A DNA stretch of 64,000 nt, taken from the NCBI GenBank assembly GCA_964422035.1, contig CAYQZQ010000001.1, positions 377,013 through 441,012 on the forward strand, in the 5' to 3' direction. The first letter of the stretch is position 1, and each line of letters begins with the position of its first letter. The notes beneath the pieces are model-generated. The model worked only from the letters and a program-made list of their open reading frames with translations, was not told where the DNA came from and ran no database searches. The translations under genes and the position numbers were made by a program. The DNA is from an uncultured Pseudomonadales bacterium. GTDB taxonomy: Bacteria > Patescibacteriota > Microgenomatia > UBA1400 > Chazhemtobacteraceae. Below, one piece after another: positions 1-64,000 of the stretch.

Positions 1-1
1 A

Positions 2-466
2 ATGGTAATGCGGGTTGATATTATTGATAGAGCAGTTGAAGACTTGAAGAGTGATAAAAGCAAGGTAATACTTTTAGATGCTAAGGGGGAGATATACAAG
101 CAAAAAAAAGCGCAAGAGTTATCAGACGAGGAACATTTAATTTTGATTGCAGGTCATTACGAAGGAGTTGATCACAGAGTACACGAGCACATTGCTGATG
201 AGGTAATTTCAATTGGAAAGTATGTCTTAACAGGTGGTGAGATACCAGTCATGGTATTGGTGGATAGTGTGGTGCGACTGGTTCCCGAAGTAGTGGGAAA
301 CCCGGAATCAATCAATGATGAATCATATAGTCAATCTGACACAGTTGAGTATCCTCAATACACAAGACCTGATGAATACAAAGGGTGGGAAGTGCCAGAG
401 ATCTTAAAAAGCGGACATCACGAAAAAATCAATAAGTGGCGTGAAAGTAAGCGTAAAAAAGTTTAA
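2..466 (+). CDS. trmD: tRNA (guanine37-N1)-methyltransferase TrmD, C-terminal part (5' end outside window)
   Basis: Translation contains the TrmD signature 'LIAGHYEGVDHRV...SIGKYVLTGGEIPVMVLVDSVVRLVPEVVG' (SPOUT knot region). The ORF starts at the window edge. Confidence 0.88.
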   Translation: MVMRVDIIDRAVEDLKSDKSKVILLDAKGEIYKQKKAQELSDEEHLILIAGHYEGVDHRVHEHIADEVISIGKYVLTGGEIPVMVLVDSVVRLVPEVVGNPESINDESYSQSDTVEYPQYTRPDEYKGWEVPEILKSGHHEKINKWRESKRKKV

Positions 467-684
467 TCAGTCCAGTGATCGGACTCTTTGTCCTGAACGT
501 CTTGTTTTTTAACTTCAGCCATAGCTTCTTTGGGCGAGATATCTTTCTCTTTCATTAACTCCACAACTCTTTTTTGCCAGCCCATCAAGTTTTCGTCTTC
601 GGGATTAACCAAAACAGTGTCCTCTGCATTGCCAGGCTTGGGCAGTTCAATCATTGAAGATTGGTCTTTTGCCTGTTCAGTCAT
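463..684 (-). CDS. small acidic hypothetical protein (73 aa)
   Basis: ORF tightly packed between trmD and the SurA-like gene. No recognisable motif. Confidence 0.35.
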   Translation of the reverse strand: MTEQAKDQSSMIELPKPGNAEDTVLVNPEDENLMGWQKRVVELMKEKDISPKEAMAEVKKQDVQDKESDHWTD

Positions 685-1391
685 TGTTGGAGATAGGTAT
701 TGATTTGAGCTTCTTGCTTGGCTTTATCGAACCAGGCGGAGAACTCTTGTTGAAGCTTTTGATTGAGAAGGTTTTCGCGAATTTGTTGCTCAACTTCTGC
801 CAGTTCTTGATCTTCAAAAGCGGAAGTGTTTTCTTCATAATATTGCTCAACTTCTTCTTGGGTTACATCAAGATCAAACAGTTTGTCGGCTAGTTGTTCT
901 TGAATGATTCGGAGACGAATCTGCTCTTCTAAGTCGCTTTGTGAGAGGCCGTATTGATCTCTAATGATATCCAGGCTTTCTGCGCCCCCAAAACGCTCTG
1001 CTAATAGATCCAGCTCTGTCTGTACCTGTTCTTGGGATACAGTGATACCTTCTTGTTTGGCCTTTTGTCGAAGAAGTTCATTGTTGATTAATTCATCCAG
1101 TACCGGCTGGCCGTATCGGGTAGCCATTGTTTGGTTTAGTTTCCAGCGGGTAATAGGAGTTTTGTTGACTACAGCAGCAATGACTTTGCCTCTGTATCGC
1201 TTGGCAAGGAAAAAGCTACCGATACCTAGTACAAGAATTAAAAGAACCAAGCTTATGAATTTTTTATTTTTTTCAACTTGCTTGATGACTTTACTTTTTT
1301 TTATCTTTTTGACGGTTTTGTTGTCAGTTAAATTTTTTAAAAGTTGGGATTTTTTCTTTTTGGAAGCCATTTGTATGAATAATTTAAGCAA
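681..1391 (-). CDS. membrane-anchored SurA-N/PpiD-like chaperone (no PPIase domain)
   Basis: Lys-rich N-terminus and one TM segment (LVLLILVLGIGSFFL). The region 'VNKTPITRWKLNQ...LDELINNELLRQKAKQEGITVS' resembles SurA N-terminal chaperone domains. The C-terminus is coiled-coil/acidic. Confidence 0.55.
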   Translation of the reverse strand: MLKLFIQMASKKKKSQLLKNLTDNKTVKKIKKSKVIKQVEKNKKFISLVLLILVLGIGSFFLAKRYRGKVIAAVVNKTPITRWKLNQTMATRYGQPVLDELINNELLRQKAKQEGITVSQEQVQTELDLLAERFGGAESLDIIRDQYGLSQSDLEEQIRLRIIQEQLADKLFDLDVTQEEVEQYYEENTSAFEDQELAEVEQQIRENLLNQKLQQEFSAWFDKAKQEAQINTYLQQ

Positions 1392-1429
1392 TGAGCGTAT
1401 TTTAACATCAAAAAGGGTTAGGTGAAAGC

Positions 1430-1699
1430 TTAGGCATTAATTATAAGGGGCAGCAGAATAGCAGTGCCTAAAGCAGCTACAAGAAAGTACTCTAAGATGA
1501 CATACCAGTGGTGATCTTTGGATTTTAGGTGATGGATCATGCCCCAGAGGAAGTAAGCTAGTGACAAGCCGACTACTGCTATTTGTTGAAGATAACGATT
1601 AGTGTTGAAAAGCGAAACTAAAGAGGCGCCAACGACAAGAATTATGACTAAGACAAGAAAGTCTGGGATATGGATCTTGTGTGGTGAGTGTGACTTCAT
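1430..1699 (-). CDS. small integral membrane protein (89 aa, 3 predicted TM segments)
   Basis: Hydrophobic composition. It overlaps the CAP gene stop by 4 nt (translational coupling). Confidence 0.45.
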   Translation of the reverse strand: MKSHSPHKIHIPDFLVLVIILVVGASLVSLFNTNRYLQQIAVVGLSLAYFLWGMIHHLKSKDHHWYVILEYFLVAALGTAILLPLIINA

Positions 1700-2652
1700 A
1701 AGATAAGGCCTTGTTTGATTATGATAACTAGAATAATAACTATTCCCAGAAAGGTAACGTGAGCCCAGTTGCGGCCAGAGATACGAATGAGGTTATTTTT
1801 CCAAGTGATGTACCAGTCAACCACCAAGACGATGATTACCAAAAGGGCAAATGACATGGAGATAACTTTGGCAAGAGAGAAAGGATTAAACAAAGAAACT
1901 ACACTACTGGCTATCATGGGTTGCTGTATATCATCAAAATTGGCGGGTTTTTGGGGTGTGGGAGTAGGGGTTGGGTTAGGACTGGCCTGAGCTGTGGGAG
2001 TGGGGGTGTAGCTGGGAGTAAGCTGGGTTTCTTGAGCTTGAGCAGGAGGGATAACATTAGTCTGACCTGAGGCTACCTGAGGACTGCTGGTTTGAGGTGT
2101 GCCTAGCATCTGAACCACCAAAGTGGTTTCCTGGCCCAAAAGATTGCCGTCAACAACAGCGATGCCGATTTCTCTGTATTGGGGATTTAGTAAATTAGCG
2201 CGATGAGTGGGAGAGGCCATCCAGGCTTTGACAATGGTCTCTGGATTTTTAAAGTCTCGAGCTAAGTTTTCTCCGGCATGTAAGTAGTTATAACCGGCAG
2301 CTAAAACAAAATACCATGGTTTAGTACCGTCTGGAGCGGTGTGAGACCAGTAGTCTTTGGTGAACATGTCCGCTGCTTTACGGCGAGCAGCATCAGCCAG
2401 TTGAGGATTGTATTCCAGATTTGGCAGTCCCCTTTCCGCTCTTGTCTGGTTGGTTAAAGCAATGATTGTTTCAGGCGGAATTTGAGAAGCGTAACCTAAG
2501 ATGTGAGGATAGGCAAACTTGGCTAAAGAAAGAAAAGTTTGACTTAAGATAAGAAGAGTAACCAAAACTGCTAAAGAGGTGTGGTGAAGAAGTTTTGGCT
2601 TATGATTGTTGCTGTGGTGTGGAGTAAATAAGTGTTTTAATTTATCAAACAT
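1696..2652 (-). CDS. secreted CAP/SCP/PR-1 (YkwD-like) domain protein with PT-linker and C-terminal TM anchor
   Basis: N-terminal signal/TM segment. CAP signature 'YSHTAPDG...HAGENLARDFKNPETIVKAWMASPTHRANLLNPQYREIGIAVV'. A PT repeat (TPTPTAQASPNPTPTPTP) is followed by a hydrophobic C-terminus. Confidence 0.8.
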   Translation of the reverse strand: MFDKLKHLFTPHHSNNHKPKLLHHTSLAVLVTLLILSQTFLSLAKFAYPHILGYASQIPPETIIALTNQTRAERGLPNLEYNPQLADAARRKAADMFTKDYWSHTAPDGTKPWYFVLAAGYNYLHAGENLARDFKNPETIVKAWMASPTHRANLLNPQYREIGIAVVDGNLLGQETTLVVQMLGTPQTSSPQVASGQTNVIPPAQAQETQLTPSYTPTPTAQASPNPTPTPTPQKPANFDDIQQPMIASSVVSLFNPFSLAKVISMSFALLVIIVLVVDWYITWKNNLIRISGRNWAHVTFLGIVIILVIIIKQGLIL

Positions 2653-2682
2653 GGCAGGCTTAATTGCATTAGGTTCATTATA

Positions 2683-3867
2683 TCAAGCATCCTGATCAGA
2701 TTCGGCTGAAGATTGGCGAGCGGCAGATTGAGGCTGAGTAGTTGAAGGTTTGACACCTTTTAGGATAATTTTATCCAGGGTAAATGGAGAGAAGAAAGAG
2801 ATAATTTCTAGAGTGAAGATAGATAACTCAAAAGCAGAAGGAATATGATTGGTAATTAGATAGGCTCCAATACCGACCAAGACAGATTCTTTAATCAGCT
2901 GATTAAACATTTGTTGTTGAACTTGATCGACAAGATCAGAGGGAAGATTGTCTTGAACTGCTCTGTAACCTTTCTGTTTAATCTTGTTGAACCCAAACCA
3001 GAAGATGATACCACCAGTAGACAGGGCAGTAATCAGGTTTAAGGTTCGATTAGGTATACTGACATCACCGGTAAATAAACCGAGCTTGATTTGAGAGGGG
3101 AAATTACGAGTGAAATACCAAGCCAGAGCGATAAGAATTATAAAAAAGACAGCACTAGTAGGATGAAGTGTCTGTGGTAGCTTAGAAGAAGAGTTATTTT
3201 TAGAATATAGTTTGATAATGTAACTTAAGGTGTGCAAAAGTAAATAGGCAATAAGCAAAATACCGATGACTAAAAGAGCATTTTCTAAACCATAGTCAAC
3301 GGTTTGAGCAACCTTAGGGTAAGGAATCTTAAAAATTTTGTCTTTAATGGGGTAGTCTGGATATGGAATAAAGTCAAAAATGGCTGAGGAAGACAGTTTT
3401 TTGTGGTAAAAGTCAGTAAAAAAGAGGCGACCGATGGTAAAAAAGGTAGTAAATTGAACTGTAAAGTCAAAGACATAGAACAGAAAAGTGCGATCTCCCT
3501 TGGCAAATTTTTGTTTGATAATACTTTGTTGCTTTTTGTCGCTTTCAATATGTTCTATTTTTTGCTTAAGATCTTTAATGTGTGTGAGTTTGGCAATTCG
3601 TATAGCACGGACAGGGATCATTAAAATTGTCTGGCTGACTCCCAATAAAACTACGGAAATCCAGATACTATTAGTGAGAGAATATAAACCAAAGAGAATA
3701 CTGGCATAGAATCGGTATGTGCCACCAAAGAAAAAAGCCCAAAAAAGGAAAAGAATGACCAAAAGCAACAAGATGCTTTGAAGGGGAACTTTACCTACAA
3801 TATTACTTAGCCGCCAGCGATAAGTAACAGCAGAAGAATCTTGAGATGACGCAGAGTTTTTGGACAT
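2683..3867 (-). CDS. YidC/Oxa1-family membrane protein insertase-like
   Basis: Multi-TM protein. TM1 'SIWISVVLLGVSQTILMIPVRA' is followed by a charged amphipathic loop and 'RTFLFYVFDFTVQFTTFF', paralleling the YidC TM2-loop-TM3 core. There is a Q/S-rich C-tail. Confidence 0.5.
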   Translation of the reverse strand: MSKNSASSQDSSAVTYRWRLSNIVGKVPLQSILLLLVILFLFWAFFFGGTYRFYASILFGLYSLTNSIWISVVLLGVSQTILMIPVRAIRIAKLTHIKDLKQKIEHIESDKKQQSIIKQKFAKGDRTFLFYVFDFTVQFTTFFTIGRLFFTDFYHKKLSSSAIFDFIPYPDYPIKDKIFKIPYPKVAQTVDYGLENALLVIGILLIAYLLLHTLSYIIKLYSKNNSSSKLPQTLHPTSAVFFIILIALAWYFTRNFPSQIKLGLFTGDVSIPNRTLNLITALSTGGIIFWFGFNKIKQKGYRAVQDNLPSDLVDQVQQQMFNQLIKESVLVGIGAYLITNHIPSAFELSIFTLEIISFFSPFTLDKIILKGVKPSTTQPQSAARQSSAESDQDA

Positions 3868-3899
3868 ATGTCTTATTGTAAACTACTCAAGTGCCTAGG

Positions 3900-6800
3900 T
3901 TATTGAGAGGGTTTTTTGAAAACAAGATATGTAAGTCCTATAAGAGAGAGCAGGACAACCAATAACCACCAGTACTGAGCTAGGAGTGAAGAAGAGTCAC
4001 TAGTTTCTGTTGGTTGATCTGATTGTGTGGGAGAAGGAGAGGTGTCTTGCTGGGCTAAAACTTCTCCTTGATCAATTTGATCGGAGCCTTGATCATTGTC
4101 TTTCTGGTTAGTGTCAGGCAAGGAAGTGTCAGCTAAAGCATACAAGTTGTTTAGTCGGTGAGTTGCATCAGTGGTGGTTTGAGCCCCTAAAACGTCTCCA
4201 CCGGTATCGCCTGCTCCACCCCCATCACTAGGCGGACTGGCTGGTGCAGGTTCTGAAAAGTTTTTGGAGAAGGTTTGGTTTGAGTATTCATCACTAACTA
4301 ATTTAGGTGAGCCAGAAGAGATGAGGCGGAAGTAGTAAGTGGTGCCTACATTTAACCCAGAGATCTTAAAGTAGTGAGTAGTAGTTTTGGATGAGGTGTT
4401 TTTCTCAGCCGTGGTGAAAGCGTAACCAAAGTTAGGATCAGATAGATCAGGAACAAGATGAGGAACCGTATCATAAACTACTCGCCCACTAGTAGGTCGA
4501 TCAGTTGTCCAGGAGATCTCGATTTCTTCAAAGCCAGTGGTTTGGTGAAACTGAGAGCTTAAGATGGCAGTAACTCCTACTTCAATTTCCTTTTCTGTTT
4601 GATTACCAGCTTTGTCAGTAGCCACAGCCTTGAGAATGTAATAGTCTAGAGGTAAAGACTTTGTCCCCCAAGGACTTGAGGTACTGCCTTGAAGTCCACC
4701 ATTGACTTGTTCATAGGCATAGCTAATCGTTTCTACTTTAGAAAGAGAGTCTGTAGCATTAACTTCTAGTGGTTGGTCTCCAGACAAAGTAGCGTTATTA
4801 ACAGGATTTACCCAATCAAGAGTTTTGGGGGGAGTAGTATCATAAATTATTTCTTCTAGATGAGCAGTCGTTTCAACATTGCCTGCTTTATCCGTAGCCT
4901 GTGCCTTGAAATCAAAAATACCATCTTGAAGAGGAGTAATTTCAAATTGCCAGTTAAAAGGCTCTTTGTGTTCAGTATTTTCAATTGAGTTTATTTGGGT
5001 CCAATTTTCTTTAAGATCTTCATCACTGTTTAGTTTCCCATATATATCAACATGGTCAACAGTATTTTGAGGAGTATCTGTGGATTGACCGGATAAAGTT
5101 ATTGGGGTTTCTTCTGGCCCACCAAAGATCATTTTATTGTTGCTATTAAAGACAGATTCGGGAGGCGTGTTATCAATAGTTACACAAGCATAATCAACCG
5201 AATCTCCAGTCCCGGTGTTACTCATTGGATCCCTGTTGCCAGCCTCATCTCTTGCTGCTAATCGGATGACGTAGTTTCCATCATCTAAGCTTTCTGTATC
5301 AAGTATGTGAGACACTGAGTTGCTACTTCCACTTTCTTGCCAAACACGGTTGGAAAAATTCCAAGTTGATTCTGTGTTGCAGGTGCCATCATCAGGATTT
5401 AGAGAGAGATTGTAATGACTTAAATTTTCTTCAGTAATAGTGCCAGTGATATTTACAACATCTGACAGGTACCCGCTTAAGGGAGAAGTTATTTCTACTC
5501 TAGGAGGTGTGTTATCTACTATGAAGGAACGAGAGTTCGACCAAAGAGAACAGTTGCCAGCTTGATCACAGGCTCTGATTCTCCACCAATAAGTACTTTC
5601 CGGAGTGCCAGGAGCAAAGCCAGTCTGAGGGTGACGAGTCACATCTAGGTAATCCTTAGAGTACCTAATGCTAGCATTAGGATTTTCTTCTGGATCAGTT
5701 AAATATAAACGATATTCATAGCGGATAGGAGAAGATGGGTCCGAAACGGGTGACCAGTCAACATATAAATTTGAAGAATTTAAATACTGTCCTGGATTGG
5801 GAAAAATCAGATCTGGAACAGACGGGGCTTGTCGATCTAGTATTACGCTGCACCAGCCACTGGAATTTTCACTTTCATTGCCTGCAAGATCAACGGCCCA
5901 AACTCGATATTTATATTCCCCATCTTGATCTCTAATTTTTCCTGTAATCAAGGATGAGGAAAGGTGTTTGAAATCATTCTTATCTTTTATGTCATATCTG
6001 TAGTAGTCTAGATCAGATTCCAAATTATCATTCCAATCTATTGAAATCTGACGATTATTTGTATATCCACTACATCCTAATATCTCACTCTGATGATCTT
6101 TAATTGTTATGCCGGTGGGGGCTGAAGGAGAAGTTCTATCTACTGTAAACACACATGGATCATCAAAACTTCCAGTATTAACTACCGGCGACTGACCGAC
6201 TGGATTATCATTTTCATCATAAGCAACGACTTGATAAGTGTATGAATTTTCGCGAGTGGCTCCAGTGGTGTAAATTGCTATATCAGTGATTTCGAACTCG
6301 ACGCCAGAATGTGACAAGGCATACTGCTCAGGATCATAAGCACTACCAGAACGCCACGAGTTTCCATTCCATGTGTAGCCAGTGATCAAGTAGTAGTCAG
6401 CATTTGATACTGTGGTAAATTTAAGAACTTGAAGGGCTTTGCCAGATACAGAAGTGTCATTGGTATAAATATCACATTGTCCTATTGGAGTATCGTAACC
6501 ATTGATACCAGTTTCTGAGCCATAAGCAAAATCCATTTGTGTTTTTTGTACCTCAAACTGAATGTCTTCTGACATGGCTAGCTCGCTATATCCGCCATCT
6601 ATCACTTCGACAATTCCTATTGAGATTGTATATTCTCCAGCAGGCAAGGTAGTAGCAAAAGGAGTGGTAATTCCTGTTTCATCTTCTAGAGGAGAAAGAT
6701 CCGACAATGTAAAGCCTGTCGATGGGCCAAAATAGGCAACCCCACCAGTGATGGTGTCAAAGCTCGTCCAGTCTCCTCGACTATCACCAGGAGAAATTGG

Positions 6801-7373
6801 GTAGTATATCTCTTGACCGACTACACCTACCCCATCTTTTTTAAGAAGGGCTTTGTATCGAATTGGTGTTGAATCATTAATTCCATCTACTTGACTAATT
6901 TTAAACTCTGCCTGTCCTTCAATATTATTGATAAATGAGTCAAGACCTGTGTAATTCAGTTTGAAGTTGGGCCCTGGCGCTTCTCCAACAACTACCTGAG
7001 TTAAGTGACAGGCTTGAGTAACAATTTGGTCATTTTCTTTGTCAACAGTAGTGGTGGAGATGCATCCTTCTGCATCATCATCACCGGACTCTGAATAAAG
7101 ACGCCACTGGTTACTAGACTCACTAAAGTAATACATACCTTTGATCTGATCTTCAGTTATACCTGCACTATCAAGATCATCCTGGTTGTATCCCACGGTT
7201 ATCTCAACTGGAAAATTAATATCACCCGTCTCTTGAATTTCATAGTAGGAACCTAGGGGGGACTCAACTAAAGTGCTGGTATTTGGCTTATCTGTAAATT
7301 TGGAGATAACGATGGTGCCGATTGAGTCTTGATCAAAAATTGTAATAGGTCTAAAGAAGCGCTGTCTTCCCAT
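3900..7373 (-). CDS. large cell-surface protein with repeated Ig-like/FN3-like domains and C-terminal '..LLAQYWW'-TM anchor (downstream part of a frameshifted gene)
   Basis: 1157-aa ORF with no signal peptide of its own. It contains repeated 'DNTPP....ATD.AGN' Ig-like domain motifs and a D/Q/S-rich disordered stretch. It ends 'SSLLAQYWWLLVVLLSLIGLTYLVFKKPSQ'. It overlaps the upstream ORF 7268..8086 by 105 nt in a different frame. Confidence 0.8.
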   Translation of the reverse strand: MGRQRFFRPITIFDQDSIGTIVISKFTDKPNTSTLVESPLGSYYEIQETGDINFPVEITVGYNQDDLDSAGITEDQIKGMYYFSESSNQWRLYSESGDDDAEGCISTTTVDKENDQIVTQACHLTQVVVGEAPGPNFKLNYTGLDSFINNIEGQAEFKISQVDGINDSTPIRYKALLKKDGVGVVGQEIYYPISPGDSRGDWTSFDTITGGVAYFGPSTGFTLSDLSPLEDETGITTPFATTLPAGEYTISIGIVEVIDGGYSELAMSEDIQFEVQKTQMDFAYGSETGINGYDTPIGQCDIYTNDTSVSGKALQVLKFTTVSNADYYLITGYTWNGNSWRSGSAYDPEQYALSHSGVEFEITDIAIYTTGATRENSYTYQVVAYDENDNPVGQSPVVNTGSFDDPCVFTVDRTSPSAPTGITIKDHQSEILGCSGYTNNRQISIDWNDNLESDLDYYRYDIKDKNDFKHLSSSLITGKIRDQDGEYKYRVWAVDLAGNESENSSGWCSVILDRQAPSVPDLIFPNPGQYLNSSNLYVDWSPVSDPSSPIRYEYRLYLTDPEENPNASIRYSKDYLDVTRHPQTGFAPGTPESTYWWRIRACDQAGNCSLWSNSRSFIVDNTPPRVEITSPLSGYLSDVVNITGTITEENLSHYNLSLNPDDGTCNTESTWNFSNRVWQESGSSNSVSHILDTESLDDGNYVIRLAARDEAGNRDPMSNTGTGDSVDYACVTIDNTPPESVFNSNNKMIFGGPEETPITLSGQSTDTPQNTVDHVDIYGKLNSDEDLKENWTQINSIENTEHKEPFNWQFEITPLQDGIFDFKAQATDKAGNVETTAHLEEIIYDTTPPKTLDWVNPVNNATLSGDQPLEVNATDSLSKVETISYAYEQVNGGLQGSTSSPWGTKSLPLDYYILKAVATDKAGNQTEKEIEVGVTAILSSQFHQTTGFEEIEISWTTDRPTSGRVVYDTVPHLVPDLSDPNFGYAFTTAEKNTSSKTTTHYFKISGLNVGTTYYFRLISSGSPKLVSDEYSNQTFSKNFSEPAPASPPSDGGGAGDTGGDVLGAQTTTDATHRLNNLYALADTSLPDTNQKDNDQGSDQIDQGEVLAQQDTSPSPTQSDQPTETSDSSSLLAQYWWLLVVLLSLIGLTYLVFKKPSQ

Positions 7374-8086
7374 TCAAACTCAACGGCAGCTAGATCTTGA
7401 AGTTTTCCTTTATCCCATCCGATAGGGTTGATGTAGTCAACTAAGCCCAGACCTTCATCATCTGATTGATGATGGATGGAATCTTCGATTTCAGCCAGAT
7501 TAGTAGTACCCCACTTGTTACCTTGAGCATTAATGGAGTTGGAACTATTGTTTTCAATAGTGGTAAGATCGCCAGTGATAGTATTGCCAGTTAAAGTTGT
7601 ATCTTGTTGAGAGTTAATCTGAACAGTGATGTCTTGGCTGATTAAGTGGCTGTTTTGAATTTTTAAGTTACTGGCACCATCGATGATTATGGCTGGACCA
7701 GCTTGAGTTTCAACTTTTAAGTTCTGGATTGTAAGGTCTGATGGGTCTTGTAAAATAATAGAGTCTGTTAGAAGGGTATCTGGGCCGGCACCAGTTAAGG
7801 TAATACCAGAGTGATTAGAGTCAATGATAAGTTTTTCTGAGTATTGACCGGCTGTAACTTGAACAGTGCCTTTTTGAGCAAACAAACTGTCAAGAGCCTC
7901 TTGAATTGAAGTGTGACAGGGAGTTTGACCAGAGCAAGAACCATCTTGGCTAACGTAAACTGTAGGATCGGATGCAATGATACGAGTAGAAGCGATGAAG
8001 AGTAATGAAAATAAGAAAAGGAGGGTGACAAAAATAAATAAAGGAGATTTGAGAGAAAGAAAGGATTTTAATTTAAGCTTTTTCAC
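7268..8086 (-). CDS. N-terminal signal peptide + right-handed parallel beta-helix module (upstream part of the same frameshifted surface-protein gene)
   Basis: Signal peptide 'MKKLKLKSFLSLKSPLFIFVTLLFLFSLLFIAS'. Beta-helix repeats are present ('TLTGAGPDTLLTDSIILQD', 'LKIQNSHLISQDITVQINSQQDTTLTGNTITGDL'). There is no anchor, and the ORF ends inside the overlap with 3900..7373. Confidence 0.7.
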   Translation of the reverse strand: MKKLKLKSFLSLKSPLFIFVTLLFLFSLLFIASTRIIASDPTVYVSQDGSCSGQTPCHTSIQEALDSLFAQKGTVQVTAGQYSEKLIIDSNHSGITLTGAGPDTLLTDSIILQDPSDLTIQNLKVETQAGPAIIIDGASNLKIQNSHLISQDITVQINSQQDTTLTGNTITGDLTTIENNSSNSINAQGNKWGTTNLAEIEDSIHHQSDDEGLGLVDYINPIGWDKGKLQDLAAVEFEWEDSASLDLLQFLIKTQSAPSLSPNLQISQIPAL

Positions 8087-8125
8087 AGGTACTAAGGCAA
8101 TATTATATGCTTCCGTCTTAGATGG

Positions 8126-11100
8126 TCAAGAAATGAAGAGCAGGTAGACTAGCGCACTAAAGGATAGAGTAATTATGATCGCCCACCAGTATCGAGCCAG
8201 AAAACCTTGTTGTGATGTCTGAGTATCTTGCTGATCAGTGGCTTGATCTGTTTCTGTTTGAGAAGTGGTATCTTGATCGTTTTGATCGGCTTGATCTTGA
8301 GTATCTTTTTGATCTTCTGCACCAAGGATTTGCCCGCCGGTACCAGTACTGCCAACATAGTCAAAACCTTCGATGAATTGCTCTTCACTAACCGGCTGGC
8401 CTTGTGGAGCAGTTTGGACTTGAGGTTTGTCACCAACCAAATCTGACTTATTGCCGGCAGGATCAATGTTTTGCATTAGATAGAAGTATTCTTGGTCAGG
8501 CTGAGGAATAGCGTTCTCCCAAGAGTCAGCGGTGTCAGCAGTAACATCCAAGGCAGCTATAAGATTGCCAGTGCCGGCATCAAAACCTTCTTGGTCTGAG
8601 CGGTAGATGTAAACTTTGTAGGATTGGTCATGATCTGGGTTGCGCCATTGAAGTCTGTAAGTTTGTGGTCCAATTTTGGCTTTGGAGTAGCTGTTAGGAG
8701 CAGGAGGTGGAGTGCGGTCAACAGTAGTGGAAGTCTCGTCAAAGGCAGAGTTACCGGCGTTGTCGTAGGCGGTAGTTTTAAAGTAGAACTTAGCTTCCTC
8801 ATTAATTTCAGAGGAGGTAATTTGATAGGTCTTGGAGTGGGCGGTAAACTCATCTAGAGTTTGCCAGCCTTCACCTTCTTTGTGGTACTCAAGAATAACT
8901 TTATCTAGCCCTGAGCCGCCAGCGTCTAAAGCTGAATACGAGATCTTAAAGTTATCGGTTTTTTTGTATTCAGGTAAGTTGACAATGTCTATACTAGGAG
9001 CAGTATTGTCAACGGCTAAAACTGGAGTGGAAAGGCCAGCAAAGATACCGATAACTAAGAGAAGACCTAAGAGTTTTGCAAAGAATTTTTTATCGATTAA
9101 CCTGAGTAAAAGGCCACCGAAGATAAGAGCAATGCTTAAGATTAACCAGCGGGTAGCGGAGCCGGTAGCGGCACCCAGGACCTCACCTTCGGTGCTGGCA
9201 CCTAAGACATCACCTTCATCTATGTCCAGTGAGCCGCCGACCCCGAAGGATGAACCGATAGTGAAGGGATCAATTACTGTGTCTGATTCATAAATCTCTT
9301 CGTTTCCTCCCAGACCAGAGGCGATGGCGATATTGGTATGCTCTCCGTCAATTACGGAGGTGATTTTGATTTCAAAATTAAGCGTAAATGTTTCACCAGG
9401 CTGGATATCTCCAATGGACCATTGATATGGATTTTCTCCTCCTCCAGTTGGAGTGACTGTCTGAGTGGAGTCATCGGGTGCAGTAACAGTGCCCTGATTG
9501 TCAATAATTTCAAAATGATCAAAGGGAGGCTGGGTATCATCGATTACTACATCATAGGCGGGACCTTGACCGTTGTTGGTAACCTCTAGGGTGTACAAAA
9601 TGGTATCACCTACCCCTAAGGTTTCCCCTTTACGATCATTGGTCTTAGTCAGGACTAACTCGGGTGGAGCGTAGTTGCCAAAGAGTCTTTCTGGTATATC
9701 ATCACCAGATGTGACTTTTAGGATATAACTTCCATCGGCCTGGTGGCCTTCACCTCCATAATCAGCGTTCGGCCTGGTTTGGATCCAGCCTTTTTGCAAT
9801 ACTTCGCTGATAATATAGGTGCCAGCGGTAAGACCAGTGAAGTCGGCATTGCCACTCTCATCAGTGACAAGTTCACAATACTCTCCATTAACATTTCCAT
9901 CAGGACACTCTGGAGGAGATTCGCTATCTTGCTTGTCTAAACGGATAGTCCAACCAGATAGATATTCTTCTTCTCCTGAATCATACATATGACTTTCATT
10001 TTGATCGTTGAATTTACGAGTTTCTATAGTTACTAGGGTAAAATTGCCAAAATCAGCTGTTTTTTCATCTCCACCTTCCAAGACAACGGTGTGACATTGA
10101 TTTTCTCCTCCAGGATAGGTTTGGATAACATCACCATTGATTGACTCACATACCTGGTATTCTCCGGGTGGGAGTTGGAAGGAGTAGTTACCTTGCGCGC
10201 CAGTTAAAGTATTGGCCGTATTCTCTTCTCCTTCCCCGGGAATGAAAATATTCCATTCAGGCACACCCGGTTCCCCTTCTTCTCTTTGACCATTACCATT
10301 TAAATCATCCCATTTGACACCCTTGATATAGCCGTAATCGATGTTGCCGAATTTGAGCCAGCCATTTTTCTGGCCAGATTCGGTAATTTGGCTGTGCCAA
10401 CAAACCGGTCCTTCTTGTTCTTTGTTGGGTGATTCATTGGCTACAGCGGTGCCGGTACCGGTTTCTATTCCGTCATTATCAATAGCTTCAGAGCCTTCAT
10501 TTGGCCCAGTTTGAGTCCAATCTTGCTGGCTAACTTCGCAGACGTAATAATCACCAGGAGTTAAGTTTTCAAAACGGAATTGGCCTGGATTGTCGGTCTC
10601 GCCAGTAATTGACTGACCCTGGACTCCTTGACCAGGGCCTCCGCTTGCCTTGTAAAGTCGTACTGTCCAACCATCTAATCTTTCTTCAGTTTCATTCTGG
10701 TGAATACCATCGGTGTTGACATCGTAATATTTTCTGCCTTGAATAACACCGAGTTCAAAGTTGCCAAACTGTACCCACCCCCTGTCTTCTGCTGAGGTGA
10801 GGGTAACCTGATGGCAGTAAGTGCCATTTTGATGCATTGGTCCGGTACTGGGTTCTGTTTGCATCCAGCCTGATTGTGGAGTTTCGCAAACATAGTAGGT
10901 GCCTGGAACCACGTTTTCAAAACGGAATTGACCTTTGTCTACATCTCCAGCGGTGGTGCTGTCGTCACCGGTTGTCATACTATCAATAAAGCTCCAGTCG
11001 TCGTTATATAAAGTAATCTGCCAGTCGTTCAAGCGATTTTGGTCGATTCTTTCATCTTCTTCAAAGTCGCCGCTGGCATCAACATCGTTGTATTTTCTGC

Positions 11101-14100
11101 CTTGGATACTGGCATATTGAGTATTTACAAAATCATTTTTTTCACTATCTTCGCCTGCTTGAAGCTCCAGATCTTTTTGTGTTGATGTTAAACTCTTCCA
11201 ATTATCTCTGGTCTCTTCCATGAGGCGATAAAGTCCAGCGACTAAGCCACCGAAATGGAAATAACCGTTCTCATCAGTATGGGTTGAGTTATGAAGAGAG
11301 CATTCACCTTGACTTAAGCATTGATAGAGGTCTATCTGCCAACCCAACACTTTAGTTTGATCTTGATCGGTATCAAGACTGCCATCTTGATCTTCTAGCT
11401 TGTAGCCAGAGATGGAACCGAGGCGGTTGCCAAAATCTTTTTCTATTGGCTGCTCTATAGTTACTTGGACATCGTAGTAGCTAGGGGCTGATGGCTGGGT
11501 TTGCTTCCAACCAGTTTGAAGAATCTCAAGTACCTGATATTCGCCAGGTAGGACCTTAGCTTGATAGTAACCATCTTGATCGGTGGTATAGATTTGATCG
11601 GTGACGTCGTAGATACGGACGGTTAACTGGCCCTGATTGTCGGCATACCATGAGGAGGGGTTGGAGCCGGCGTTATCTTGATCAAAGATTCTGAAGTTAG
11701 CGGTGGAACCCTCACCTTTAATAACTGTCTTGTATAAGTGTGGTGAGTTGTAGCCGCCCCAGACAACATCTTGATCATTGATGACTAGATCAAGTTGTCT
11801 GTCTCCCCGGGTAGGATCATCGGCCATATCAAGCTGAGTGCTCCAAGAATCATCAGAGTAGTATTCGGCATCTACCTGGCGGAATTCTTTATTGGTCCAC
11901 TGCCCTTCTACTTCAATTAAATAGTAGCGGCCGTCTATTAGAGTCTTGGAGCTGTCTTGCCCATTCATATCAGCACTATCTACCTGGAGAGATTCAAAGG
12001 ACTTTTGCTGTTGGGGATGGACTACAATCTGCCAACCTTGGATACCAGGCTCTCCTTGATCTCTGAAACCATCTCCGTCAGCGTCGTTGTATTTGTAGCC
12101 GGATACTTGACCTTTTTGTAAGGCGTTAAAAGCGACACAGTGATAGGTTTCTCCGTATTGAGGATTATTAATCCATTCCCAGTTATCATAGTGGAAGACG
12201 TCACTGTTGCAGTAGAACTCGGAGCTGTAATCATTTTGATCATCTCCACTGAAAGGAATTAGAGGGGAATAACTGTCAGGAAAGACTTCTCTTACCTCAA
12301 TTCTGCTGCCGATTTTATCAAGATTGGAAATCTCTACAGTTTCATGGCTTGCAAAAGTCTGCCATGGATGGCTTAAGAGATCAGTGCTAGTTTCAGTTTG
12401 TTGACTACCCGCTCCTTTAGGTCCCCACTGAAATTGCCACATAGGCTCAATGGAACAACTGGAATGACTGTCGACCCAGTCTTGGGCGGTTGTAGCGGTA
12501 ATATTTGGACCACCTGTTCCCCAGTTGGGTAGGTCGCTTTCCTCTTCACAGACTACTTTAGTAGCTTGGAGTTTAACCGGCGGCTGACATTCGTAGACGT
12601 CAAGCTCTAGTTCACCTTCATTATCACTCATACCACCTTGGTCATCCCAATCGGTACCAAACCAATGATCGTAGCGGTCACCGATTAAGAACTGAACATC
12701 AGAACCGTTTGAGTAGAAGTGTTTAGTATAAACATGTTCTTGATTGTATGGCCCCCAATCTACTACTCCAACATTGCCGGTACCCCAATCACTTAACAAA
12801 GCGTGGGCGGCAAAATCTGAAGTATATGAACCACCGTACAAAGCTTGAAGACCAATATTTGGTTTTAAGTTGGTCCAGCCGTCAATTGAGGTGTAGCCGG
12901 CATCGGCACCAGCCTGTTCTTTGCTGCTGGGAGTAAAAGTGCCTGAAGCTTCTAGTAGATAGTCTTTTCCGGATTCAAAAATGGAAAGCATTATACCGCC
13001 AGGGTCGGTGGAGAAGACGGTGAAAGGTTCTTGATTTACTTTAATCGGATTGGTGCCTGTGGGACACTGGTGCTGACCATCATAGATTGGAACCAGCTGA
13101 CAAGATTGAGTACAGAAGTTTTGACCAGAAATGGTGCCATCTTGACCATCACATTGCTCCTCTGCTTCTTTTATTCCGTTACCGCAAACAGGTAATGGTT
13201 CAGGTTCTCTAGGTTCACAAACTTGCCAAACGGCATCGATAGCATCGATGTCATAGCCATCAGCATTATTAGCATGGAGAGAATAATCGGTGATATCAGT
13301 TAAACGGACATATTGTATCCATGACCAATTGTTCAAACTGGCGATATCTAACAAGCCAACCCCATTACCACCATCTTTGTTGGTAACTTGACCTAAATAC
13401 TGCCAGTTAGTTCCATCTTGACTAACTTCCACCTTGGCTTTTTCAAATGGATATGAGGTTCTTCCGTTGATTATTTCATGGAAAGATAGATCGTGAGCCT
13501 CTTGGTCGATAACTGGATGGACAAATTTAACAGTTAGATCGCCTTCTACTCCGAGGCTAAAAAATTGACTATCTGGGGAACCGAGGGCTGAGTCTGGATT
13601 GGTACGTTCAGAGCTAACAAAGGAGCCATCTTTTCTGGTTCCTTGGTCTGACAAGATAAATTCATCTGCCCAGGCTTTACCTGGGGTACACATTTCTTCA
13701 CACTCATAATCGACAACTTTTATCCAGGTGAAAGCTACTTGGCCGTATTTATCAAAACTACCCCACTCATCATCTAATGATGTAATGGTAATAGTTTGAA
13801 CCCCTGAATAATCACTAACATCAAAGCTGTGAGTTTTCCACTCTTCACTTCCTCCAGTTTCTCCAGAATCAAGCCAGCGATATACAAGATCATTACCAAT
13901 TTTAACTTCAAAAGAATCAGCACCAGAAATACCATCTAAAGCTCGCAGTCGCAGTTCTTTAAGAGGAGAATTGCCAAAATCCAAGATTAGGCTGGCTGAA
14001 GGATCTCCGTCTGGCTCGTAAACAACTTTACAGTTACCATCTTCACAAGGAGTGCCACTTCCCCAGTTTCCACCACTAGCATCAGGCTCAACTGGTCCCC

Positions 14101-15076
14101 AGCCGTTTAAGTTGTATCCTGATTCACTTGTTTCGTCTCCGATGTTGACATAATCAGTTGATTGGTTAGCATAAATTGGATCTCCACAGGCTAATGGTTC
14201 TCCAGAGATATCTTCGAGATCTGGTTGTGTTTTGTGAAATGAGACGTGGGAGATATCTTGACACTCATCACCTTCAGAAACAGTAGCAGTTTGGGTGTTT
14301 AAGCCGGATACATCATGACATGTATCATCCGAAGGTACGTTTACTTTGGTTTGGCCGTACTTAATACAAACTTGATCAATAATATAACCTTGATCAGTAG
14401 TATGTGATTTGCTGGTATCTGAATCAGTCAATTCAAATTTCTGCCAGTCACCACCATGAGGACAGACATTGTTGTCAGTAAAAGTAGTAGAAGCTACCAA
14501 AACTCCACCTAACAAAATCTCAACTAAATAATCAGGTCGATATGTTCCATCTAACTGATAGGAATAAAATAAACCACCGTCTGAGTCGGTGGTTACTTGA
14601 ACTTCATCTCTTACTTTAGGCTCGTCTTGGGAGCTGACTACTAAAGTATAAGTAGTATCTGGTTGATAGTCAGAGCCGGTAATGATAACTGTTTCGCTGG
14701 GAGTATAGTCATCTTTATCAGTATCTAAAGAGGGGTTTAGTTGGGCACTGGATTGACTGTTAGGAGAGTCTTTAAGATCCGGCTGAGTTTGGGGAGTGGG
14801 AGTTGGAGTGGGAGTAACTTCAACTGATTGAGTTGTAGTAACTTCAGGCTCTTTTGTGGGAGTTGGAGTTGGAGTTGGAGTGGGAGTAGTTTCGGTTACT
14901 TCAATGGTTGGGGTGGGAGTGGGGGTAGTTTCTTGGGTAGGTGTAGGGGTTGGTTCACTAGCATATGCACGTGAGGCTAAAATAGGAGAAAGAGTGGAGT
15001 TTAAGATCAAGACACCAGAGAGAGTATAGGAGATAAAGCGGTGCAGGCTTTGGCGCTGTCTTTTGTTGAATATCAA
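8126..15076 (-). CDS. giant (2316 aa) cell-surface adhesin-like protein: signal peptide, PT-linker, multiple SdrD-B/Cna-B-type repeats, DUF11-like domain, internal TM hairpin, Ig-like domains, C-terminal '..FLARYWW'-TM anchor
   Basis: Signal peptide 'ILNSTLSPILASRAYA'. There are long TPTPTPT linkers. Repeats such as 'GYKYNDADGDGFRDQGEPGIQGWQIVV' and 'IQGRKYYDVNTDGIHQNETEERLDGWTVRLY' are Cna-B/SdrD-B-like. 'LVLTKTNDRKGETLGVGDTILYTLEVTNNGQGPAYDVVIDD' is DUF11-like. The C-terminus is 'SQQGFLARYWWAIIITLSFSALVYLLFIS'. Confidence 0.85.
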   Translation of the reverse strand: MIFNKRQRQSLHRFISYTLSGVLILNSTLSPILASRAYASEPTPTPTQETTPTPTPTIEVTETTPTPTPTPTPTKEPEVTTTQSVEVTPTPTPTPQTQPDLKDSPNSQSSAQLNPSLDTDKDDYTPSETVIITGSDYQPDTTYTLVVSSQDEPKVRDEVQVTTDSDGGLFYSYQLDGTYRPDYLVEILLGGVLVASTTFTDNNVCPHGGDWQKFELTDSDTSKSHTTDQGYIIDQVCIKYGQTKVNVPSDDTCHDVSGLNTQTATVSEGDECQDISHVSFHKTQPDLEDISGEPLACGDPIYANQSTDYVNIGDETSESGYNLNGWGPVEPDASGGNWGSGTPCEDGNCKVVYEPDGDPSASLILDFGNSPLKELRLRALDGISGADSFEVKIGNDLVYRWLDSGETGGSEEWKTHSFDVSDYSGVQTITITSLDDEWGSFDKYGQVAFTWIKVVDYECEEMCTPGKAWADEFILSDQGTRKDGSFVSSERTNPDSALGSPDSQFFSLGVEGDLTVKFVHPVIDQEAHDLSFHEIINGRTSYPFEKAKVEVSQDGTNWQYLGQVTNKDGGNGVGLLDIASLNNWSWIQYVRLTDITDYSLHANNADGYDIDAIDAVWQVCEPREPEPLPVCGNGIKEAEEQCDGQDGTISGQNFCTQSCQLVPIYDGQHQCPTGTNPIKVNQEPFTVFSTDPGGIMLSIFESGKDYLLEASGTFTPSSKEQAGADAGYTSIDGWTNLKPNIGLQALYGGSYTSDFAAHALLSDWGTGNVGVVDWGPYNQEHVYTKHFYSNGSDVQFLIGDRYDHWFGTDWDDQGGMSDNEGELELDVYECQPPVKLQATKVVCEEESDLPNWGTGGPNITATTAQDWVDSHSSCSIEPMWQFQWGPKGAGSQQTETSTDLLSHPWQTFASHETVEISNLDKIGSRIEVREVFPDSYSPLIPFSGDDQNDYSSEFYCNSDVFHYDNWEWINNPQYGETYHCVAFNALQKGQVSGYKYNDADGDGFRDQGEPGIQGWQIVVHPQQQKSFESLQVDSADMNGQDSSKTLIDGRYYLIEVEGQWTNKEFRQVDAEYYSDDSWSTQLDMADDPTRGDRQLDLVINDQDVVWGGYNSPHLYKTVIKGEGSTANFRIFDQDNAGSNPSSWYADNQGQLTVRIYDVTDQIYTTDQDGYYQAKVLPGEYQVLEILQTGWKQTQPSAPSYYDVQVTIEQPIEKDFGNRLGSISGYKLEDQDGSLDTDQDQTKVLGWQIDLYQCLSQGECSLHNSTHTDENGYFHFGGLVAGLYRLMEETRDNWKSLTSTQKDLELQAGEDSEKNDFVNTQYASIQGRKYNDVDASGDFEEDERIDQNRLNDWQITLYNDDWSFIDSMTTGDDSTTAGDVDKGQFRFENVVPGTYYVCETPQSGWMQTEPSTGPMHQNGTYCHQVTLTSAEDRGWVQFGNFELGVIQGRKYYDVNTDGIHQNETEERLDGWTVRLYKASGGPGQGVQGQSITGETDNPGQFRFENLTPGDYYVCEVSQQDWTQTGPNEGSEAIDNDGIETGTGTAVANESPNKEQEGPVCWHSQITESGQKNGWLKFGNIDYGYIKGVKWDDLNGNGQREEGEPGVPEWNIFIPGEGEENTANTLTGAQGNYSFQLPPGEYQVCESINGDVIQTYPGGENQCHTVVLEGGDEKTADFGNFTLVTIETRKFNDQNESHMYDSGEEEYLSGWTIRLDKQDSESPPECPDGNVNGEYCELVTDESGNADFTGLTAGTYIISEVLQKGWIQTRPNADYGGEGHQADGSYILKVTSGDDIPERLFGNYAPPELVLTKTNDRKGETLGVGDTILYTLEVTNNGQGPAYDVVIDDTQPPFDHFEIIDNQGTVTAPDDSTQTVTPTGGGENPYQWSIGDIQPGETFTLNFEIKITSVIDGEHTNIAIASGLGGNEEIYESDTVIDPFTIGSSFGVGGSLDIDEGDVLGASTEGEVLGAATGSATRWLILSIALIFGGLLLRLIDKKFFAKLLGLLLVIGIFAGLSTPVLAVDNTAPSIDIVNLPEYKKTDNFKISYSALDAGGSGLDKVILEYHKEGEGWQTLDEFTAHSKTYQITSSEINEEAKFYFKTTAYDNAGNSAFDETSTTVDRTPPPAPNSYSKAKIGPQTYRLQWRNPDHDQSYKVYIYRSDQEGFDAGTGNLIAALDVTADTADSWENAIPQPDQEYFYLMQNIDPAGNKSDLVGDKPQVQTAPQGQPVSEEQFIEGFDYVGSTGTGGQILGAEDQKDTQDQADQNDQDTTSQTETDQATDQQDTQTSQQGFLARYWWAIIITLSFSALVYLLFIS

Positions 15077-15147
15077 GCTTATAACCTTTCTTAAGCTGAT
15101 AATAATATTATAGGTGGCATTTTAGACAATTTTTCTGATTATTGCAA

Positions 15148-15807
15148 CTATTTGTCAACAAATTCAGCAAAAACTAATAATCTTTTGAGGGTAGTTCCAG
15201 GCGGAGAGCAAGTTTGAAGAATTAAGACGTTTCCAGTGGTATTTCTTACATACATAGAGACTTCTTCTGGAGCGACTACCTGTTTATCAACCACTCTATA
15301 GTCATATTGGAGTTTATTGAAAAAGATATGGATTTCATCGCCTTTTTCAAGTTTTCGCAACAGAAAGAAGGGAGCGTTGTAGCTTCTGATGTTGGCAAAA
15401 GAATCGGTAGAGTGACCAAAGATAAAAACGGGGCCGGCCTGATCAGGTAGAGAGCTGTTTTGTGCATGGGCAGCACCGTTCTCCTGCAGGACAGGTAGAT
15501 ACTCCTGTTTGTCGGATGAGTCGATGTTGGGAGCAACTTTGGTATTAATACCGATCTTGGGGACGATAAGGGAAAACTTATAATCTTTGGGGACTAGAGC
15601 TTTTTTTTGCAGTTGATAGTCAAAATCAGAGATGCTGTTGGCTTGTGAGGGCTTGATGATTACATGAGTATCATTATCAGTTAACTGATTTAATCGATAA
15701 TCGACCTCTTGGTTGATAACAGGAAAAAAGATCTTGAAAAGTATGGCAAAACCAATCAAAAAGATAAGCGTACCAACAAAATTGAGATGACGTGTAATGT
15801 AGCCCAC
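15148..15807 (-). CDS. sortase-family transpeptidase (membrane-anchored)
   Basis: N-terminal TM segment. His motif 'VFIFGHSTD', Cys motif 'VLILQTCSPPG' and a downstream Arg ('TLKRLLVFAEF') fit the sortase His-Cys-Arg triad spacing. It lies immediately upstream of the giant surface protein on the same strand. Confidence 0.7.
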   Translation of the reverse strand: MGYITRHLNFVGTLIFLIGFAILFKIFFPVINQEVDYRLNQLTDNDTHVIIKPSQANSISDFDYQLQKKALVPKDYKFSLIVPKIGINTKVAPNIDSSDKQEYLPVLQENGAAHAQNSSLPDQAGPVFIFGHSTDSFANIRSYNAPFFLLRKLEKGDEIHIFFNKLQYDYRVVDKQVVAPEEVSMYVRNTTGNVLILQTCSPPGTTLKRLLVFAEFVDK

Positions 15808-15911
15808 TAATTTTGATTATATATAGAAGAGAAAAAAATGAAAGTAGAAATACATAGAAAAACCTTTCTTTTGGGAAATTTAATCACAGTGTAGTATTTG
15901 TGCCAGGGAGA

Positions 15912-16565
15912 TTAGTTAGTTTTATGGTGAAACAGGCTTTTGAGTCGATTATGGATGAGGGTGAAAATATAGAAACAAGTTTGGTAAAGAATGGTCAAAT
16001 CTTTTTTTAGGGAGGCGTTTTGCAGGTAGTCAAGATCCATATTCATCCATTGATTGAAACTGACAGAATGGGGACCTTTAGCAACCCAAGTACTGGTAAT
16101 GCCCGGTTTGATGAGGTGGCGCAGTTTTTGATTAGCTGTGAGTTGGTTGGCTTCTTGAATAGGTAAGGGGCGGGGGCCGACCAAGTTCATATTGCCCCTT
16201 AATACATTAAATAGTTGCGGGAGTTCATCGAGGCCGGTTTTGGAAAGAATTTTACCAAAAGAAGTAAAACGGGGATCGTTTCTGGCTTTGAAAACCGGGC
16301 CGTCAGCAAAGTTGAGGTGTTGGTACTTTTTTTGTAGCTGGTGAGAATCGGGATGCATGGTGCGAAATTTGTAGATTTTAAAAGGCTGATTATCTTTACC
16401 GGTGCGTTTTTGGGTAAAAAGAATGGGGCCGTTGGAGGTGAGTTTTATTAGACTGGAAATAAAAATTGAAAGTGGAAACAAAATAATTATTAGTATTATT
16501 GTGAGAAAATAATTAAGGATGACTTTTGTCAATGAATACGAGTATGAGTTGGGTTTGATTTTCAT
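15912..16565 (-). CDS. phosphoglycosyl transferase, bacterial sugar-transferase (PglC/WbaP C-terminal domain) family
   Basis: Single N-terminal TM segment followed by 'PILFTQKRTGKDNQPFKIYKFRTM...LDELPQLFNVLRGNMNLVGPRPL', the Bac_transf signature. Confidence 0.9.
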   Translation of the reverse strand: MKIKPNSYSYSLTKVILNYFLTIILIIILFPLSIFISSLIKLTSNGPILFTQKRTGKDNQPFKIYKFRTMHPDSHQLQKKYQHLNFADGPVFKARNDPRFTSFGKILSKTGLDELPQLFNVLRGNMNLVGPRPLPIQEANQLTANQKLRHLIKPGITSTWVAKGPHSVSFNQWMNMDLDYLQNASLKKDLTILYQTCFYIFTLIHNRLKSLFHHKTN

Positions 16566-16584
16566 AAGAATCCAGTGATATCCG

Positions 16585-17037
16585 TTAATTTGAGGGTTTT
16601 AGATATATGATTTGGAGCTCATTTTTTTTTGCAACTAGATGTTCCTGCTTGGCTCCTTGTGATTGCTTCCATCCTGGGGTCATAAATATGTGAGAGATGT
16701 ACTTTTGAGGATGACCAATGAGTTCTTTCCAGAAATTGTTCCAGTTTTGCGTTGTGAGATTTTGGGCGTTGATCTGTTCGAATATTTTTTGACTGAAGAT
16801 GTCTGTGGCAGAAAATATGGGATAGTTATGCTTCCGGCGCAATTCAGTCGTGTACTTCTCTAGCATCTTTAAGTTTTTACTGATGTGCTGAGGGCCGTTG
16901 GAGGTGATAATTCCTGATACATAGCCAATATTTTGATATTCATTTTTTCTTAATTGCCTGAATAACTTGAATAGGTTTTTCTTTATGTCTTCGAGGTCGA
17001 TGGAGTGCTGTATTGCGTTCTGTATGACTGTTTGCAT
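16585..17037 (-). CDS. hypothetical protein, possibly DUF4406/nucleoside-2-deoxyribosyltransferase-like
   Basis: 'IGYVSGIITSNGP' resembles the DUF4406 N-terminal motif. The similarity is weak. Confidence 0.3.
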   Translation of the reverse strand: MQTVIQNAIQHSIDLEDIKKNLFKLFRQLRKNEYQNIGYVSGIITSNGPQHISKNLKMLEKYTTELRRKHNYPIFSATDIFSQKIFEQINAQNLTTQNWNNFWKELIGHPQKYISHIFMTPGWKQSQGAKQEHLVAKKNELQIIYLKPSN

Positions 17038-17103
17038 ATTTGTAATATATCAGATTTTCAGTTTAGTTTTGATGTTGATAAATGTATAATGGCGGTTATG
17101 GAA

Positions 17104-18204
17104 ATGATGTCAAATGAGTTTGAAATTACCTTTGATGATGTTCTTTTGTTGCCGAGAAAGGCTACTTTCCCAAGGAGCGATGAGATTGAGGTAGTTGACG
17201 TCTCGACTAAAGTGTCTAAAAATATCGATTTGGATATACCAATTGTTTCTTCTCATATGCCGGGGGTAACTGAGAAAGATATGGCAATTGCTATGAGTAA
17301 TTTGGGCGGGATAGGGTTTATCCATCAGTTTCAAAGCGCAGAGAGACAATTTGAGTTGGTTAAAGAAGCAAAAAAGTTTGGTAAGGTAGCTGTTTCTTTG
17401 GGAAGTGTAGGAGATGAGAACAAGGACAGGATAGAAAAATTATTATCTGTTGGTGCTGATTTGATTTGTCTTTCAACTTATCATTCGTTTTCTGACAAGA
17501 TTCTAAGTGATATCAGAGAGATAAAATCGGTATTTCCAAAGATTGAATTGTCTGCTGGCCCAGTAGTGACTGCAGAAGCGGCTGTAGCATTGGCGGAAGC
17601 TGGTGTGGATAGTGTCAATGTCGGTATCGGTCCCGGGTCTCATTGCACAACTCGACTGGTAACAGGAGTGGGAAGGCCTCAGTTAAGTGCTATCAAGACA
17701 TGTAGTGATGCATTAGAGGAGTATGGTGTACCTGTTGTTGCGGAGGGTGGAGTTAGCAAGGCGGCTGATTTGGCAAAGGCTTTGGTTTTTGGTGCTAGTT
17801 CGGTGATGATAGGCGGTTTGTTTACTGGAACTGATGAATGTCCAGGTTCAGTGGTAAACAGAAGGGGGAAGAAGTATAAGAATACTTGGGGTATGTGCAG
17901 TGATACTTCAATGTCTAATAGACAAGTGGCAATTGTTGAGAGTGATAACAGAGGATTAAAGAGTTTATTAAACAAATGGTTTGATATTGGTAAAGTACAA
18001 TCTGCGAGTAGTATGTTTGAAGAAGGAGTTGAAGGTCTGGTGGAATATAAAGGTAGTGTGGTGACGGTTGTTGATGAATTGATTAGTGGCTTGAGGCGCT
18101 CAATGTGGTATCAGGGAGCTAGAAATATTGGTGAACTGCGAAAAAACGCAAAAGTGGTCTTGGTGTCTAATAATACGTTGGTAGAGAATATTCCTAGGAT
18201 TTAA
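17104..18204 (+). CDS. IMP dehydrogenase/GMP reductase family protein lacking the CBS subdomain
   Basis: 'ITFDDVLLLP' N-terminal motif. Catalytic-loop signature 'GIGPGSHCTTR'. There is no CBS insert after the 'IHQFQSAERQ' region. The ORF track starts at 17005, but a TATAAT box at 17083-17090 and homology favour a start near 17104/17107 (MMSNEF / MSNEF). Confidence 0.8.
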   Translation: MMSNEFEITFDDVLLLPRKATFPRSDEIEVVDVSTKVSKNIDLDIPIVSSHMPGVTEKDMAIAMSNLGGIGFIHQFQSAERQFELVKEAKKFGKVAVSLGSVGDENKDRIEKLLSVGADLICLSTYHSFSDKILSDIREIKSVFPKIELSAGPVVTAEAAVALAEAGVDSVNVGIGPGSHCTTRLVTGVGRPQLSAIKTCSDALEEYGVPVVAEGGVSKAADLAKALVFGASSVMIGGLFTGTDECPGSVVNRRGKKYKNTWGMCSDTSMSNRQVAIVESDNRGLKSLLNKWFDIGKVQSASSMFEEGVEGLVEYKGSVVTVVDELISGLRRSMWYQGARNIGELRKNAKVVLVSNNTLVENIPRI

Positions 18205-18961
18205 GTTTATCGATGTGTTCTTGTGGTACAAAATGTTGTCGCCAAGAATGACTTCGACTTTCTAAAATTTGACGGGTATCAGACTGGCTTACAGAAGAGA
18301 TTATGCCATTTTTAATGTAATAGAATTCTTTAGCAAAGTTGTAGATAAAAAGAGGGATGTGTGAGCTGATAATTGTGGTAATGTTTGATTTTTTTTGAAG
18401 GTGTGAAATTTTCTTGGCTGTTTGGATCTGAAATTCAGTATCTCCTGCAGTAAGAACTTCGTCAATGATCAGAATGTCAGTTTGGCTGTAGATAGCTACG
18501 GCTAATGCTAGGCGAAATTTCATACCAGCTGAATATGTATGAAAGGGGGTTTGGATAAATTGTGAATTGATGCCAGCGAAGTTAAGAATATTGGAAAGAT
18601 TTGTTTTGATGGAAGAAATGTCCATTCCAGCTAGAACTCCGTTTAGATAAATGTTTTGTAGACCATTTAAGTCAGGTTGAAAACCTGAGGTTAGATCCAT
18701 TAAGGTAATAACTTTTCCTCGAACTTTAAGTTGACCGGTATTTGGTTTTGTTATGCCGGCAATAATTTGCAGAAGAGTTGTTTTGCCGGCTCCATTTGGA
18801 CCAAATATTCCGATGTTTGAGCCCGGTTTAATGTTGAGACTGACATTTTTTATTGCCCAAAATTCTTGTTTAGAAGTTTTTGAGAATAACTTAAACAATT
18901 TTGGTTTTTTAAGTTGGTATTTCTTACCTATGTTTTTTAGTTCGATGATGTTTTTGGCCAT
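18194..18961 (-). CDS. ABC transporter ATP-binding protein (Wzt/TagH-like polysaccharide exporter ATPase)
   Basis: Walker A 'GIFGPNGAGKTTLL', ABC signature region and Walker B 'ILIIDEVL'. It is paired with the ABC-2 permease. Confidence 0.9.
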   Translation of the reverse strand: MAKNIIELKNIGKKYQLKKPKLFKLFSKTSKQEFWAIKNVSLNIKPGSNIGIFGPNGAGKTTLLQIIAGITKPNTGQLKVRGKVITLMDLTSGFQPDLNGLQNIYLNGVLAGMDISSIKTNLSNILNFAGINSQFIQTPFHTYSAGMKFRLALAVAIYSQTDILIIDEVLTAGDTEFQIQTAKKISHLQKKSNITTIISSHIPLFIYNFAKEFYYIKNGIISSVSQSDTRQILESRSHSWRQHFVPQEHIDKLKS

Positions 18962-18972
18962 TTGCTTTTGTT

Positions 18973-19755
18973 TTACAAGTAATCAACGAGAAATGGTTTA
19001 AATTTTTTATGTACGAAGTGGCTAGTGAATAATATCAAAAGAGTAAGGGCAAGATTGCAGGCATAAACGGGTATTGGTAATAACTGGGTGAAGGAGAGAC
19101 TATAGTGAATAAGATTAATAATACCGGACAAGGGGTTAAGAAAGAGAATGAATTGAAACTTTTGAGGTATTTGGCCAGCACTATAGATAATGGGGGTAGC
19201 GTAAAACCAGAGGGGAATTGTTCCCTTTATGATGTAGATTAGGTCTCTAAATTGGACTGTAAGTGTTGAGATAAGCAAGCTTAAATAATAAGTAATGGTG
19301 AATAACCATAAAAGTGCCAAGAAGAAAAAGAGAGGGTGTAGTTGAAGGTTAAAAGGTGAAATAATGATAAAGATAAATAACAAAAATAGAGAAATTATCA
19401 GATTTATTAATTTGATATTAAGATTAGATAGGGTTAAGAAATTTGGGGGGAGAAAAGGCTTTGAGAACAGTTGTCTATTATTAAGAAAAGTATGAGTCGA
19501 CTGGCTAATAGTTCGAGAGAAAAAAATCCAGGGGATAGTGCCAGTTAATAAATATGAAAAATAGTGATTAATAGGAGTTTGTGAAATGAATTTAAAGACA
19601 AATCCCAAGACAGTGATTTGAGCGACAGGGTCAATAATGGCCCATATTAAGCCTAGGAAGGTGTTTTGGTATTGAAGTTTAAAGTTACTTTTAGTTAGTA
19701 TGTAGAGCAGGTCTATCTGGTAAGGAAGTGAGGTACCGTTGGTTTTCATATTCAT
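18973..19755 (-). CDS. ABC-2 type transporter permease (Wzm/TagG-like)
   Basis: Six-TM hydrophobic protein immediately upstream of the ATPase. The N-terminal 'LLYILTKSNFKLQYQNTFLGLIWAII' region is typical of ABC-2 permeases. Confidence 0.8.
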   Translation of the reverse strand: MNMKTNGTSLPYQIDLLYILTKSNFKLQYQNTFLGLIWAIIDPVAQITVLGFVFKFISQTPINHYFSYLLTGTIPWIFFSRTISQSTHTFLNNRQLFSKPFLPPNFLTLSNLNIKLINLIISLFLLFIFIIISPFNLQLHPLFFFLALLWLFTITYYLSLLISTLTVQFRDLIYIIKGTIPLWFYATPIIYSAGQIPQKFQFILFLNPLSGIINLIHYSLSFTQLLPIPVYACNLALTLLILFTSHFVHKKFKPFLVDYL

Positions 19756-19807
19756 GGAATATTATAGCCTACATTTTAGATACAAGTTTCTGTTAAACTA
19801 AGAAGAT

Positions 19808-20605
19808 ATGATTAGATCAGTAAAAAAAATATATGGTGCAATAAGGTTGAATATGGGGATCAAAAAATGGTTAGAGAGAAACTTGTGGTGGAAGCTGTAT
19901 GTAAGACTGCAAAGATATTTTTATAAAAAAATTGTTTTTCATTACGGGGCTGATTATAGATGGAATGATCAGAAATCACAGAATTTAGATAAAAAGAATT
20001 TTAATTTTGGTTATGGCTTAATTCATTATGCTCTTATAAGAAATCAAAGACCCAAAAGGGTTTTGTGTGTAGGTTCAATGTACGGATATATTCCTTATAT
20101 GATGGCCAAGGCTTGTGAGGATAATGGGAAAGGACAGGTGGATTTTGTAGATGCTGGATATGACATGCAGGAGAGTGACGGGACTGGTGAGCATAATTAC
20201 GGGCAAGGTTTTTGGCGAAATGAAAATGCAAAGGATCATTTTGATTATTTGCTTGATAGAGAGAGAGTTAACTTATACGTAATGACGGATAAGGAGTTTG
20301 TACAAAAATATGACTATAAGTATGACTATGTGTATCTAGATGGTGATCATAGATATAAGGGAGCCAAAAGAGCTTTTGAGTTGTTTTGGCCTAGGTTAAA
20401 CGAGGAGGGTTTTATTTGTTTGCATGATATTCATTTTGAAGCGGAATCCAAAGGTGTCAAGTTTGAGCAGTGGAAGTTGTGGCAAGACATAATAGGCGAT
20501 GATGAGTATGAATATAAGTTTGAGCTATCGAACCATTATTCAGGTTTGGGGTTTGTACAAAAGATTACTAAGCCTAGGAAAAGGTTTAAAAAGAAGTTTG
20601 ACTAG
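19808..20605 (+). CDS. class I SAM-dependent methyltransferase, TylF/MycF/CmcI-like (probable sugar O-methyltransferase), paralog 1
   Basis: 'RVLCVGSMYGYIPYMMAKA...VDFVDAGYD...YVYLDGDHRYKGAKRAFELFWPRLNEEGFICLHDI' matches the metal-dependent TylF-family core motif D-G-D-H-x-Y. Confidence 0.7.
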   Translation: MIRSVKKIYGAIRLNMGIKKWLERNLWWKLYVRLQRYFYKKIVFHYGADYRWNDQKSQNLDKKNFNFGYGLIHYALIRNQRPKRVLCVGSMYGYIPYMMAKACEDNGKGQVDFVDAGYDMQESDGTGEHNYGQGFWRNENAKDHFDYLLDRERVNLYVMTDKEFVQKYDYKYDYVYLDGDHRYKGAKRAFELFWPRLNEEGFICLHDIHFEAESKGVKFEQWKLWQDIIGDDEYEYKFELSNHYSGLGFVQKITKPRKRFKKKFD

Positions 20606-21813
20606 TTGAGGATATGTGTTTGTGGTGGGGTGAAAATAAAATTAGGGGTCAGATTTGAGTTGTAAGCGCCGGTGGAGTAAAAGAGCAGGAGATCATTAGG
20701 TTTTGCGGGAGGCAGGGGTTTTTTTAACAAGATGTCGTCGGATTTGCAGGTAGAACCGTAAACAGTGGTGGGGACAGGTAAGGATGTTTTTGCTTGTAGT
20801 TTTGGGGTGAAAAGCCGAGTGATAGGGGGGCGGTAGTAAAGAGTGGGAAGCATAGTAATAGCACCGTTGGCAGTTAAGACTTGAGGCTTGGTTTGTTTTT
20901 TGTTGATAACTTGGCAGACAAAGATGGTTGAGTCAGCGACCAGATAGCGGCCCGGCTCAACTATGAGAGTGGGAGATAGGTCAGGATTGAGGTCTTGCTT
21001 GAGTGCTTGAGTAATGGTTTTTATATATGTTTGAATGGGTTGAGGATGCCACGAATTGCGATGTAGTGGTTTAAAACCGTGAGCAGGAAAGCCGCCGCCG
21101 ATGTCTAAATATTTGACTTTGGTATTAAAGTTTTGGTAGATATGATTGGCTAGTTTGGCTAGTTGAAGGGCACCTTCTTGGTAAGTGGAGGATTTGTCTA
21201 TATCGCTGCCTTGGTGTAGGTGGAGGCTTTGGATAGGTATGGAGTGAGAGTAAAGTTTGTTTATGGCTTGGTGGGCTTGTTTGTTCTGGATATTAAAGCC
21301 GAATTGGTTTTTGTGAGGTTTAAGGTTGATTCTGATGCCTACTTTAGGCTGTTGGGAGGAGGGTTGAGTCAGGGCGGTGACGCTATTAATTTCCTGGAAG
21401 TTGTCTATGTGAATTAGAGAGTTGTTTTTAAGGGCTAGTTTCAATAAAGATTTGGGTTTATGGGGGCCATTGAGGATTATTTTGGAGACTTTGAAATTGT
21501 GTTTTAGGGCCTTTTGGTATTCATGTCCCGAGACTACTTCTGCTGCAGCACCTAATTTCTTTATGGGTTTAACTAGCGAGTAGTTAGTTTTGAAAGAATA
21601 GGCAATGTTGTGTTGGTGGGGCCAGTGTTTGGTGAGAGCCTTTTTGAGTTGAGTGTAGCGGTCTTGAATGATGTACGGGTCGGTGATGTATAGAGGAGTG
21701 GGGTGTTTTTTAAGTAGGTTTTTGATCTGTGATTGATGTTTGGTGATATTTAGTTGATGCTCAAGTGAAGGTGAATAAGAGGTTGAAAAAATGCTTTGGA
21801 GTTTTTCTAGCAT
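20602..21813 (-). CDS. PLP-dependent decarboxylase, fold-type III (Orn/DAP/Arg decarboxylase family)
   Basis: 'YSFKTNY' (PLP-Lys region), 'YLDIGGGF', 'EPGRYLVA' and 'YGSTCKSDD' (compare GPxCDSxD) are all present in canonical order. Confidence 0.85.
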   Translation of the reverse strand: MLEKLQSIFSTSYSPSLEHQLNITKHQSQIKNLLKKHPTPLYITDPYIIQDRYTQLKKALTKHWPHQHNIAYSFKTNYSLVKPIKKLGAAAEVVSGHEYQKALKHNFKVSKIILNGPHKPKSLLKLALKNNSLIHIDNFQEINSVTALTQPSSQQPKVGIRINLKPHKNQFGFNIQNKQAHQAINKLYSHSIPIQSLHLHQGSDIDKSSTYQEGALQLAKLANHIYQNFNTKVKYLDIGGGFPAHGFKPLHRNSWHPQPIQTYIKTITQALKQDLNPDLSPTLIVEPGRYLVADSTIFVCQVINKKQTKPQVLTANGAITMLPTLYYRPPITRLFTPKLQAKTSLPVPTTVYGSTCKSDDILLKKPLPPAKPNDLLLFYSTGAYNSNLTPNFIFTPPQTHILN

Positions 21814-21848
21814 GATAAAATAAGAAAGGTGATTAATGAGTTCATTTT

Positions 21849-22607
21849 ATGTTTGTTCAAGATGCAAGTAAAGTAAGAGAGTTTGTTGATTTTTATGCGA
21901 GGGGTGATGATTGGCATGAGATCGGGCAAAGCAAGGAAAGCTTGGGATATGGATGGATTCATTATGGATTGATTAGATCGATAAGACTTGAGAATATATT
22001 GGTAATTGGGAGTAGATACGGATTTATTCCAGCAGTTTGTGCCATGGCTTGCAGGGACAACAAGAAGGGTAAAGTCGACTTTGTGGATGCGGGCTTTGAT
22101 CAATCTAGCAGGACTAAGGTTCTAGGAAGCAGTGGCTGGTTGACAGATTGGTATAAAAAAATAAAATTTAATCTAGGTATAAAACGATGGTTGAATAGGT
22201 ATTTATCAATTGAAAAAACACAGCAGGCCAACAAGGAGCATTGGGGAGGAGTGGGATTTTGGAAACGGGTTGATGTAGATAAACATTTTGATAAATTTGG
22301 ACTGGAAGATTACCTAAATTTTCATTTGATGAAGTCAGGTGAGTTTGCAAAAAAGCATAAAGAGAAAAAGTGGAATTATGTATATCTGGATGGTGATCAC
22401 TCGTATGAGGGGGCAAAAGCTGATTTTGAGAGGTTTTGGCCTAGAGTCAAGGCGGGAGGTTTTTTGGGGTTGCACGACATATATACCAAAAAGGCAGGAG
22501 GTTTGCAGTATGGGGTCAGTAGGCTGTGGAATGAATTGAAAGGAGTAGAAGGTTATAATGTAATGGAAATGTCTGGTAAATGTGGATTAGGATTAATACA
22601 AAAATGA
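21849..22607 (+). CDS. class I SAM-dependent methyltransferase, TylF/MycF/CmcI-like, paralog 2
   Basis: 'ILVIGSRYGFIPAVCAMA...VDFVDAGFD...YVYLDGDHSYEGAKADFERFWPRVKAGGFLGLHDI'. It is clearly paralogous to 19808..20605. Confidence 0.7.
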   Translation: MFVQDASKVREFVDFYARGDDWHEIGQSKESLGYGWIHYGLIRSIRLENILVIGSRYGFIPAVCAMACRDNKKGKVDFVDAGFDQSSRTKVLGSSGWLTDWYKKIKFNLGIKRWLNRYLSIEKTQQANKEHWGGVGFWKRVDVDKHFDKFGLEDYLNFHLMKSGEFAKKHKEKKWNYVYLDGDHSYEGAKADFERFWPRVKAGGFLGLHDIYTKKAGGLQYGVSRLWNELKGVEGYNVMEMSGKCGLGLIQK

Positions 22608-23443
22608 AGTTTATCAAAAACAAAAAAATATTAGGGCTAAGGCTAGGTGACTTGGCGGTATTGTTGTTGGTGTGCGGGTTGGTGGTATTGATGGTCAAGC
22701 ATTTTAAACGGCAAGATGAGTGGAAGACAGTTAAGGTTAAGATATCTGGGAAAGAAGGCTGGTTTGTTAATCCACCGCACTGGTTGGGTGAAGCTTTAAA
22801 AGTGGGGTTGATTGAAAAGAGTGTAGATGGTGAAACAATGGCAGAGATAACCAGGATAGAGAATTATGAAAGAGGTGATGAAGATAGAGATCTATATTTA
22901 ACGGTTAGAGTGAAAGGGGTACAGAATGAAACGAGTGGAATATTTTCCTTTAAAAGTAGACCTCTGCAAGTGGGGAAAGAGGTGGAGTTTAACTTTCCGC
23001 AAGCTAGGGTTTCTGGAATCGTCATCGCTGATGAAAATAAGTCAGAGAAAGATAGCGGGGACTGGTTTCAAGTAAAAATGCGGTGGAGTGACATAAACCC
23101 ATGGCAAGCAGAGGCTTTGCGTGAAGGTTTAGTTATGAGGGGAGATACAGAAAGAGAATATATAGCTAAGGTTATAAAAGTGAGGATAGAGCCAGCGAAA
23201 AAAAGTGTAACCACAGATCGAGGCATAGTAGTAGTGGGCAGGGATCCGATAAAAAAAGATGCTGTAATTGAAATGGAGTTATGGGCACAAAAACATGGAG
23301 ATGAGTATTATTTTGGGGGGCATCAAAAATTAAAAGTGGGAGAGCCCTTGTGGGTTTATTTTCCTGAAGTGGATGTGGATAGGATAAGTTTTGAGAGCTT
23401 CAGGCAACTGTCTGTTATGGAAGTTGAGAGGATGGAACAATGA
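22604..23443 (+). CDS. hypothetical membrane-anchored protein (one N-terminal TM segment, beta-rich extracytoplasmic domain)
   Basis: ORF track starts at 22580; M at 22604 (MKFIKNKK...) precedes the TM segment 'LAVLLLVCGLVVLMV'. The stop overlaps the next gene start (ATGA). Confidence 0.5.
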   Translation: MKFIKNKKILGLRLGDLAVLLLVCGLVVLMVKHFKRQDEWKTVKVKISGKEGWFVNPPHWLGEALKVGLIEKSVDGETMAEITRIENYERGDEDRDLYLTVRVKGVQNETSGIFSFKSRPLQVGKEVEFNFPQARVSGIVIADENKSEKDSGDWFQVKMRWSDINPWQAEALREGLVMRGDTEREYIAKVIKVRIEPAKKSVTTDRGIVVVGRDPIKKDAVIEMELWAQKHGDEYYFGGHQKLKVGEPLWVYFPEVDVDRISFESFRQLSVMEVERMEQ

Positions 23444-24882
23444 TATGGTCAGGATTTTTGGTGGCTTTGGTGTATTATGCGAGTTTATTTTTAGTGTTTA
23501 ATATAAAGACACTAATTTTGACGGCTGTGGGGACTGGATTGATCTTATTTTATTGGGTACCCGAGACTAAGGGTAAGATTCGGGAAAGTCTTTTTTATAC
23601 TATGTTGTTGGTGCTGCCTTTTGAGAAAGGAGTGCGGGGGTTTAATGTGGAAATAGTGACGGCAATGAGTAGATTAGATTTGCCTGGATACAGCCAGTAT
23701 TTTGGGTTATCTTTGAAACTAATAATGGCAGGGGTGTTGATGATATTAGCAATGAAAGACAGGTTGATAGAAGGTAAATGGTGGTGGAGTAAAGGTAAGG
23801 ATTTGTGGATTTTGGTTGTAATGATGTTATGGGGTTTGTTAGGAGGAGTAATACAAGGTAAGCAAGGGTTGGTGTTTTGGAGTGGGATGGTGAGATGGCT
23901 TTACATAGGGAGTTTATATTTGCTGGGTAGAAAATTTATAAATGGTAAAAAGAATAAAAAAATGTTTGAGCAGATTATTACAGCTAGCTTATTGTTTGAA
24001 GGAATAATCGGTAGTTGGCAGTTTTTAACAGGTGGAGTGTTGGGGTTAAGTATTGAGTCAACGGCTCAGACAGTACCTTTTGGTCGGGTGACTTATGAAA
24101 ACAAGTTGTTGTTTCGTGTGCCGGGAACAACCGGGCATCCGACTTTTTTGGGCAGTATTTTAGCCGTATGGATACCGATAGTGGTGGCGGGCTTGATTGA
24201 AAAAGTGGTGATTAAAAAGCAGAAGTGGCAGGAGGGAATTAACTTGTTTAGAGGGGCAGCTGTGGTTTTGGGAGGTATAGCTATATTTGGAACGTATAGT
24301 AGAAGTGCTTGGTTTGCCGGTGTGGCGGGGGTACTGGGAGTGGTGTTTTTGTTAAGAGATAAATTTCATTGGGGTGAGTTGGTAAAAAAATATTGGTGGA
24401 TAGGTGGAATAGGAATAGTGTTTCTGGGTTTGTTTAGTAGTCAGTTTTTGCTGCGTTTATCTTCGGTGCAGAATATTTTTGAGGTGGGTACGGGTAGAGA
24501 CAGGTGGTTACTAGTTAAAGAGGCAGTGGCAATGATAAAAGAAAAGCCCTTATTTGGGGTGGGTTTAAACAGGTTTACAAAAGTGTTGGTAAACAGTCAG
24601 TTGACAAAAGTAGGGAAAAGCTTTTTGTTTCCAGTACATAATACTTTTTTGCTAGTGGCTGCTGAAGTAGGCTTGCCGGCTTTGTTATTGTGGTTAGGAC
24701 TGATAATTAAGGTTTTACTGGAGAGAATAAAGAAAGGTTTGGTTAAGCCGGTAATGATAGGGGTTTGGATGGGGGCAGTTAGCTTCATGTTTAGTGGACA
24801 GTTTCATACTTTATTTGCTCAGGATGCCAGCTTGGACTATTTTATGATTATGCTTGGAATGCTAGCACGGAGTAACAAATGA
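23440..24882 (+). CDS. O-antigen ligase / Wzy_C-domain membrane protein (WaaL/PglL/Wzy family)
   Basis: About 12 TM segments. Wzy_C signature 'GTYSRSAWFAGVAGVL...RDRWLLVKEAVAMIKEKPLFGVGLNRF...FPVHNTFLLVAAEVGLPAL'. Confidence 0.8.
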   Translation: MIWSGFLVALVYYASLFLVFNIKTLILTAVGTGLILFYWVPETKGKIRESLFYTMLLVLPFEKGVRGFNVEIVTAMSRLDLPGYSQYFGLSLKLIMAGVLMILAMKDRLIEGKWWWSKGKDLWILVVMMLWGLLGGVIQGKQGLVFWSGMVRWLYIGSLYLLGRKFINGKKNKKMFEQIITASLLFEGIIGSWQFLTGGVLGLSIESTAQTVPFGRVTYENKLLFRVPGTTGHPTFLGSILAVWIPIVVAGLIEKVVIKKQKWQEGINLFRGAAVVLGGIAIFGTYSRSAWFAGVAGVLGVVFLLRDKFHWGELVKKYWWIGGIGIVFLGLFSSQFLLRLSSVQNIFEVGTGRDRWLLVKEAVAMIKEKPLFGVGLNRFTKVLVNSQLTKVGKSFLFPVHNTFLLVAAEVGLPALLLWLGLIIKVLLERIKKGLVKPVMIGVWMGAVSFMFSGQFHTLFAQDASLDYFMIMLGMLARSNK

Positions 24883-25757
24883 GAATATCGGTAATTATAG
24901 TAACCAGAAATCGACGAAAGAAGCTTAAGCGGGTGTTGGATAGCTTGGAAGAGCAAACGGTTAAACCATTTGAGCTTATAGTGGTGGATAATAATTCAAC
25001 TGATAATACAGCTGTGTTGGTTAAAAATTGGGATGGGAAGCTTGATTTGCGATATCAAGAAGAAAAAAAACAAGGAATACCATATGCAAGGAATATGGGT
25101 TTGCAATCAGCTAAGGGTGAGGTGTTGGCGTTTGTGGATGATGATTGTGTAGTGAGTAAAGAATGGATAAAAGTGATAAGGAATAGTTTTAAGGAGAATG
25201 CAGAAGTAGGTTTTGTGGCAGGGAAAAGTTTAGTCTTTAACAAGAGAAATATCTTGGCTAGGGTATTGAAAACAAACCATGATAAATGGTTTTATAAAAG
25301 TATCAGAGAAAAAAGTGGGAGAAAGTATACAGATAAATTTGACACTAAAAACATTGCTATAAAACGAGAGTTGATAGATAAATATGATTTGTTTTTTGAT
25401 AGACGATTTGCTGAGTATTCTTGTGGAGAGGATACTGACTTTGGCATGCAACTAGAAGAGGAAGGTGTTCACGGATTATATATGAGTGAAATGAAAGTAT
25501 GGCATGAAGAGCAAAGCAACTTGAGAGGTTTTTTAAATCAAGGATTCAGACGAGGCAGATCAACTCAGGCAATTCGAGATAAGTGGGGAATAAAGGTCAA
25601 GCCTAGGGAAAATCCACCTCGCAGATATGTGAAATGGTATAGAGACTGGAAGATGTTTGATGATGAGGGTGGTTTTTGGAAGCAGTTTTTGGCTTTTTTA
25701 TTATTTAAGTTATATATTAGGGTGTCATTTTTCGGAAAGTGGTATGAAAGAAAATAA
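24879..25757 (+). CDS. family 2 glycosyltransferase
   Basis: 'ISVIIVTRNRRKKLKRVLDSLEEQTV...ELIVVDNNSTD' and DxD 'FVDDDC'. Confidence 0.85.
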   Translation: MRISVIIVTRNRRKKLKRVLDSLEEQTVKPFELIVVDNNSTDNTAVLVKNWDGKLDLRYQEEKKQGIPYARNMGLQSAKGEVLAFVDDDCVVSKEWIKVIRNSFKENAEVGFVAGKSLVFNKRNILARVLKTNHDKWFYKSIREKSGRKYTDKFDTKNIAIKRELIDKYDLFFDRRFAEYSCGEDTDFGMQLEEEGVHGLYMSEMKVWHEEQSNLRGFLNQGFRRGRSTQAIRDKWGIKVKPRENPPRRYVKWYRDWKMFDDEGGFWKQFLAFLLFKLYIRVSFFGKWYERK

Positions 25758-26856
25758 AGACAAAACGATGAAAATTGTGTTGGTGGCTCCTGGTTTAGAG
25801 TTTGGGGGATTGGAACGTGAAATTGTGCAGATTGTTAACAAGTTAGACAAAGAGAGGTTTGAGGTTAGTGTTTGGTTATGGAATAAGAAGGGGAAGTTGT
25901 TGGATGATGTATTGGGAGATGTAGAGGTTGTGGATTTTAAGAGAAAGAACAAGTGGAGTTTTGTAAGAATTATTTGGCAAATGAGCAGAAAATTAAAAAG
26001 AGACAAGGTTGATTTGTTAGTGCAATTTACCAGTAATCATTCCGGAGTGGCTGGGTTGTGGTCTAATTGGTTGGCGGGAGGGGGTATCAAGGTGATAATT
26101 TCTATGAGGAATATTTTGAGTTGGAGGTTGGAAAGCATGAATTTGTTTTACAAGAAGTTAATTGAGTGGTTTTACCCTATGGCTGATTTGATTATGCCTA
26201 ACTCTGAGGCAATTGTGAAAGATTTGGTAAAAAATTGCGGGTTGCCTGAAGACAATATGGATGTGGTGGAAAGTTCTGTTGATGTGGAAAAATTAGATCA
26301 AAGCGGCAATAAACCCTGTGGTGAAATAGGACAATTATTAGTGGTGGCGCGTTTAGTGGAACAAAAGAGGATAGATTTGTTACTGAGAAGTTTTGAAATA
26401 GTGCAAAAAAGAATGGACTGTAGGTTAACTATTGTGGGAGACGGACCTTTGCGGGGTGAGTTAGAAGATTTAGCTGTGGAGCTGAGAATAATGGACAAGG
26501 TGGAGTTTTTGGGCTTTAAAGAGGACCCTTATAAATACATGAGGCAGGCTGATGTATTTGTGCTAACTTCTGAGACTGAGGGATGCCCTCATGTTTTATT
26601 GGAGGCCATGGCTTGTAAGTTGCCAATTGTATGTGCTGAGTACCCGGGAGTGAGTGAGGTTGTAGAAAATGATGAAACCGGTTTAGTGGTTGGCAGAGAA
26701 CCTGAAGATATAGCAAGGGGAATTATAAAGGTATTAAAAGATGAAAAGTTGGCAAATAAAATGGCCAGTAAGGCTTTTGAACAGGTAAAAGAGCATGATA
26801 TAAGTCAAGTGATCAAAAAATATGAGCAGATGTTTAGAAAGGTAATTTCTGCTTGA
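25744..26856 (+). CDS. family 4 glycosyltransferase (Glycos_transf_1)
   Basis: 'MKIVLVAPGLEFGGLER' N-terminal GT4 motif. C-terminal 'SETEGCPHVLLEAMACKLPIVCAEYPGVSEVVENDETGLVV' (E-x7-E). ORF track start 25657 overlaps the upstream gene by 100 nt; a start at 25744 (MKENKDK...) or 25768 is more likely. Confidence 0.85.
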   Translation: MKENKDKTMKIVLVAPGLEFGGLEREIVQIVNKLDKERFEVSVWLWNKKGKLLDDVLGDVEVVDFKRKNKWSFVRIIWQMSRKLKRDKVDLLVQFTSNHSGVAGLWSNWLAGGGIKVIISMRNILSWRLESMNLFYKKLIEWFYPMADLIMPNSEAIVKDLVKNCGLPEDNMDVVESSVDVEKLDQSGNKPCGEIGQLLVVARLVEQKRIDLLLRSFEIVQKRMDCRLTIVGDGPLRGELEDLAVELRIMDKVEFLGFKEDPYKYMRQADVFVLTSETEGCPHVLLEAMACKLPIVCAEYPGVSEVVENDETGLVVGREPEDIARGIIKVLKDEKLANKMASKAFEQVKEHDISQVIKKYEQMFRKVISA

Positions 26857-27778
26857 GTTGGTGGTAGTTGAATTGTAAGAGAGGTAAGTGAGGGATAATG
26901 TGTTTTGAAAAAAAGTCTGGGGGCATGAAAGAGAAAAGGATAAAAAGGTAAGGCCAGAAAGTAACAGGTTTGGTCTTAATAAATTGAAAGAATTTGTAGC
27001 GGGCTTTAGTGGGGTGATTTTGGTACAGATGGAGGCGAGCTTGATGATAAAGTAGTTCTCGGCGTAGAAGTGGAGCGGGAGATTGTTTAATGGCTTTTTT
27101 TAGGTACTTGATTTTAACCAGGGCTTGGTCTTGGAAGTGTTTTTGTAGAGGTCTGGTTTTTTTATTATCGAGATGAAGATTATAGATAGATAAAGGTTGG
27201 TTTAGGTAATCAAATTGATATTTGGAGGCAAGGCGATAGTTGAAGTCGGCGTCTTCGCTGGAAAGGTTGGTATGGTAAGATAATGGTTTTTTAAGTTGTT
27301 TTGTTTTGATCATTAAGGATCCGCTGTGGATAGTGAAGAAGTTGGCGGTGAGTAGATCGGGGAAGTTAGTGGGGGCAGGTTTGGTAATACCTAGAGTGAG
27401 TTGGTTGTTTTTCTTAAAGTAGAAGTTATGATAGCTGAAGGCCAAGCGGGGGTTGACTTGCATGAAGTCTAGTTGAGTTTGTACTTTGTGGGGGAGGTAT
27501 TGATCATCATCATCGCAGAAGCAGATGTAGTCTCCAGTGGCGTGTAATAGACCGGTGTTGCGGGCGTGGGCGGAGTTTTGCTTAGTCTCTTGGTAGAGTT
27601 TAATTTGTTTGCTTTTGACGTCTGAGATGATTTTTTTTAGAGGTTGTTGAGGGAAGTTATTGACAACAATTATTTCTAGATTGGGGTATGTTTGATTGGT
27701 GAGACTTTTAAGACAGCGCTTTAACAGATTGGGGCGTTGATAGGTAGGAACTATGATGCTTACTAGAGGGTTTTTCAT
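26834..27778 (-). CDS. family 2 glycosyltransferase
   Basis: 'LVSIIVPTYQRPNLLKRCLKSLTNQTYPNLEIIVVNN' and 'FCDDDD'. Confidence 0.85.
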   Translation of the reverse strand: MKNPLVSIIVPTYQRPNLLKRCLKSLTNQTYPNLEIIVVNNFPQQPLKKIISDVKSKQIKLYQETKQNSAHARNTGLLHATGDYICFCDDDDQYLPHKVQTQLDFMQVNPRLAFSYHNFYFKKNNQLTLGITKPAPTNFPDLLTANFFTIHSGSLMIKTKQLKKPLSYHTNLSSEDADFNYRLASKYQFDYLNQPLSIYNLHLDNKKTRPLQKHFQDQALVKIKYLKKAIKQSPAPLLRRELLYHQARLHLYQNHPTKARYKFFQFIKTKPVTFWPYLFILFSFMPPDFFSKHIIPHLPLLQFNYHQLKQKLPF

Positions 27779-28269
27779 AAAGTTATTTGTTGAAGGTAGT
27801 TAATTAGTTTTGAGGGGGTCTGTTTTTTTGAGGCAAAACTGTTGGGCTTTAAGGGTTGAGTTAGGGATTTTTTGAGTTGACTACGAGTATAGGCAATTTG
27901 GGCAAGCTGTTTTTTTTCTAAATGACGGCAGATTTTTAGTTGTTGGTTGTCGATGTGTTCAGAGTGTTCTCTAAGGCGGGGCATAAAAATGGGTTTGTTC
28001 TGGGCGTATTTTAGAATCAATAAAACGCTGCCTTCACCGGAGGCAGAAACGATCAGATTTGCTTGTTTGTAAAGTTTAATCATTTTATTGAAGCTGATAA
28101 ACTTGTGTACTTTGATATTGGGAGACAGGTTGTTGGGTAAGGTAGAGGGGTAAGGAGTTTGGACAATCAGGGTTTGAGAAGGGTGTTGGGTGAAATAGTT
28201 AATGGTGGGATGAGTAAGGCGTGGGAAAGGGAATGGTATGGTACCGGTGGTAAGAAGATTTATAGACAT
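27775..28269 (-). CDS. Alg13-like glycosyltransferase subunit (Glyco_tran_28_C; PssE/EpsF/Cps14G-type)
   Basis: 'LLTTGTIPFPF' (compare 'VTVGTT.F') N-terminus and 'IVSASGEGSVL' core. It is adjacent to the Alg14-like partner. Confidence 0.6.
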   Translation of the reverse strand: MSINLLTTGTIPFPFPRLTHPTINYFTQHPSQTLIVQTPYPSTLPNNLSPNIKVHKFISFNKMIKLYKQANLIVSASGEGSVLLILKYAQNKPIFMPRLREHSEHIDNQQLKICRHLEKKQLAQIAYTRSQLKKSLTQPLKPNSFASKKQTPSKLINYLQQITL

Positions 28270-28718
28270 GTGCCTTTATATTTGGCTTTTGGGTAATGGT
28301 TTTTAAGTTTTTCGTTTTGGATAAGAAAGTGGTCAGCTAGAGGGTAGATAAGTTTGCCGGATAGAGTGGGCTTATTAATGAAGATAAAAGTTTCCATAAA
28401 GATCAGTTTTATACCTAAAAGTTTACCAATAAAGAAAAAGGGTGGTGCAATACCAGCTCCGGTGGAAAAAATAATATCTGGCTTTTCTTTATTGAGAACT
28501 TTAAAAGCGAGTATGAGGTTTTTCAAAAAATTTAAAAGGTGGCGATTGACAGGAAAGTGACCGTAATATACTTTTTCGTTGTTGATTATTTCCAGCTTTT
28601 TGACTTTCGGGTCTGTAACCCAAAAATGAGAGTATTTGCTCCACCAGGGTTTTAGTTGCAGAGTTTTGACTAGATGACCACCAGAAGAAGTAATGAGAGC
28701 GATTTTTGGTTTTGACAT
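28260..28718 (-). CDS. Alg14-like glycosyltransferase membrane-anchoring subunit (PssD/EpsE/Cps14F-type)
   Basis: 'KIALITSSGGH' and 'DIIFSTGAGIAPPFFFIGKLLGIKLIFMETF' match the Alg14 family. It overlaps the partner gene by 10 nt. Confidence 0.65.
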   Translation of the reverse strand: MSKPKIALITSSGGHLVKTLQLKPWWSKYSHFWVTDPKVKKLEIINNEKVYYGHFPVNRHLLNFLKNLILAFKVLNKEKPDIIFSTGAGIAPPFFFIGKLLGIKLIFMETFIFINKPTLSGKLIYPLADHFLIQNEKLKNHYPKAKYKGTCL

Positions 28719-28757
28719 ATCTTACATTATAACGAGAGTAGGTGATAAACTGGAGGT

Positions 28758-29414
28758 ATGAAGAAATGGTATTTGAAGTTACTGCTAGTGATTACAGTAA
28801 TAGGATTAGCGGAGTTGGGGTATACAATTTATAACCGACCGGAGTTGATGCTGAAACCGTATTTAAGGAGAGTTGAAAAGATTAAGACATCCAGTGAGAT
28901 AGAGGAGAATTTGGAATATATGGACTATGTGACTGAGATTCGACTAAGTGAGATTGATGAGAATTATCGTAAAAATGGTGAGGATATTAAGTGGAGACGG
29001 TTGCAAAAAGAGATAAATTTAGAAGATGATACAGTAAGTTCTGAAATTCAAGAGTTGTTAAAAACGGTTGATTTAGAGCAAATTGATGATGGGCAATGGT
29101 TGGTTTATTTGTATTACCAAGTAGGATTATTGGGAGCAAAGAGAAATAATTCAAATTTGGTGGAGTATGGGTGGGGAAGAGCGCTTAGGTTGGCTCCTGA
29201 ATGGTCGTATTTCTATACTGAACTGGCCAACTATTATTTAGTTAACGGGGAAAAGGCAAAGGCTTTTGAGGTGCTGGAGTATTGTGGTGAAAACAGCCAT
29301 GCAAAAGTAGCTTGTGAGGAGTATTTTGAGGATCAATTTGAGAGTTTGCGGCCATTGCAGATTGGACATTGGCGTCAGTCAGTTGAGGATAATTATTTAG
29401 ATAATATGGAGTAG
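28758..29414 (+). CDS. hypothetical protein with N-terminal TM anchor and helical (TPR-like) C-terminal region
   Basis: N-terminal TM segment 'LKLLLVITVIGLAELGY'. No catalytic motif. It lies upstream of the second Wzy_C-like gene. Confidence 0.45.
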   Translation: MKKWYLKLLLVITVIGLAELGYTIYNRPELMLKPYLRRVEKIKTSSEIEENLEYMDYVTEIRLSEIDENYRKNGEDIKWRRLQKEINLEDDTVSSEIQELLKTVDLEQIDDGQWLVYLYYQVGLLGAKRNNSNLVEYGWGRALRLAPEWSYFYTELANYYLVNGEKAKAFEVLEYCGENSHAKVACEEYFEDQFESLRPLQIGHWRQSVEDNYLDNME

Positions 29415-29420
29415 TAGATT

Positions 29421-30521
29421 ATGTGGCGAAGACTTTTATTTTACTGTCTGATAGGGGGGTTGTTATTAGTGGGAGGGACGGGAAAGTATGTATTTGAGGT
29501 AAGTTTTGCAAGTTTTTTTTTGTTGGCATTGGCGTTAGCTGGATATTTGATAGTTGAGAAGGAAATAGAATTACCTCAGGGGTTTTGGTGGTATGTGGCT
29601 TTTTTGGTAATACAAGTGGTTAGTTTGTTTTGGACGTTGGATGTCAGGCTTTCGTATGAGTATTTGGTGATGTATATATCTGGTGGGATGTTTTGGGTTT
29701 TGGCATATAATTGGAGTGAGTTGATTGAGGGTTGGCTGGGTGATTTAGTGTTAAGTTTGGGAATGGTTTTTGGAGGGTTGTTTGGATGGGTGAAGCTGAA
29801 AAATATTCGAGTGATTAGGGGTTGGAGTTTGTATTTTTATAATAGTAAATTCTTTAATAATAACCATATTGGTAATTGGTGGGCTGTGGTGGTGGTAATC
29901 TTGTTAATTTGGTGGATGAGGAAGAAAAAGTGGTGGCAAGTGGTTCTGGGAGTAGTAGGAATGGGAATTATAATTATGTCACAGTCGCGGGCGGCTTTGG
30001 TAGCTATAGTGGGTGGGTTATGGTATTTATATGAAAAAAGAAAAATCAAGACAAGAAAATGGATGGAGTGGTCGGCAGGAGTGTTGTTATTGGCAGGATT
30101 TGTATTTATAGGGTTTGATAAAAGTACTTTGTTGTCTCGACAATATTTTGTACAGGCTTTGGCTGGCTTGTGGCACAATCCTTTAGGTGTGGGAGTGGGT
30201 AATTTTAGGCATATCTCTGGTGATTCGGCCATGCACTGGCTGGGGTTAAGTGATTTTGCAATAGTGGTGTTTAATGTGGTTTTAGAGATGATGGTTAGTT
30301 TGGGCTGGTTAGGGTTAGTGTTTGTGTGGTGGTTGGTGAAGAGAGTTGAGGAGGTGTGGAAAATGGAAGGGGAAAGGGGTTTAGTGGAGAGAACGGTGTT
30401 TTTAGTGTTGACGGTTAATTTTATGTTCGCGGCTACTTACTTTCAGCCCAGTATGTTTTGGTTGTGGATGTTGAGCTTGGGGGTGAGTCAGGGAGTAATA
30501 GAGTTGAGAGGAGGAGAATAA
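29421..30521 (+). CDS. divergent Wzy_C/O-antigen-ligase-like polytopic membrane protein (second copy)
   Basis: 'MSQSRAALVAIVGGLWYL' and 'SRQYFVQALAGLWHNPLGVGVGNFRHI' match the Wzy_C core. The conserved 'HN' motif seen in 23440..24882 is not evident here. Confidence 0.55.
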   Translation: MWRRLLFYCLIGGLLLVGGTGKYVFEVSFASFFLLALALAGYLIVEKEIELPQGFWWYVAFLVIQVVSLFWTLDVRLSYEYLVMYISGGMFWVLAYNWSELIEGWLGDLVLSLGMVFGGLFGWVKLKNIRVIRGWSLYFYNSKFFNNNHIGNWWAVVVVILLIWWMRKKKWWQVVLGVVGMGIIIMSQSRAALVAIVGGLWYLYEKRKIKTRKWMEWSAGVLLLAGFVFIGFDKSTLLSRQYFVQALAGLWHNPLGVGVGNFRHISGDSAMHWLGLSDFAIVVFNVVLEMMVSLGWLGLVFVWWLVKRVEEVWKMEGERGLVERTVFLVLTVNFMFAATYFQPSMFWLWMLSLGVSQGVIELRGGE

Positions 30522-30579
30522 CGGAAACCGAAGCAGGTGTGAGAATAAAAAAACGGTGATGTGAAATTAAGAGCGGGAC

Positions 30580-31643
<1,064 letters not shown>

Positions 31644-31890
31644 AACAGAAAATATTTTAGCATGAGTAAGCTAAAAACCCCACCAGAAAGGTGGGGTAAT
31701 AGAATACTATCATCTGAGAAGCGGCAAGAACTTGAGTATGCAACGATTGATTTGTTTAGCAACTAACCAATAAAAGTTGGGTGTGTATTCCCATAAATGG
31801 GCGAGCTCGTGAAAACTCCTTTTTCAACACTCCTTAGAAAGGAGGTGATCCAGGCGCTCCTTCCAGAACGCCTACCTTGTTCAAGTAGTT

Positions 31891-32593
31891 CCCAGTATTA
31901 CTACGGGCATGGACTATCTCTTCAACCTTTTTAATGCCTTTATCTTTTCTGGATGTGATGATCCGATTATTCTACAAAAATCCATGTGGGATCTTGTAGA
32001 AATGTAGAATCTCCAGTAATTAGGATCTGCTTTCTTGCTAGGATTGTGAATCTTACCGCAAGAAATATTCAACTTAAACAAGTAATCCCTTACTTGTTTT
32101 AAGTCATTCAGATCTTTCTGAGCAAAATAGATATAAAATCTAACTTTGCTACTTTTAGCTATTCCTCCATCAGCGTCAAAATAACCACGAATATAGTTGA
32201 TTCTATCTTTCCTGTTGGATAATTTATAATCCTTGAGCAAAGATTTAGAGAATTCAACTATGTATACTGAACGGTTTTTTCCTTCTTTATAGATCCAGGC
32301 CTTAACGCCTAGTTTTCTAATTTCAGAAGCAATAAACTCTACAAAATCTCTCGATTTTTGAGAAATTCTGTAAGTTAGTTTTCGTTCAGTGGCATCGTGT
32401 AAGACGCCGAGAAGATAAGCTTTAGACATCCACTTTAGGTGCTCGCGTATAGTCTCTACGGAGTCCCTTTTTAATTGTTAAAAAGGGTTCCCTCGCGGTT
32501 GCCCTTGATTTCAGTAAACCCGAAAGTTAACCGAAAGTCAATAGGGTTTCCCCGATACAGCGAGATTTTACTTGGAAATTACTTTCCAAGGTC
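31891..32593 (-). mobile_element. intron (probably group I) in 16S near E. coli position ~1500-1506, encoding a LAGLIDADG homing endonuclease
   Basis: 16S exon sequence '...AAGTCGTAA' ends at ~32594 (minus-strand sense) and resumes 'CAAGGTAGGCG...GGATCACCTCCTTTCT' at ~31890. The ~700 nt between contain ORF 31914..32429. Boundaries are approximate. Confidence 0.7.
31914..32429 (-). CDS. LAGLIDADG homing endonuclease (two-motif, monomeric type) encoded in the 16S intron
   Basis: First degenerate motif 'YLLGVLHDATE' and second motif 'IRGYFDADGGI'. The 171-aa ORF lies wholly inside the rRNA insertion. Confidence 0.75.
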   Translation of the reverse strand: MSKAYLLGVLHDATERKLTYRISQKSRDFVEFIASEIRKLGVKAWIYKEGKNRSVYIVEFSKSLLKDYKLSNRKDRINYIRGYFDADGGIAKSSKVRFYIYFAQKDLNDLKQVRDYLFKLNISCGKIHNPSKKADPNYWRFYISTRSHMDFCRIIGSSHPEKIKALKRLKR

Positions 32594-33002
32594 GCAACAA
32601 ATTTACGACTTAGCCCCCATCGCCAACCTTGCCTTAAGCGGCCCCGTAAGGGGTACCGACTTCGGGCACTGCTGACTTTGTTGACTTGACGGGCAGTGTG
32701 GACAAGAAACGAGAACGTATTCACCGCAGTATAGCTGACCTGCGATTACTACCGACTCCCCTTCATGTGGGCGAATTGCAGCCCACAATCCGAACTGAGG
32801 AAGGTTTTAAAGGATTAGCTCAAGATTACTCTGTCGCAACCCGTTGTACCTCCCATTACACCATGTGTGTGGCCCTAGACATAAGCGCCATGCTGATTTG
32901 ACGTCGTCCCCTCCTTCCTCCCTGATTGTACCAGGGCAGTTCCGCATGAATATTTAACATACGGTAGGGGTTGCGTTCGTTACCGCACTTAAGCGGACGC
33001 CT

Positions 33003-33258
33003 CCAAAATGTTTGAACATTACTCCAAACGTAGACTATACCTTCATCCTTTTATGTTAAAAGGAGCTGGCGTGTTATTCACATCAATAATTTGCCAAAAA
33101 GGCAGAATGTGAATCTTCATCTTGAAAATCAAGAATCTAGTCGTTACAGGGTCAATCAAGTAGAACTTGACGACTTCCCTCGGGGTTACCCTTTTTACAG
33201 GGGTTCTCCGATATGAGCCAGATTTGTCATCACCGTTACCGGTGAAGGTCGCGAAGCG
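33003..33258 (-). other. ORF-less ~255-nt insertion in 16S (E. coli ~1070-1090 region): either a third intron or an expansion segment
   Basis: Conserved 16S blocks '...GGGGTTGCGTTCGTTACCGCACTTAAGCGGACGCCTCC' and 'ATTCACGACACGAACTGACGACAACCATGCAG' are contiguous in other 16S genes. Here they are separated by an AT-rich segment with no credible ORF. Confidence 0.5.
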
Positions 33259-33412
33259 TAATTCACGACACGAACTGACGACAACCATGCAGCAGCTGTG
33301 CACCACCCTCGAAGGCGACTCCCTTTCAGGAGCTTGCAGGTGCATGTCAAATCTAGGTAAGGTTCTTCGGTTTGTATCGAATTAAACCACATGGAACGCC
33401 GGTTGTACGTTT

Positions 33413-33444
<32 letters not shown>

Positions 33445-33982
33445 ACCGTACTCCCCAGGCGGAACACTTAACGCGTTAGCTTGCGCCAGCCAGAAATAAA
33501 AATTTCCAGCCAGCTAGTGTTCATCGTTTACGGCTAGGACTACCTGGGTCTCTAATCCAGTTTGCTACCCTAGCTTTCGTTCATTAGCGTCAGTATGGTT
33601 CTAGATGTCTGCCTTCGCTCTTGGCGTTCCTCTCGATATCAACGGGTTTCACTCCTCCACCGAGAATTCCAACATCCCCGAACCTACTCTAGTCAAACAG
33701 TTTGGCGAGCTTTTCCCTAGTTGAGCCAGGGGATTTAACCCGTCACTTATTTAACCGCCTACGAACCCTTTACGCCCAGTAAATCCGGATAACGCTTGCA
33801 CCCTACGTATTACCGATGCTTCTGGCACGTAGTTAGCAGGTGCTTTCTAGAGAGGTACCGTCAGAACTTCTTCCCCCTCCACAGTGGTTTACAACCCGAA
33901 GGCTGTCATCCCACACGCGGCGTCGCTGCGTCAGACTTTCGTCCATTGCGCAATATTCCCAGTTGCTGCCACCCGTAGGTGT

Positions 33983-34734
33983 AGAACCCGTCATGTAATT
34001 CCCTCTGTTTCCAGGGGCATGGACTATATCTTCAGTCCTCAATTAGATTGAGGAGGTCAGCGTGTGATGAGCCGAAAAATCGAACTCATCTCACCTACTA
34101 TAAATAGTAGGATCAGTCTCTACGGGGTTATAGATAATCGTTGTTTAACCTCTTGGGCAATGTCATTGATGTACTCTAGTTTTGGTTTTCTTGAGTTAGC
34201 CAAACGCATTTGTTTGGCTATATCAAGAGCTGCCAGAAAAGAATTAAAATCAGTGTGCCTATCATGAGAATTAATAATTTCAAGAGCCCAAAGAGCTCTT
34301 TGTTTTTTAATTTTTAGATAGGGTAATAATTGAGGCAAGATCTGCCTAACTTTTCTGGAGCCACCCATCTCCCACTCAACCTGATTATGGTTGGCGTAGT
34401 GATGAAGATAACCAGTCTGAAGAGTTTCTTTTACCCAGTTTAAAACGTCAGCATCTTGCGGTCTTTGGGTGATACTCACCTTTATGTTGATAATCCAGAG
34501 AAAAACTCTGCGTTCATCTTTCAAAAAGGCTGGCCTAATACTGCCATCACCATCGATAAGACCAGCTAGATAAGCTGCGTCTGATTGGTTAATAACGACT
34601 TCCGAACTTCCCACGGTATTGCCATACAAAAAAATAATATATCCTCAGTAAACCCGAAAGTTTACCGAAAGTCAATGATTTTGTTTAGGTTTCACCGTTA
34701 TTAGCTGAATTTGTCTGCACAGTTACCTGTGCAG
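33983..34734 (-). mobile_element. intron (probably group I) in 16S near E. coli position ~337-340, encoding a LAGLIDADG homing endonuclease
   Basis: Upstream exon ends '...TGAGATCAACACGGGTC' (~34735). Downstream exon begins 'ACACCTACGGGTGGCAGCAACTGGGAATATTGCGCAATGG' (33982 downward). The ~750 nt between contain ORF 34120..34629. Boundaries are approximate. Confidence 0.7.
34120..34629 (-). CDS. LAGLIDADG homing endonuclease (single-motif, I-CreI-like homodimeric type) encoded in the 16S intron
   Basis: 'AAYLAGLIDGDGSI' canonical LAGLIDADG motif. The 169-aa ORF lies inside the rRNA insertion. Confidence 0.8.
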   Translation of the reverse strand: MYGNTVGSSEVVINQSDAAYLAGLIDGDGSIRPAFLKDERRVFLWIINIKVSITQRPQDADVLNWVKETLQTGYLHHYANHNQVEWEMGGSRKVRQILPQLLPYLKIKKQRALWALEIINSHDRHTDFNSFLAALDIAKQMRLANSRKPKLEYINDIAQEVKQRLSITP

Positions 34735-35004
34735 GAGACCCGTGTTGATCTCAGTGTTCTTGTGGGGGGTCGTGCTCTCACACCCCCTACCCGTCATAGC
34801 CTTGGTAAGCCATTACCTTACCAACTAGCTGATAGGAAGCAGGCTCCTCCATCGGCGAACAGTTACGTTCTTTTATCTTGCGATGTTATGCGGTATTAAC
34901 CAATCTTTCGACTGGTTATTCCCCACCAAAGGGTAGATTCCTACTCGTTACTCACCCGTCTGCCACTAAAGCTCCGAAGAGCTTTCGTTTGACTTGCATG
35001 CTTA

Positions 35005-35047
<43 letters not shown>

Positions 35048-35216
35048 ATAAAAGAATTTGAATCCATAAACTAATAAATTAGTTTAGGCTTAGATTCGAA
35101 TTGACGTTACATACCCTTCCTGCCACTTCTCAAATGACAGAAGGATAATTTGTTAAGGTGCCATACAGTGTCTTATGAAAACTGCTTATACATTGTACCG
35201 TTTTTGTGAATATCTA

Positions 35217-36200
35217 TCAAGCCTTATGATACTTCTTGTGCCATGCCCAGGCGGACTGGATTATAGTCTCAAGATCTGAGTGCTTGGGTTGCCAACCAAG
35301 GTGCTCTTTGATTTTTGAAGAATCGGCTACAAGAGTGTCGGCATCACCGGGGCGGCGATCTTGATAGCTGTATGTGTTATCAGTACCGGTGACTTTGATA
35401 ATGGTTTCGGCTATTTGTTTATTGGAGTATCCATGCCCAGTACCAACATTGTATGCGGTGTTGATGTCATCTTTTTGATTATTTTCCAGGGCTTTTAGGG
35501 CCTTGATGTGAGCAGAAGCTAAATCTAGAACATGAATGTAGTCACGTACACAGGTGCCATCATCTGTGTTGTAGTTATCTCCGAAGATGTAGAAGTCTTT
35601 GTTTTCTAAGATACGTTGGATAAAGATAGGAATAATATGAGACTCTGGTTGGTGGTCTTCTCCTAGAGACCCGTCAAGCTTGGCCCCGGCAGCATTGAAG
35701 TATCGCAGGGTGACGTAGTCTAGATTGTGAGCTGTATTAAACCAGTGAAGCATGTGTTCTATTTCAAGTTTGGTTTGACCATATGGATTTTCAGGTCTTT
35801 TGTCTGCATCTTCAGGAATAGGTAGTGAGTCAGGTTGCCCATAGACACCGGCGGTGGAGGAGAAAACAATCTTGTCAACCTTAGCATCTACCATGGCTTC
35901 AAGAAGATTTAAAGTACCAACAACGTTGTTGCGGTAGTACTTGCCAGGGTCTTCATACGACTCGCCCATCTGGATGTAAGCGGCAAACTGCATGACAGCG
36001 TCTGGTTTTTCTTGCTGAAGAGCTTTTCGAATTTGGTCTTTTTCAAGTAGGTCACCTTTTATTAGTTTTGTATCTTGGATGGCCCATTGGTGGCCCTTTT
36101 CCATGGAGTCAAAGACAACTGTTTGATGACCGGCTTTTTTAAGTTGTTGATTGGTTATTGAGCCAATATAACCGGCTCCACCGACTACTAAGATTTTCAT
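35217..36200 (-). CDS. galE: UDP-glucose 4-epimerase
   Basis: 'MKILVVGGAGYIGS' Rossmann motif. 'YxxxK' 'PYGQTKLEIE'. Extended SDR epimerase architecture, 327 aa. Confidence 0.88.
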   Translation of the reverse strand: MKILVVGGAGYIGSITNQQLKKAGHQTVVFDSMEKGHQWAIQDTKLIKGDLLEKDQIRKALQQEKPDAVMQFAAYIQMGESYEDPGKYYRNNVVGTLNLLEAMVDAKVDKIVFSSTAGVYGQPDSLPIPEDADKRPENPYGQTKLEIEHMLHWFNTAHNLDYVTLRYFNAAGAKLDGSLGEDHQPESHIIPIFIQRILENKDFYIFGDNYNTDDGTCVRDYIHVLDLASAHIKALKALENNQKDDINTAYNVGTGHGYSNKQIAETIIKVTGTDNTYSYQDRRPGDADTLVADSSKIKEHLGWQPKHSDLETIIQSAWAWHKKYHKA

Positions 36201-36216
36201 TTTTAAGTTTTTAAAT

Positions 36217-36543
36217 TTATAATTTTTTTGATTTAGTTATGTTAGGTTCTTTATCGTATATAGGTATAACAGGCGGTTGTTGATCATTTATGGGAATCTT
36301 TAGGGCAAAAGCCAAGGCATTGGCGACAGCCACACCAACACGGGTGCCGGTAAAAGAGCCGGGGCCAGGGTTGACCTGGATACTAGTAAGATCCTCTTTT
36401 TTGGCTCCTACTTTTGTAAGAGCTTCATCGATGACTGACAGAATCTGTTGATCTCTGGGAGTTGAGTAGTTTTTAACAAACTCTTTGTCATCAATTTTTA
36501 CTATTGTCTTGGTGTTGTCTGTGGTGTCTAGATATAGTTTCAT
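36217..36543 (-). CDS. tsaB: tRNA t6A37 biosynthesis protein TsaB, short single-domain form
   Basis: 'LYLDTTDN' (compare 'LALDTST') and 'VNPGPGSFTGTRVGVAVANALAFAL' match the TsaB/YeaZ N-terminal domain. Only 108 aa long. It overlaps tsaE by 4 nt. Confidence 0.7.
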   Translation of the reverse strand: MKLYLDTTDNTKTIVKIDDKEFVKNYSTPRDQQILSVIDEALTKVGAKKEDLTSIQVNPGPGSFTGTRVGVAVANALAFALKIPINDQQPPVIPIYDKEPNITKSKKL

Positions 36544-36962
36544 TTTTCAATTGAGATTAGTCGTGTATTTTGATCTTTAACTGCAAAGTTTAATCTTAGA
36601 TGATTTTTTGGTAACTGACCCTCAATTTTATCAGCCCACTCGATTAATACCAGATTTGACTTGTCTTGCCAGATCTCTTGGATGCCCAGGTCAAGGATTT
36701 GTTGAGTGGAGTTTAGACGGTATAGATCAATGTGATAGAGGGTTTTAAAGCGGGAGTGATCTATGGAGTACTGACGAATCAGAGTATAGGTGGGAGAGAG
36801 CATACTATCTATATTAAGCAACTGCCCTACTCCTTGAGCGAAGACGGTTTTACCGGACCCTAAGGGGCCCACAAGGGCTACCAGATTGGTGGATAGTGAT
36901 GTGAGTATGTCCTCTGCCAGATCCTTGGTTTCTTGAGGTGAGTGAGTGGTTATTTTATCCAT
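36540..36962 (-). CDS. tsaE: tRNA t6A37 biosynthesis ATPase TsaE
   Basis: P-loop 'LVGPLGSGKTVFAQG', 'SPTYTLIRQY' and 'YHIDLYRL' are TsaE/YjeE hallmarks. Confidence 0.85.
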   Translation of the reverse strand: MDKITTHSPQETKDLAEDILTSLSTNLVALVGPLGSGKTVFAQGVGQLLNIDSMLSPTYTLIRQYSIDHSRFKTLYHIDLYRLNSTQQILDLGIQEIWQDKSNLVLIEWADKIEGQLPKNHLRLNFAVKDQNTRLISIEK

Positions 36963-37318
36963 TTTAGAAGTTTATGATTTTTACGTAGAAAAATCCAAGC
37001 CAGTATTAAACCAGTGATATCAAAAAGCAGTACATCACGAAGGCTACCCCCTCTGCCGGGAGTAAATAACTGGTGGGTTTCATCAGTGAAAGCGTATAAA
37101 GCACCTATTAAAAAAGCTTTTTTGTGTTTGTCTTTCTTTTGTAAAGCGCGGGACAGTAAAACAAATAAAGTTGCATACTCAAATACATGGGCGGTTTTTT
37201 TAACAACAAAGTCTATGGGGTCGATGCTACTGGCTTGAATAATAGGTAGTGAAGATAGATAAAAGATGACTGCCATCCATAAAAAAACTGGGACCCAGCG
37301 CTTGAGAAATTTTGCCAT
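36950..37318 (-). CDS. VanZ-like family membrane protein
   Basis: Four TM segments. 'TDETHQLFTPGRGGSLRDVLLFDITG' matches the VanZ core. Confidence 0.65.
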   Translation of the reverse strand: MAKFLKRWVPVFLWMAVIFYLSSLPIIQASSIDPIDFVVKKTAHVFEYATLFVLLSRALQKKDKHKKAFLIGALYAFTDETHQLFTPGRGGSLRDVLLFDITGLILAWIFLRKNHKLLKWIK

Positions 37319-37330
37319 AGGCTGATTTTA

Positions 37331-38176
37331 TCATTCTGAGCGAAAAATCCTAAGTTGGCGTCTTCCCCAGAGAGCAAGCGAGGTAAGACTAAGCCCCCCG
37401 CCAAGAAACATAAGTAAGCGAGGCATACGAGAAGGAGAAGATGAAGATAGGGACTTTGAAACACTGCTTGTAGAGCTAGCTTGAGATGAAGGAGTACTAG
37501 ATTCTGATAAAACCAAACCAGACGGGCTGGATTGAGAAGATTCAGTGGGAGTAGTAATAGTTGTTGTTGTAGCTAAAACTTTTTTGGAGATAGTAGGGGT
37601 TGGGACATATGTTGAACTAGGAGCTTGAATCTTACTGGGCGCAGGGGTCGGTGTTGGTGTAGATGTTGAAGTGGTAGTGGGAGTAGATGTAGGAGTTGGA
37701 GTAGGAGTAGAAGGAGCCTGATTAGCTTGATTGAAGGTTGGGTCAGTATTGGCTACAAAATCTCCTGAGCCGTCAGGGATACGAGAATAGGTTTTGTTAT
37801 CTGTCGAGGAAGAGTACTGATAGGAATCAATTAATTGAGCTTTGTTGTCAAACAACTTAACGGTATCACCTGAATTATTTAACCAACCTTTGCCTTCAGG
37901 TTGCTGGAAGACCATAAAACCCTGGGCAGGAATGATGGTACTAGTGTAGATAGCTTGAGTGATAGTTAGGTCATCAGAGCTGATTTTATTATCATCCTGG
38001 ATCTCCCAGCCCTCAAGATCAACTTGCTCACTACCAAGATTGAATAACTCCACCCATTCTGGATCACAATCAGGACAAAACTCATTTATGACCACTTGAG
38101 CTAAAACAAAAAAGGGGGAGATGAAAAATAAACAAGAGAAAACTGCTAGAAAGAAGAGAAGCAGTTTAACTCTCAT
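37331..38176 (-). CDS. secreted lamin-tail-domain (LTD) protein with S/T/P-rich linker and C-terminal TM + Arg tail
   Basis: Signal peptide, then 'VVINEFCPDCDPEWVELFNLGSEQVDLEGWEIQDD...GDTVKL', the LTD signature. Followed by TPTPTPTSTPTTTSTSTPTPTP and a poly-S region, ending 'LLMFLGGGLSLTSLALWGRRQLRIFRSE'. Confidence 0.7.
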   Translation of the reverse strand: MRVKLLLFFLAVFSCLFFISPFFVLAQVVINEFCPDCDPEWVELFNLGSEQVDLEGWEIQDDNKISSDDLTITQAIYTSTIIPAQGFMVFQQPEGKGWLNNSGDTVKLFDNKAQLIDSYQYSSSTDNKTYSRIPDGSGDFVANTDPTFNQANQAPSTPTPTPTSTPTTTSTSTPTPTPAPSKIQAPSSTYVPTPTISKKVLATTTTITTPTESSQSSPSGLVLSESSTPSSQASSTSSVSKSLSSSSPSRMPRLLMFLGGGLSLTSLALWGRRQLRIFRSE

Positions 38177-38201
38177 AAGGAAAGTTTATCAGAAATCGGT
38201 A

Positions 38202-39356
38202 CTAGGGTAGGTGCCAATAAAGAGTGACTAATCCATCTCCATGATCAATGACCATCCCTTTGCCAATGGTTCCCGTTAGCCAACAAGCTTCAGAATCTTG
38301 AGTTAAATATGCAGCTCCAGATTCAGCAGCATAAATTGGGGCTCCTCTTGTTTCCCTATCTTCATATCTATAAGCAAAATCTAGTCCGGTGTGAGTACCA
38401 AGGATGTATGATTCGTGATATTCTGCGGTAATGATACTCCCAGGTAAAGGATGTTGTAATCTGTTGTTATCTAGATAATTATGAGGATTTACTCTGTCAC
38501 CAATAACTTTCCCTTTTTCAACTTTAGCATTTTCGAAAACTTCGAAATGCAGATGAGGGTTAGTTGAGCAACCTGTATTGCCAACACTAGCTATGATTTC
38601 TCCCCTATCTACCTCACCGATCTTAGTGCCAATTGAAGATAGCGCTCTTTGAATAGAGGCTTTATCGGCTTTGGCAATAGCTAAGAGTCTCTGAAATCTC
38701 TCCTCTTTATTTTTAGTCTCTTCAAACAAGATTTCTTTCTGTGTTTGTTGTTGAGTGAGTGTGGCTTCTTGTTCTTGTAAGCTATCTTGAAGAGCTTTTA
38801 CTTCGGCTTGCTTATCTTCTTTGGAAGTTTTTTGCTGATCATAGTCAGTCCGGGCATTATTCAACTCATGCATTATTAGCTGATCTCGGCGCTGAGCAAG
38901 TTGTAAGTAGTGTAAGCGATTTTGAAAATTATTTAAGGATTTACTGGAGAGAAATACCAGCATGGAGTTTGGTTGACGAGATTTGTATGCAGCTTTAACC
39001 CGAGACTGAAATACCTGACTGAGGCTGTCTAACTCTTTATTTAAGTCTTCAATGACAATTCCAAGTGATTGGATTTCTTTTTCCAGTTTATTAATTTGGC
39101 TGCGAGTATTTTGTATTTGAGCATGAGTGAGACTTATTTTAGAATCCAAGAGATTGATAGTTGCTTGTAAAGTTGAACGCTTATTTTCCAAACTACCTAT
39201 CTTACTTTGACAGTCGTTTATGTAATCAGTGTAATTGAAGTCTGGATTAGGATTTTCGGGTAAAGAATCTCCACACTCAATAGCTTGAGAAGAAGTAAAG
39301 GGAATGAAGATTATTAAGCTGAGAAGTATGATGGGAAAAATTATTTTTTTCTTCAT
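38202..39356 (-). CDS. EnvC/PcsB-like coiled-coil murein hydrolase with a circularly permuted M23 (LytM) peptidase domain
   Basis: Signal peptide, about 200 aa of coiled-coil, then M23 motifs in non-canonical order: 'GNTGCSTNPHLHFEV' (normally C-terminal HxH) precedes 'GTHTGLDFA' (HxxxD) and 'IDHGDGLVTLYWHL', after which the protein ends. It lies directly downstream of ftsEX. Confidence 0.75.
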   Translation of the reverse strand: MKKKIIFPIILLSLIIFIPFTSSQAIECGDSLPENPNPDFNYTDYINDCQSKIGSLENKRSTLQATINLLDSKISLTHAQIQNTRSQINKLEKEIQSLGIVIEDLNKELDSLSQVFQSRVKAAYKSRQPNSMLVFLSSKSLNNFQNRLHYLQLAQRRDQLIMHELNNARTDYDQQKTSKEDKQAEVKALQDSLQEQEATLTQQQTQKEILFEETKNKEERFQRLLAIAKADKASIQRALSSIGTKIGEVDRGEIIASVGNTGCSTNPHLHFEVFENAKVEKGKVIGDRVNPHNYLDNNRLQHPLPGSIITAEYHESYILGTHTGLDFAYRYEDRETRGAPIYAAESGAAYLTQDSEACWLTGTIGKGMVIDHGDGLVTLYWHLP

Positions 39357-40261
39357 TTTTTTAGGAAGCGAGCAACTGCTAATGATCCAGAAACTAGCCC
39401 TAAAAGGACAGCGAAGACCATTAAGCCTGCCAGCACCTGCAGCATGAAGAGCGGAGAGGGTGGTAAGGGAATGATGCCAGCTAAACGAGGTGCTAAAAAT
39501 GGAGTGGTGTAGAGAAGGGCTATGTAAGCAAACAACCAGCCGAAAGTGGCGCCGGTTGTGCTGTAGAAAATGGATTCTAGTAGATATGGCATGGCGATAA
39601 ACTTATTCTCGGCTCCTAAAAGCTTTAAGGTCTTGATTTCGAAACGACGATGGCCGATTTTTAGGGAAACGATGATCATGATGGTAAGGATTGAAGAGAA
39701 GGTTAGGGCAGTAATGAGAGTAATGCCGGCTAGGCGAATGGCTTTTGTCCAGGCGGTTAATTGCCTGACAACATCTTGAGGGAAGTCTATATCTTTTTGT
39801 CCTTGAGCATTGGTATCAACCAAGGATGAGTTTTGCAGTACTTCCATTACTTGGGGGAAGTCTTTGGAGTTTTTAACAGACACCTCTAGCGAAGCAGGAA
39901 GAATGTCAGCGGTAATTACAGAAAGGTCAGTAACTGTACCTAAAAGAAGCGGATCATTGCCAACGCTTTCTTTATAAATTTCTAAGGCTTCTTGCTGGGA
40001 AACATACTTAACGCCCTCTACAGCCTCTGTTTGCTCAAGCTGTGTTTGTAGGGGAGTTACTTGTTGTTGAGTAACATCATCTTTTAGATAGGCAATAACT
40101 TGAGGACGAGTCTCGAAGTGACGCAAGGTCACCTGAGCACCTAGGGCTACCAAAGCAAAGACGGTGGTTACAAAAAAGGTAACTGTCAAAACGGCAGTAG
40201 CTGATAAGGCTTGATAAGGAGTACGACGGATATTTTTTAGAGCGGTTTTATATGATCTCAT
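39353..40261 (-). CDS. ftsX: cell-division ABC transporter permease FtsX
   Basis: TM1, a large extracytoplasmic domain, then three C-terminal TM segments. 'ALKNIRRTPYQALSATAV' is the FtsX N-terminal motif. Overlaps ftsE by 4 nt. Confidence 0.8.
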   Translation of the reverse strand: MRSYKTALKNIRRTPYQALSATAVLTVTFFVTTVFALVALGAQVTLRHFETRPQVIAYLKDDVTQQQVTPLQTQLEQTEAVEGVKYVSQQEALEIYKESVGNDPLLLGTVTDLSVITADILPASLEVSVKNSKDFPQVMEVLQNSSLVDTNAQGQKDIDFPQDVVRQLTAWTKAIRLAGITLITALTFSSILTIMIIVSLKIGHRRFEIKTLKLLGAENKFIAMPYLLESIFYSTTGATFGWLFAYIALLYTTPFLAPRLAGIIPLPPSPLFMLQVLAGLMVFAVLLGLVSGSLAVARFLKK

Positions 40262-41124
40262 GATTTTTTATCTTGTTTTTTATTATTGGTTTTGTCTTTG
40301 TCTTTATTTTCTTCTTTGGGCTTGTCGTCTTTTTTGTCTTTAGATTTTTCTGCCTCTTCTGTTTTTTTCTCTTCTTTTTTACTATCTGACTTGGTGTCTT
40401 GTTTGATTTCATCTGGATCTTGTTTTTTGTCTCTTTTGGCTAGCTTTTTTGGTTTGGGCTTATCTTCTTCTTTTTGAGCGTCGTTGATGGATGGGAGTTT
40501 AATCTGCCTTTGATCAAGATAGTCGATGATGGGTTGATCGTGAGTGGCTAGTACTACGGTAGTGCCCAGTTGATTGATTTGTTTTAATAAATCAGCGATC
40601 TGCTTGGCAGTACTTATGTCAAGGTTGCCGGTTGGCTCATCTGCTAGGAGAATTTCTGGCTCGGTTGCCATGGCGCGGGCTAGACTGACTCGTTGTAGTT
40701 CTCCGCCGGACAGTTGAACGGGAAATAAAAGTTTTTTTGATGAGAGACCGACCAACTCTAGTAAGTGGTCGACACGATCTTCGATAGCTTTATCTTCTAA
40801 ACCAAGTATTTCTAAACTTAGAGAGATGTTTTCTTGGACTGTTTTGTCTTCGATGATGCGAAAGTCTTGAAAGGCAAAGCCTACTTTGTGACGGAGAGTG
40901 CGTACTTTTTTAGGATCAAGATCGGTGATGTCTTCACCATCTACCTTTATGGTGCCACTGGTAGGCTCAAGATCTTTATATAAAAGGCGCAAGAGAGATG
41001 TCTTGCCTGAACCGGAAGGGCCTTCGATGATGACAAATTCTTCAGGTTCTATCTTGAAACTTAGCTTCTTCAAGACGGTATCACCGTTGGCGAAGGTCTT
41101 GGTTACATTTTCAAAAATAATCAT
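40258..41124 (-). CDS. ftsE: cell-division ATP-binding protein FtsE with ~75-aa Lys/Glu/Asp-rich C-terminal extension
   Basis: '[11 protein letters not shown]', Walker A '[14 protein letters not shown]', signature '[14 protein letters not shown]', Walker B '[12 protein letters not shown]'. The tail is [19 protein letters not shown]...KKQDKKS. Confidence 0.88.
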
Positions 41125-41139
41125 GGCAGGCTAATAATT

Positions 41140-41682
41140 TTAGAACGGTTTCTCTGCGTTTAATTCAACAATCTTTAGTTTACCTACATCCATTAACCAA
41201 CCAGCTTTTCTGGCATCGTTGGTCTGGCCCCAGACTTTTATTTTGTGACCGATGAACTGATCAAGATCTACTACTGTAGAGGTTAGGTATACATTTTGAC
41301 TAGCATCTGATGGGCGCATTATGTGATGACTTCCCTCTCCATCGACTCCGCCTTTGACAAGAACTCCAGTGGCTTCATCAGGGAAGGTTTCACCTGGGTC
41401 TTCAACTCCGAAACTGTCTCCCTGGGAGATTTTTCCGTCTGGTGAAGCGGTTCTGACGGTAGTTGATTTTGAACTGCCGCCACTGGTTAGAGAGTGGACT
41501 CCATAACCGGTACCAATACCGGCAGCAATAACGGCTGTAACTAGTAAAATCTTTTGCCAGGGTAGAGAGGTGAAAAAGTTATCTTTTTTTTGTTTTTTAT
41601 CTGATTTTTGAGCTTCTTTTTGTGTTGTGTCTGACTCAGGCTGCTGTGAGTCGTTGACATTGATTTTTTTGAGTTCCGCCAT
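41140..41682 (-). CDS. hypothetical membrane-anchored protein with possible OB-fold C-terminal domain
   Basis: Charged N-terminus, one TM segment 'ILLVTAVIAAGIGTGYGV', then a beta-rich C-terminus. No catalytic motif. Confidence 0.45.
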   Translation of the reverse strand: MAELKKINVNDSQQPESDTTQKEAQKSDKKQKKDNFFTSLPWQKILLVTAVIAAGIGTGYGVHSLTSGGSSKSTTVRTASPDGKISQGDSFGVEDPGETFPDEATGVLVKGGVDGEGSHHIMRPSDASQNVYLTSTVVDLDQFIGHKIKVWGQTNDARKAGWLMDVGKLKIVELNAEKPF

Positions 41683-41720
41683 GCTAGTTGCAGTTTGATT
41701 GGTAACTAATGACTAGTTTA

Positions 41721-42791
41721 TCACAGCTGACGTAGTTGCTGCTGAATAAACTTATCCAGATTTCCATCAAGAACTTCCTCGGGTTGGTTGGACTCAACTT
41801 GGGTACGATGATCTTTGACCATTTTATAAGGGTGAAGAACATATGAGCGAATCTGGTTGCCCCAGCCTGGAGTCTTGTGCTCTCCTTTGATTTGGCTGAT
41901 TTTTTGCTTTCTTTCTTGTTGTTTTTTCTCCCAGAGCTTTGATTTAAGGATCTGGCGAGCAACTTTGCGGTTTTTTTCCTGAGTTCTTTGACTCTGACTC
42001 TCGATGACAATGCCTGAAGGAATATGTTTTAGGCGAACTGCTGTGCTGACTTTGTTGACGTTTTGTCCACCCGGGCCTGATGAGCGAAAGAACTCCTCTT
42101 CGATATCTTTTTCGTCAAGCTCTACATCAGTGTCTTTTTTAATAACAGGGGTAACTTCAACATTAGCAAAGGAAGTCTGGCGGAGATTGTCAGCATTAAA
42201 AGGTGATTGGCGTACAAGACGATGGACTCCAGCTTCGTGATTTAAGAAACCGTAAGCGTAGGGGCCTCTGATGACAATGGTGGCTGATTTAATACCAGCT
42301 TCTTCGCCCGGTGATTCATCTAGAAACTCCCATTTCCAGTCCTGATTATCAGCATATTTTTGATACATGCGAAGCAGCATTGCCGACCAGTCTTGGGCTT
42401 CGGTACCCCCCTGGCCAGCATGGACAGAAAGCAAGGCTTCATTTTGATCGTATTCGCCAGAGAGATAGGTGCGAGTTTCTAGCTTATCTAGCCGACTGAC
42501 AACTTGACGATGAAGTTTTTTTACATCTTTACCTGGTTTGTCAGCTGACATTTCTACTAACTCAGACAAATCAGAGATGTCATCTGTTAGATTATCAATT
42601 TTTTCAATAGTATCCTGAGTGTGAGAAAGATCTTGCATGACTTTTCTGGCATGCTCTTCGTCATCCCAAAGATTAGACTGGGATGATTGCTTTTGGAGAT
42701 CTTTGAGGTCTTTTTGCAGCTGTTGATAATCAAGGTTTTCTTTAAGTTGAGAGACCTTCTTTTGGAGTTTTTCAATATCAATGTTACCCAC
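41721..42791 (-). CDS. prfB: peptide chain release factor 2
   Basis: 'SPF' motif (RQSPFNADNLRQTSF) and 'GGQ' (SSGPGGQNVNKVSTAVRL). ORF track gives 41721..42875 with a TTG start. Homology to RF2 begins at 'VGNIDIEKL'; a GTG at 42789-42791 preceded by 'TATAAT' fits as the start. There is no in-frame UGA frameshift site. Confidence 0.85.
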   Translation of the reverse strand: MGNIDIEKLQKKVSQLKENLDYQQLQKDLKDLQKQSSQSNLWDDEEHARKVMQDLSHTQDTIEKIDNLTDDISDLSELVEMSADKPGKDVKKLHRQVVSRLDKLETRTYLSGEYDQNEALLSVHAGQGGTEAQDWSAMLLRMYQKYADNQDWKWEFLDESPGEEAGIKSATIVIRGPYAYGFLNHEAGVHRLVRQSPFNADNLRQTSFANVEVTPVIKKDTDVELDEKDIEEEFFRSSGPGGQNVNKVSTAVRLKHIPSGIVIESQSQRTQEKNRKVARQILKSKLWEKKQQERKQKISQIKGEHKTPGWGNQIRSYVLHPYKMVKDHRTQVESNQPEEVLDGNLDKFIQQQLRQL

Positions 42792-42845
42792 AGGTAAGAT
42801 TATAGACGATTGGACATATTTTAGAAGCAGAATTACAATTGATTT

Positions 42846-43904
42846 ATGACTGATAATAAAGAGAGAAAAGTGCAAAACATTATTTCAAGAAAAGCACTGG
42901 AAAAGTCTGACCTTAAGGAAAGAGTTGACCAGATAGTTAAGGAAGTGGTGCAGAAGACTGAGTTTGAACCTAACAGATTACTATCTGAAAGCGGCTGGTG
43001 GGGATCTGAACAGATTGGCGCTTTTCATTTTAAAGGTGAGTGGCAGGAAAGATCGGTTGTTCTTAAGGTGCAGGGCAACAAACCAGAAACCAGCGAGATT
43101 TACATGATCGAGTCTTTTGATAAAAATAACAAAAGTGACTGGATCAGGCCGCCCAGGATCTATGAGAGTATGCCCTGGAATGACAAAAGAGGGTACGAAG
43201 CTTTGATACTTGAGGATGCAGGGACTGAGAAAGTAGTTAACTTGCCAACTAATAAAAAAGAAATTGATGAATTTTTTACTATATATAAGGAGTACAAAGA
43301 AAAATGCTGTGATCAGAGATGGATAGAGAAACCAGATAGCAGTGTTTCTGAGGAGATTGAAGATAAATTTGACAAGTGGAGAGAGATCAGTAAAAAAATG
43401 TACGGACAACACCCCTACAGAAAAGAGGGCGACGAAGAACTAATTGACAAATCTATCAAGATTTTAAAAGAAGGATATGAGGGAGCCAGCTGGGAGTTTC
43501 AGCACAGACACTTGTCAGACGGGGATTTATATAAAAAGGATGGTCAGATTATTGTTTTATCCAATCTCTACTGGTCACACCGACCAGCAAACTATGACGC
43601 TATCTTTGCTTATCACTGGTATATGTATCATTTGTCTGATCTTAATAATATTTCAGAGCAGCAGATCGAGGAGCAAAGACAGTTGTGGATGAAAGGGATT
43701 AAAAAAACGATAAGACCTGAAAACAAAAGTGAAGAAAAATTGCTTGACTTGGCTTTATTGGAGAGAGCAACAGCGGGATTAGTTTTGGATGCTCTCAGTT
43801 TGGATACTGAAGATAAACATGCACAATATCTGGTTGAAAGAACCAGAGATGAAGTGAAAAGACTTTGCAAAAATTTAGACAAAAAAAGAACCCTCTCAGG
43901 ATAG
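42846..43904 (+). CDS. hypothetical protein, possibly aminoglycoside/choline-kinase-like phosphotransferase fold
   Basis: 'HRHLSDGDLYKKDGQIIVLSNLYWSHRP' resembles the APH-family catalytic-loop/DFG-like region. The similarity is weak. Confidence 0.3.
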   Translation: MTDNKERKVQNIISRKALEKSDLKERVDQIVKEVVQKTEFEPNRLLSESGWWGSEQIGAFHFKGEWQERSVVLKVQGNKPETSEIYMIESFDKNNKSDWIRPPRIYESMPWNDKRGYEALILEDAGTEKVVNLPTNKKEIDEFFTIYKEYKEKCCDQRWIEKPDSSVSEEIEDKFDKWREISKKMYGQHPYRKEGDEELIDKSIKILKEGYEGASWEFQHRHLSDGDLYKKDGQIIVLSNLYWSHRPANYDAIFAYHWYMYHLSDLNNISEQQIEEQRQLWMKGIKKTIRPENKSEEKLLDLALLERATAGLVLDALSLDTEDKHAQYLVERTRDEVKRLCKNLDKKRTLSG

Positions 43905-43952
43905 ATATGGTCGAAGTGACCTGAGAGGGTTTAGTGCAGACTGCAAGAACTT

Positions 43953-44366
43953 TTAGGTGATGAGCTCAATACTGGCTCGTTGGGCGAATACTCTGTCATC
44001 GATCAGAACGTGAATGTAGATGGTGAGGTAAGAGTAAATCAGCTTAAACATCTCAAGAGTGACTCGAGAGTTGCCGGTTTCTTGGTAGTAAGCAAAGACA
44101 AAATCGACGGCTTTTTCCAAAAGCATGGCGATTAAACCGGACTCATCAAGCTCTTTCCCACCTTCTTGGGCAATCATCTGGTACAACTTGTCCAGCTTGA
44201 GAAGACCTGTGTAGTTGGGGACTTCGATGTTTCTTAAGCGTGAGAGGATTGTTTCTTGATCAGGGAGTGTGATAGTTGTCTTCATGAGTTTTTTCTTCCA
44301 GTCCAAAGATAGGAAATTGAGCGGCTTCCTTTTCTTTTTTGTAGGCAACTTGGGGGTCTTGTTCAA
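43953..44366 (-). CDS. hypothetical protein (start likely at internal Met, ~44285)
   Basis: Lys-rich N-terminus as annotated. It overlaps the upstream gene by 107 nt unless it starts at 'MKTTITLPDQ'. Confidence 0.3.
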   Translation of the reverse strand: MNKTPKLPTKKKRKPLNFLSLDWKKKLMKTTITLPDQETILSRLRNIEVPNYTGLLKLDKLYQMIAQEGGKELDESGLIAMLLEKAVDFVFAYYQETGNSRVTLEMFKLIYSYLTIYIHVLIDDRVFAQRASIELIT

Positions 44367-44904
44367 ATTGATGATCGTGATGAATCAGAAGATCAACGAT
44401 CTTTTGAGGAAGAGGAAAGTGCCAAGCTGCACGAATAAGATCATCGTGGTAAGTGGCACCACAACCGTGACAGAAGTCAAGGTTAAGACCACCAGCACAG
44501 CGGCTGCAGTTGTAGATGATCCGGGTGGGTTGGACCATACCGGTGTGAATGAGTGAAAACTTAAGAGCCTGGGGATAGACAGTTTCACCGCTGAGATCAT
44601 CAATAAGCAAGCCAGTGATTTCCTGATTGATCAATTCGCTGATAGAATGATCAAAATGTTTGCTATCAAACAAAGTAACATGTATCTTCTTTAGAAAAGC
44701 ATGTACTCTGTAAAGGGTTTTGGGGTGTTTGTTTTCATCAAGATCCTTGGGATCCTGGATGAAGAACTGTACCCAGTCTACCGTTAAACTTGGATCAGCA
44801 TATTCAATCATTTCATCGTGATTAAGGTCAGACATTAGAGCCTCCTTAAGAGGTATGGGTAAGTAGGTTAGATGAGTTAGTTCTTGCAATGTCAAAGTGC
44901 GCAA
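44260..44904 (-). CDS. hypothetical protein with CxxC...CxxC zinc-ribbon-like motif
   Basis: 'YNCSRCAGGLNLDFCHGCGATYH', His-rich. No family recognised. Confidence 0.35.
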   Translation of the reverse strand: MRTLTLQELTHLTYLPIPLKEALMSDLNHDEMIEYADPSLTVDWVQFFIQDPKDLDENKHPKTLYRVHAFLKKIHVTLFDSKHFDHSISELINQEITGLLIDDLSGETVYPQALKFSLIHTGMVQPTRIIYNCSRCAGGLNLDFCHGCGATYHDDLIRAAWHFPLPQKIVDLLIHHDHQFEQDPQVAYKKEKEAAQFPIFGLEEKTHEDNYHTP

Positions 44905-44993
44905 AAAGCAAGTTATTACAACTTACTTTGAGAGTAATAATATACCAAATTGATATCAGTTTTACAAATTATAGGGTTTTTGGGAAAAAAGGA

Positions 44994-45707
44994 TTACTGG
45001 ACGGCCACAGCGTTTAAGACGTTGATTTGAGAGGTTTTTTGGTTAAGTAAAAATTCAATCTCTTCTTCTCTTACAGCTAAATCATGTTTTTGGGCTATAG
45101 ATAGGGCTTTTTTAAGGGTTTTTTTAGCCGTTTTATGCTCTCCTTGAGTGGACTGGAGTGAGGCTTTAACCATAAGGGCAAATGTGTGCCAAATAGGATG
45201 ACCATTATTTTCTTCGATTAACCTTAAGCCTTTTTCAAGATTAGCCTGGGCAGTTTGATACTGACCTAAGCCTAAGTAGGCAGCGGCTAGATGGGAAAAC
45301 TCATCGCCTTTGGCCCCCTCCTCCATCAGTTGGGCTGAGTTTTGTAGTTGAAGAGTGGCTTTTTGGAATTGGCCGGCATATAAAAGAGCATGGGCATAGT
45401 TACGGACGATGTCTGGGTCTGTAAGATCAAACCAGTTTTTGTCTTTAAGTTGTTGGTATATATCTAAAGACTTTTTACTAAATTTTCGAGCAGCATCGTT
45501 GCCTTCTTGTCGTAGACGACGACCAGCTATTAGCCGACATTGAATAGCGTATTGATTAGCCACTTCAACGGCAGTTTCTTGATCCGTTCCCTTTATAGCT
45601 TCCTGGAAAGCCTGCTTTAAGAGATTTTCGCCGGTTTGATAGTCGCCTTCTTCTCTGGCGACCACTCCTGTTTGCATGATTTCGATTTGTTCTTTTTGAT
45701 TGTTCAT
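44994..45707 (-). CDS. tetratricopeptide-repeat protein
   Basis: Repeated 'A..Y..LG..Y....A...L..A' helical hairpins throughout. Confidence 0.55.
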   Translation of the reverse strand: MNNQKEQIEIMQTGVVAREEGDYQTGENLLKQAFQEAIKGTDQETAVEVANQYAIQCRLIAGRRLRQEGNDAARKFSKKSLDIYQQLKDKNWFDLTDPDIVRNYAHALLYAGQFQKATLQLQNSAQLMEEGAKGDEFSHLAAAYLGLGQYQTAQANLEKGLRLIEENNGHPIWHTFALMVKASLQSTQGEHKTAKKTLKKALSIAQKHDLAVREEEIEFLLNQKTSQINVLNAVAVQ

Positions 45708-45780
45708 TTTTAGATTAATTTTAAGCCAAGCTTAAATACTTTATTAGGAGTAATTATAACAAATAGTACGCTTGAAAGGT

Positions 45781-46227
45781 CTAATTTTCTTCTTCGAGCT
45801 GGTCGATTATCTGTTCACAAACTTGTCGGGTAACTTGGGCCGCTTGTTGGCGGGGCAGGCTTTTGACTTCATCAACTATCCGGTCAGTGGTTTGTTTGAT
45901 AAGGTCTTGACTGTCGCTGACCCCCTGGACATCGGAGGTGGCTTGATCAACGCTGTCTTCAACAGGATAATCTAAATCTTTTTGGTCATCGATGATGGGT
46001 TGTTTTTCTAAAAGTTTTTTACTGGCTTGATCGAGAAGAGCGTCGGCATCTATATTGAATGAATCGGCAAGACCTCTGACTTTAATACTGGTTTGTTGGG
46101 CTTGTTGACTGGCTTTTTCTTGAAGATCTTGGCGTTGTGTGGGAGTTAATTTTTGATATAGGAAATAACCACCAGAGACAATAACAGCCAGTATTAGGAG
46201 CCGAGTAAATGTTTTGGGAAGCTTCAT
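45781..46227 (-). CDS. hypothetical membrane-anchored acidic protein
   Basis: N-terminal TM segment 'LLILAVIVSGGYFLY', then Q/D-rich helical region. Confidence 0.4.
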   Translation of the reverse strand: MKLPKTFTRLLILAVIVSGGYFLYQKLTPTQRQDLQEKASQQAQQTSIKVRGLADSFNIDADALLDQASKKLLEKQPIIDDQKDLDYPVEDSVDQATSDVQGVSDSQDLIKQTTDRIVDEVKSLPRQQAAQVTRQVCEQIIDQLEEEN

Positions 46228-46264
46228 GGTTAGTTGGTTTTAATATAACTGGGCTATAAGGATA

Positions 46265-47323
46265 GTGCAAGAGCCAGTTGAATATTATAAAATGATAGGC
46301 ATGGATAAAAACAATAAAGATATAAAAAAAGGTAAAAAGAGTGGTATTTGGAAATGGATTGCAGGTCTTGTAGTGATAATTGCTATTGGAGGTTTTGTCT
46401 GGAGGAAACTATCTGCAAACAATAAATACGAGACAGCTACAGTCAAAAAAGGCAAAGTAGTCGAAGAGTTAATTTTAACTGGAGAGGTAAAAGCAAAAAG
46501 ACAAGCCAATTTGAGATTCCTGTCAGGAGGAGAGCTTAACTGGGTAGGTGTAGACAAAGGAGAAAGTGTAGTTAAAGGACAACTTCTGGCGAGACTTGAC
46601 CCCAACAAGGCGTATCAAGCATATGAGCAAGCAGTGGCAGATTTGAGAAATGCAGAAGCCACACTGGAGCGAGTGTATGATGAGGTGGAAGGCAATGATG
46701 ATGATGAAACTTTCGAGCAGAAAGAGGAAAGAACTACTGCAGAGGTGGCCAGAGATAAGGCATATAGAGCTTTGCAGATTGCAAGAGAAAACTTAAGTAA
46801 CACCCAGATTAGAGCCCCGTTTGACGGAGTGGTAAGCAAACTAACACACCAGTACTCCCAGATTAACGTGATGAGCACTGAAGGACAAATTGAGGTAGTT
46901 GACCCTGAAAGCTTGTATTTTGAGGTATCGGCTGATCAAACCGAAGTGGGCAAGATCAAAAAGGGTCAGAAAGTAACTGTGGTTCTTGATGCATTAAGCG
47001 ATAAACAAGTGACAGGAAATGTAGAGTATGTAGACATAACCCCCAAAGAAGGAGAAGCAGGAACAATCTATGGTGTGGAGATTACCTTAAATGACAAACC
47101 AGAAAATCTTTTAGTGGGAATGAGCGGAGATGCTGAGTTTCTTGTTAAAGAAAGCGAAGAAGCTTTATACGTTCCATTTGAGTTTTTAAGCACTGACGAG
47201 GATGGTGATTATTTGTTAGTAGATGATCCGGAAAACAAGGTATATATAGACAAAGGAGCGGAAGGAGATGAAAGAATCGAAGTTTCTGGAGAGATTAAGG
47301 AAGGCATGACGATCTATGATTAA
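46265..47323 (+). CDS. efflux transporter periplasmic adaptor subunit (HlyD/MacA family)
   Basis: N-terminal TM segment, coiled-coil, and 'IRAPFDGVVSKL' lipoyl-hairpin motif. It overlaps the ABC ATPase by 8 nt. Confidence 0.8.
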   Translation: MQEPVEYYKMIGMDKNNKDIKKGKKSGIWKWIAGLVVIIAIGGFVWRKLSANNKYETATVKKGKVVEELILTGEVKAKRQANLRFLSGGELNWVGVDKGESVVKGQLLARLDPNKAYQAYEQAVADLRNAEATLERVYDEVEGNDDDETFEQKEERTTAEVARDKAYRALQIARENLSNTQIRAPFDGVVSKLTHQYSQINVMSTEGQIEVVDPESLYFEVSADQTEVGKIKKGQKVTVVLDALSDKQVTGNVEYVDITPKEGEAGTIYGVEITLNDKPENLLVGMSGDAEFLVKESEEALYVPFEFLSTDEDGDYLLVDDPENKVYIDKGAEGDERIEVSGEIKEGMTIYD

Positions 47324-47987
47324 AACAGTCGATTTATCGAAAAGTTATTATCTGGGAGAAGAAGAGGTCAAAGCCGTTGACAATATAAACATTGAGATTA
47401 AAGAAGGTGAGTATGTAAGTATCTTGGGGCCATCAGGGTGCGGCAAGTCAACTTTAATGTATTTATTGGGCCTTTTGGAAACCCCCAGTGAGGGGAAGGT
47501 CTATCTGGATGGAAAAGACGTATCTAACTTAGATGACAGACAGTTATCTTTGATTAGAAACCAGTCGGTGGGATTTGTATTTCAGACTTTTAATTTGATT
47601 AATAAATTTACGGTTTGGGAAAATGTACTTTTACCAACTCGCTACTACAAAGGAGAAGACTTGGAATTTAATCCAGAAAAAAGGGCCGAGGATTTACTTA
47701 AGAAAATGGGTATCTGGGAAAGAAGGAATTTTGTCCCAAACAAGATATCCGGAGGACAACAACAGAGAGCAGCTATTGCTAGATCTTTGATCATGAAACC
47801 AAGAATTGTTTTGGCGGATGAGCCGACTGGTAATCTGGATAGTGAAACGGGGGAAGAGATCATGGACTTGATTGAAAAGATGAATAAGGAAACGGGAGTG
47901 ACGGTGGTGATAGTAACACACGAGAAGCCAGTGGCTGATAAAACTGAGCGGGAGATTTTTATGATTGACGGGAGGGTAACCAAATGA
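47316..47987 (+). CDS. ABC transporter ATP-binding protein (MacB/LolD-type)
   Basis: Walker A 'GPSGCGKSTLM', 'LSGGQQQRAAIARSL', Walker B '[12 protein letters not shown]'. Confidence 0.9.
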   Translation: MIKTVDLSKSYYLGEEEVKAVDNINIEIKEGEYVSILGPSGCGKSTLMYLLGLLETPSEGKVYLDGKDVSNLDDRQLSLIRNQSVGFVFQTFNLINKFTVWENVLLPTRYYKGEDLEFNPEKRAEDLLKKMGIWERRNFVPNKISGGQQQRAAIARSLIMKPRIVLADEPTGNLDSETGEEIMDLIEKMNKETGVTVVIVTHEKPVADKTEREIFMIDGRVTK

Positions 47988-49189
47988 TTGAAGGAAACGG
48001 AAACGTAGCAATGATTAAAGCTGCATTTGTGGACTTTAAGAGAAACAAGGTCAGGACATTGTTGACTTCTTTGGGGATTATGATCGGTGTTTTGTCAGTG
48101 GTGATGCTGATTGCTTTGGGACTGGGCCTTAAAAATTACATAGAACAACAGTTTGAAAGTTTGGGGGCAAATTTGGTGATGATAATGCCGGGAAGTGGTT
48201 TTAGTCCTGATCAGGGATTTGGGGCGGGATTGGTAGGAGGAGGAGCTGATTTTGATGAAAGGGATGTAGTTAAACTTTCCAGAATTGATGAAGTTGATTA
48301 TGTAGTGCCGGTGTTTTTTAAGACGATAGAGGTGGAAAGTGGTGGCAAACAGGAGTACGGATACCTGCAGGGTGTGAATGAGCAGTCTTTTAAGGTAATG
48401 AATCTTGAGGTACTTGAAGGCGAAGCATTTGGTAAATCAGAGGTACAAAGAAGAGCTAAGGTGGTGGTTTTGGGGAATACACTTTCTAAAGAACTATTTG
48501 ACAAAGCCGAGAATGGTTTGGGACGAAAAGTTGAGATACTGGGACAAAGACTAAGAGTGATTGGTGTTTTGAAGAAAAAAGGAGACCGAGAGATGGATAG
48601 CTCAGCAATTATGCCATATAGTACTACTTTTGGAAGTATTAATCCTGACAAAACATTTTGGTCTATTTACCTGGGTATAGAAGACGACGAGAAAGTAGAG
48701 CAAGCAAAAGAAAGAGCTGAGGAGGTCTTATTGGATAGATATGATGAAGAAGACTTTTCTGTAACTGAACAATCAGAGATACTATCAACAGTCAGCTCAA
48801 TATTCTCGATTATCAATAGTGTACTGATTGCCATTGGCTCGATTTCTCTGGTAGTGGGAGGAATCGGGATCATGAATATCATGTATGCGTCAGTGACTGA
48901 AAGAACAAAGGAGATTGGTATCAGACGGGCTATTGGCGCCACTAAAGAAGACGTCAGAAAGCAGTTTCTAATTGAGTCGGTAATTTTGTCTGTACTGGGA
49001 GGATTTCTGGGACTAATTTTGGCGGTATTGATTGTTGTTGGTCTCAGGTTCTTTTTCCCGGCTGCCATTAATATCTGGGCAGTAATAGCAGCTTTCGGTG
49101 TGTCCTCGGTAATTGGAATATTTTTTGGAGTTTTCCCGGCTAAAAGAGCAGCTAACCTGTCCCCTATCGAAGCTATCCGTTACGAGTAA
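47984..49189 (+). CDS. ABC transporter permease (MacB_PCD + FtsX domain)
   Basis: TM1, periplasmic domain, three C-terminal TM segments. Contains 'IGIRRAIGATKEDV'. Confidence 0.85.
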   Translation: MIEGNGNVAMIKAAFVDFKRNKVRTLLTSLGIMIGVLSVVMLIALGLGLKNYIEQQFESLGANLVMIMPGSGFSPDQGFGAGLVGGGADFDERDVVKLSRIDEVDYVVPVFFKTIEVESGGKQEYGYLQGVNEQSFKVMNLEVLEGEAFGKSEVQRRAKVVVLGNTLSKELFDKAENGLGRKVEILGQRLRVIGVLKKKGDREMDSSAIMPYSTTFGSINPDKTFWSIYLGIEDDEKVEQAKERAEEVLLDRYDEEDFSVTEQSEILSTVSSIFSIINSVLIAIGSISLVVGGIGIMNIMYASVTERTKEIGIRRAIGATKEDVRKQFLIESVILSVLGGFLGLILAVLIVVGLRFFFPAAINIWAVIAAFGVSSVIGIFFGVFPAKRAANLSPIEAIRYE

Positions 49190-50018
49190 TTTTTTGAGCG
49201 ATTTTGATGTTTTTGGCGTCAGGACCGTTGCCGGCAAAACCTGGCACTTCCAAAATTAAGGGCAGGTCTTTTAAATCAGGGTGATTAATAAAGTAAGACA
49301 AACTCTTTTTTCCTATTTCCCCTTCCCCAATATTGGCGTGTTGATCAACAGCTGAACCAAGCTCTCCTTTGGAGTCGTTGATGTGCAAACAAACTAGTTT
49401 ATCCAACAAAAAGAGGTTTTTTAGTTTATCAATCAGATCGTCAACTACACTTTCTTGGCGCAGGTCCCAACCGGCAGCAAATAAGTGAGCCGTATCAAGG
49501 CAGACTTTTAGACGCGGATCGTCTACCTTTTCAACTAGAACAGATATCTCGTTTATAGAGCCGACTTTACCTTTTTGTCCGGCTGAGTTTTCGATAACAA
49601 AGGGGACTTTTTGTGTGTTTGATATTAAAAATTCAATTTGAGTGACTAGTTGATCCTGAACTGAATCAAAACCTCTACCTTGATGAGAGCCTATGTGGAC
49701 AATGACGCCCTCTGAGTTGATAGCATCACCATTTTTCATATCGATCAGTAAAGCCTGAGTAGACTTTTCAACCAGCTCTTGTTTGTCAGAAGCAAGATTA
49801 ACCAAATACAAGGTGTGGATGAAAACGGGGTGCAGATTTAGAGCATCGGCTTTTTGATTGAACTCTTCTATCTGATCGGGAGGGTAAAGATCTCGGGCCC
49901 AGACTCTAGGGCTACCGGCAAATATTTGCATGCAGTTACCATCAATCTCTTGGGAGTTTTTAATGGCATTTACAATACCACCAGCTACGGAGACATGCCC
50001 ACCGATTTTTCTGGTCAT
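49173..50018 (-). CDS. nfo: endonuclease IV (AP endonuclease family 2)
   Basis: 'KIGGHVSVAGG' N-terminus. His/Asp/Glu metal ligands 'VIVHIGSH' and 'VCLDTAHLFAAG'. Confidence 0.85.
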   Translation of the reverse strand: MTRKIGGHVSVAGGIVNAIKNSQEIDGNCMQIFAGSPRVWARDLYPPDQIEEFNQKADALNLHPVFIHTLYLVNLASDKQELVEKSTQALLIDMKNGDAINSEGVIVHIGSHQGRGFDSVQDQLVTQIEFLISNTQKVPFVIENSAGQKGKVGSINEISVLVEKVDDPRLKVCLDTAHLFAAGWDLRQESVVDDLIDKLKNLFLLDKLVCLHINDSKGELGSAVDQHANIGEGEIGKKSLSYFINHPDLKDLPLILEVPGFAGNGPDAKNIKIAQKITRNG

Positions 50019-50776
50019 TGAACTATTATCTGAATTTGTTGGATGACTGCGTTTTCTATTGGCTTGTCGTTGGCTGCGGTTTCAACCTGACCGATTTTAT
50101 CAACCACTGCTTGCCCCTCAACTACTTCTCCGAAAATGGTGTGCTTGCCGTTTAACCAAGGAGTTTCTGCCAGGGTAATAAAGAACTGGGAACCGTTGGT
50201 GTTGGGGCCGGAGTTGGCCATAGCTAACAAGTATGGTTTGTCAAATTTTAGAGAGTCAACGATTTCATCTTCGAACTGATAGCCGGGGCCACCAGTGCCG
50301 GTGCCGAGCGGGTCTCCGCCTTGAATCATAAAATCACTTATTACTCTATGAAAGATGGTGTCATCGTATAAAGGAGTGTTTTTCTCCTCGCCGGTTTGGG
50401 GATCTATCCAAGTTTTTTGCCCGGTAGCTAGACCGGCAAAGTTAGCTACTGTTTTGGGAGTCTTGTCTGTAAAGAGATTGACTTTAATGTCTCCCAGAGA
50501 AGTTTTGATGATTGCACCTTGAGGTACGACGGGCTGTTGAGGTTGATCTTCAGGTAGCTCTGCCTGAGGAGTACCAGTTGGTTGTTTGTTTGTATTCATG
50601 GGATTATTATTGGTGGTTTTTCGTTGAGATTCAAGGGCAGCTTCTCCAGCTGGAGGCAGAGTGGGGCTGATTTCTCCAAAAGGATCGGGAATTTGAGGTT
50701 TAGGTTGAGGGCTGAGATTACCAGTACAACTGGATAAGAATAAGACTGATAAAAATAGCAATATAAATTTGCGCAT
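50015..50776 (-). CDS. cyclophilin-type peptidyl-prolyl cis-trans isomerase, lipoprotein
   Basis: Lipobox 'FLSSCTG'. Cyclophilin core 'FHRVISDFMIQGGDP' and 'LAMANSGPNTNGSQFFI'. Confidence 0.88.
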   Translation of the reverse strand: MRKFILLFLSVLFLSSCTGNLSPQPKPQIPDPFGEISPTLPPAGEAALESQRKTTNNNPMNTNKQPTGTPQAELPEDQPQQPVVPQGAIIKTSLGDIKVNLFTDKTPKTVANFAGLATGQKTWIDPQTGEEKNTPLYDDTIFHRVISDFMIQGGDPLGTGTGGPGYQFEDEIVDSLKFDKPYLLAMANSGPNTNGSQFFITLAETPWLNGKHTIFGEVVEGQAVVDKIGQVETAANDKPIENAVIQQIQIIVQ

Positions 50777-50845
50777 GAGTGATATTTTATCATCAGTTTT
50801 TTATTTAACACTACATCTACTAATAAGGAGTGATAGAATTACTGC

Positions 50846-51463
50846 ATGGCTAGCCAGATAACCCACATCCCTTACGGCAGGAAAATAAAAGATTTATTTT
50901 TATATGACAGAAAAATAAATGAGAGAAAGTTTTATATTGGCACTGTTTTCCCAGACATCAGATATCTGGGGAGCATAGATCGAAAAGAAACACACTGGGA
51001 AAATCTTCAGATTGAAGAGCTAGATAAAATTGAAAATGATTTTAAGTTGGGAATGTATGTTCATTCTCTGGTAGATATAGAAAGAAACAAAGTGTTGAGA
51101 AGATTGAATATGAAAGAACTTGTGCCTCAAAAACCAATGGTTACATCGGTACTTAAGATACTAGAAGACATAGTGGTCTATCCCTTGGTTGATGATTGGG
51201 GTGAAATAATTTCATATTTTGATCAGGTTATAGCCGAAGAATTAAGATACGTGAACAAAGAAAAAGTAATTAATTGGCATCAGAAACTGAAAGAATATTT
51301 TTCCCAACCACCTTCATTAAAGTCAATCTCGGATTTTCTTGATAATTTAATATTAACCGAGCGACAAAAAGAGAGAGCTGCAGAATTATTCAAGGAGATG
51401 GAAAAGGATGATGAAATCAAAAGACTTTTAGGTCAGGTATATAAAGAGCTGTTTAAAGTCTAG
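50846..51463 (+). CDS. hypothetical protein
   Basis: ORF of good length and coding-like composition. No motif recognised. Confidence 0.4.
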   Translation: MASQITHIPYGRKIKDLFLYDRKINERKFYIGTVFPDIRYLGSIDRKETHWENLQIEELDKIENDFKLGMYVHSLVDIERNKVLRRLNMKELVPQKPMVTSVLKILEDIVVYPLVDDWGEIISYFDQVIAEELRYVNKEKVINWHQKLKEYFSQPPSLKSISDFLDNLILTERQKERAAELFKEMEKDDEIKRLLGQVYKELFKV

Positions 51464-51531
51464 TTGGGAAGTTGAGAAGTCGATTTTTTCAATAAAAGGT
51501 AATCACACGTAGGGCAACTGGGGATGAGTTT

Positions 51532-51924
51532 ATGTTGGTCTATGATAACATTGAGATTATGATAGCCACAGTAATAGTAGGAGTAATGATTTCCTTGATG
51601 TTTTTGGTCAGTTTTAGTGAGTGGTTTTACCATGTAGCAGCGGGGATTGATGAAGTTTTAGTCAAGGACATTTATATGTATTACCGAATATTTTTGTGGG
51701 TAGGAGTATCAATTTTATTTATGGTAATTGTTTTTTGGATAATAGCAATAGTTCATGAGTGCCCAACAATGAGTGAAAGACAGGGTGTTTTTAGATATCT
51801 TAACTGCAACGCATACTGGCAGGTAAGAGGTAAGGTAGAGGGAACAAGCCCAGAGGTAATCCAACAACAGATATTAAAAGACCAGTACGAACAAAGAGAA
51901 GTGGAGTTGAAGAAGTGGCTTTAG
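51532..51924 (+). CDS. hypothetical membrane protein (2 TM segments)
   Basis: Hydrophobic segments 'IMIATVIVGVMISLMFLV' and 'IFLWVGVSILFMVIVFWIIAIV'. Confidence 0.4.
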   Translation: MLVYDNIEIMIATVIVGVMISLMFLVSFSEWFYHVAAGIDEVLVKDIYMYYRIFLWVGVSILFMVIVFWIIAIVHECPTMSERQGVFRYLNCNAYWQVRGKVEGTSPEVIQQQILKDQYEQREVELKKWL

Positions 51925-52250
51925 TCTTTTAAGTTGGAGATAAAAGTTTTAACTAGATTGACTGATTTGACTAAGAGTTTTCTTACTATACGAGAGACAA
52001 GCGGCTCTTTGGTTTGGTCTTGTATAGCTTGATTGCTCCAGACTGTAAGGATGATCCATTGCTTGTCCTTTAAAACAGCTACAATAGTTACTTTTTTGTC
52101 AGAAAAGGACTTGTGAAACTTGAACTTATTGGAGGAGATCTTTTCACTCTTGGAGGGATGACGGATAGCACTGAAGGCCTGGTTTTTAGTAATACCTCTT
52201 TGAAGGAGTCTCTCTTCTAGATGATTTGTCCAGACGATGTCTGCAGCCAT
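51921..52250 (-). CDS. hypothetical protein, possibly DUF4258-like
   Basis: 'IVWTNHLEERLLQRGIT' resembles the DUF4258 N-terminal motif. Weak. Confidence 0.35.
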   Translation of the reverse strand: MAADIVWTNHLEERLLQRGITKNQAFSAIRHPSKSEKISSNKFKFHKSFSDKKVTIVAVLKDKQWIILTVWSNQAIQDQTKEPLVSRIVRKLLVKSVNLVKTFISNLKD

Positions 52251-52904
52251 TTATTTATCTAGATCTGGGCTCTCTTTGGGTACTTCACCCTGAGGAGCTG
52301 GCTTGTCTGGTTGAGGTTGGGCTGTTGACTGAGGTTTTATCTCATCTTGTCCCTCTAGATTATTATCAGGCTTGGTTGGATCCTGTGTTTGAGCCGGAGC
52401 CTGTTGAGGTTTTTGTGTTTGTTGGGCTGGCTGCTCAGGTTTCTCTGGTTGTTGAGGCTTATCTGATTGTTGGGGTTTGGCAGCAGCACCACCGGTGACG
52501 TCACTGACGGCAGCATCAAGATTGGCTTGGGCATTGGAGACATCTGGATCATCAGCTGTGGCTTGGGGTTGAGCCGGTGCTTGCTGAGAGGTTTGCTTTT
52601 GAGGTTGCTGTGGTTTTTGAGGTGTTTCTGGCTGTTTGACTGCTTGCTCTTGTTTTTTGGCCGGAGGCTTGGGATTGGCGGGTTGGGACAGATCGGATTG
52701 GCCTTGTCCCTTTTGATCTGCAACTGGTTGTTGAGATTGAGCTTGAGACTTGGGGGCAGATTGAGGAGATTTTCCAGCAGGTGTACTTTGAGGACCTACA
52801 GGAGTAGAGGTGGGAGCTTTCTGTTGAGATTGACCGGGTTGCTGAGGTTGCTGTTTTTCTTGTTGAGGTGTGTCTGTTTGTTGATTGTTTTTTTGAGTGG
52901 CCAT
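52251..52904 (-). CDS. Gln/Pro/Lys-rich low-complexity (intrinsically disordered) protein
   Basis: 217 aa with more than 50% Q/P/K/A and no hydrophobic core. The stop abuts the start of 51921..52250. Confidence 0.45.
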   Translation of the reverse strand: MATQKNNQQTDTPQQEKQQPQQPGQSQQKAPTSTPVGPQSTPAGKSPQSAPKSQAQSQQPVADQKGQGQSDLSQPANPKPPAKKQEQAVKQPETPQKPQQPQKQTSQQAPAQPQATADDPDVSNAQANLDAAVSDVTGGAAAKPQQSDKPQQPEKPEQPAQQTQKPQQAPAQTQDPTKPDNNLEGQDEIKPQSTAQPQPDKPAPQGEVPKESPDLDK

Positions 52905-52964
52905 GAGTTTATATATATTTGTTAACGACTATAGATTAATGGTAAAGGTGGAAGAGTACAAGTG

Positions 52965-54191
52965 TCAAGCTACCTTGCCAAAAGAGATACGATCAGGCGC
53001 TAAATTGCTGGCGGCTTTAAGACGAGCAGGTACCAGGGAAAAGGTGCCAAAGCGCTGGTTAACTTCACTTAAAAGAGCAGACAGCTTCTCTTGATGTTTG
53101 ACAGATTGGAATAGTTTTTGGGGAGTGAAGTTTTTGGAAACTAAATCAGAGAGAGTAACACGGGCTTTTTTGACTGTCTTGTGAGGAGATTTTTTTAGCA
53201 GGTGGTCAAGCATTTTAAAGCTTTGAAAAGAGTTGATTAAAGGCTGTTTTAGGTGAATAAAGTCACGGAAGGAACTGCCATCAACAAAGCTTAGGTAAAG
53301 CCCTAACTGGCGGGGCAGGAAGTTATTTTGGTGAGCTCTTAAGGTAGCTTTGTGAAGAAGCTTGTGCAGCAAAGCCTTAAGTTGATAAGAAGAGTGGATA
53401 GGTTCTGGCAAGACGTGTGAGTTACTGAAGCTTTTACGAGTAGTTTTGTTTTTAACCGGCCAACCACGCAGTTTTAAGTACCAGTCGTAGCCCACAACAG
53501 AATCGAAGGCAGATTTTAACTGCCCTGGTGAGGAATTGTATAAATCCAAAACAGAGTAAATACCAGACATGTAAAGACGAAGAGAGTAACCATGATTAAT
53601 GCCGGGCAGATCTTTTAGATCTAGACTTGAGTAAATCTCTTTAAAGTTATCAGAATCGATGACGGTAAAACCATCAGGTTTTTTCAGACCAGCAGCAAGC
53701 TTGGCTAAAGAGAAGCAGGGAGCAATGCCGATGGAGACGGAGATCCATTCACCGATGTCGTCTCTGATGGATTTTTTAAGGGAAGATGAGAAAGACTTAA
53801 TTTGACCAGATAGATATGGTTGATCTTGCAGATTGAGATTAAATTCATCGATGGAAAGAGGATTGACCTGGGTGGCAAACTGGGAGAGAAGATCTTTAAG
53901 TTGGTAAAAAACCGAGCGATATTTGTTGGTATCAGGGGGGAGAACAACCAGACTGGGACAGATTTTTTTGGCTTCGCCTACTCTAGTACCGGTTTTGATA
54001 CCCAGTTTTTTGGCTTCGATGGAAGGAGCTACAATACAGCCGTAGTCGGCGGTGTCAGCGGCAACAGCTATTGGCTTGTGGCGCAAAAGAGGATTGGCTT
54101 GCTGCTCGATGGTAGCAAAACAGGAGTTGATATCCAGATGCATCTTCAAAGGCGAGGTGGGGTTAAAGTAGTCTTTGTTAGGATAAGCCAT
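52965..54191 (-). CDS. Y-family DNA polymerase (DinB/UmuC-like)
   Basis: 'MHLDINSCFATIEQQANPLLRHKPIAV' (compare 'HVDMDAFFASVE'), 'IEAKKLGIKTG' and 'SIDEFNLNL'. Confidence 0.85.
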   Translation of the reverse strand: MAYPNKDYFNPTSPLKMHLDINSCFATIEQQANPLLRHKPIAVAADTADYGCIVAPSIEAKKLGIKTGTRVGEAKKICPSLVVLPPDTNKYRSVFYQLKDLLSQFATQVNPLSIDEFNLNLQDQPYLSGQIKSFSSSLKKSIRDDIGEWISVSIGIAPCFSLAKLAAGLKKPDGFTVIDSDNFKEIYSSLDLKDLPGINHGYSLRLYMSGIYSVLDLYNSSPGQLKSAFDSVVGYDWYLKLRGWPVKNKTTRKSFSNSHVLPEPIHSSYQLKALLHKLLHKATLRAHQNNFLPRQLGLYLSFVDGSSFRDFIHLKQPLINSFQSFKMLDHLLKKSPHKTVKKARVTLSDLVSKNFTPQKLFQSVKHQEKLSALLSEVNQRFGTFSLVPARLKAASNLAPDRISFGKVA

Positions 54192-54435
54192 CGGAGATCT
54201 CCTCTAGTGTCCAACGCAGAGACTGAGTATCTAGTTTCAAGCGAAAAGCAAGATAGCGGCTTTGAACTGTAAAGATATGAAATAGGTTTTGACCGACTTT
54301 GTAAGTATGATGAAGACCAACTTTGTTAACAGGATAAGAGTTATCATTCCAGATTATGTTTTTAGGTAGAATTCTTTGAGTACTACCATCAAAGAAAACA
54401 GTAACAGCAACAGGTTGATTTATTTTTCTAATCAT
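54178..54435 (-). CDS. small hypothetical protein (85 aa) translationally coupled to the Y-family polymerase gene
   Basis: Overlaps the polymerase start by 14 nt on the same strand. No motif recognised. Confidence 0.35.
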   Translation of the reverse strand: MIRKINQPVAVTVFFDGSTQRILPKNIIWNDNSYPVNKVGLHHTYKVGQNLFHIFTVQSRYLAFRLKLDTQSLRWTLEEISDGLS

Positions 54436-54531
54436 GTACGAATAAATACCGAATATATTCCCAATTTAACCCGAACAGACAGGTCTGTCAAGAAATGATT
54501 TTAGCACTTTGCACAAATTTGGAATCTTTAA

Positions 54532-55110
54532 TTAGGAGTAATCAGGCTGGTTGCCAGGTTTCCATTTGATGTTGCAACCAGAAGAAGGTTTTTGCTCCTT
54601 TGAAACTGGCTGATCATTTAAAAAAGCATCGATGGCCTCTCTTAAGCTTTCTCCGGTAACGGGGATGTTGTTACCAGGTCGACTATCATCAAGCTGGCCA
54701 CGATAGATTAGTTCTCTATCCCCATCAAAAAGGAAAAAGTCAGGAGTGCAAGCAGCGGTATATTTTTTGGCTACTGACTGATCTTGGTCAAAAAGGTAAG
54801 GGAAATTAAAGCCTAGCTTTTTAGCTTGTTGCTTGAGATGTTGAGGTGAATCAGCTGGGTGTGAGCTGGTATCATTGGAACTGATGGCTACTAACCCTAA
54901 GCCTTTGTCTTGGTAGTCTTTGCCGATTCGAGCAATCTCGTCTTCAACATGTTTTACATACGGACAATGCTGGCAGATAAAAATAACCAAAAGAGCTTTG
55001 TTGTCATTAAGATCAGATAAGGAGACTTTTTCTCCACTTGTCACATCAGTGAGATTAAAATCAGGAGCTTTGGTGCCTAAAGGCATCATGGTGGAATCTG
55101 TTAAAGCCAT
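54532..55110 (-). CDS. thioredoxin-fold redoxin (AhpC/TSA / thiol-disulfide oxidoreductase family)
   Basis: 'ALLVIFICQHCPYV' CxxC in redoxin context, plus 'GLVAISSND'. Confidence 0.7.
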   Translation of the reverse strand: MALTDSTMMPLGTKAPDFNLTDVTSGEKVSLSDLNDNKALLVIFICQHCPYVKHVEDEIARIGKDYQDKGLGLVAISSNDTSSHPADSPQHLKQQAKKLGFNFPYLFDQDQSVAKKYTAACTPDFFLFDGDRELIYRGQLDDSRPGNNIPVTGESLREAIDAFLNDQPVSKEQKPSSGCNIKWKPGNQPDYS

Positions 55111-55138
55111 AGTAAATAAAGTTTATCACAGCTTATTT

Positions 55139-55624
55139 TTAGGTAAAACAGTAAACAAGCGTGGTGCCGGGCAGTAATTCTGGATCTTGTAGTCCTTGTT
55201 GGAGATCTTGTTGAATTTCCTGGTTGGTGGGTCGGTCTTTTTCTCCTTGATTTTTCTGAGCGAGATCTTCAACTTGTTGGATTATCTGATAAATGGTGTC
55301 TATCGCTTGCTGGTTATTTTGATAAGCTATGATCTCTATTTTGGCAAAATTGGCAAAAGCAGAAGTGACTTCAGCTTGATGCTCTCTGAGACTTAAGATC
55401 TTAAGGTACCTATCAGAGAGGCGATGCTTTGCCCCCATTTTTTTATGAATGTTATAAATGGTTGAGCGAATATTTAGATTTTTTCTGGTTTCGTTTTCTG
55501 CACATATCCAAAAATCGCGATGATATTGATCAATAATCTGATTTTCGACTGATTTGACGAAGTTATCACAGCGTTTTTCAAATCCAGGCGGTTTTAAGAA
55601 TTCAGCTAGCTCTTGACGATTCAT
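55139..55624 (-). CDS. hypothetical protein, tandem paralog B (161 aa)
   Basis: Shares 'LKPPGFEKRCDNFVKSVENQI' with the upstream paralog's 'IVAPPEFERHCDNFVQAVKDKV'. Identical length. Confidence 0.5.
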   Translation of the reverse strand: MNRQELAEFLKPPGFEKRCDNFVKSVENQIIDQYHRDFWICAENETRKNLNIRSTIYNIHKKMGAKHRLSDRYLKILSLREHQAEVTSAFANFAKIEIIAYQNNQQAIDTIYQIIQQVEDLAQKNQGEKDRPTNQEIQQDLQQGLQDPELLPGTTLVYCFT

Positions 55625-55627
55625 TGG

Positions 55628-56113
55628 TTAAATCCCTTGTCGATCTGAAAATTGATAGAAAATGCTAGTTTGATGAGGTATTGAACTTTGAATGTCGCTG
55701 ACCAAATCTTCTGGTAGGGTGGGATAGATTCTGCGACCATGAAAATGCATGGCAAGAACATCAAGATCATCAGTTGCATCAAATATCTGTTCGGTGACTA
55801 AATTATGATTGCGACTATTTCCGTATAAGCCAACCATAGCTACATAGTTGGTGGCTGTGGCAACATCGAGCTTGTGAAGGTCTGAATACAGTTGATCGAT
55901 TCTATCTTTAGTTGATGAACTAAATGGTTTCTCCTTAAGTTTTTTAATATCAGCCGTTAGGGCTTCTAGCTGTATTGTAGTGATATTTAAGGGTCGGACA
56001 GAGAGGTAACGGTATTTACCAGAAACTTTGTCCTTGACGGCTTGCACAAAGTTGTCACAATGCCGTTCAAACTCAGGAGGAGCTACAATGGTTTCGAAAT
56101 TAAACTCTTTCAT
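55628..56113 (-). CDS. hypothetical protein, tandem paralog A (161 aa)
   Basis: See paralog B. It lies immediately downstream of secA. Confidence 0.5.
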   Translation of the reverse strand: MKEFNFETIVAPPEFERHCDNFVQAVKDKVSGKYRYLSVRPLNITTIQLEALTADIKKLKEKPFSSSTKDRIDQLYSDLHKLDVATATNYVAMVGLYGNSRNHNLVTEQIFDATDDLDVLAMHFHGRRIYPTLPEDLVSDIQSSIPHQTSIFYQFSDRQGI

Positions 56114-56151
56114 GAGAGGTATTTTAGCAGAAGTATAAGTTATAGGCCAAG

Positions 56152-58875
<2,724 letters not shown>

Positions 58876-58915
58876 CTTCTATATTGTATCGCGATTGACA
58901 GTAAACCTAAAGCTA

Positions 58916-59548
58916 TCAGAGGCCCAGAAGAAGATTGGAGGTGGTTCTGGTTGAAGAGACTGAGAAGTCTTTTTCAAGTTTTTGTTTGAAATTTAAGGCA
59001 GGTTCTTGGTACTTGCCCCAAAAAATACGATTGATTAAAACGTGAGAACAGTTATTTTTAAGTTTTTTATAAAAATCAATTGTTTCCAAAGCTGAAGGAA
59101 ACTGATCACCTAGATAGCAGTCGACCAGACAGAGATCAAAATCCTTATCAAGATTGTTTACGTAATCAATGGCGTCTTGATTGACTATGTTAAGTTTAGG
59201 AGAAGGCTTTACCTTAAAATGTTTTTTGGCAATTTTAATAATTAAGGGATCAATTTCCACAGCGGTAACTTTTACCTGAGGCCAGTTTTTATTGATTGGT
59301 TTTAGAACAGAGCCGCCGGCTAAGCCTAAAACCAGAATGTTTTGGGGCTGAAAATCTGAAGGCAGAAGATCTTTGAAAGCTTTGGACCAGATCTTTTCTA
59401 TGACGGTACCTGATTGAGTTAGATCGTTGATATCAAGTCTTAGGGAGCCTGAGAAAGTAACTACCTCTATTTTTTCATTAAAAGGTGAGGAGAAAGTCTT
59501 GACTGTTTTGGGATTTAAGTATTGGCCGACATCACTTAGTTTTGGCAT
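58916..59548 (-). CDS. spermidine-synthase-like class I methyltransferase-fold protein
   Basis: 'ILVLGLAGGSVLK...VTAVEIDPLIIKIAKKHF...DLCLVDCY' parallels the spermidine synthase 'GGGDGG...VEID..V....K.YF...D.IIVDS' pattern. Confidence 0.55.
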   Translation of the reverse strand: MPKLSDVGQYLNPKTVKTFSSPFNEKIEVVTFSGSLRLDINDLTQSGTVIEKIWSKAFKDLLPSDFQPQNILVLGLAGGSVLKPINKNWPQVKVTAVEIDPLIIKIAKKHFKVKPSPKLNIVNQDAIDYVNNLDKDFDLCLVDCYLGDQFPSALETIDFYKKLKNNCSHVLINRIFWGKYQEPALNFKQKLEKDFSVSSTRTTSNLLLGL

Positions 59549-59569
59549 ATATAGTCGTTTAATTTATTT

Positions 59570-60613
59570 TTACTTAGTTTGACTGCGAATGTAATCAGCC
59601 AGCTCTTGCCATTGGTTGTAGCGCTCTTTTAAATCAAAACGGGTTAAATTAATGGGAACCAGATTGTGCTCTATATAAGCTGCATCCAAAAGTGCTGCAG
59701 CAGCCAGGTCTCTTTCGGGGATTGAGTCAGCACCGCTTAAGATAACCACCACAGGGATGTCTTGTCTGGTAGCGGTAGCCACTAGAGAGTAGCCGGCGTT
59801 TTCAGTGTAGGCAATTTTTAAACCATCGACGCCTTTATACAAGCCAAGCAGAGTATTCCAGTTGGGCAAGTAGTGGTTGGGGTTGGTGTCTGTTGGGTGA
59901 ATGTCTTCCCGATCGGAAGCTCCGGCTTGAACAAGTAAGGGATAGTTTTGTTTGAGATTGTAAACAGCTTTGGCGATATCAGACAAAGTTGAGTATTGCT
60001 GGGGATGATCGTAGCCTTCGGGGTTGGCAAAGTGAGAGTCAGCCATATTCAAAAGTTGAGCTTTTTTATTAATTAAACTGATGAAAAATGGGGTTTCCTG
60101 GCCGTAAACACGAGCAGTACCTTGAGCTATAGTGGCGGCGGCGTCATTAGCTGAAGTGGCGATGGCAGCCCGGAGTAGATCTTTTAAGGGCAGGGTCTCG
60201 CCTACTTGAAGCTCCATGATGGTGGGTTCTTTATCTATTGAGGTGAAGGTAGCTGTTATCAGCTGATCTGGATCAGCAATATCCAGAGCCACTTGTGCAG
60301 TTAAAAGCTTGGTAAAGGAAGCAGGAGAAATTTTCTGATGAGGATTTTTGGAAAGATAAACCTTTTTTATTTGTGGATTGTAGACAAGGTATGAGATGGA
60401 GTCTGAGAGAGAGGTAAGTCGTTGCGCTTGCGAGTAATCAAGGGATGGTAGAAGAGAGATGTTTTTATTAAGCTTGTTGTCCAAATTAGGAGCTGAAGAT
60501 GACAACTGGAGCGGATTGATCAGCTGAGAAGGTGAGTATAAGTAAAGCTGCCAACCAAAAAAAGCTGCCACTGCAAATATGGGAATTGCCCACCAAATAG
60601 TTTTAGTCTTCAC
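59570..60613 (-). CDS. D-alanyl-D-alanine carboxypeptidase (S11, PBP5-like)
   Basis: SxxK 'SPASFTKLLTA' and SxN 'ATSANDAA'. N-terminal TM/signal segment. Confidence 0.8.
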   Translation of the reverse strand: MKTKTIWWAIPIFAVAAFFGWQLYLYSPSQLINPLQLSSSAPNLDNKLNKNISLLPSLDYSQAQRLTSLSDSISYLVYNPQIKKVYLSKNPHQKISPASFTKLLTAQVALDIADPDQLITATFTSIDKEPTIMELQVGETLPLKDLLRAAIATSANDAAATIAQGTARVYGQETPFFISLINKKAQLLNMADSHFANPEGYDHPQQYSTLSDIAKAVYNLKQNYPLLVQAGASDREDIHPTDTNPNHYLPNWNTLLGLYKGVDGLKIAYTENAGYSLVATATRQDIPVVVILSGADSIPERDLAAAALLDAAYIEHNLVPINLTRFDLKERYNQWQELADYIRSQTK

Positions 60614-61886
60614 TTGGTCTTAAAACTAGACTGCCAACATAAGGCTTGAGAACCTTGGGAAGATTGACTGAGCCGTCTTTCTTTTGGAAGTTTTCTAGTA
60701 GAGCAATGATTGTGCGGGCTGAGGTGAGAGCAGTATTGTTTAGAGTATGAGCAAACTGAAGTTCCTGATTGTGATCACGATAACGGATATTGGCTCTTCT
60801 GGCTTGAAAATCATGCAGGATTGAATCTGAACCAGCTTCTCCGTACTCTTGTCTACCGGGCATCCAGGTTTCTAAGTCGTATTTTTTGGCTTGGGGTTGA
60901 CCCATTTCTCCGGTTGACATAAGGACAACTTGGTAGGGAATTTTAAGCTTTCGATGAATATTTTCGGTCATTTTAATTAGTTTTTCATGCCAGGTCTGGG
61001 AAGCTTGAGGATCGTTGTGACAGAAAACTACTTGTTCAACTTTTAAGAATTCATGAACTCTATAGATACCGCGAGTATCTTTGCCGTAGCTACCCACTTC
61101 GCGTCTATAGCAGGGGGAAAAGCCAACCATGGTGATAGGCAAGTCTGCACGGGTAATAACTTCATTGGCGTAGTAAGAAACTAGTGGGACCTCTGAAGTG
61201 CCAGATAGAAAGTAGTCATTTTGAGGATCATTTTCATCTTCTTGTAGACGATAAGCCTCTGACTCACCCCATGGGAAGTGTCCAGAGTTAACAAAAGCGC
61301 GGCGGCGATTGATAACAGGTGGAATGAAAGGAGTGAAACCCTGATCGATCATTTCATCTAGGGCAAACTGCATTAAACCTAAAGCTAGTTTTACACCCTG
61401 GTTAGTCAGAAAATAACCACGGGCTCCGGCAACTTTGGTACCTCTTTTGAGATCAAAAAGCTTTAGTGATCGGCCAAGCTCAAGATGGTCTTTAATATCA
61501 AAATTAAATTTTGGTTTGTCACCCCAGGTTCTGACTATCTTGTTGGCTGATTGATCTCCCACGGGAACATCATCGGCGGGAATGTTGGGCACTTGAAACA
61601 TTAAATTGTTGTAGTCGTCCTGGATTTTTTTAAGTTGAGGTTCCAGATCTTGAAGGCTGGACTTTAATTGGCGGGCTTTATCTAAAAGTTTTTCGCTTTG
61701 ATCAGATTTTAGTTTGTCGTTAAGATCGTTTCTTTCTTCTCTTAGGGGTTGAATCTGTTGGATAAAATGACGTCTTTTTTTGTCTATATCAATTAGGTTG
61801 TCAATCAGTTGAGGATTGATGCCTTTGTCAACACAAGCTTTTTTTACTTGTTTGGAGTTTTGACGAATAAATTCAATATCTAGCAT
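60603..61886 (-). CDS. serS: seryl-tRNA synthetase
   Basis: N-terminal coiled-coil tRNA-binding arm. Class II motifs 'FSPCYRRE' and 'GEAGSDSI'. 427 aa. Confidence 0.93.
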   Translation of the reverse strand: MLDIEFIRQNSKQVKKACVDKGINPQLIDNLIDIDKKRRHFIQQIQPLREERNDLNDKLKSDQSEKLLDKARQLKSSLQDLEPQLKKIQDDYNNLMFQVPNIPADDVPVGDQSANKIVRTWGDKPKFNFDIKDHLELGRSLKLFDLKRGTKVAGARGYFLTNQGVKLALGLMQFALDEMIDQGFTPFIPPVINRRRAFVNSGHFPWGESEAYRLQEDENDPQNDYFLSGTSEVPLVSYYANEVITRADLPITMVGFSPCYRREVGSYGKDTRGIYRVHEFLKVEQVVFCHNDPQASQTWHEKLIKMTENIHRKLKIPYQVVLMSTGEMGQPQAKKYDLETWMPGRQEYGEAGSDSILHDFQARRANIRYRDHNQELQFAHTLNNTALTSARTIIALLENFQKKDGSVNLPKVLKPYVGSLVLRPSED

Positions 61887-61901
61887 ATTACTAGGATATC
61901 A

Positions 61902-62480
61902 TTACAGACCAAGGTCGTCACTTATTGACTGGAGAGAACTGAGACAAATATCAACAAGTTCATCTATAGATATACCTAGTTTTTGAGGAGATAGCTCTGC
62001 AGGTTCCCGGCTGGCACCTGAAGCGAATGATTTTTCATCCCATTTTTTAAGAACTGAGTTGACAGAAACAGAGGAAAGTTTTTTATCAGGACGGACTAAA
62101 GCGACGGCGATGATAAGACCGGAGAGATCATCAGAGCAATATAAAGACCAGTCAAGTCTTGAATCTGGCTGGGGAGCATCGTCTTGGTGCTGCCAGGCGT
62201 GAGAGCGGATAGCTTGAATTATCCTCTCATCGACATTGCGCTTTTCAAGTTCTTGAATGATGTCTGAAGGGTGTTTTTGAGGTTGATCTTGATATTTTTG
62301 ATAGTCTGCATCGTGAAGCAAGCCAACTAAACCCCATAAATCTGCATCAGCATCAAAGTGATCAGCCAGAGCTCTCATTTGAGCTTCAACCGCCAGCATG
62401 TGCTTAACTAAATTGGGATTTTCTGTCCAGGATTTGACTAAATTTATAGCTTGTGAGCGAGTGATGCCGTAGCTGGACAT
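61902..62480 (-). CDS. HD-domain phosphohydrolase
   Basis: 'HMLAVEAQMRALA...GLLHDADY' H...HD motif. Confidence 0.65.
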   Translation of the reverse strand: MSSYGITRSQAINLVKSWTENPNLVKHMLAVEAQMRALADHFDADADLWGLVGLLHDADYQKYQDQPQKHPSDIIQELEKRNVDERIIQAIRSHAWQHQDDAPQPDSRLDWSLYCSDDLSGLIIAVALVRPDKKLSSVSVNSVLKKWDEKSFASGASREPAELSPQKLGISIDELVDICLSSLQSISDDLGL

Positions 62481-62483
62481 AAA

Positions 62484-62954
62484 TTATTTTACTTCTTTTA
62501 CAGTGTAGGTGATTTTACCGGCAGGAGCCTGTACTTCAACTTGCTCATCTACCTTTTTACCAACTAAGGCTTGGCCAATAGGAGATTCATGACTGATTTT
62601 TTGTTTTTGCGGATCAGCTTCCCATTCACCAACGATGTGATACTCAACTTCATTACCTTGTTGATTAACTAAGACTACTTGATTACCAAGACTGACGCTG
62701 TCACCGTTGCTTTGTTCAATTACTTCAACACGAGACAAAATGGCTTCCAATTCTTCAATTCTTCCTTGAATCCAGGAGTGATCTTCGCGAGCAGCATGGT
62801 ATTCAGCGTTTTCCGCTAGATCACCTAATTCGCGAGCAGTAGCTACGCGCTTGATAACTGCAGGAAGTTTGTCTTGCAGTTTTTTAAGCTCACTCTTAAG
62901 CTCTTGAAGGCCTTCAGGAGTGAATTTAATAGTTTCTTGTTTTTGTTGATTCAT
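62484..62954 (-). CDS. greA: transcription elongation factor GreA
   Basis: 'ATARELGDLAENAEYHAAREDHSWIQGRIEELEAIL' coiled-coil finger and FKBP-like C-terminal domain. 156 aa. Confidence 0.9.
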   Translation of the reverse strand: MNQQKQETIKFTPEGLQELKSELKKLQDKLPAVIKRVATARELGDLAENAEYHAAREDHSWIQGRIEELEAILSRVEVIEQSNGDSVSLGNQVVLVNQQGNEVEYHIVGEWEADPQKQKISHESPIGQALVGKKVDEQVEVQAPAGKITYTVKEVK

Positions 62955-63212
62955 ATAATAATAGTACTAATTTTGTCTTAGTTTGACAAGACTATGTGTT
63001 TTGTAGTCAGCGGTACCTGCCTTTGGGCACTTAAGCTGAAAATGAGTGTTTATAAGCTTGAAGTTCTTACCTTGTGCAAGTATTTCGACTACGAGCAATA
63101 TTTTAAATCAAGGGTGAATGGGTGTCAAGCCATGAATAGGTTTATACATCAGTTAAATCCTATATTCTTAGCCTGAAAAAGGCGGGTGTTTTACGTGGAA
63201 TATAAGGCAAAA

Positions 63213-64000
63213 CTAGCTTTTTTTAAGCAAAAGATTTATTTGGCCTAAAACAGATTGACCATATGTATTAAGTATTTTTTGGCCCTGGCTTAGGTCGTTG
63301 TTTAAGATAAAGTGGCTTTGTGAGGCGGCGAGACTAATTTCTTTGGCGGCTTTATAGATTCTGGTATCAAGATTGTCTCTTTGTTTGGGTAGCCAGTCCT
63401 GGGTGTATTGAGTGAATGACAACTTAGGTAAGACAAAGACTTTGAAAACAAAAGGGTTTGCGGGATGACTTTGGGCGTATCTGGACACCGCAGGCCAACC
63501 GCTCTCTATATCTACTTGAGAACAGATGACTGGATCAGGGCGCTGAAGAGCTTGGTCAAGGCTTTTCTTGGGCAGGCCATAGTAGCGGGGATTTTGATCA
63601 TCTCCCTGATTTATGTGTTCTATAAACAAGTCTTTTTTAACATCTTCCAGAAACTTTTGGTGAGTGTCGTAAAAGTAGTAGTCAACTTCGTCTTTCTCCC
63701 CTCCTCTGGGCGGGCGAGAAGTGGCTGTAACGGGTTTATAGATAGGCTGAGAAGAATGACTAGTTATTCTTTCTCTAATGGCATCTTTGCCACTGGCGGC
63801 TATACCTGAAAGAAGAAAGATTATCTTGTCTTGATTGTTTTTTTGAAGATTTAAAGCAGCATTGATGGGCTTAGTTGTCCAAAGATCAATTTCTTTTTCC
63901 AGTTTGAACTTTTGGTAAGAGGGAAAAATCTCTGATAATCCTTGTGGTGTTAGTTGAGGATTATGCTCTAAAAGAAGATCGACAAGATAAGGATTAGTCT
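63213..64000 (-). CDS. guanylate-kinase-like protein with N-terminal extension (5' end outside window)
   Basis: Hand translation of the minus strand beyond the annotated TTG at 63629 continues the frame to the window edge. It gives 'IIFLLSGIAASGKDAI' (P-loop-like), 'VTATSRPPRGGEKDEVDYYFY' (compare GMK 'TTRPPRPGEVDGVDYFF'), 'FIEHINQGDDQNPRYYGLP' and 'VDIESGWPAV'. Confidence 0.6.
   Translation of the reverse strand, partial: TNPYLVDLLLEHNPQLTPQGLSEIFPSYQKFKLEKEIDLWTTKPINAALNLQKNNQDKIIFLLSGIAASGKDAIRERITSHSSQPIYKPVTATSRPPRGGEKDEVDYYFYDTHQKFLEDVKKDLFIEHINQGDDQNPRYYGLPKKSLDQALQRPDPVICSQVDIESGWPAVSRYAQSHPANPFVFKVFVLPKLSFTQYTQDWLPKQRDNLDTRIYKAAKEISLAASQSHFILNNDLSQGQKILNTYGQSVLGQINLLLKKS

Follow-up and report, generated by a model that had tools for sequence, protein, structure and literature searches.

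A sorting signal at the C-terminus is the defining feature of sortase substrates, and internal signal peptides cut by host signal peptidase are familiar from the structural polyproteins of flaviviruses, hepaciviruses and alphaviruses. Closest to the locus described here are the pneumococcal Zmp proteases, which carry an LPXTG motif, two transmembrane (TM) segments and a proposed second signal-peptidase site, according to the passages on them in PMC3518915, which cites Bender & Weiser 2006.

Here we analyze a 2316-aa ORF (8126..15076, minus strand; TTG start, TGA stop) within a 64,000-nucleotide stretch of DNA (the window), in which an adhesin module is joined to a smaller second module (module 2) through an internal anchor/signal-peptide hairpin. 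The best explanation, to which we assign a probability of roughly 0.6, is that the ORF is a genuine, recurrent two-gene fusion of the Microgenomates (CPR), encoding a hairpin polyprotein that would be cut by sortase and signal peptidase. The product is identical to family protein P0009, and Pfam recognizes in it five SdrD_B/SpaA stretches together with a DUF11/CLIPPER domain (aa 1807-1921, 9314..9658, on the same strand as the whole ORF; PF01345 at 4.2e-10, and TIGR01451), with which the folded part of the adhesin module ends; CLIPPER domains are CnaA-like and belong to the stalks of fibrillar adhesins (PMC12617251). A Kyte-Doolittle scan (19-residue averaging window, threshold 1.6) identified only three hydrophobic regions in the whole protein, namely an adjacent pair at the junction and a C-terminal anchor. 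The N-terminus, with a basic n-region and a moderately hydrophobic stretch running to AYA/SE (slashes mark predicted cleavage sites), stays under this threshold; its translation and its alignment with the N-terminus of the adhesin at a related locus, L003 (MTKKQQRTGQKILSIFSSFVLLFNTF...PAYA), suggest a putative signal peptide of aa 1-39, ending ...SRAYA/SEP (14960..15076).

A reading of this DNA made from the letters alone (hereafter the sequence-only reading) had noticed an internal pair resembling a C-terminal membrane anchor followed at once by a signal peptide, and our codon listing bears this out: GEVLGAATGS, a hydrophobic segment, RLIDKKFFAK, a second hydrophobic segment and VLA/VD follow one another, the motif lies 350 aa before the C-terminus as had been stated, and aa 1977-2021 contain neither a stop codon nor ATG, GTG or TTG. 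Hydrophobic segment 1 (WLILSIALIFGGLLL, 15 aa, aa 1977-1991, 9104..9148, Kyte-Doolittle 2.04) forms a helix in the AF2 model and would act as the stop-transfer part of a sorting signal. The basic loop RLIDKKFFAK (aa 1992-2001, 9074..9103), predicted to be cytoplasmic, would serve at once as the tail of this signal and as the n-region of the signal peptide to come. Hydrophobic segment 2 (LLGLLLVIGIFAGLSTPVLA, 20 aa, aa 2002-2021, 9014..9073, Kyte-Doolittle 2.33), assigned from an alignment with P0002-P0008, supplies the h and c regions of that signal peptide and ends in VLA/VD, with VDNTAPS following and signal peptidase I cleavage predicted after nt 9014. It thus has the tripartite layout of a signal peptide (DKKFFAK, then LLGLLLVIGIFAGLSTP, then V-L-A/V) in a position, aa 1995-2021 of the ORF, that is not N-terminal and has no initiator Met. 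AF2 predicts two helices here, at aa 1974-1993 (model residues 46-65) and aa 1996-2015, with moderate confidence (pLDDT 57-80), and so lends support to the TM hairpin that had been suggested. The predicted new N-terminus of module 2 reads VDNTAPSIDIV... (peptide VDNTAPSIDIVNLPEYK).

Relatives of the ORF occur as one gene or as two. Split loci (L003, L004-L007, L012 and L013) carry the modules as neighboring genes that overlap by 8 nt or, in L012, lie 36 nt apart; the 8-nt overlap ATGNTTAA was present in 3 of the 4 split loci that were read directly. In these four, the upstream adhesin gene closes with LGA[AS]TG and a hydrophobic segment, followed by a basic tail just before the stop codon. In L003, the nearest syntenic locus, a sortase gene is followed by a 1305-aa adhesin ending in GEVLGASTGADTLW, a TM segment and ERKKYA before the stop, which overlaps the gene of P0002 (MLKKLS...) by 8 nt (ATGCTTAA); the corresponding overlap is ATGATTAA in L004-L007 and ATGTTTAA in L013. 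Its sortase is 52% and its module 2 53% identical to those of the window, and its adhesin is homologous at both ends. Fused genes were read in other assemblies, with P0001 present in three (L001, L002 and L010) and further examples in L009, L014 and L015 (P0146) and L016 (P0044). A scan of genome contigs returned a single locus, which ends at a contig end and bears a doubtful 'Pseudomonadales' label, and a metagenome scan returned three, two of them (L009 and L010) informative. In exact look-ups, neither the window's own sortase nor its giant protein matched a recorded contig.

In a profile search, the best 150 matches contained 128 classifiable members, each representing a cluster at 50% identity. 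The census gave 75 fused forms (plus one truncated at its N-terminus) and 53 split, some of the latter possibly being fragments of fused genes at contig edges. One such case, P0130, looked like a split relative with 82% identity to fused proteins but was discarded as unreliable, since it lies right at the end of a contig of 1.2 kb. The recurrence of the fused arrangement, like the presence of only three hydrophobic regions in the whole window protein, sets the internal pair apart from a chance feature. The stand-alone relatives are proteins of ~313 aa that begin with M-K-K and a signal peptide, and it is with this Met-Lys-Lys n-region that the basic loop of the window aligns, their start Met falling on Ile1994 (codon ATC in place of ATG). 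On a tree of module 2 the fused and split forms are interleaved, with a minimum of ~22 state changes, at least 3 of them backed by directly read loci. The gene fusion raised by the sequence-only reading thus holds as an evolutionary statement, given that relatives carry the two modules as separate genes and that the loop matches a stand-alone n-region. The comparison of orthologues that had been proposed, by contrast, does not return the uniformly continuous ORF that would have argued for a single protein; neither state is universal, both being common and intermixed on the tree.

The signal-peptide features of segment 2 are conserved in the fused state as well as in the split one. Alanine occupies position -1 in 63/74 fused and 43/50 split forms, and valine or alanine position -3 in 59/74 and 41/50, respectively; the h and c regions together have a median length of 19 residues when fused and 20 when split, with hydrophobicities of 2.45 and 2.44. 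The (V/A)-x-A site and the length of the h-region are therefore equally conserved in both. Loops in the fused relatives are roughly 3-24 aa long and rich in K/R (median net charge +5), and the residue predicted to begin mature module 2 varies among relatives (A, V, I, G, S, T or F).

Directly upstream of the adhesin gene lies a sortase gene (15148..15807, minus strand; Pfam Sortase at 2.2e-20, and TIGR01076 sortase_fam at 40.6 bits against a cut-off of 39.35). Its product has the sortase fold and the catalytic His, Cys (TLxTC) and Arg, present as FGHST, LQTC and KRLLV; every NCBIfam model for sortase classes A-F scored below its own cut-off. Sortase genes are adjacent to the adhesin or a few kb away in the window and in L001, L003, L004, L010, L012, L014 and L016, and in L014 the fused gene is also flanked by a Peptidase_S26 signal peptidase gene. 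The putative substrate motif of the window protein is LGAATG, within GEVLGAATGS (aa 1967-1972, 9161..9178), a non-canonical variant in which Leu is one residue farther from Thr than in LPXTG. It is followed, as in a sorting signal, by a hydrophobic segment (WLILSIALIFGGLLL) and by the positive residues of RLIDKKFFAK, although ~315-322 further residues come after this basic loop, so that the signal does not lie at the extreme C-terminus; the NCBIfam LPXTG-anchor model does not match the window protein. At the same position, the 76 fused relatives have LGA[AS]TG in 34 cases, LPxTG in 32 and LPxAG in 6, and some family members have a canonical LPATG. Because 3 of the 75 full-length fused relatives have no TG motif at all, sortase cleavage would not be universal in the family. 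Candidate sortase substrate peptides are GEVLGAATGSAT, GEVLGAATGSATR and GEVLGASTSLPATGAS.

Beyond the predicted VLA/VD site, module 2 comprises 295 aa. It begins with two FnIII-like beta-sandwich domains (aa 2028-2119 and 2128-2204, 8465..8995), modeled by AF2 with pLDDT >90 and matched by Foldseek to tandem FnIII pairs (E ~5e-8; the matches are generic), while Pfam and NCBIfam hold no family for the module and gave no match to a protease family. At the start of the second domain, Lys2132 (nt 8683-8681) is nearly invariant (120/124 sequences) in a Y-[SG]-K context that lies outside any known pilin motif; a pilin-like acceptor in LPEYK(N), of the YPKN type, was ruled out, its Lys not being conserved across relatives. 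A disordered acidic spacer rich in D, Q and T follows (aa 2219-2289, 8210..8422, pLDDT <50), beginning around a conserved GQILGA motif (nt 8329-8318), and the module closes with a predicted membrane anchor (YWWAIIITLSFSALVYLLFIS, aa 2296-2316, 8129..8191, Kyte-Doolittle 2.17, helical in AF2). Such a terminal hydrophobic run is present in 125/128 relatives, a sortase motif at this end in 0/128, and a K/R tail after the last TM in 121/128, the window protein being without one. Module 2 had been said to share the architecture of the separate downstream adhesin; the resemblance is confined to a weak similarity of fn3-like repeats and to the acidic spacer with its LA[QR]YWW anchor, where 68 aa align at 38% identity (E 5e-5), and the modules are not orthologous. 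The downstream adhesin itself looks frameshifted in the window (ORFs 7268..8086 and 3900..7373).

We propose that gene 1 encodes a fibrillar adhesin and sortase substrate, with LGAATG as a variant of LPXTG in a C-terminal sorting signal that also comprises the hydrophobic segment and basic tail, and that gene 2 encodes its obligatory downstream partner, in which a signal peptide is followed by the pair of FnIII-like domains, the acidic spacer and, at the C-terminus, a TM anchor. A sorting signal ends, and a signal peptide begins, with a basic stretch on the cytoplasmic side, so that joining the two genes would give a topologically consistent TM hairpin without further adaptation. The N-terminal signal peptide would begin Sec export of the ~1930-aa adhesin; hydrophobic segment 1 would then halt transfer, leaving the K/R loop inside, and hydrophobic segment 2 would restart translocation for module 2, which the last TM would anchor. 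The adjacent sortase could next cut LGAAT/G and move the adhesin onto the wall, while signal peptidase I, cutting VLA/VD, would free the same mature membrane-anchored FnIII protein that split genes would yield, the ~50-aa hairpin being discarded after both cuts. Processing by both enzymes is suggested by the conservation of their motifs and by the gene neighborhood. In spirit, the earlier proposal of a processing site at the junction is thus probably right, with the adjacent sortase and signal peptidase I as the most likely enzymes. The rhomboid protease named at the time has nothing in its favor and was rejected, the sortase and signal-peptidase motifs explaining the conserved features. Because fused and split forms would yield the same products, lineages could switch freely between the two states; fusion would ensure 1:1 co-delivery at one translocon and would point to a functional partnership between module 2 and the sorted adhesin.

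Several other explanations have to be weighed against dual processing. The hairpin could be a permanent anchor between two extracellular modules in a stable three-TM protein, either uncut or cut by one enzyme only, and we regard this as unlikely, though with real points on its side: the hairpin is predicted by both Kyte-Doolittle and AF2, LGAATG departs from the canonical motif, which three fused relatives have lost altogether, and an internal signal sequence is not always within reach of signal peptidase. Yet a sortase-type motif is retained in 72/76 fused proteins, (V/A)-x-A is as frequent as in genuine N-terminal signal peptides with an h-region that has not lengthened to a TM-like one, sortase genes are adjacent, and the split homologues show that both parts work as separate polypeptides. 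It is also conceivable, but improbable, that sortase ligates the adhesin, through Thr1971, to module 2 itself, either at the N-terminus made by signal peptidase or at Lys2132, so that in fused forms the hairpin would be excised. The obligatory adjacency or fusion of adhesin and module 2 (a Rosetta-stone argument), the long spacer and TM anchor of module 2 in a protein with no sortase motif of its own, and the single Lys kept where the second FnIII domain begins would all fit such a ligation. Its difficulties are that neither the mature N-terminal residue nor the Lys beside LPEY is conserved, that a Lys in a beta-strand may be conserved for structural reasons alone, and that CPR genomes encode peptidoglycan synthesis, which implies that a conventional acceptor exists. 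Were it true, sortase and signal peptidase would together carry out a natural form of protein splicing, and the giant adhesin would be displayed by a membrane-anchored FnIII stalk in place of peptidoglycan, a CPR-specific form of surface display.

The fused ORF might alternatively still give rise to two proteins, by internal initiation at the junction or through slippage, ribosomal or transcriptional, at an A6 run (GAT AAA AAA TTC). In its favor are an in-frame Met kept in 18/76 fused loops and the A6 run of the window junction, where a -1 shift would end after ~25 codons. Against it, the window has no usual start codon across the two segments and only a weak AGG before ATC1994, where split loci place AAGGAAG or GGAAAG ahead of the ATG; read in the zero frame, moreover, the A6 run does not fit the canonical heptamer X XXY YYZ. 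We consider such dual expression very improbable, and a programmed frameshift, lacking both a canonical heptamer and supporting evidence, was dropped as a candidate. Least credible of all is that two real genes were merged by an assembly or sequencing artefact or by a recent, pseudogene-like read-through. The frameshifted appearance of the neighboring adhesin does mean that the locus is not free of disruptions; however, a return to the split state would require a change of frame as well as a new start codon, and fused forms dominate independent assemblies, with one identical protein in three of them. Assembly or sequencing error is effectively refuted by this recurrence and by the junction codons, and stop-codon read-through by the lack of any stop codon within the junction. 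The read-through or sequencing error allowed for in the sequence-only reading accordingly falls away, the start codon and Shine-Dalgarno sequence being gone and the fused form being the majority state.

Dual processing of a recurrent fusion remains our preferred reading. In a large uncultured Microgenomates family, a sorting signal lies inside the protein and runs directly into a conserved partner's signal peptide, and lineages have repeatedly changed between a single ORF and a pair of overlapping genes. This internal architecture is apparently undescribed; no description of it was found in literature searches on sortase sorting signals in CPR or Patescibacteria, and database names for the proteins are only 'SdrD B-like' or 'DUF11 domain-containing'. 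If dual processing is true, it would provide, to our knowledge, the first case of a bacterial polyprotein that sortase and signal peptidase together separate into its parts. The surface of CPR cells is believed to mediate an episymbiotic way of life, and the tandem FnIII module with its spacer and TM anchor, previously unannotated, is a newly recognized candidate partner for sorted CPR adhesins. LGA[AS]TG is a candidate non-canonical sortase motif that is amenable to a peptide assay, and anchor searches limited to C-termini are expected to miss internal sorting signals of this kind.

Set beside the described systems, the locus shares with the Zmp proteases, as proposed in the passages cited above, a sortase motif that is not C-terminal, two hydrophobic segments after it, the second with a predicted signal-peptidase site, and a proposed separate export of the domain beyond. 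In the Zmp proteins, however, only a short leader precedes the motif, close to the N-terminus, and the hairpin leads into the functional domain, an M26 protease, whereas here the motif is at aa 1967, with a ~1930-aa adhesin ahead of it and, behind it, a small FnIII module that has a TM anchor at its own C-terminus; moreover, the two are unrelated in sequence, those passages describe no fused/split polymorphism for Zmp, and the hosts are Firmicutes in one case and CPR in the other. With canonical LPXTG proteins (SdrD/Cna-type and CLIPPER adhesins) the adhesin shares an SdrD_B/SpaA/CLIPPER stalk and an adjacent sortase gene, together with a putative signal peptide and a putative tripartite signal; in this clade, however, the motif is LGAATG, and the signal is internal, with a basic tail that also provides the n-region for the signal peptide after it. 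Viral structural polyproteins likewise alternate stop-transfer and signal sequences and yield several membrane-associated or exported products per ORF, but they belong to eukaryotic viruses and are processed at the ER, whereas here one of the cuts would be a sortase transpeptidation at a bacterial membrane. Finally, as in Rosetta-stone fusions, one pair of proteins is encoded in two ways, by neighboring genes with translational coupling (8-nt overlap ATGNTTAA) or by a single ORF, which argues for a functional link between the adhesin and module 2; the difference is that the joint here consists of two targeting signals, so that the fused protein is expected to be separated again after export.

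The 2316-aa ORF on the minus strand (8126..15076) carries within its frame the membrane-anchor and signal-peptide pair that the sequence-only reading had reported, and the sequence is exactly as given there. The junction runs GDVLGASTEGEVLGAATGSATR-WLILSIALIFGGLLL-RLIDKKFFAK-LLGLLLVIGIFAGLSTPVLA|VDNTAPSIDIVNLPEYKK, in which an LGAATG motif (aa 1967-1972; nt 9178-9161) is followed by a first hydrophobic segment (aa 1977-1991; nt 9148-9104), the basic loop RLIDKKFFAK (aa 1992-2001; nt 9103-9074) and a second hydrophobic segment (aa 2002-2021; nt 9073-9014), all on the minus strand. In a hydropathy scan of the whole ORF with a 19-residue window, strong hydrophobicity was confined to this adjacent pair of segments and to the YWW anchor at the C-terminus. 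A codon listing from 1977 to 2021 contained zero stops and zero ATG, GTG or TTG codons, so that read-through, one of the explanations proposed earlier, is wrong. A 153-aa TTG-start ORF antisense to the junction region (8832..9293, plus strand) is almost certainly a mechanical ORF within the adhesin gene.

Use of the last 388 aa of the ORF as query returned one fused protein, P0001, consisting of DUF11, anchor, signal peptide and the C-terminal part that follows the hairpin (module 2), and seven stand-alone proteins of 311-333 aa, which begin with M-K-K and a signal peptide. Alignment of the window sequence I-D-K-K-F-F-A-K-LLGLLLVIGIFAGLSTPVLA|VD with the stand-alone P0003 (M-I-K-K-L-F-K-T-VFAFILSLVLFSSGVLA|VD) shows the internal anchor's basic tail to be the n-region of the signal peptide found in the partner. 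Among related loci read at the DNA level, L003 has a sortase and a 1305-aa SpaA/SdrD_B/CLIPPER adhesin (end GEVLGASTGADTLW-TM-ERKKYA-stop) that overlaps its partner P0002 by 8 nt (ATGCTTAA); L004-L007 have a DUF11 protein (end GEVLGAATGSKTFW-TM-RKKND-stop) overlapping P0003 (ATGATTAA); L013 has an adhesin (end QVLGAATGSETYW-TM-RRRKGVKNV-stop) overlapping P0025 (ATGTTTAA); and L012 has a sortase and a 770-aa protein (end GQVLGAATGSPIGW-TM-KIKRIK...-stop) separated from P0021 by a 36-nt gap. The window locus and L003 are syntenic. Their sortases share 52% identity, their adhesins show homology at the N-terminus as well as over the C-terminal SdrD_B/CLIPPER/anchor region, and the two copies of module 2 are 53% identical and sisters on the tree. 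The window ORF thus corresponds, in fused form, to a pair of separate genes, which bears out the fusion suspected earlier. Relative to L003, ATC replaces the start ATG, the Shine-Dalgarno-like purine run is gone, and the upstream tail is mostly deleted, with the frames joined.

The fusion is neither an error nor a rarity. We searched 1.84 billion cluster representatives with a profile, obtained 492 matches below 1e-30 and classified the best 150 of these together with the first eight proteins. This set held 75 fused proteins (median 1689 aa), one fused protein truncated at its N-terminus, 53 split proteins (median 313 aa), some of which, P0130 being one, may be contig-edge pieces of fused genes, three fragments of undecidable class and 24 unrelated fn3-repeat proteins. 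The fused state was also read at the DNA level for P0001 in three assemblies (L001, L002, L010), for a 706-aa ORF in L009, for P0146 in L014 and L015 and for P0044 in L016, and a database protein identical to the window ORF lies on a 725,544-bp NCBI contig. Fused junctions are not alike, L001 having LRKRKTSQIFKN with ACG for ATG and L009 KLGKKGKKIFKLLKS with ATA for ATG. Fused and split states are interleaved on a neighbour-joining tree built from module 2, with a parsimony minimum of 22 state changes in 124 sequences versus a mean of 39 with shuffled labels, and at least three changes are backed by directly read loci (window/L003, P0001 clade/P0003, and P0013/P0014 versus P0025). Among the relatives, named cluster members are assigned to Candidatus Roizmanbacteria, Candidatus Shapirobacteria, the 'Microgenomates group' and the 'Patescibacteria group'; their annotations go no further than hypothetical, 'SdrD B-like' or 'DUF11 domain-containing'. 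The window therefore derives from a CPR bacterium of Microgenomates type.

The second hydrophobic segment carries Ala at -1 in 63/74 fused and 43/50 split proteins, and Val or Ala at -3 in 59/74 and 41/50; the median span between the final n-region charge and -1 is 19 and 20, and the mean h-region hydropathy 2.45 and 2.44, respectively. This lack of drift towards a longer, uncleaved TM helix argues that the signal-peptidase site is still under selection after fusion. Ahead of the first segment, the 76 fused proteins have LGA[AS]TG (34), LPxTG, mostly LPATG (32), LPxAG (6) or no motif (4, one of them truncated); [VIL]LG precedes the sorting motif in 76/76. Typical Roizmanbacteria members run EEGQVLGASTSLPATGASPAW-TM-KKGK-signal peptide, a textbook LPXTG signal at the position of the window's internal anchor. 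Wherever segmentation worked, the loop between the segments is K/R-rich (roughly 3-24 aa, median net charge +5). The window protein appears to have most of the features that define a sortase substrate, with a variant pentapeptide and a signal placed elsewhere than at the C-terminus. Three fused proteins (P0083, P0096, P0139) keep the VLG motif, hairpin and module 2 and have lost any xTG sortase motif (P0096: SEVLGTSVSRTSAGEKLFFLSLLL); they may be variants permanently anchored in the membrane. A G-[DEQ]-[VI]-L-G-A motif precedes every surface-protein anchor region here (9208, 9181, 8329 and 4193, minus strand), twice before LGAATG, once before the spacer of module 2 and once in the downstream adhesin, and could be a domain end-cap or another enzyme's recognition site.

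Directly upstream of the fused ORF lies a sortase gene (15148..15807; Pfam Sortase, 2.2e-20), whose product passed the general model TIGR01076, fitted no sortase class model and has readable FGHST, LQTC and KRLLV motifs. The window, L001, L003, L004, L010, L012, L014 and L016 each have a sortase gene that is adjacent or at most a few kb away. In the Roizmanbacteria-type L014 (4886-13384; same in L015), the fused LPATG-type P0146 stands between two enzyme genes: upstream, in divergent orientation, one for a Peptidase_S26 signal peptidase I, and at its 3' end an overlapping one for a sortase. In Microgenomates-type CPR, one sortase family is near-ubiquitous (PMC6744442) and peptidoglycan synthesis is encoded (PMC7143001). 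By Pfam, the adhesin part of the ORF contains five SdrD_B/SpaA stretches and, just ahead of the internal anchor, a DUF11 domain (aa 1807-1921), now renamed CLIPPER, a CnaA-like stalk domain in fibrillar adhesins (PMC12617251). A conserved trio beside the DUF11/module-2 pair (L001 5489-9771, L004 4105-8888, L016 15127-17671) calls to mind the TasA-SipW fibre operon; it comprises a Peptidase_M73 (camelysin/TasA-like) protein, an S24/SipW-like signal peptidase and a lamin-tail-domain protein. In L004, module 2 is followed by a CAP-domain gene, and the window has one nearby (1696..2652); between the latter and the adhesin cluster is a 394-aa multi-spanning membrane protein (2683..3867, minus strand) that matched no Pfam or NCBIfam family.

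The next adhesin gene (3900..8086, minus strand) is divided between two frames, a signal peptide with a beta-helix/NosD-like region (7268..8086) and an ORF without signal peptide bearing Big_13/fn3 domains, an acidic spacer and a LAQYWW anchor (3900..7373), both on the minus strand; the two overlap by 106 nt and are probably a single frameshifted gene, whose shift could be programmed, a sequencing error or the mark of a real pseudogene. Its GTG start and signal peptide (VKKLKLKSFLSLKSPLFIFVTLLF...) lie 13 codons beyond the fused ORF's TGA (8126-8128) in the same frame, making 8086..8128 (minus strand) a second junction of TM anchor and signal peptide with one stop as sole interruption, although the shared frame may be chance (1 in 3).

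For module 2 with the hairpin, AF2 run on a 9-sequence alignment predicted two helices (aa 1974-1993 and 1996-2015, pLDDT 57-80), which favours the TM hairpin envisaged in the sequence-only reading. After the hairpin the model has two beta-sandwich domains predicted with confidence (aa 2028-2119 and 2128-2204, pLDDT >90), an acidic spacer predicted to be disordered (aa 2219-2289) and a terminal helix. Foldseek matched module 2 to tandem fibronectin-III pairs, with nothing enzymatic among the matches, and no family was found in Pfam or NCBIfam. A terminal hydrophobic run is present in 125/128 relatives and a K/R tail after it in 121/128, the window's module 2 having no such tail, and a sortase motif near this last TM occurs in 0/128. 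Conserved positions include a Lys (120/124; K2132 in the window) within Y-[SG]-K where the second domain begins, DxAGNxS, and GxxLG ahead of the spacer (GQILGA in the window).

These observations suggest a model in which fused and split forms yield the same two mature products. Since the end of a sorting signal and the start of a signal peptide are both basic and cytoplasmic, joining gene 1 to gene 2 would give an out-in-out hairpin with a correct positive-inside loop and require no further adaptation; because the 8-nt overlap lies in A-rich lysine codons, a small indel would be enough to fuse the frames. Sortase would cut LGAAT|G and transfer the adhesin to the wall, and signal peptidase I would cut VLA|VD and free a membrane-anchored FnIII protein, making the fused form a bacterial polyprotein with guaranteed 1:1 co-delivery. 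The earlier suggestion of a proteolytic or rhomboid processing site is thus probably right as to processing, with sortase and signal peptidase as the likely enzymes. This model, the most economical one, would account for four features: the free switching between states, the conservation of both motifs, signal-peptide parameters that stay the same after fusion, and the genes for processing enzymes on the flanks. The architecture and the fusion are near certain; for the statement as a whole, in which both cleavages and the topology are inferred, we put the probability at roughly 0.6.

Conservation of the two motifs speaks against a three-TM protein that stays unprocessed or half-processed, which we consider unlikely. 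Ligation of the adhesin to module 2 by the sortase would suit two partners that are obligatorily paired, and the invariant Lys as well, but module 2 has a variable mature N-terminus, and we regard this outcome as more doubtful still. Two products made by separate translation, through internal initiation or slippage, are highly improbable given a window junction with neither start codon nor Shine-Dalgarno sequence, and the probability of an artefact is close to negligible. Dual processing of a polyprotein is the reading we prefer.

Our literature searches turned up no account of internal sorting signals, or of the module-2 partner protein, in CPR. [quoted passage not shown] The two systems share their logic; they differ in position, domains, organism and evolutionary behaviour and are not homologous.

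What the first reader, a model, noticed from the sequence alone, without database searches (positions are those of the whole stretch)
38202..38720. Circularly permuted M23/LytM domain in the FtsEX-associated EnvC-like protein
In canonical M23 the order is HxxxD(Zn) ... GxGxxVxIxHxxGxxTxYxHL ... GxTGxSTGPHLHFE. Here the segment 'IGEVDRGEIIASVGNTGCSTNPHLHFEVFENAKV...VNPHNYL' comes first. It is followed by 'ITAEYHESYILGTHTGLDFAYRY...APIYAAESGAAY...GKGMVIDHGDGLVTLYWHLP', and the protein terminates at the point where the first segment would normally begin. All zinc ligands (HxxxD, HxH) are retained, so this could be an active, permuted endopeptidase fused to an EnvC-type coiled-coil. I am not aware of permuted M23 domains being described.
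Basis: seen in the sequence. Interest (0 to 1): 0.55.

Follow-up and report, generated by a model that had tools for sequence, protein, structure and literature searches.

The report
Circularly permuted M23 peptidase beside FtsEX
This gene encodes a cell-wall-cutting zinc enzyme whose catalytic domain is wired in swapped order (second half first), a rearrangement conserved in hundreds of ultra-small (Patescibacteria/CPR) bacteria and, as far as I could find, never described for this enzyme family.

Summary
ORF 38202..39356 (-) encodes 384 aa: a signal peptide, an EnvC/PcsB-like coiled coil, and an M23/LytM domain in swapped order. Residues 239-295 carry the HxH half. Residues 303-384 carry the HxxxD and YxH half, and the protein stops 2 residues after the catalytic His.

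- **Order:** Pfam and PDB alignments are out of order. Re-ordering the halves in silico gives one contiguous M23 match.
- **Not an artefact:** all 120 closest homologues share the order. 195 of 207 permuted proteins end 2-3 residues after that His, and 358 GTDB species representatives encode a relative.
- **Catalytic residues:** all five are invariant in a 60-sequence alignment.
- **Fold:** AlphaFold2 models one compact domain (pLDDT 93.8, pTM 0.89). I could not run a non-sequential 3D superposition.
- **Context:** the gene overlaps ftsX by 4 nt, as ftsX overlaps ftsE. ftsE-ftsX lies directly upstream in 72 of 80 related loci.

Best reading: an active peptidoglycan endopeptidase controlled by FtsEX, with a rewired catalytic domain. 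Activity and coupling are inferred, not shown. Seven full-text literature searches found no permuted M23. I rate it a new variant of a known kind, of moderate interest.

The parts
40258..41124 (-). ftsE-like ABC ATPase (288 aa), first gene of the operon. Its stop overlaps the ftsX start by 4 nt (ATGA).
   Evidence: Pfam ABC_tran, E 5e-35. The overlap was read. An FtsE homologue lies upstream in most related loci.
39353..40261 (-). ftsX-like permease (302 aa) with an extracellular domain. Its stop overlaps the start of the permuted-M23 gene by 4 nt (ATGA).
   Evidence: Pfam FtsX_ECD (residues 54-149, E 5e-15) and FtsX (residues 182-294). The overlap was read. FtsX is directly upstream in 72 of 80 related loci.
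38202..39356 (-). Whole gene for the coiled-coil plus circularly permuted M23 protein (384 aa plus stop).
   Evidence: ORF list. Pfam M23. An identical protein, P0001, is on record, and there are 471 homologues.
39285..39356 (-). N-terminal hydrophobic signal peptide or anchor (residues 1-24, MKKKIIFPIILLSLIIFIPFTSSQ).
   Evidence: Read from the sequence. The AF2 model has a helix at residues 6-16. No signal-peptide predictor was run.
38643..39233 (-). Coiled-coil region (residues ~42-238). It has long helices at 63-125 and 141-214, a conserved hairpin-tip motif (LxFSSxxFSDFxxRxxYLQ), and a conserved last helix (218-240, TKNDExRYQxLL...SIxRAL) that runs straight into the catalytic domain.
   Evidence: AF2 secondary structure. 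Foldseek best hits are EnvC in FtsEX complexes, RipA, RipC and PcsB. NCBIfam EnvC 45 bits and PcsB 31 bits, both below cut-off. Conservation.
38472..38642 (-). Half 'B' of the M23 domain (residues 239-295). This is the C-terminal half of a canonical domain but comes first here. It contains GNTGCSTNPHLHFE with H268 and H270, and ends with NPHNYL.
   Evidence: Aligns to 6jmx residues 198-238 and to Pfam profile positions 62-92 of 96, at 37.2 bits on its own.
38451..38471 (-). New 7-residue linker (D296-H302, DNNRLQH) that joins the ancestral C-terminus to the ancestral N-terminus.
   Evidence: Alignments. The AF2 pLDDT is 97-98 across it. The spacer measured by motif (from the end of NPxxYL to the residue before the conserved PL/PM) is 4-6 residues in 135 of 146 permuted proteins measured.
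38205..38450 (-). Half 'A' of the M23 domain (residues 303-384). This is the N-terminal half of a canonical domain but comes last here. It contains PLPGSIIT, HTGLD (H322, D326) and VTLYWH (H382), followed by L-P and the stop codon.
   Evidence: Aligns to 6jmx residues 145-198 and to Pfam profile positions 2-52 of 96, at 28.9 bits on its own. 195 of 207 permuted proteins end 2-3 residues after this His.

Best explanation
The gene encodes a secreted or membrane-proximal peptidoglycan endopeptidase of the M23/LytM family. It is the extracytoplasmic partner of the FtsEX ABC complex in this Patescibacteria (Microgenomates-like) bacterium.

Its architecture is signal peptide, then an EnvC/PcsB-type antiparallel coiled coil, then one complete M23 domain that is circularly permuted. 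The chain enters the domain at the strand that normally follows the catalytic 'YxHL' motif and runs through the HxH half. It crosses a short new linker where the old termini were, runs through the HxxxD half, and ends 2 residues after the catalytic His.

The proposed mechanism follows EnvC, PcsB and RipC. FtsE ATP binding and hydrolysis moves the FtsX extracellular domains, which grip the tip of the coiled coil. That movement relieves auto-inhibition of the hydrolase domain, which then cuts peptide cross-links at the division site. Unlike EnvC, this protein would be the hydrolase itself.

Shown here: the permuted sequence order, its conservation, the intact catalytic residues, a confident single-domain model, and linkage to ftsEX. 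Inferred: zinc binding, peptidoglycan cleavage, FtsX binding and the regulation. The likeliest origin is tandem duplication of the domain followed by loss of the outer halves.
For: - **Permutation at sequence level:** alignments are out of order. The re-ordered sequence gives one contiguous match to Pfam M23 (positions 2-92 of 96, 68.6 bits) and to 34 PDB M23 chains.
- **Conserved, so selected:** all 120 closest homologues have HxH before HxGxD, and nearly all end in ...TLYWHxx. About 48 of the best 150 cluster representatives drawn from 1.84 billion proteins are permuted. 358 GTDB species representatives encode a relative. Further permuted subfamilies exist, including one in Berkelbacteria.
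- **Catalytic residues:** H268, H270, H322, D326 and H382 are invariant in 60 aligned sequences.
- **Single domain:** AF2 domain-only model has pLDDT 93.8 and pTM 0.89, with the new linker at pLDDT 97-98. The strand-by-strand order is that of M23 rotated.
- **FtsEX link:** there are 4-nt ATGA overlaps at ftsE/ftsX and at ftsX/this gene. ftsE-ftsX lies directly upstream in 72 of 80 loci. ftsEX is also adjacent in three divergent permuted subfamilies, loci L081, L082 and L083.
- **Coiled coil:** it resembles EnvC, RipA, RipC and PcsB by Foldseek.
- **Known mechanism of such partners:** taken from the review PMC11627006.
- **Duplication route is plausible:** natural tandem M23-M23 proteins align to the whole permuted domain across their inter-domain junction.
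Against: - No biochemical data exist for any member of this family.
- Three-dimensional equivalence to canonical M23 was not demonstrated. Sequence-order-dependent Foldseek with the confident domain model found no M23 structure in the PDB (best E 0.15). A non-sequential superposition could not be run.
- The full-length model has pTM 0.52, with a confidence dip at residues 231-250. It therefore gives no information on how the coiled coil docks on the domain.
- The two canonical-order coiled-coil M23 relatives sampled from Parcubacteria are not next to ftsEX. The coiled-coil M23 architecture alone therefore does not prove FtsEX coupling.
- A neighbour-joining tree did not resolve whether the permutation arose once (exact permuted/canonical split in 14 of 100 bootstraps).
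Confidence: 0.75

Rival explanations
1. Artefact: a frameshift, misassembly or chimeric gene call created the swapped order.
For: None was found. One homologue, P0131, does look like a chimeric call, with a YchF-like N-terminus fused to the C-terminal part of the protein.
Against: The ORF is uninterrupted. An identical protein is on record from a 725-kb contig. The same order and the same stop position occur in all 120 closest homologues and in 358 species representatives from many independent projects. No leftover half-domain lies elsewhere in the window.
Confidence: 0.01
2. The domain is a non-catalytic LytM-type regulator like EnvC, NlpD or DipM. FtsEX would use it to activate a separate amidase or other hydrolase.
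For: The overall architecture and the best structural matches are EnvC-like. LytM factors acting as activators are well documented (PMC11627006). A few sub-clades do carry altered metal motifs: PHLDF, or an expanded HxxxD.
Against: EnvC-type factors lack the zinc ligands (PMC11627006). Here all five catalytic and metal-binding residues are invariant in 60 aligned sequences. The HxH and HxGxD motifs are present in all 120 closest homologues. No amidase gene lies in the operon.
Confidence: 0.12
3. The protein is an active M23 hydrolase but is not regulated by FtsEX. For example, it could be a weapon or feeding enzyme used by the episymbiont against the host's cell wall, merely co-transcribed with ftsEX.
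For: Patescibacteria are commonly host-dependent (established knowledge). Permuted M23 domains also occur without a coiled coil, in P0133 and in P0247, which carries a PEP-CTERM tail. Canonical coiled-coil M23 relatives occur away from ftsEX.
Against: The translationally coupled ATGA overlaps and ftsE-ftsX synteny in 72 of 80 loci and across divergent subfamilies point to a functional unit. The coiled coil matches known FtsX-binding partners, and its tip motif is strongly conserved.
Confidence: 0.1
4. The two halves do not form one domain within a chain. Instead they complement in trans as a domain-swapped dimer, or are decaying remnants of a tandem duplication.
For: Tandem M23-M23 proteins exist and align across their junction. 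PcsB is known to form an inhibitory dimer (PMC11627006). Foldseek found no M23 structure for the model.
Against: The halves add up to exactly one domain, with nothing missing or duplicated. AF2 models a compact monomeric domain with pTM 0.89 and a confident 7-residue linker. Strong purifying conservation of the catalytic residues argues against decay.
Confidence: 0.04

Closest known systems
EnvC (E. coli, V. cholerae, P. aeruginosa), the FtsEX-bound murein hydrolase activator (PDB 6TPI, 8TZL, 8I6S)
   Same: Signal peptide, long antiparallel coiled coil and a C-terminal LytM/M23-type domain. It is the best Foldseek match for the full-length model. It is a functional partner of FtsEX, and the genes are linked here.
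   Different: EnvC's LytM domain has canonical order and has lost its zinc ligands, so it activates amidases rather than cutting peptidoglycan (PMC11627006). Here the domain is permuted and all catalytic residues are kept. The NCBIfam EnvC score is 45 bits against a cut-off of 270.
PcsB (S. pneumoniae), CwlO (B. subtilis) and RipC (M. tuberculosis): coiled-coil hydrolases directly controlled by FtsEX
   Same: The logic is the same: the coiled-coil protein is itself the hydrolase and is controlled by FtsEX in bacteria without an outer membrane. The coiled coils are structurally similar (4cgk, 8idc, 6ewy).
   Different: Their catalytic domains are CHAP or NlpC/P60 cysteine peptidases, not a zinc M23 domain.
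Canonical M23 peptidases: LytM, lysostaphin, zoocin A, Csd3/HdpA-type (6JMX), ShyA, MepM
   Same: The same motifs are present (HxxxD, YxH, HxH), and sequence similarity is significant for both halves. The predicted strand inventory is the same.
   Different: The order of the halves is swapped. The new termini lie next to the catalytic His, and the old termini are joined by a short linker.
Canonical-order coiled-coil M23 proteins of Parcubacteria (Portnoybacteria, Paceibacterota), e.g. P0320 and P0383
   Same: They are homologous over the coiled coil (shared LLxxTKNxExYQxLL and SFSDF motifs) and over the HxxxD half, and they come from the same phylum.
   Different: Their HxH half is at the C-terminus, the canonical position. 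The two loci sampled lie after gltX and near ftsW-murG, not next to ftsEX.
Circularly permuted NlpC/P60 families (YaeF/poxvirus G6R and LRAT-like), and the topological variants of hybrid-barrel (HABAS) domains
   Same: They are precedents for natural circular permutation in a cell-wall hydrolase superfamily (PMC6403190) and in barrel-sandwich hybrid folds, to which part of M23 is related (PMC11515920).
   Different: These are different folds or families. Neither source describes a permuted M23 catalytic domain.

Membership tests
Peptidase M23 / LytM (Pfam PF01551, MEROPS M23) | Significant match to the family profile, above the curated cut-off | tested here: met
   57.4 bits against a cut-off of 28.7, E 1.7e-15. 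Each half alone scores 37.2 and 28.9 bits.
Peptidase M23 / LytM (Pfam PF01551, MEROPS M23) | Zinc ligands (HxxxD and the second His of HxH) plus the catalytic His residues (first His of HxH, and YxH) | tested here: met
   H322, D326, H268, H270 and H382 are present and invariant in 60 homologues. They align to the corresponding residues of 6jmx and zoocin A.
Peptidase M23 / LytM (Pfam PF01551, MEROPS M23) | Canonical N-to-C order of the elements: HxxxD, then YxH, then HxH | tested here: not met
   The order here is HxH, then HxxxD, then YxH, then stop. Only the re-ordered sequence aligns contiguously. The protein is therefore a topological variant of the family, not a standard member.
Peptidase M23 / LytM (Pfam PF01551, MEROPS M23) | The M23 three-dimensional fold, with the ligands converging on one metal site | tested here: inconclusive
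   The AF2 single-domain model is confident (pLDDT 93.8, pTM 0.89) and has the expected strands. Order-dependent Foldseek found no PDB M23 structure. In BFVD it gave only TMq of about 0.5 to three viral proteins (two named as cyanophage virion proteins, one unnamed).
Peptidase M23 / LytM (Pfam PF01551, MEROPS M23) | Zinc-dependent cleavage of peptidoglycan peptide bonds | not testable with these tools
   This needs biochemistry.
EnvC (NCBIfam NF008644, murein hydrolase activator) | Match above the equivalog cut-off | tested here: not met
   45.4 bits against a cut-off of 270, and the match covers the coiled coil only.
EnvC (NCBIfam NF008644, murein hydrolase activator) | Degenerate LytM domain lacking zinc ligands, acting as an amidase activator | tested here: not met
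   The ligands are intact and invariant. The definition of EnvC degeneracy is taken from PMC11627006.
FtsEX-controlled coiled-coil cell-wall hydrolases (functional class: EnvC, PcsB, CwlO, RipC) | N-terminal antiparallel coiled coil of the EnvC/PcsB/RipC type | tested here: met
   The AF2 model has helices at 63-125 and 141-214. The best Foldseek hits are 8tzl_E, 6tpi_A, 6ewy, 8idc_E and 4cgk. Homologues carry precomputed Pfam PF24568 hits; that family is named CC_PcsB.
FtsEX-controlled coiled-coil cell-wall hydrolases (functional class: EnvC, PcsB, CwlO, RipC) | Genetic association with ftsE-ftsX | tested here: met
   The operon has ATGA overlaps. Synteny holds in 72 of 80 loci and in loci L081, L082 and L083.
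FtsEX-controlled coiled-coil cell-wall hydrolases (functional class: EnvC, PcsB, CwlO, RipC) | Physical binding to the FtsX extracellular domain, and ATP-dependent activation | not testable with these tools
   This needs binding and reconstitution assays, or a complex structure prediction, which was not available here.

The most novel reading that the evidence does not exclude
The permutation may be functionally selected rewiring rather than a neutral curiosity. By definition of the cut, the last coiled-coil helix now enters the catalytic domain right beside the strand that carries the catalytic His382. The free C-terminal carboxylate lies only 2 residues from that His, and this spacing is kept in 195 of 207 family members. 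FtsEX-driven movement of the coiled coil could then gate catalysis directly at the active site, with the C-terminal tail or carboxylate acting as an intramolecular inhibitor or product mimic. That would be a regulation mode not seen in EnvC, PcsB or RipC, where a separate 'restraining arm' helix occludes the groove.
Probability: 0.2. Interest if true: 0.7.

Novelty: new variant of a known kind. Interest (0 to 1): 0.55.

Why it matters
M23/LytM enzymes such as lysostaphin, LytM, ShyA/MepM and EnvC/NlpD are central to bacterial growth, division and antibacterial enzyme engineering. Their domain has always been treated as having a single topology.

- **For structure and engineering:** a natural, widely conserved circular permutant shows that the fold tolerates a cut next to the catalytic His and a joining of the old termini. 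That is directly useful for protein engineering, such as new fusion points and switchable lysins.
- **For annotation:** order-dependent tools split or miss such domains. Here Pfam gave two partial hits and Foldseek gave none.
- **For FtsEX biology:** it adds a fifth type of FtsEX partner, a catalytically intact M23 domain, in a major uncultivated phylum whose cell division is essentially unstudied.
- **For regulation:** it offers a test case for how FtsEX mechanotransmission can be coupled to a hydrolase.

Tried and rejected
- **Foldseek, domain-only model against the PDB:** no M23 hit, best E 0.15. This fits an order-dependent aligner failing on a permutant, but it leaves three-dimensional equivalence unproven. 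Against BFVD it gave only three viral proteins (two named as cyanophage virion proteins, one unnamed) at TMq of about 0.5. I suspect these are tandem M23 proteins but could not check them.
- **Neighbour-joining tree with bootstrap:** built on re-ordered sequences to test for a single origin. It was unresolved: the exact permuted/canonical split appeared in 14 of 100 bootstraps, and 15 heterogeneous canonical sequences grouped on the permuted side. My first run also had a distance-cap error (NaN values), which I fixed. I make no claim about single versus multiple origin beyond the identical cut site.
- **tblastn of the domain against 50,697 phage records:** no match.
- **Cluster look-up for organism names:** no names returned. 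Taxonomy therefore rests on the titles of related records. Many of these are generic or implausible, such as 'uncultured Gammaproteobacteria'.
- **Positional orthology with canonical-order Parcubacterial relatives:** rejected, because their genes are not next to ftsEX.
- **Literature:** seven full-text searches found no permuted M23/LytM. The only permutation hits concerned NlpC/P60 and HABAS domains. The library lacks most subscription journals, so absence is not proof.
- **One contig look-up:** failed and was repeated successfully.
Full report
**What is in the sequence**

The finding lies in ORF 38202..39356 on the minus strand, which encodes 384 aa. The protein begins with a hydrophobic signal-like segment (residues 1-24). 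Long helices follow (AF2: 63-125, 141-214, 218-240). The last ~146 residues form a beta-rich domain.

Along the chain, the order is:
- GNTGCSTNPHLHFE (H268, H270), then NPHNYL (290-295);
- a short linker DNNRLQH (296-302);
- PLPGSIIT, then HTGLD (H322, D326), then VTLYWH (H382);
- L-P and the stop codon.

**Is it really a circular permutation?**

Pfam Peptidase_M23 matches at 57.4 bits (cut-off 28.7) but in two stretches. In phmmer against solved structures, query 318-383 aligns to residues 145-198 of the M23 peptidase 6jmx. Query 239-278 aligns to residues 198-238 of the same chain. The C-terminal part of the query is therefore the N-terminal half of a normal domain, and the reverse also holds. 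The cut falls exactly after the 'YxHL' motif.

I then built the re-ordered sequence in silico (residues 300-384 followed by 236-299). It gives one contiguous Pfam match to profile positions 2-92 of 96, at 68.6 bits. It also gives single contiguous alignments to 34 distinct PDB M23 chains, including 6jmx, zoocin A, lysostaphin, LytM, ShyA and EnvC. Each half alone reaches the Pfam threshold, at 37.2 and 28.9 bits. The two halves add up to exactly one domain, and no other M23 fragment exists in the window.

**Artefact or real?**

The protein is on record identically from a 725-kb contig. Of 471 homologues, the best 120 are 258-418 aa long, and the query's best match other than itself is 55% identical. 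All 120 have HxH before HxGxD, and nearly all end in ...TLYWH followed by two residues.

An exhaustive HMMER search of 1.84 billion cluster representatives with the domain alone gave 71 hits at E <= 1e-10. About 48 of the best 150 are permuted in the same way. A scan of one genome per GTDB species found 358 species encoding a relative. Named records include Daviesbacteria, Levybacteria, Curtissbacteria, Beckwithbacteria, Pacebacteria and the Microgenomates group.

A profile built from divergent members found further permuted subfamilies. One ends in ...TLYGHMID and includes a Berkelbacteria record. Another ends in ...GKMTLYLHLQ. Among 207 single-domain permuted proteins collected, 195 terminate 2-3 residues after the catalytic His. 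The spacer measured by motif between the NPxxYL end and the conserved PL/PM is 4-6 residues in 135 of the 146 that could be measured. Frameshift or misassembly is excluded for practical purposes.

**Is the domain likely to be active, and to fold?**

In a 60-sequence alignment, H268, H270, H322, D326 and H382 are invariant. By alignment to characterised M23 enzymes, these are the zinc ligands and catalytic histidines.

AlphaFold2 with that alignment gives pLDDT of 92 or more across the domain in the full-length model. The domain-only model has pLDDT 93.8 and pTM 0.89, with the new linker at 97-98. The strand order in the model is the canonical M23 strand series rotated.

I could not run a non-sequential superposition. 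Order-dependent Foldseek found no M23 structure in the PDB for this confident model (best E 0.15). In BFVD it gave only three viral proteins (two named as cyanophage virion proteins, one unnamed) at TMq of about 0.5. This is what one expects for a permutant. It still means that three-dimensional equivalence is inferred, not shown.

**Context**

Upstream on the same strand are an FtsX homologue and an FtsE homologue.
- FtsX (39353..40261) has the Pfam FtsX_ECD and FtsX domains.
- FtsE (40258..41124) has the ABC_tran domain.

Both gene junctions are 4-nt ATGA overlaps. In 80 related loci, ftsE-ftsX lies directly upstream of the permuted gene in 72. Three more loci lack upstream sequence to judge, and a few have an intervening gene or another arrangement. 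Three divergent permuted subfamilies are also ftsEX-adjacent, in loci L081, L082 (order prfB, permuted M23 gene, ftsE, ftsX) and L083.

The full-length model's best structural matches are EnvC in FtsEX complexes (8tzl_E, 6tpi_A). The RipA and RipC coiled coils and PcsB follow. NCBIfam gives sub-threshold EnvC and PcsB hits on the coiled coil.

**How it most likely works**

Known FtsEX partners are coiled-coil proteins gripped at their tip by the FtsX extracellular domains. ATP-driven movements release an inhibitory element, so that a hydrolase acts at the septum. That hydrolase is either the partner itself (PcsB, CwlO, RipC) or an amidase activated by it (EnvC) (review PMC11627006).

The protein here has the coiled coil, a strongly conserved tip motif and last helix, the ftsEX linkage, and an M23 domain with all catalytic residues. 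The best-supported explanation is therefore an FtsEX-controlled peptidoglycan endopeptidase that is itself the hydrolase. Enzyme activity, substrate bond, FtsX binding and regulation are all inferred.

One consequence follows directly from the position of the cut. The last coiled-coil helix now enters the domain right next to the strand bearing catalytic His382, and the chain's free C-terminus lies two residues from that His. Whether this is exploited for regulation is speculative (see the novel case).

**Origin**

An alignment of permuted and canonical-order coiled-coil M23 proteins from Patescibacteria is collinear over the coiled coil and the HxxxD half. The HxH half lies either between them (permuted) or at the C-terminus (canonical, in Portnoybacteria and Paceibacterota).

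Natural tandem M23-M23 proteins are common among the hits: 29 of the 150 best representatives. They align to the entire permuted domain across their inter-domain junction. This makes the classical route plausible, namely duplication followed by truncation of the outer halves.

The two canonical Parcubacterial relatives sampled are not next to ftsEX, so I do not claim positional orthology. A neighbour-joining tree with bootstrap could not resolve single versus multiple origin. The identical cut site across subfamilies favours one event.

**Comparison with what is known, and novelty**

By sequence, this is an M23 family domain, but it fails the family's canonical element order. It is not EnvC: it scores below the EnvC model's cut-off, and its ligands are intact whereas EnvC's are lost. 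Functionally it resembles PcsB, CwlO and RipC, with a different catalytic fold.

Circular permutation is documented for NlpC/P60 cell-wall hydrolases (PMC6403190) and among hybrid-barrel HABAS domains (PMC11515920). Seven full-text searches found nothing on a permuted M23/LytM domain or on FtsEX partners in Microgenomates. Public annotations call these proteins simply 'peptidoglycan DD-metalloendopeptidase family protein', 'EnvC' or 'CwlO-like'.

I rate it a new variant of a known kind. It is real, widespread in one phylum and apparently undescribed, but it sits within a well-understood enzyme family and regulatory scheme.

**Verdict**

Confidence that this is a genuine, conserved circular permutation of M23 is about 0.97. 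Confidence in the full functional explanation, an active FtsEX-coupled endopeptidase, is about 0.75. Interest is 0.55.

Noticed in passing
window 38568..38570 (C263) and 38286..38288 (C357); family-wide: A Cys five residues before the HxH motif (GNTG-C-ST) always co-occurs with a Cys in an inserted hairpin of the HxxxD half. This holds in 153 of 153 proteins; other subfamilies have F, N or Y at that position. It looks like a subfamily-specific disulfide next to the active site.
   Followed up: partly
P0145, P0157, P0163, P0166, P0173, P0177 and others: Many proteins with two canonical M23 domains in tandem, 29 of the best 150 representatives, align to the whole permuted domain across their inter-domain junction. 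They are plausible models for the duplication intermediate.
   Followed up: partly
P0133 (211 aa); P0247 (172 aa; locus L084 832-1350): Permuted M23 domains also occur without the coiled coil. P0133 has a signal peptide and a Pro/Ser-rich linker. P0247 has a signal peptide and a C-terminal PEP-CTERM-like sorting tail (weak Pfam PF07589), so here the C-terminus is extended beyond the catalytic His.
   Followed up: partly
P0281, P0286, P0288, P0294; and P0249, P0270, P0305: Some permuted sub-clades have altered metal motifs. One has PHLDF instead of PHLHF. Another has HxxxD replaced by SHRG[VI]GWPGGxD. They may use a different metal geometry or be non-catalytic derivatives.
   Followed up: no
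window 40258..40450 (C-terminal ~60 residues of FtsE): The FtsE homologue carries a long Lys/Asp/Glu-rich low-complexity tail after the ABC domain (Pfam ABC_tran covers only residues 18-165). This is unusual for FtsE.
   Followed up: no
window 37331..38176 (-); related loci L005, L011, L013-L019 and others: The next gene, 25 nt downstream, encodes a lamin-tail-domain (LTD) protein with a Pro/Thr/Ser-rich linker and a C-terminal hydrophobic anchor. An LTD homologue follows the permuted M23 gene in roughly 25 of 80 related loci, so it may belong to the same envelope module.
   Followed up: partly
window 36217..37318 (-); locus L081 4469-5600: A VanZ-like gene, tsaE and a very short TsaB/TsaD-like gene (108 aa) follow in the same orientation. 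The same order, ftsE, ftsX, permuted M23 gene, one further gene, VanZ, TsaE, short TsaB, recurs in a divergent relative.
   Followed up: no
loci L002, L004, L008, L011-L015 and others: Many GTDB representative MAGs carrying this Patescibacteria-type operon are titled 'uncultured Gammaproteobacteria' or 'Pseudomonadales', although their contigs include single 0.3-0.8 Mb scaffolds. The titles look like placeholder or wrong taxonomy.
   Followed up: no
model m41060fd7d963 (domain, residues 236-384): Foldseek with a high-confidence model of a domain that is recognisable as M23 by sequence found no M23 structure in the PDB. This is a practical warning that order-dependent structure search can miss permuted domains entirely.
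   Followed up: partly
P0131 (361 aa): This homologue has a YchF-like GTPase N-terminus joined to the end of the coiled coil and the permuted M23 domain. It is probably a chimeric gene call or assembly join.
   Followed up: no
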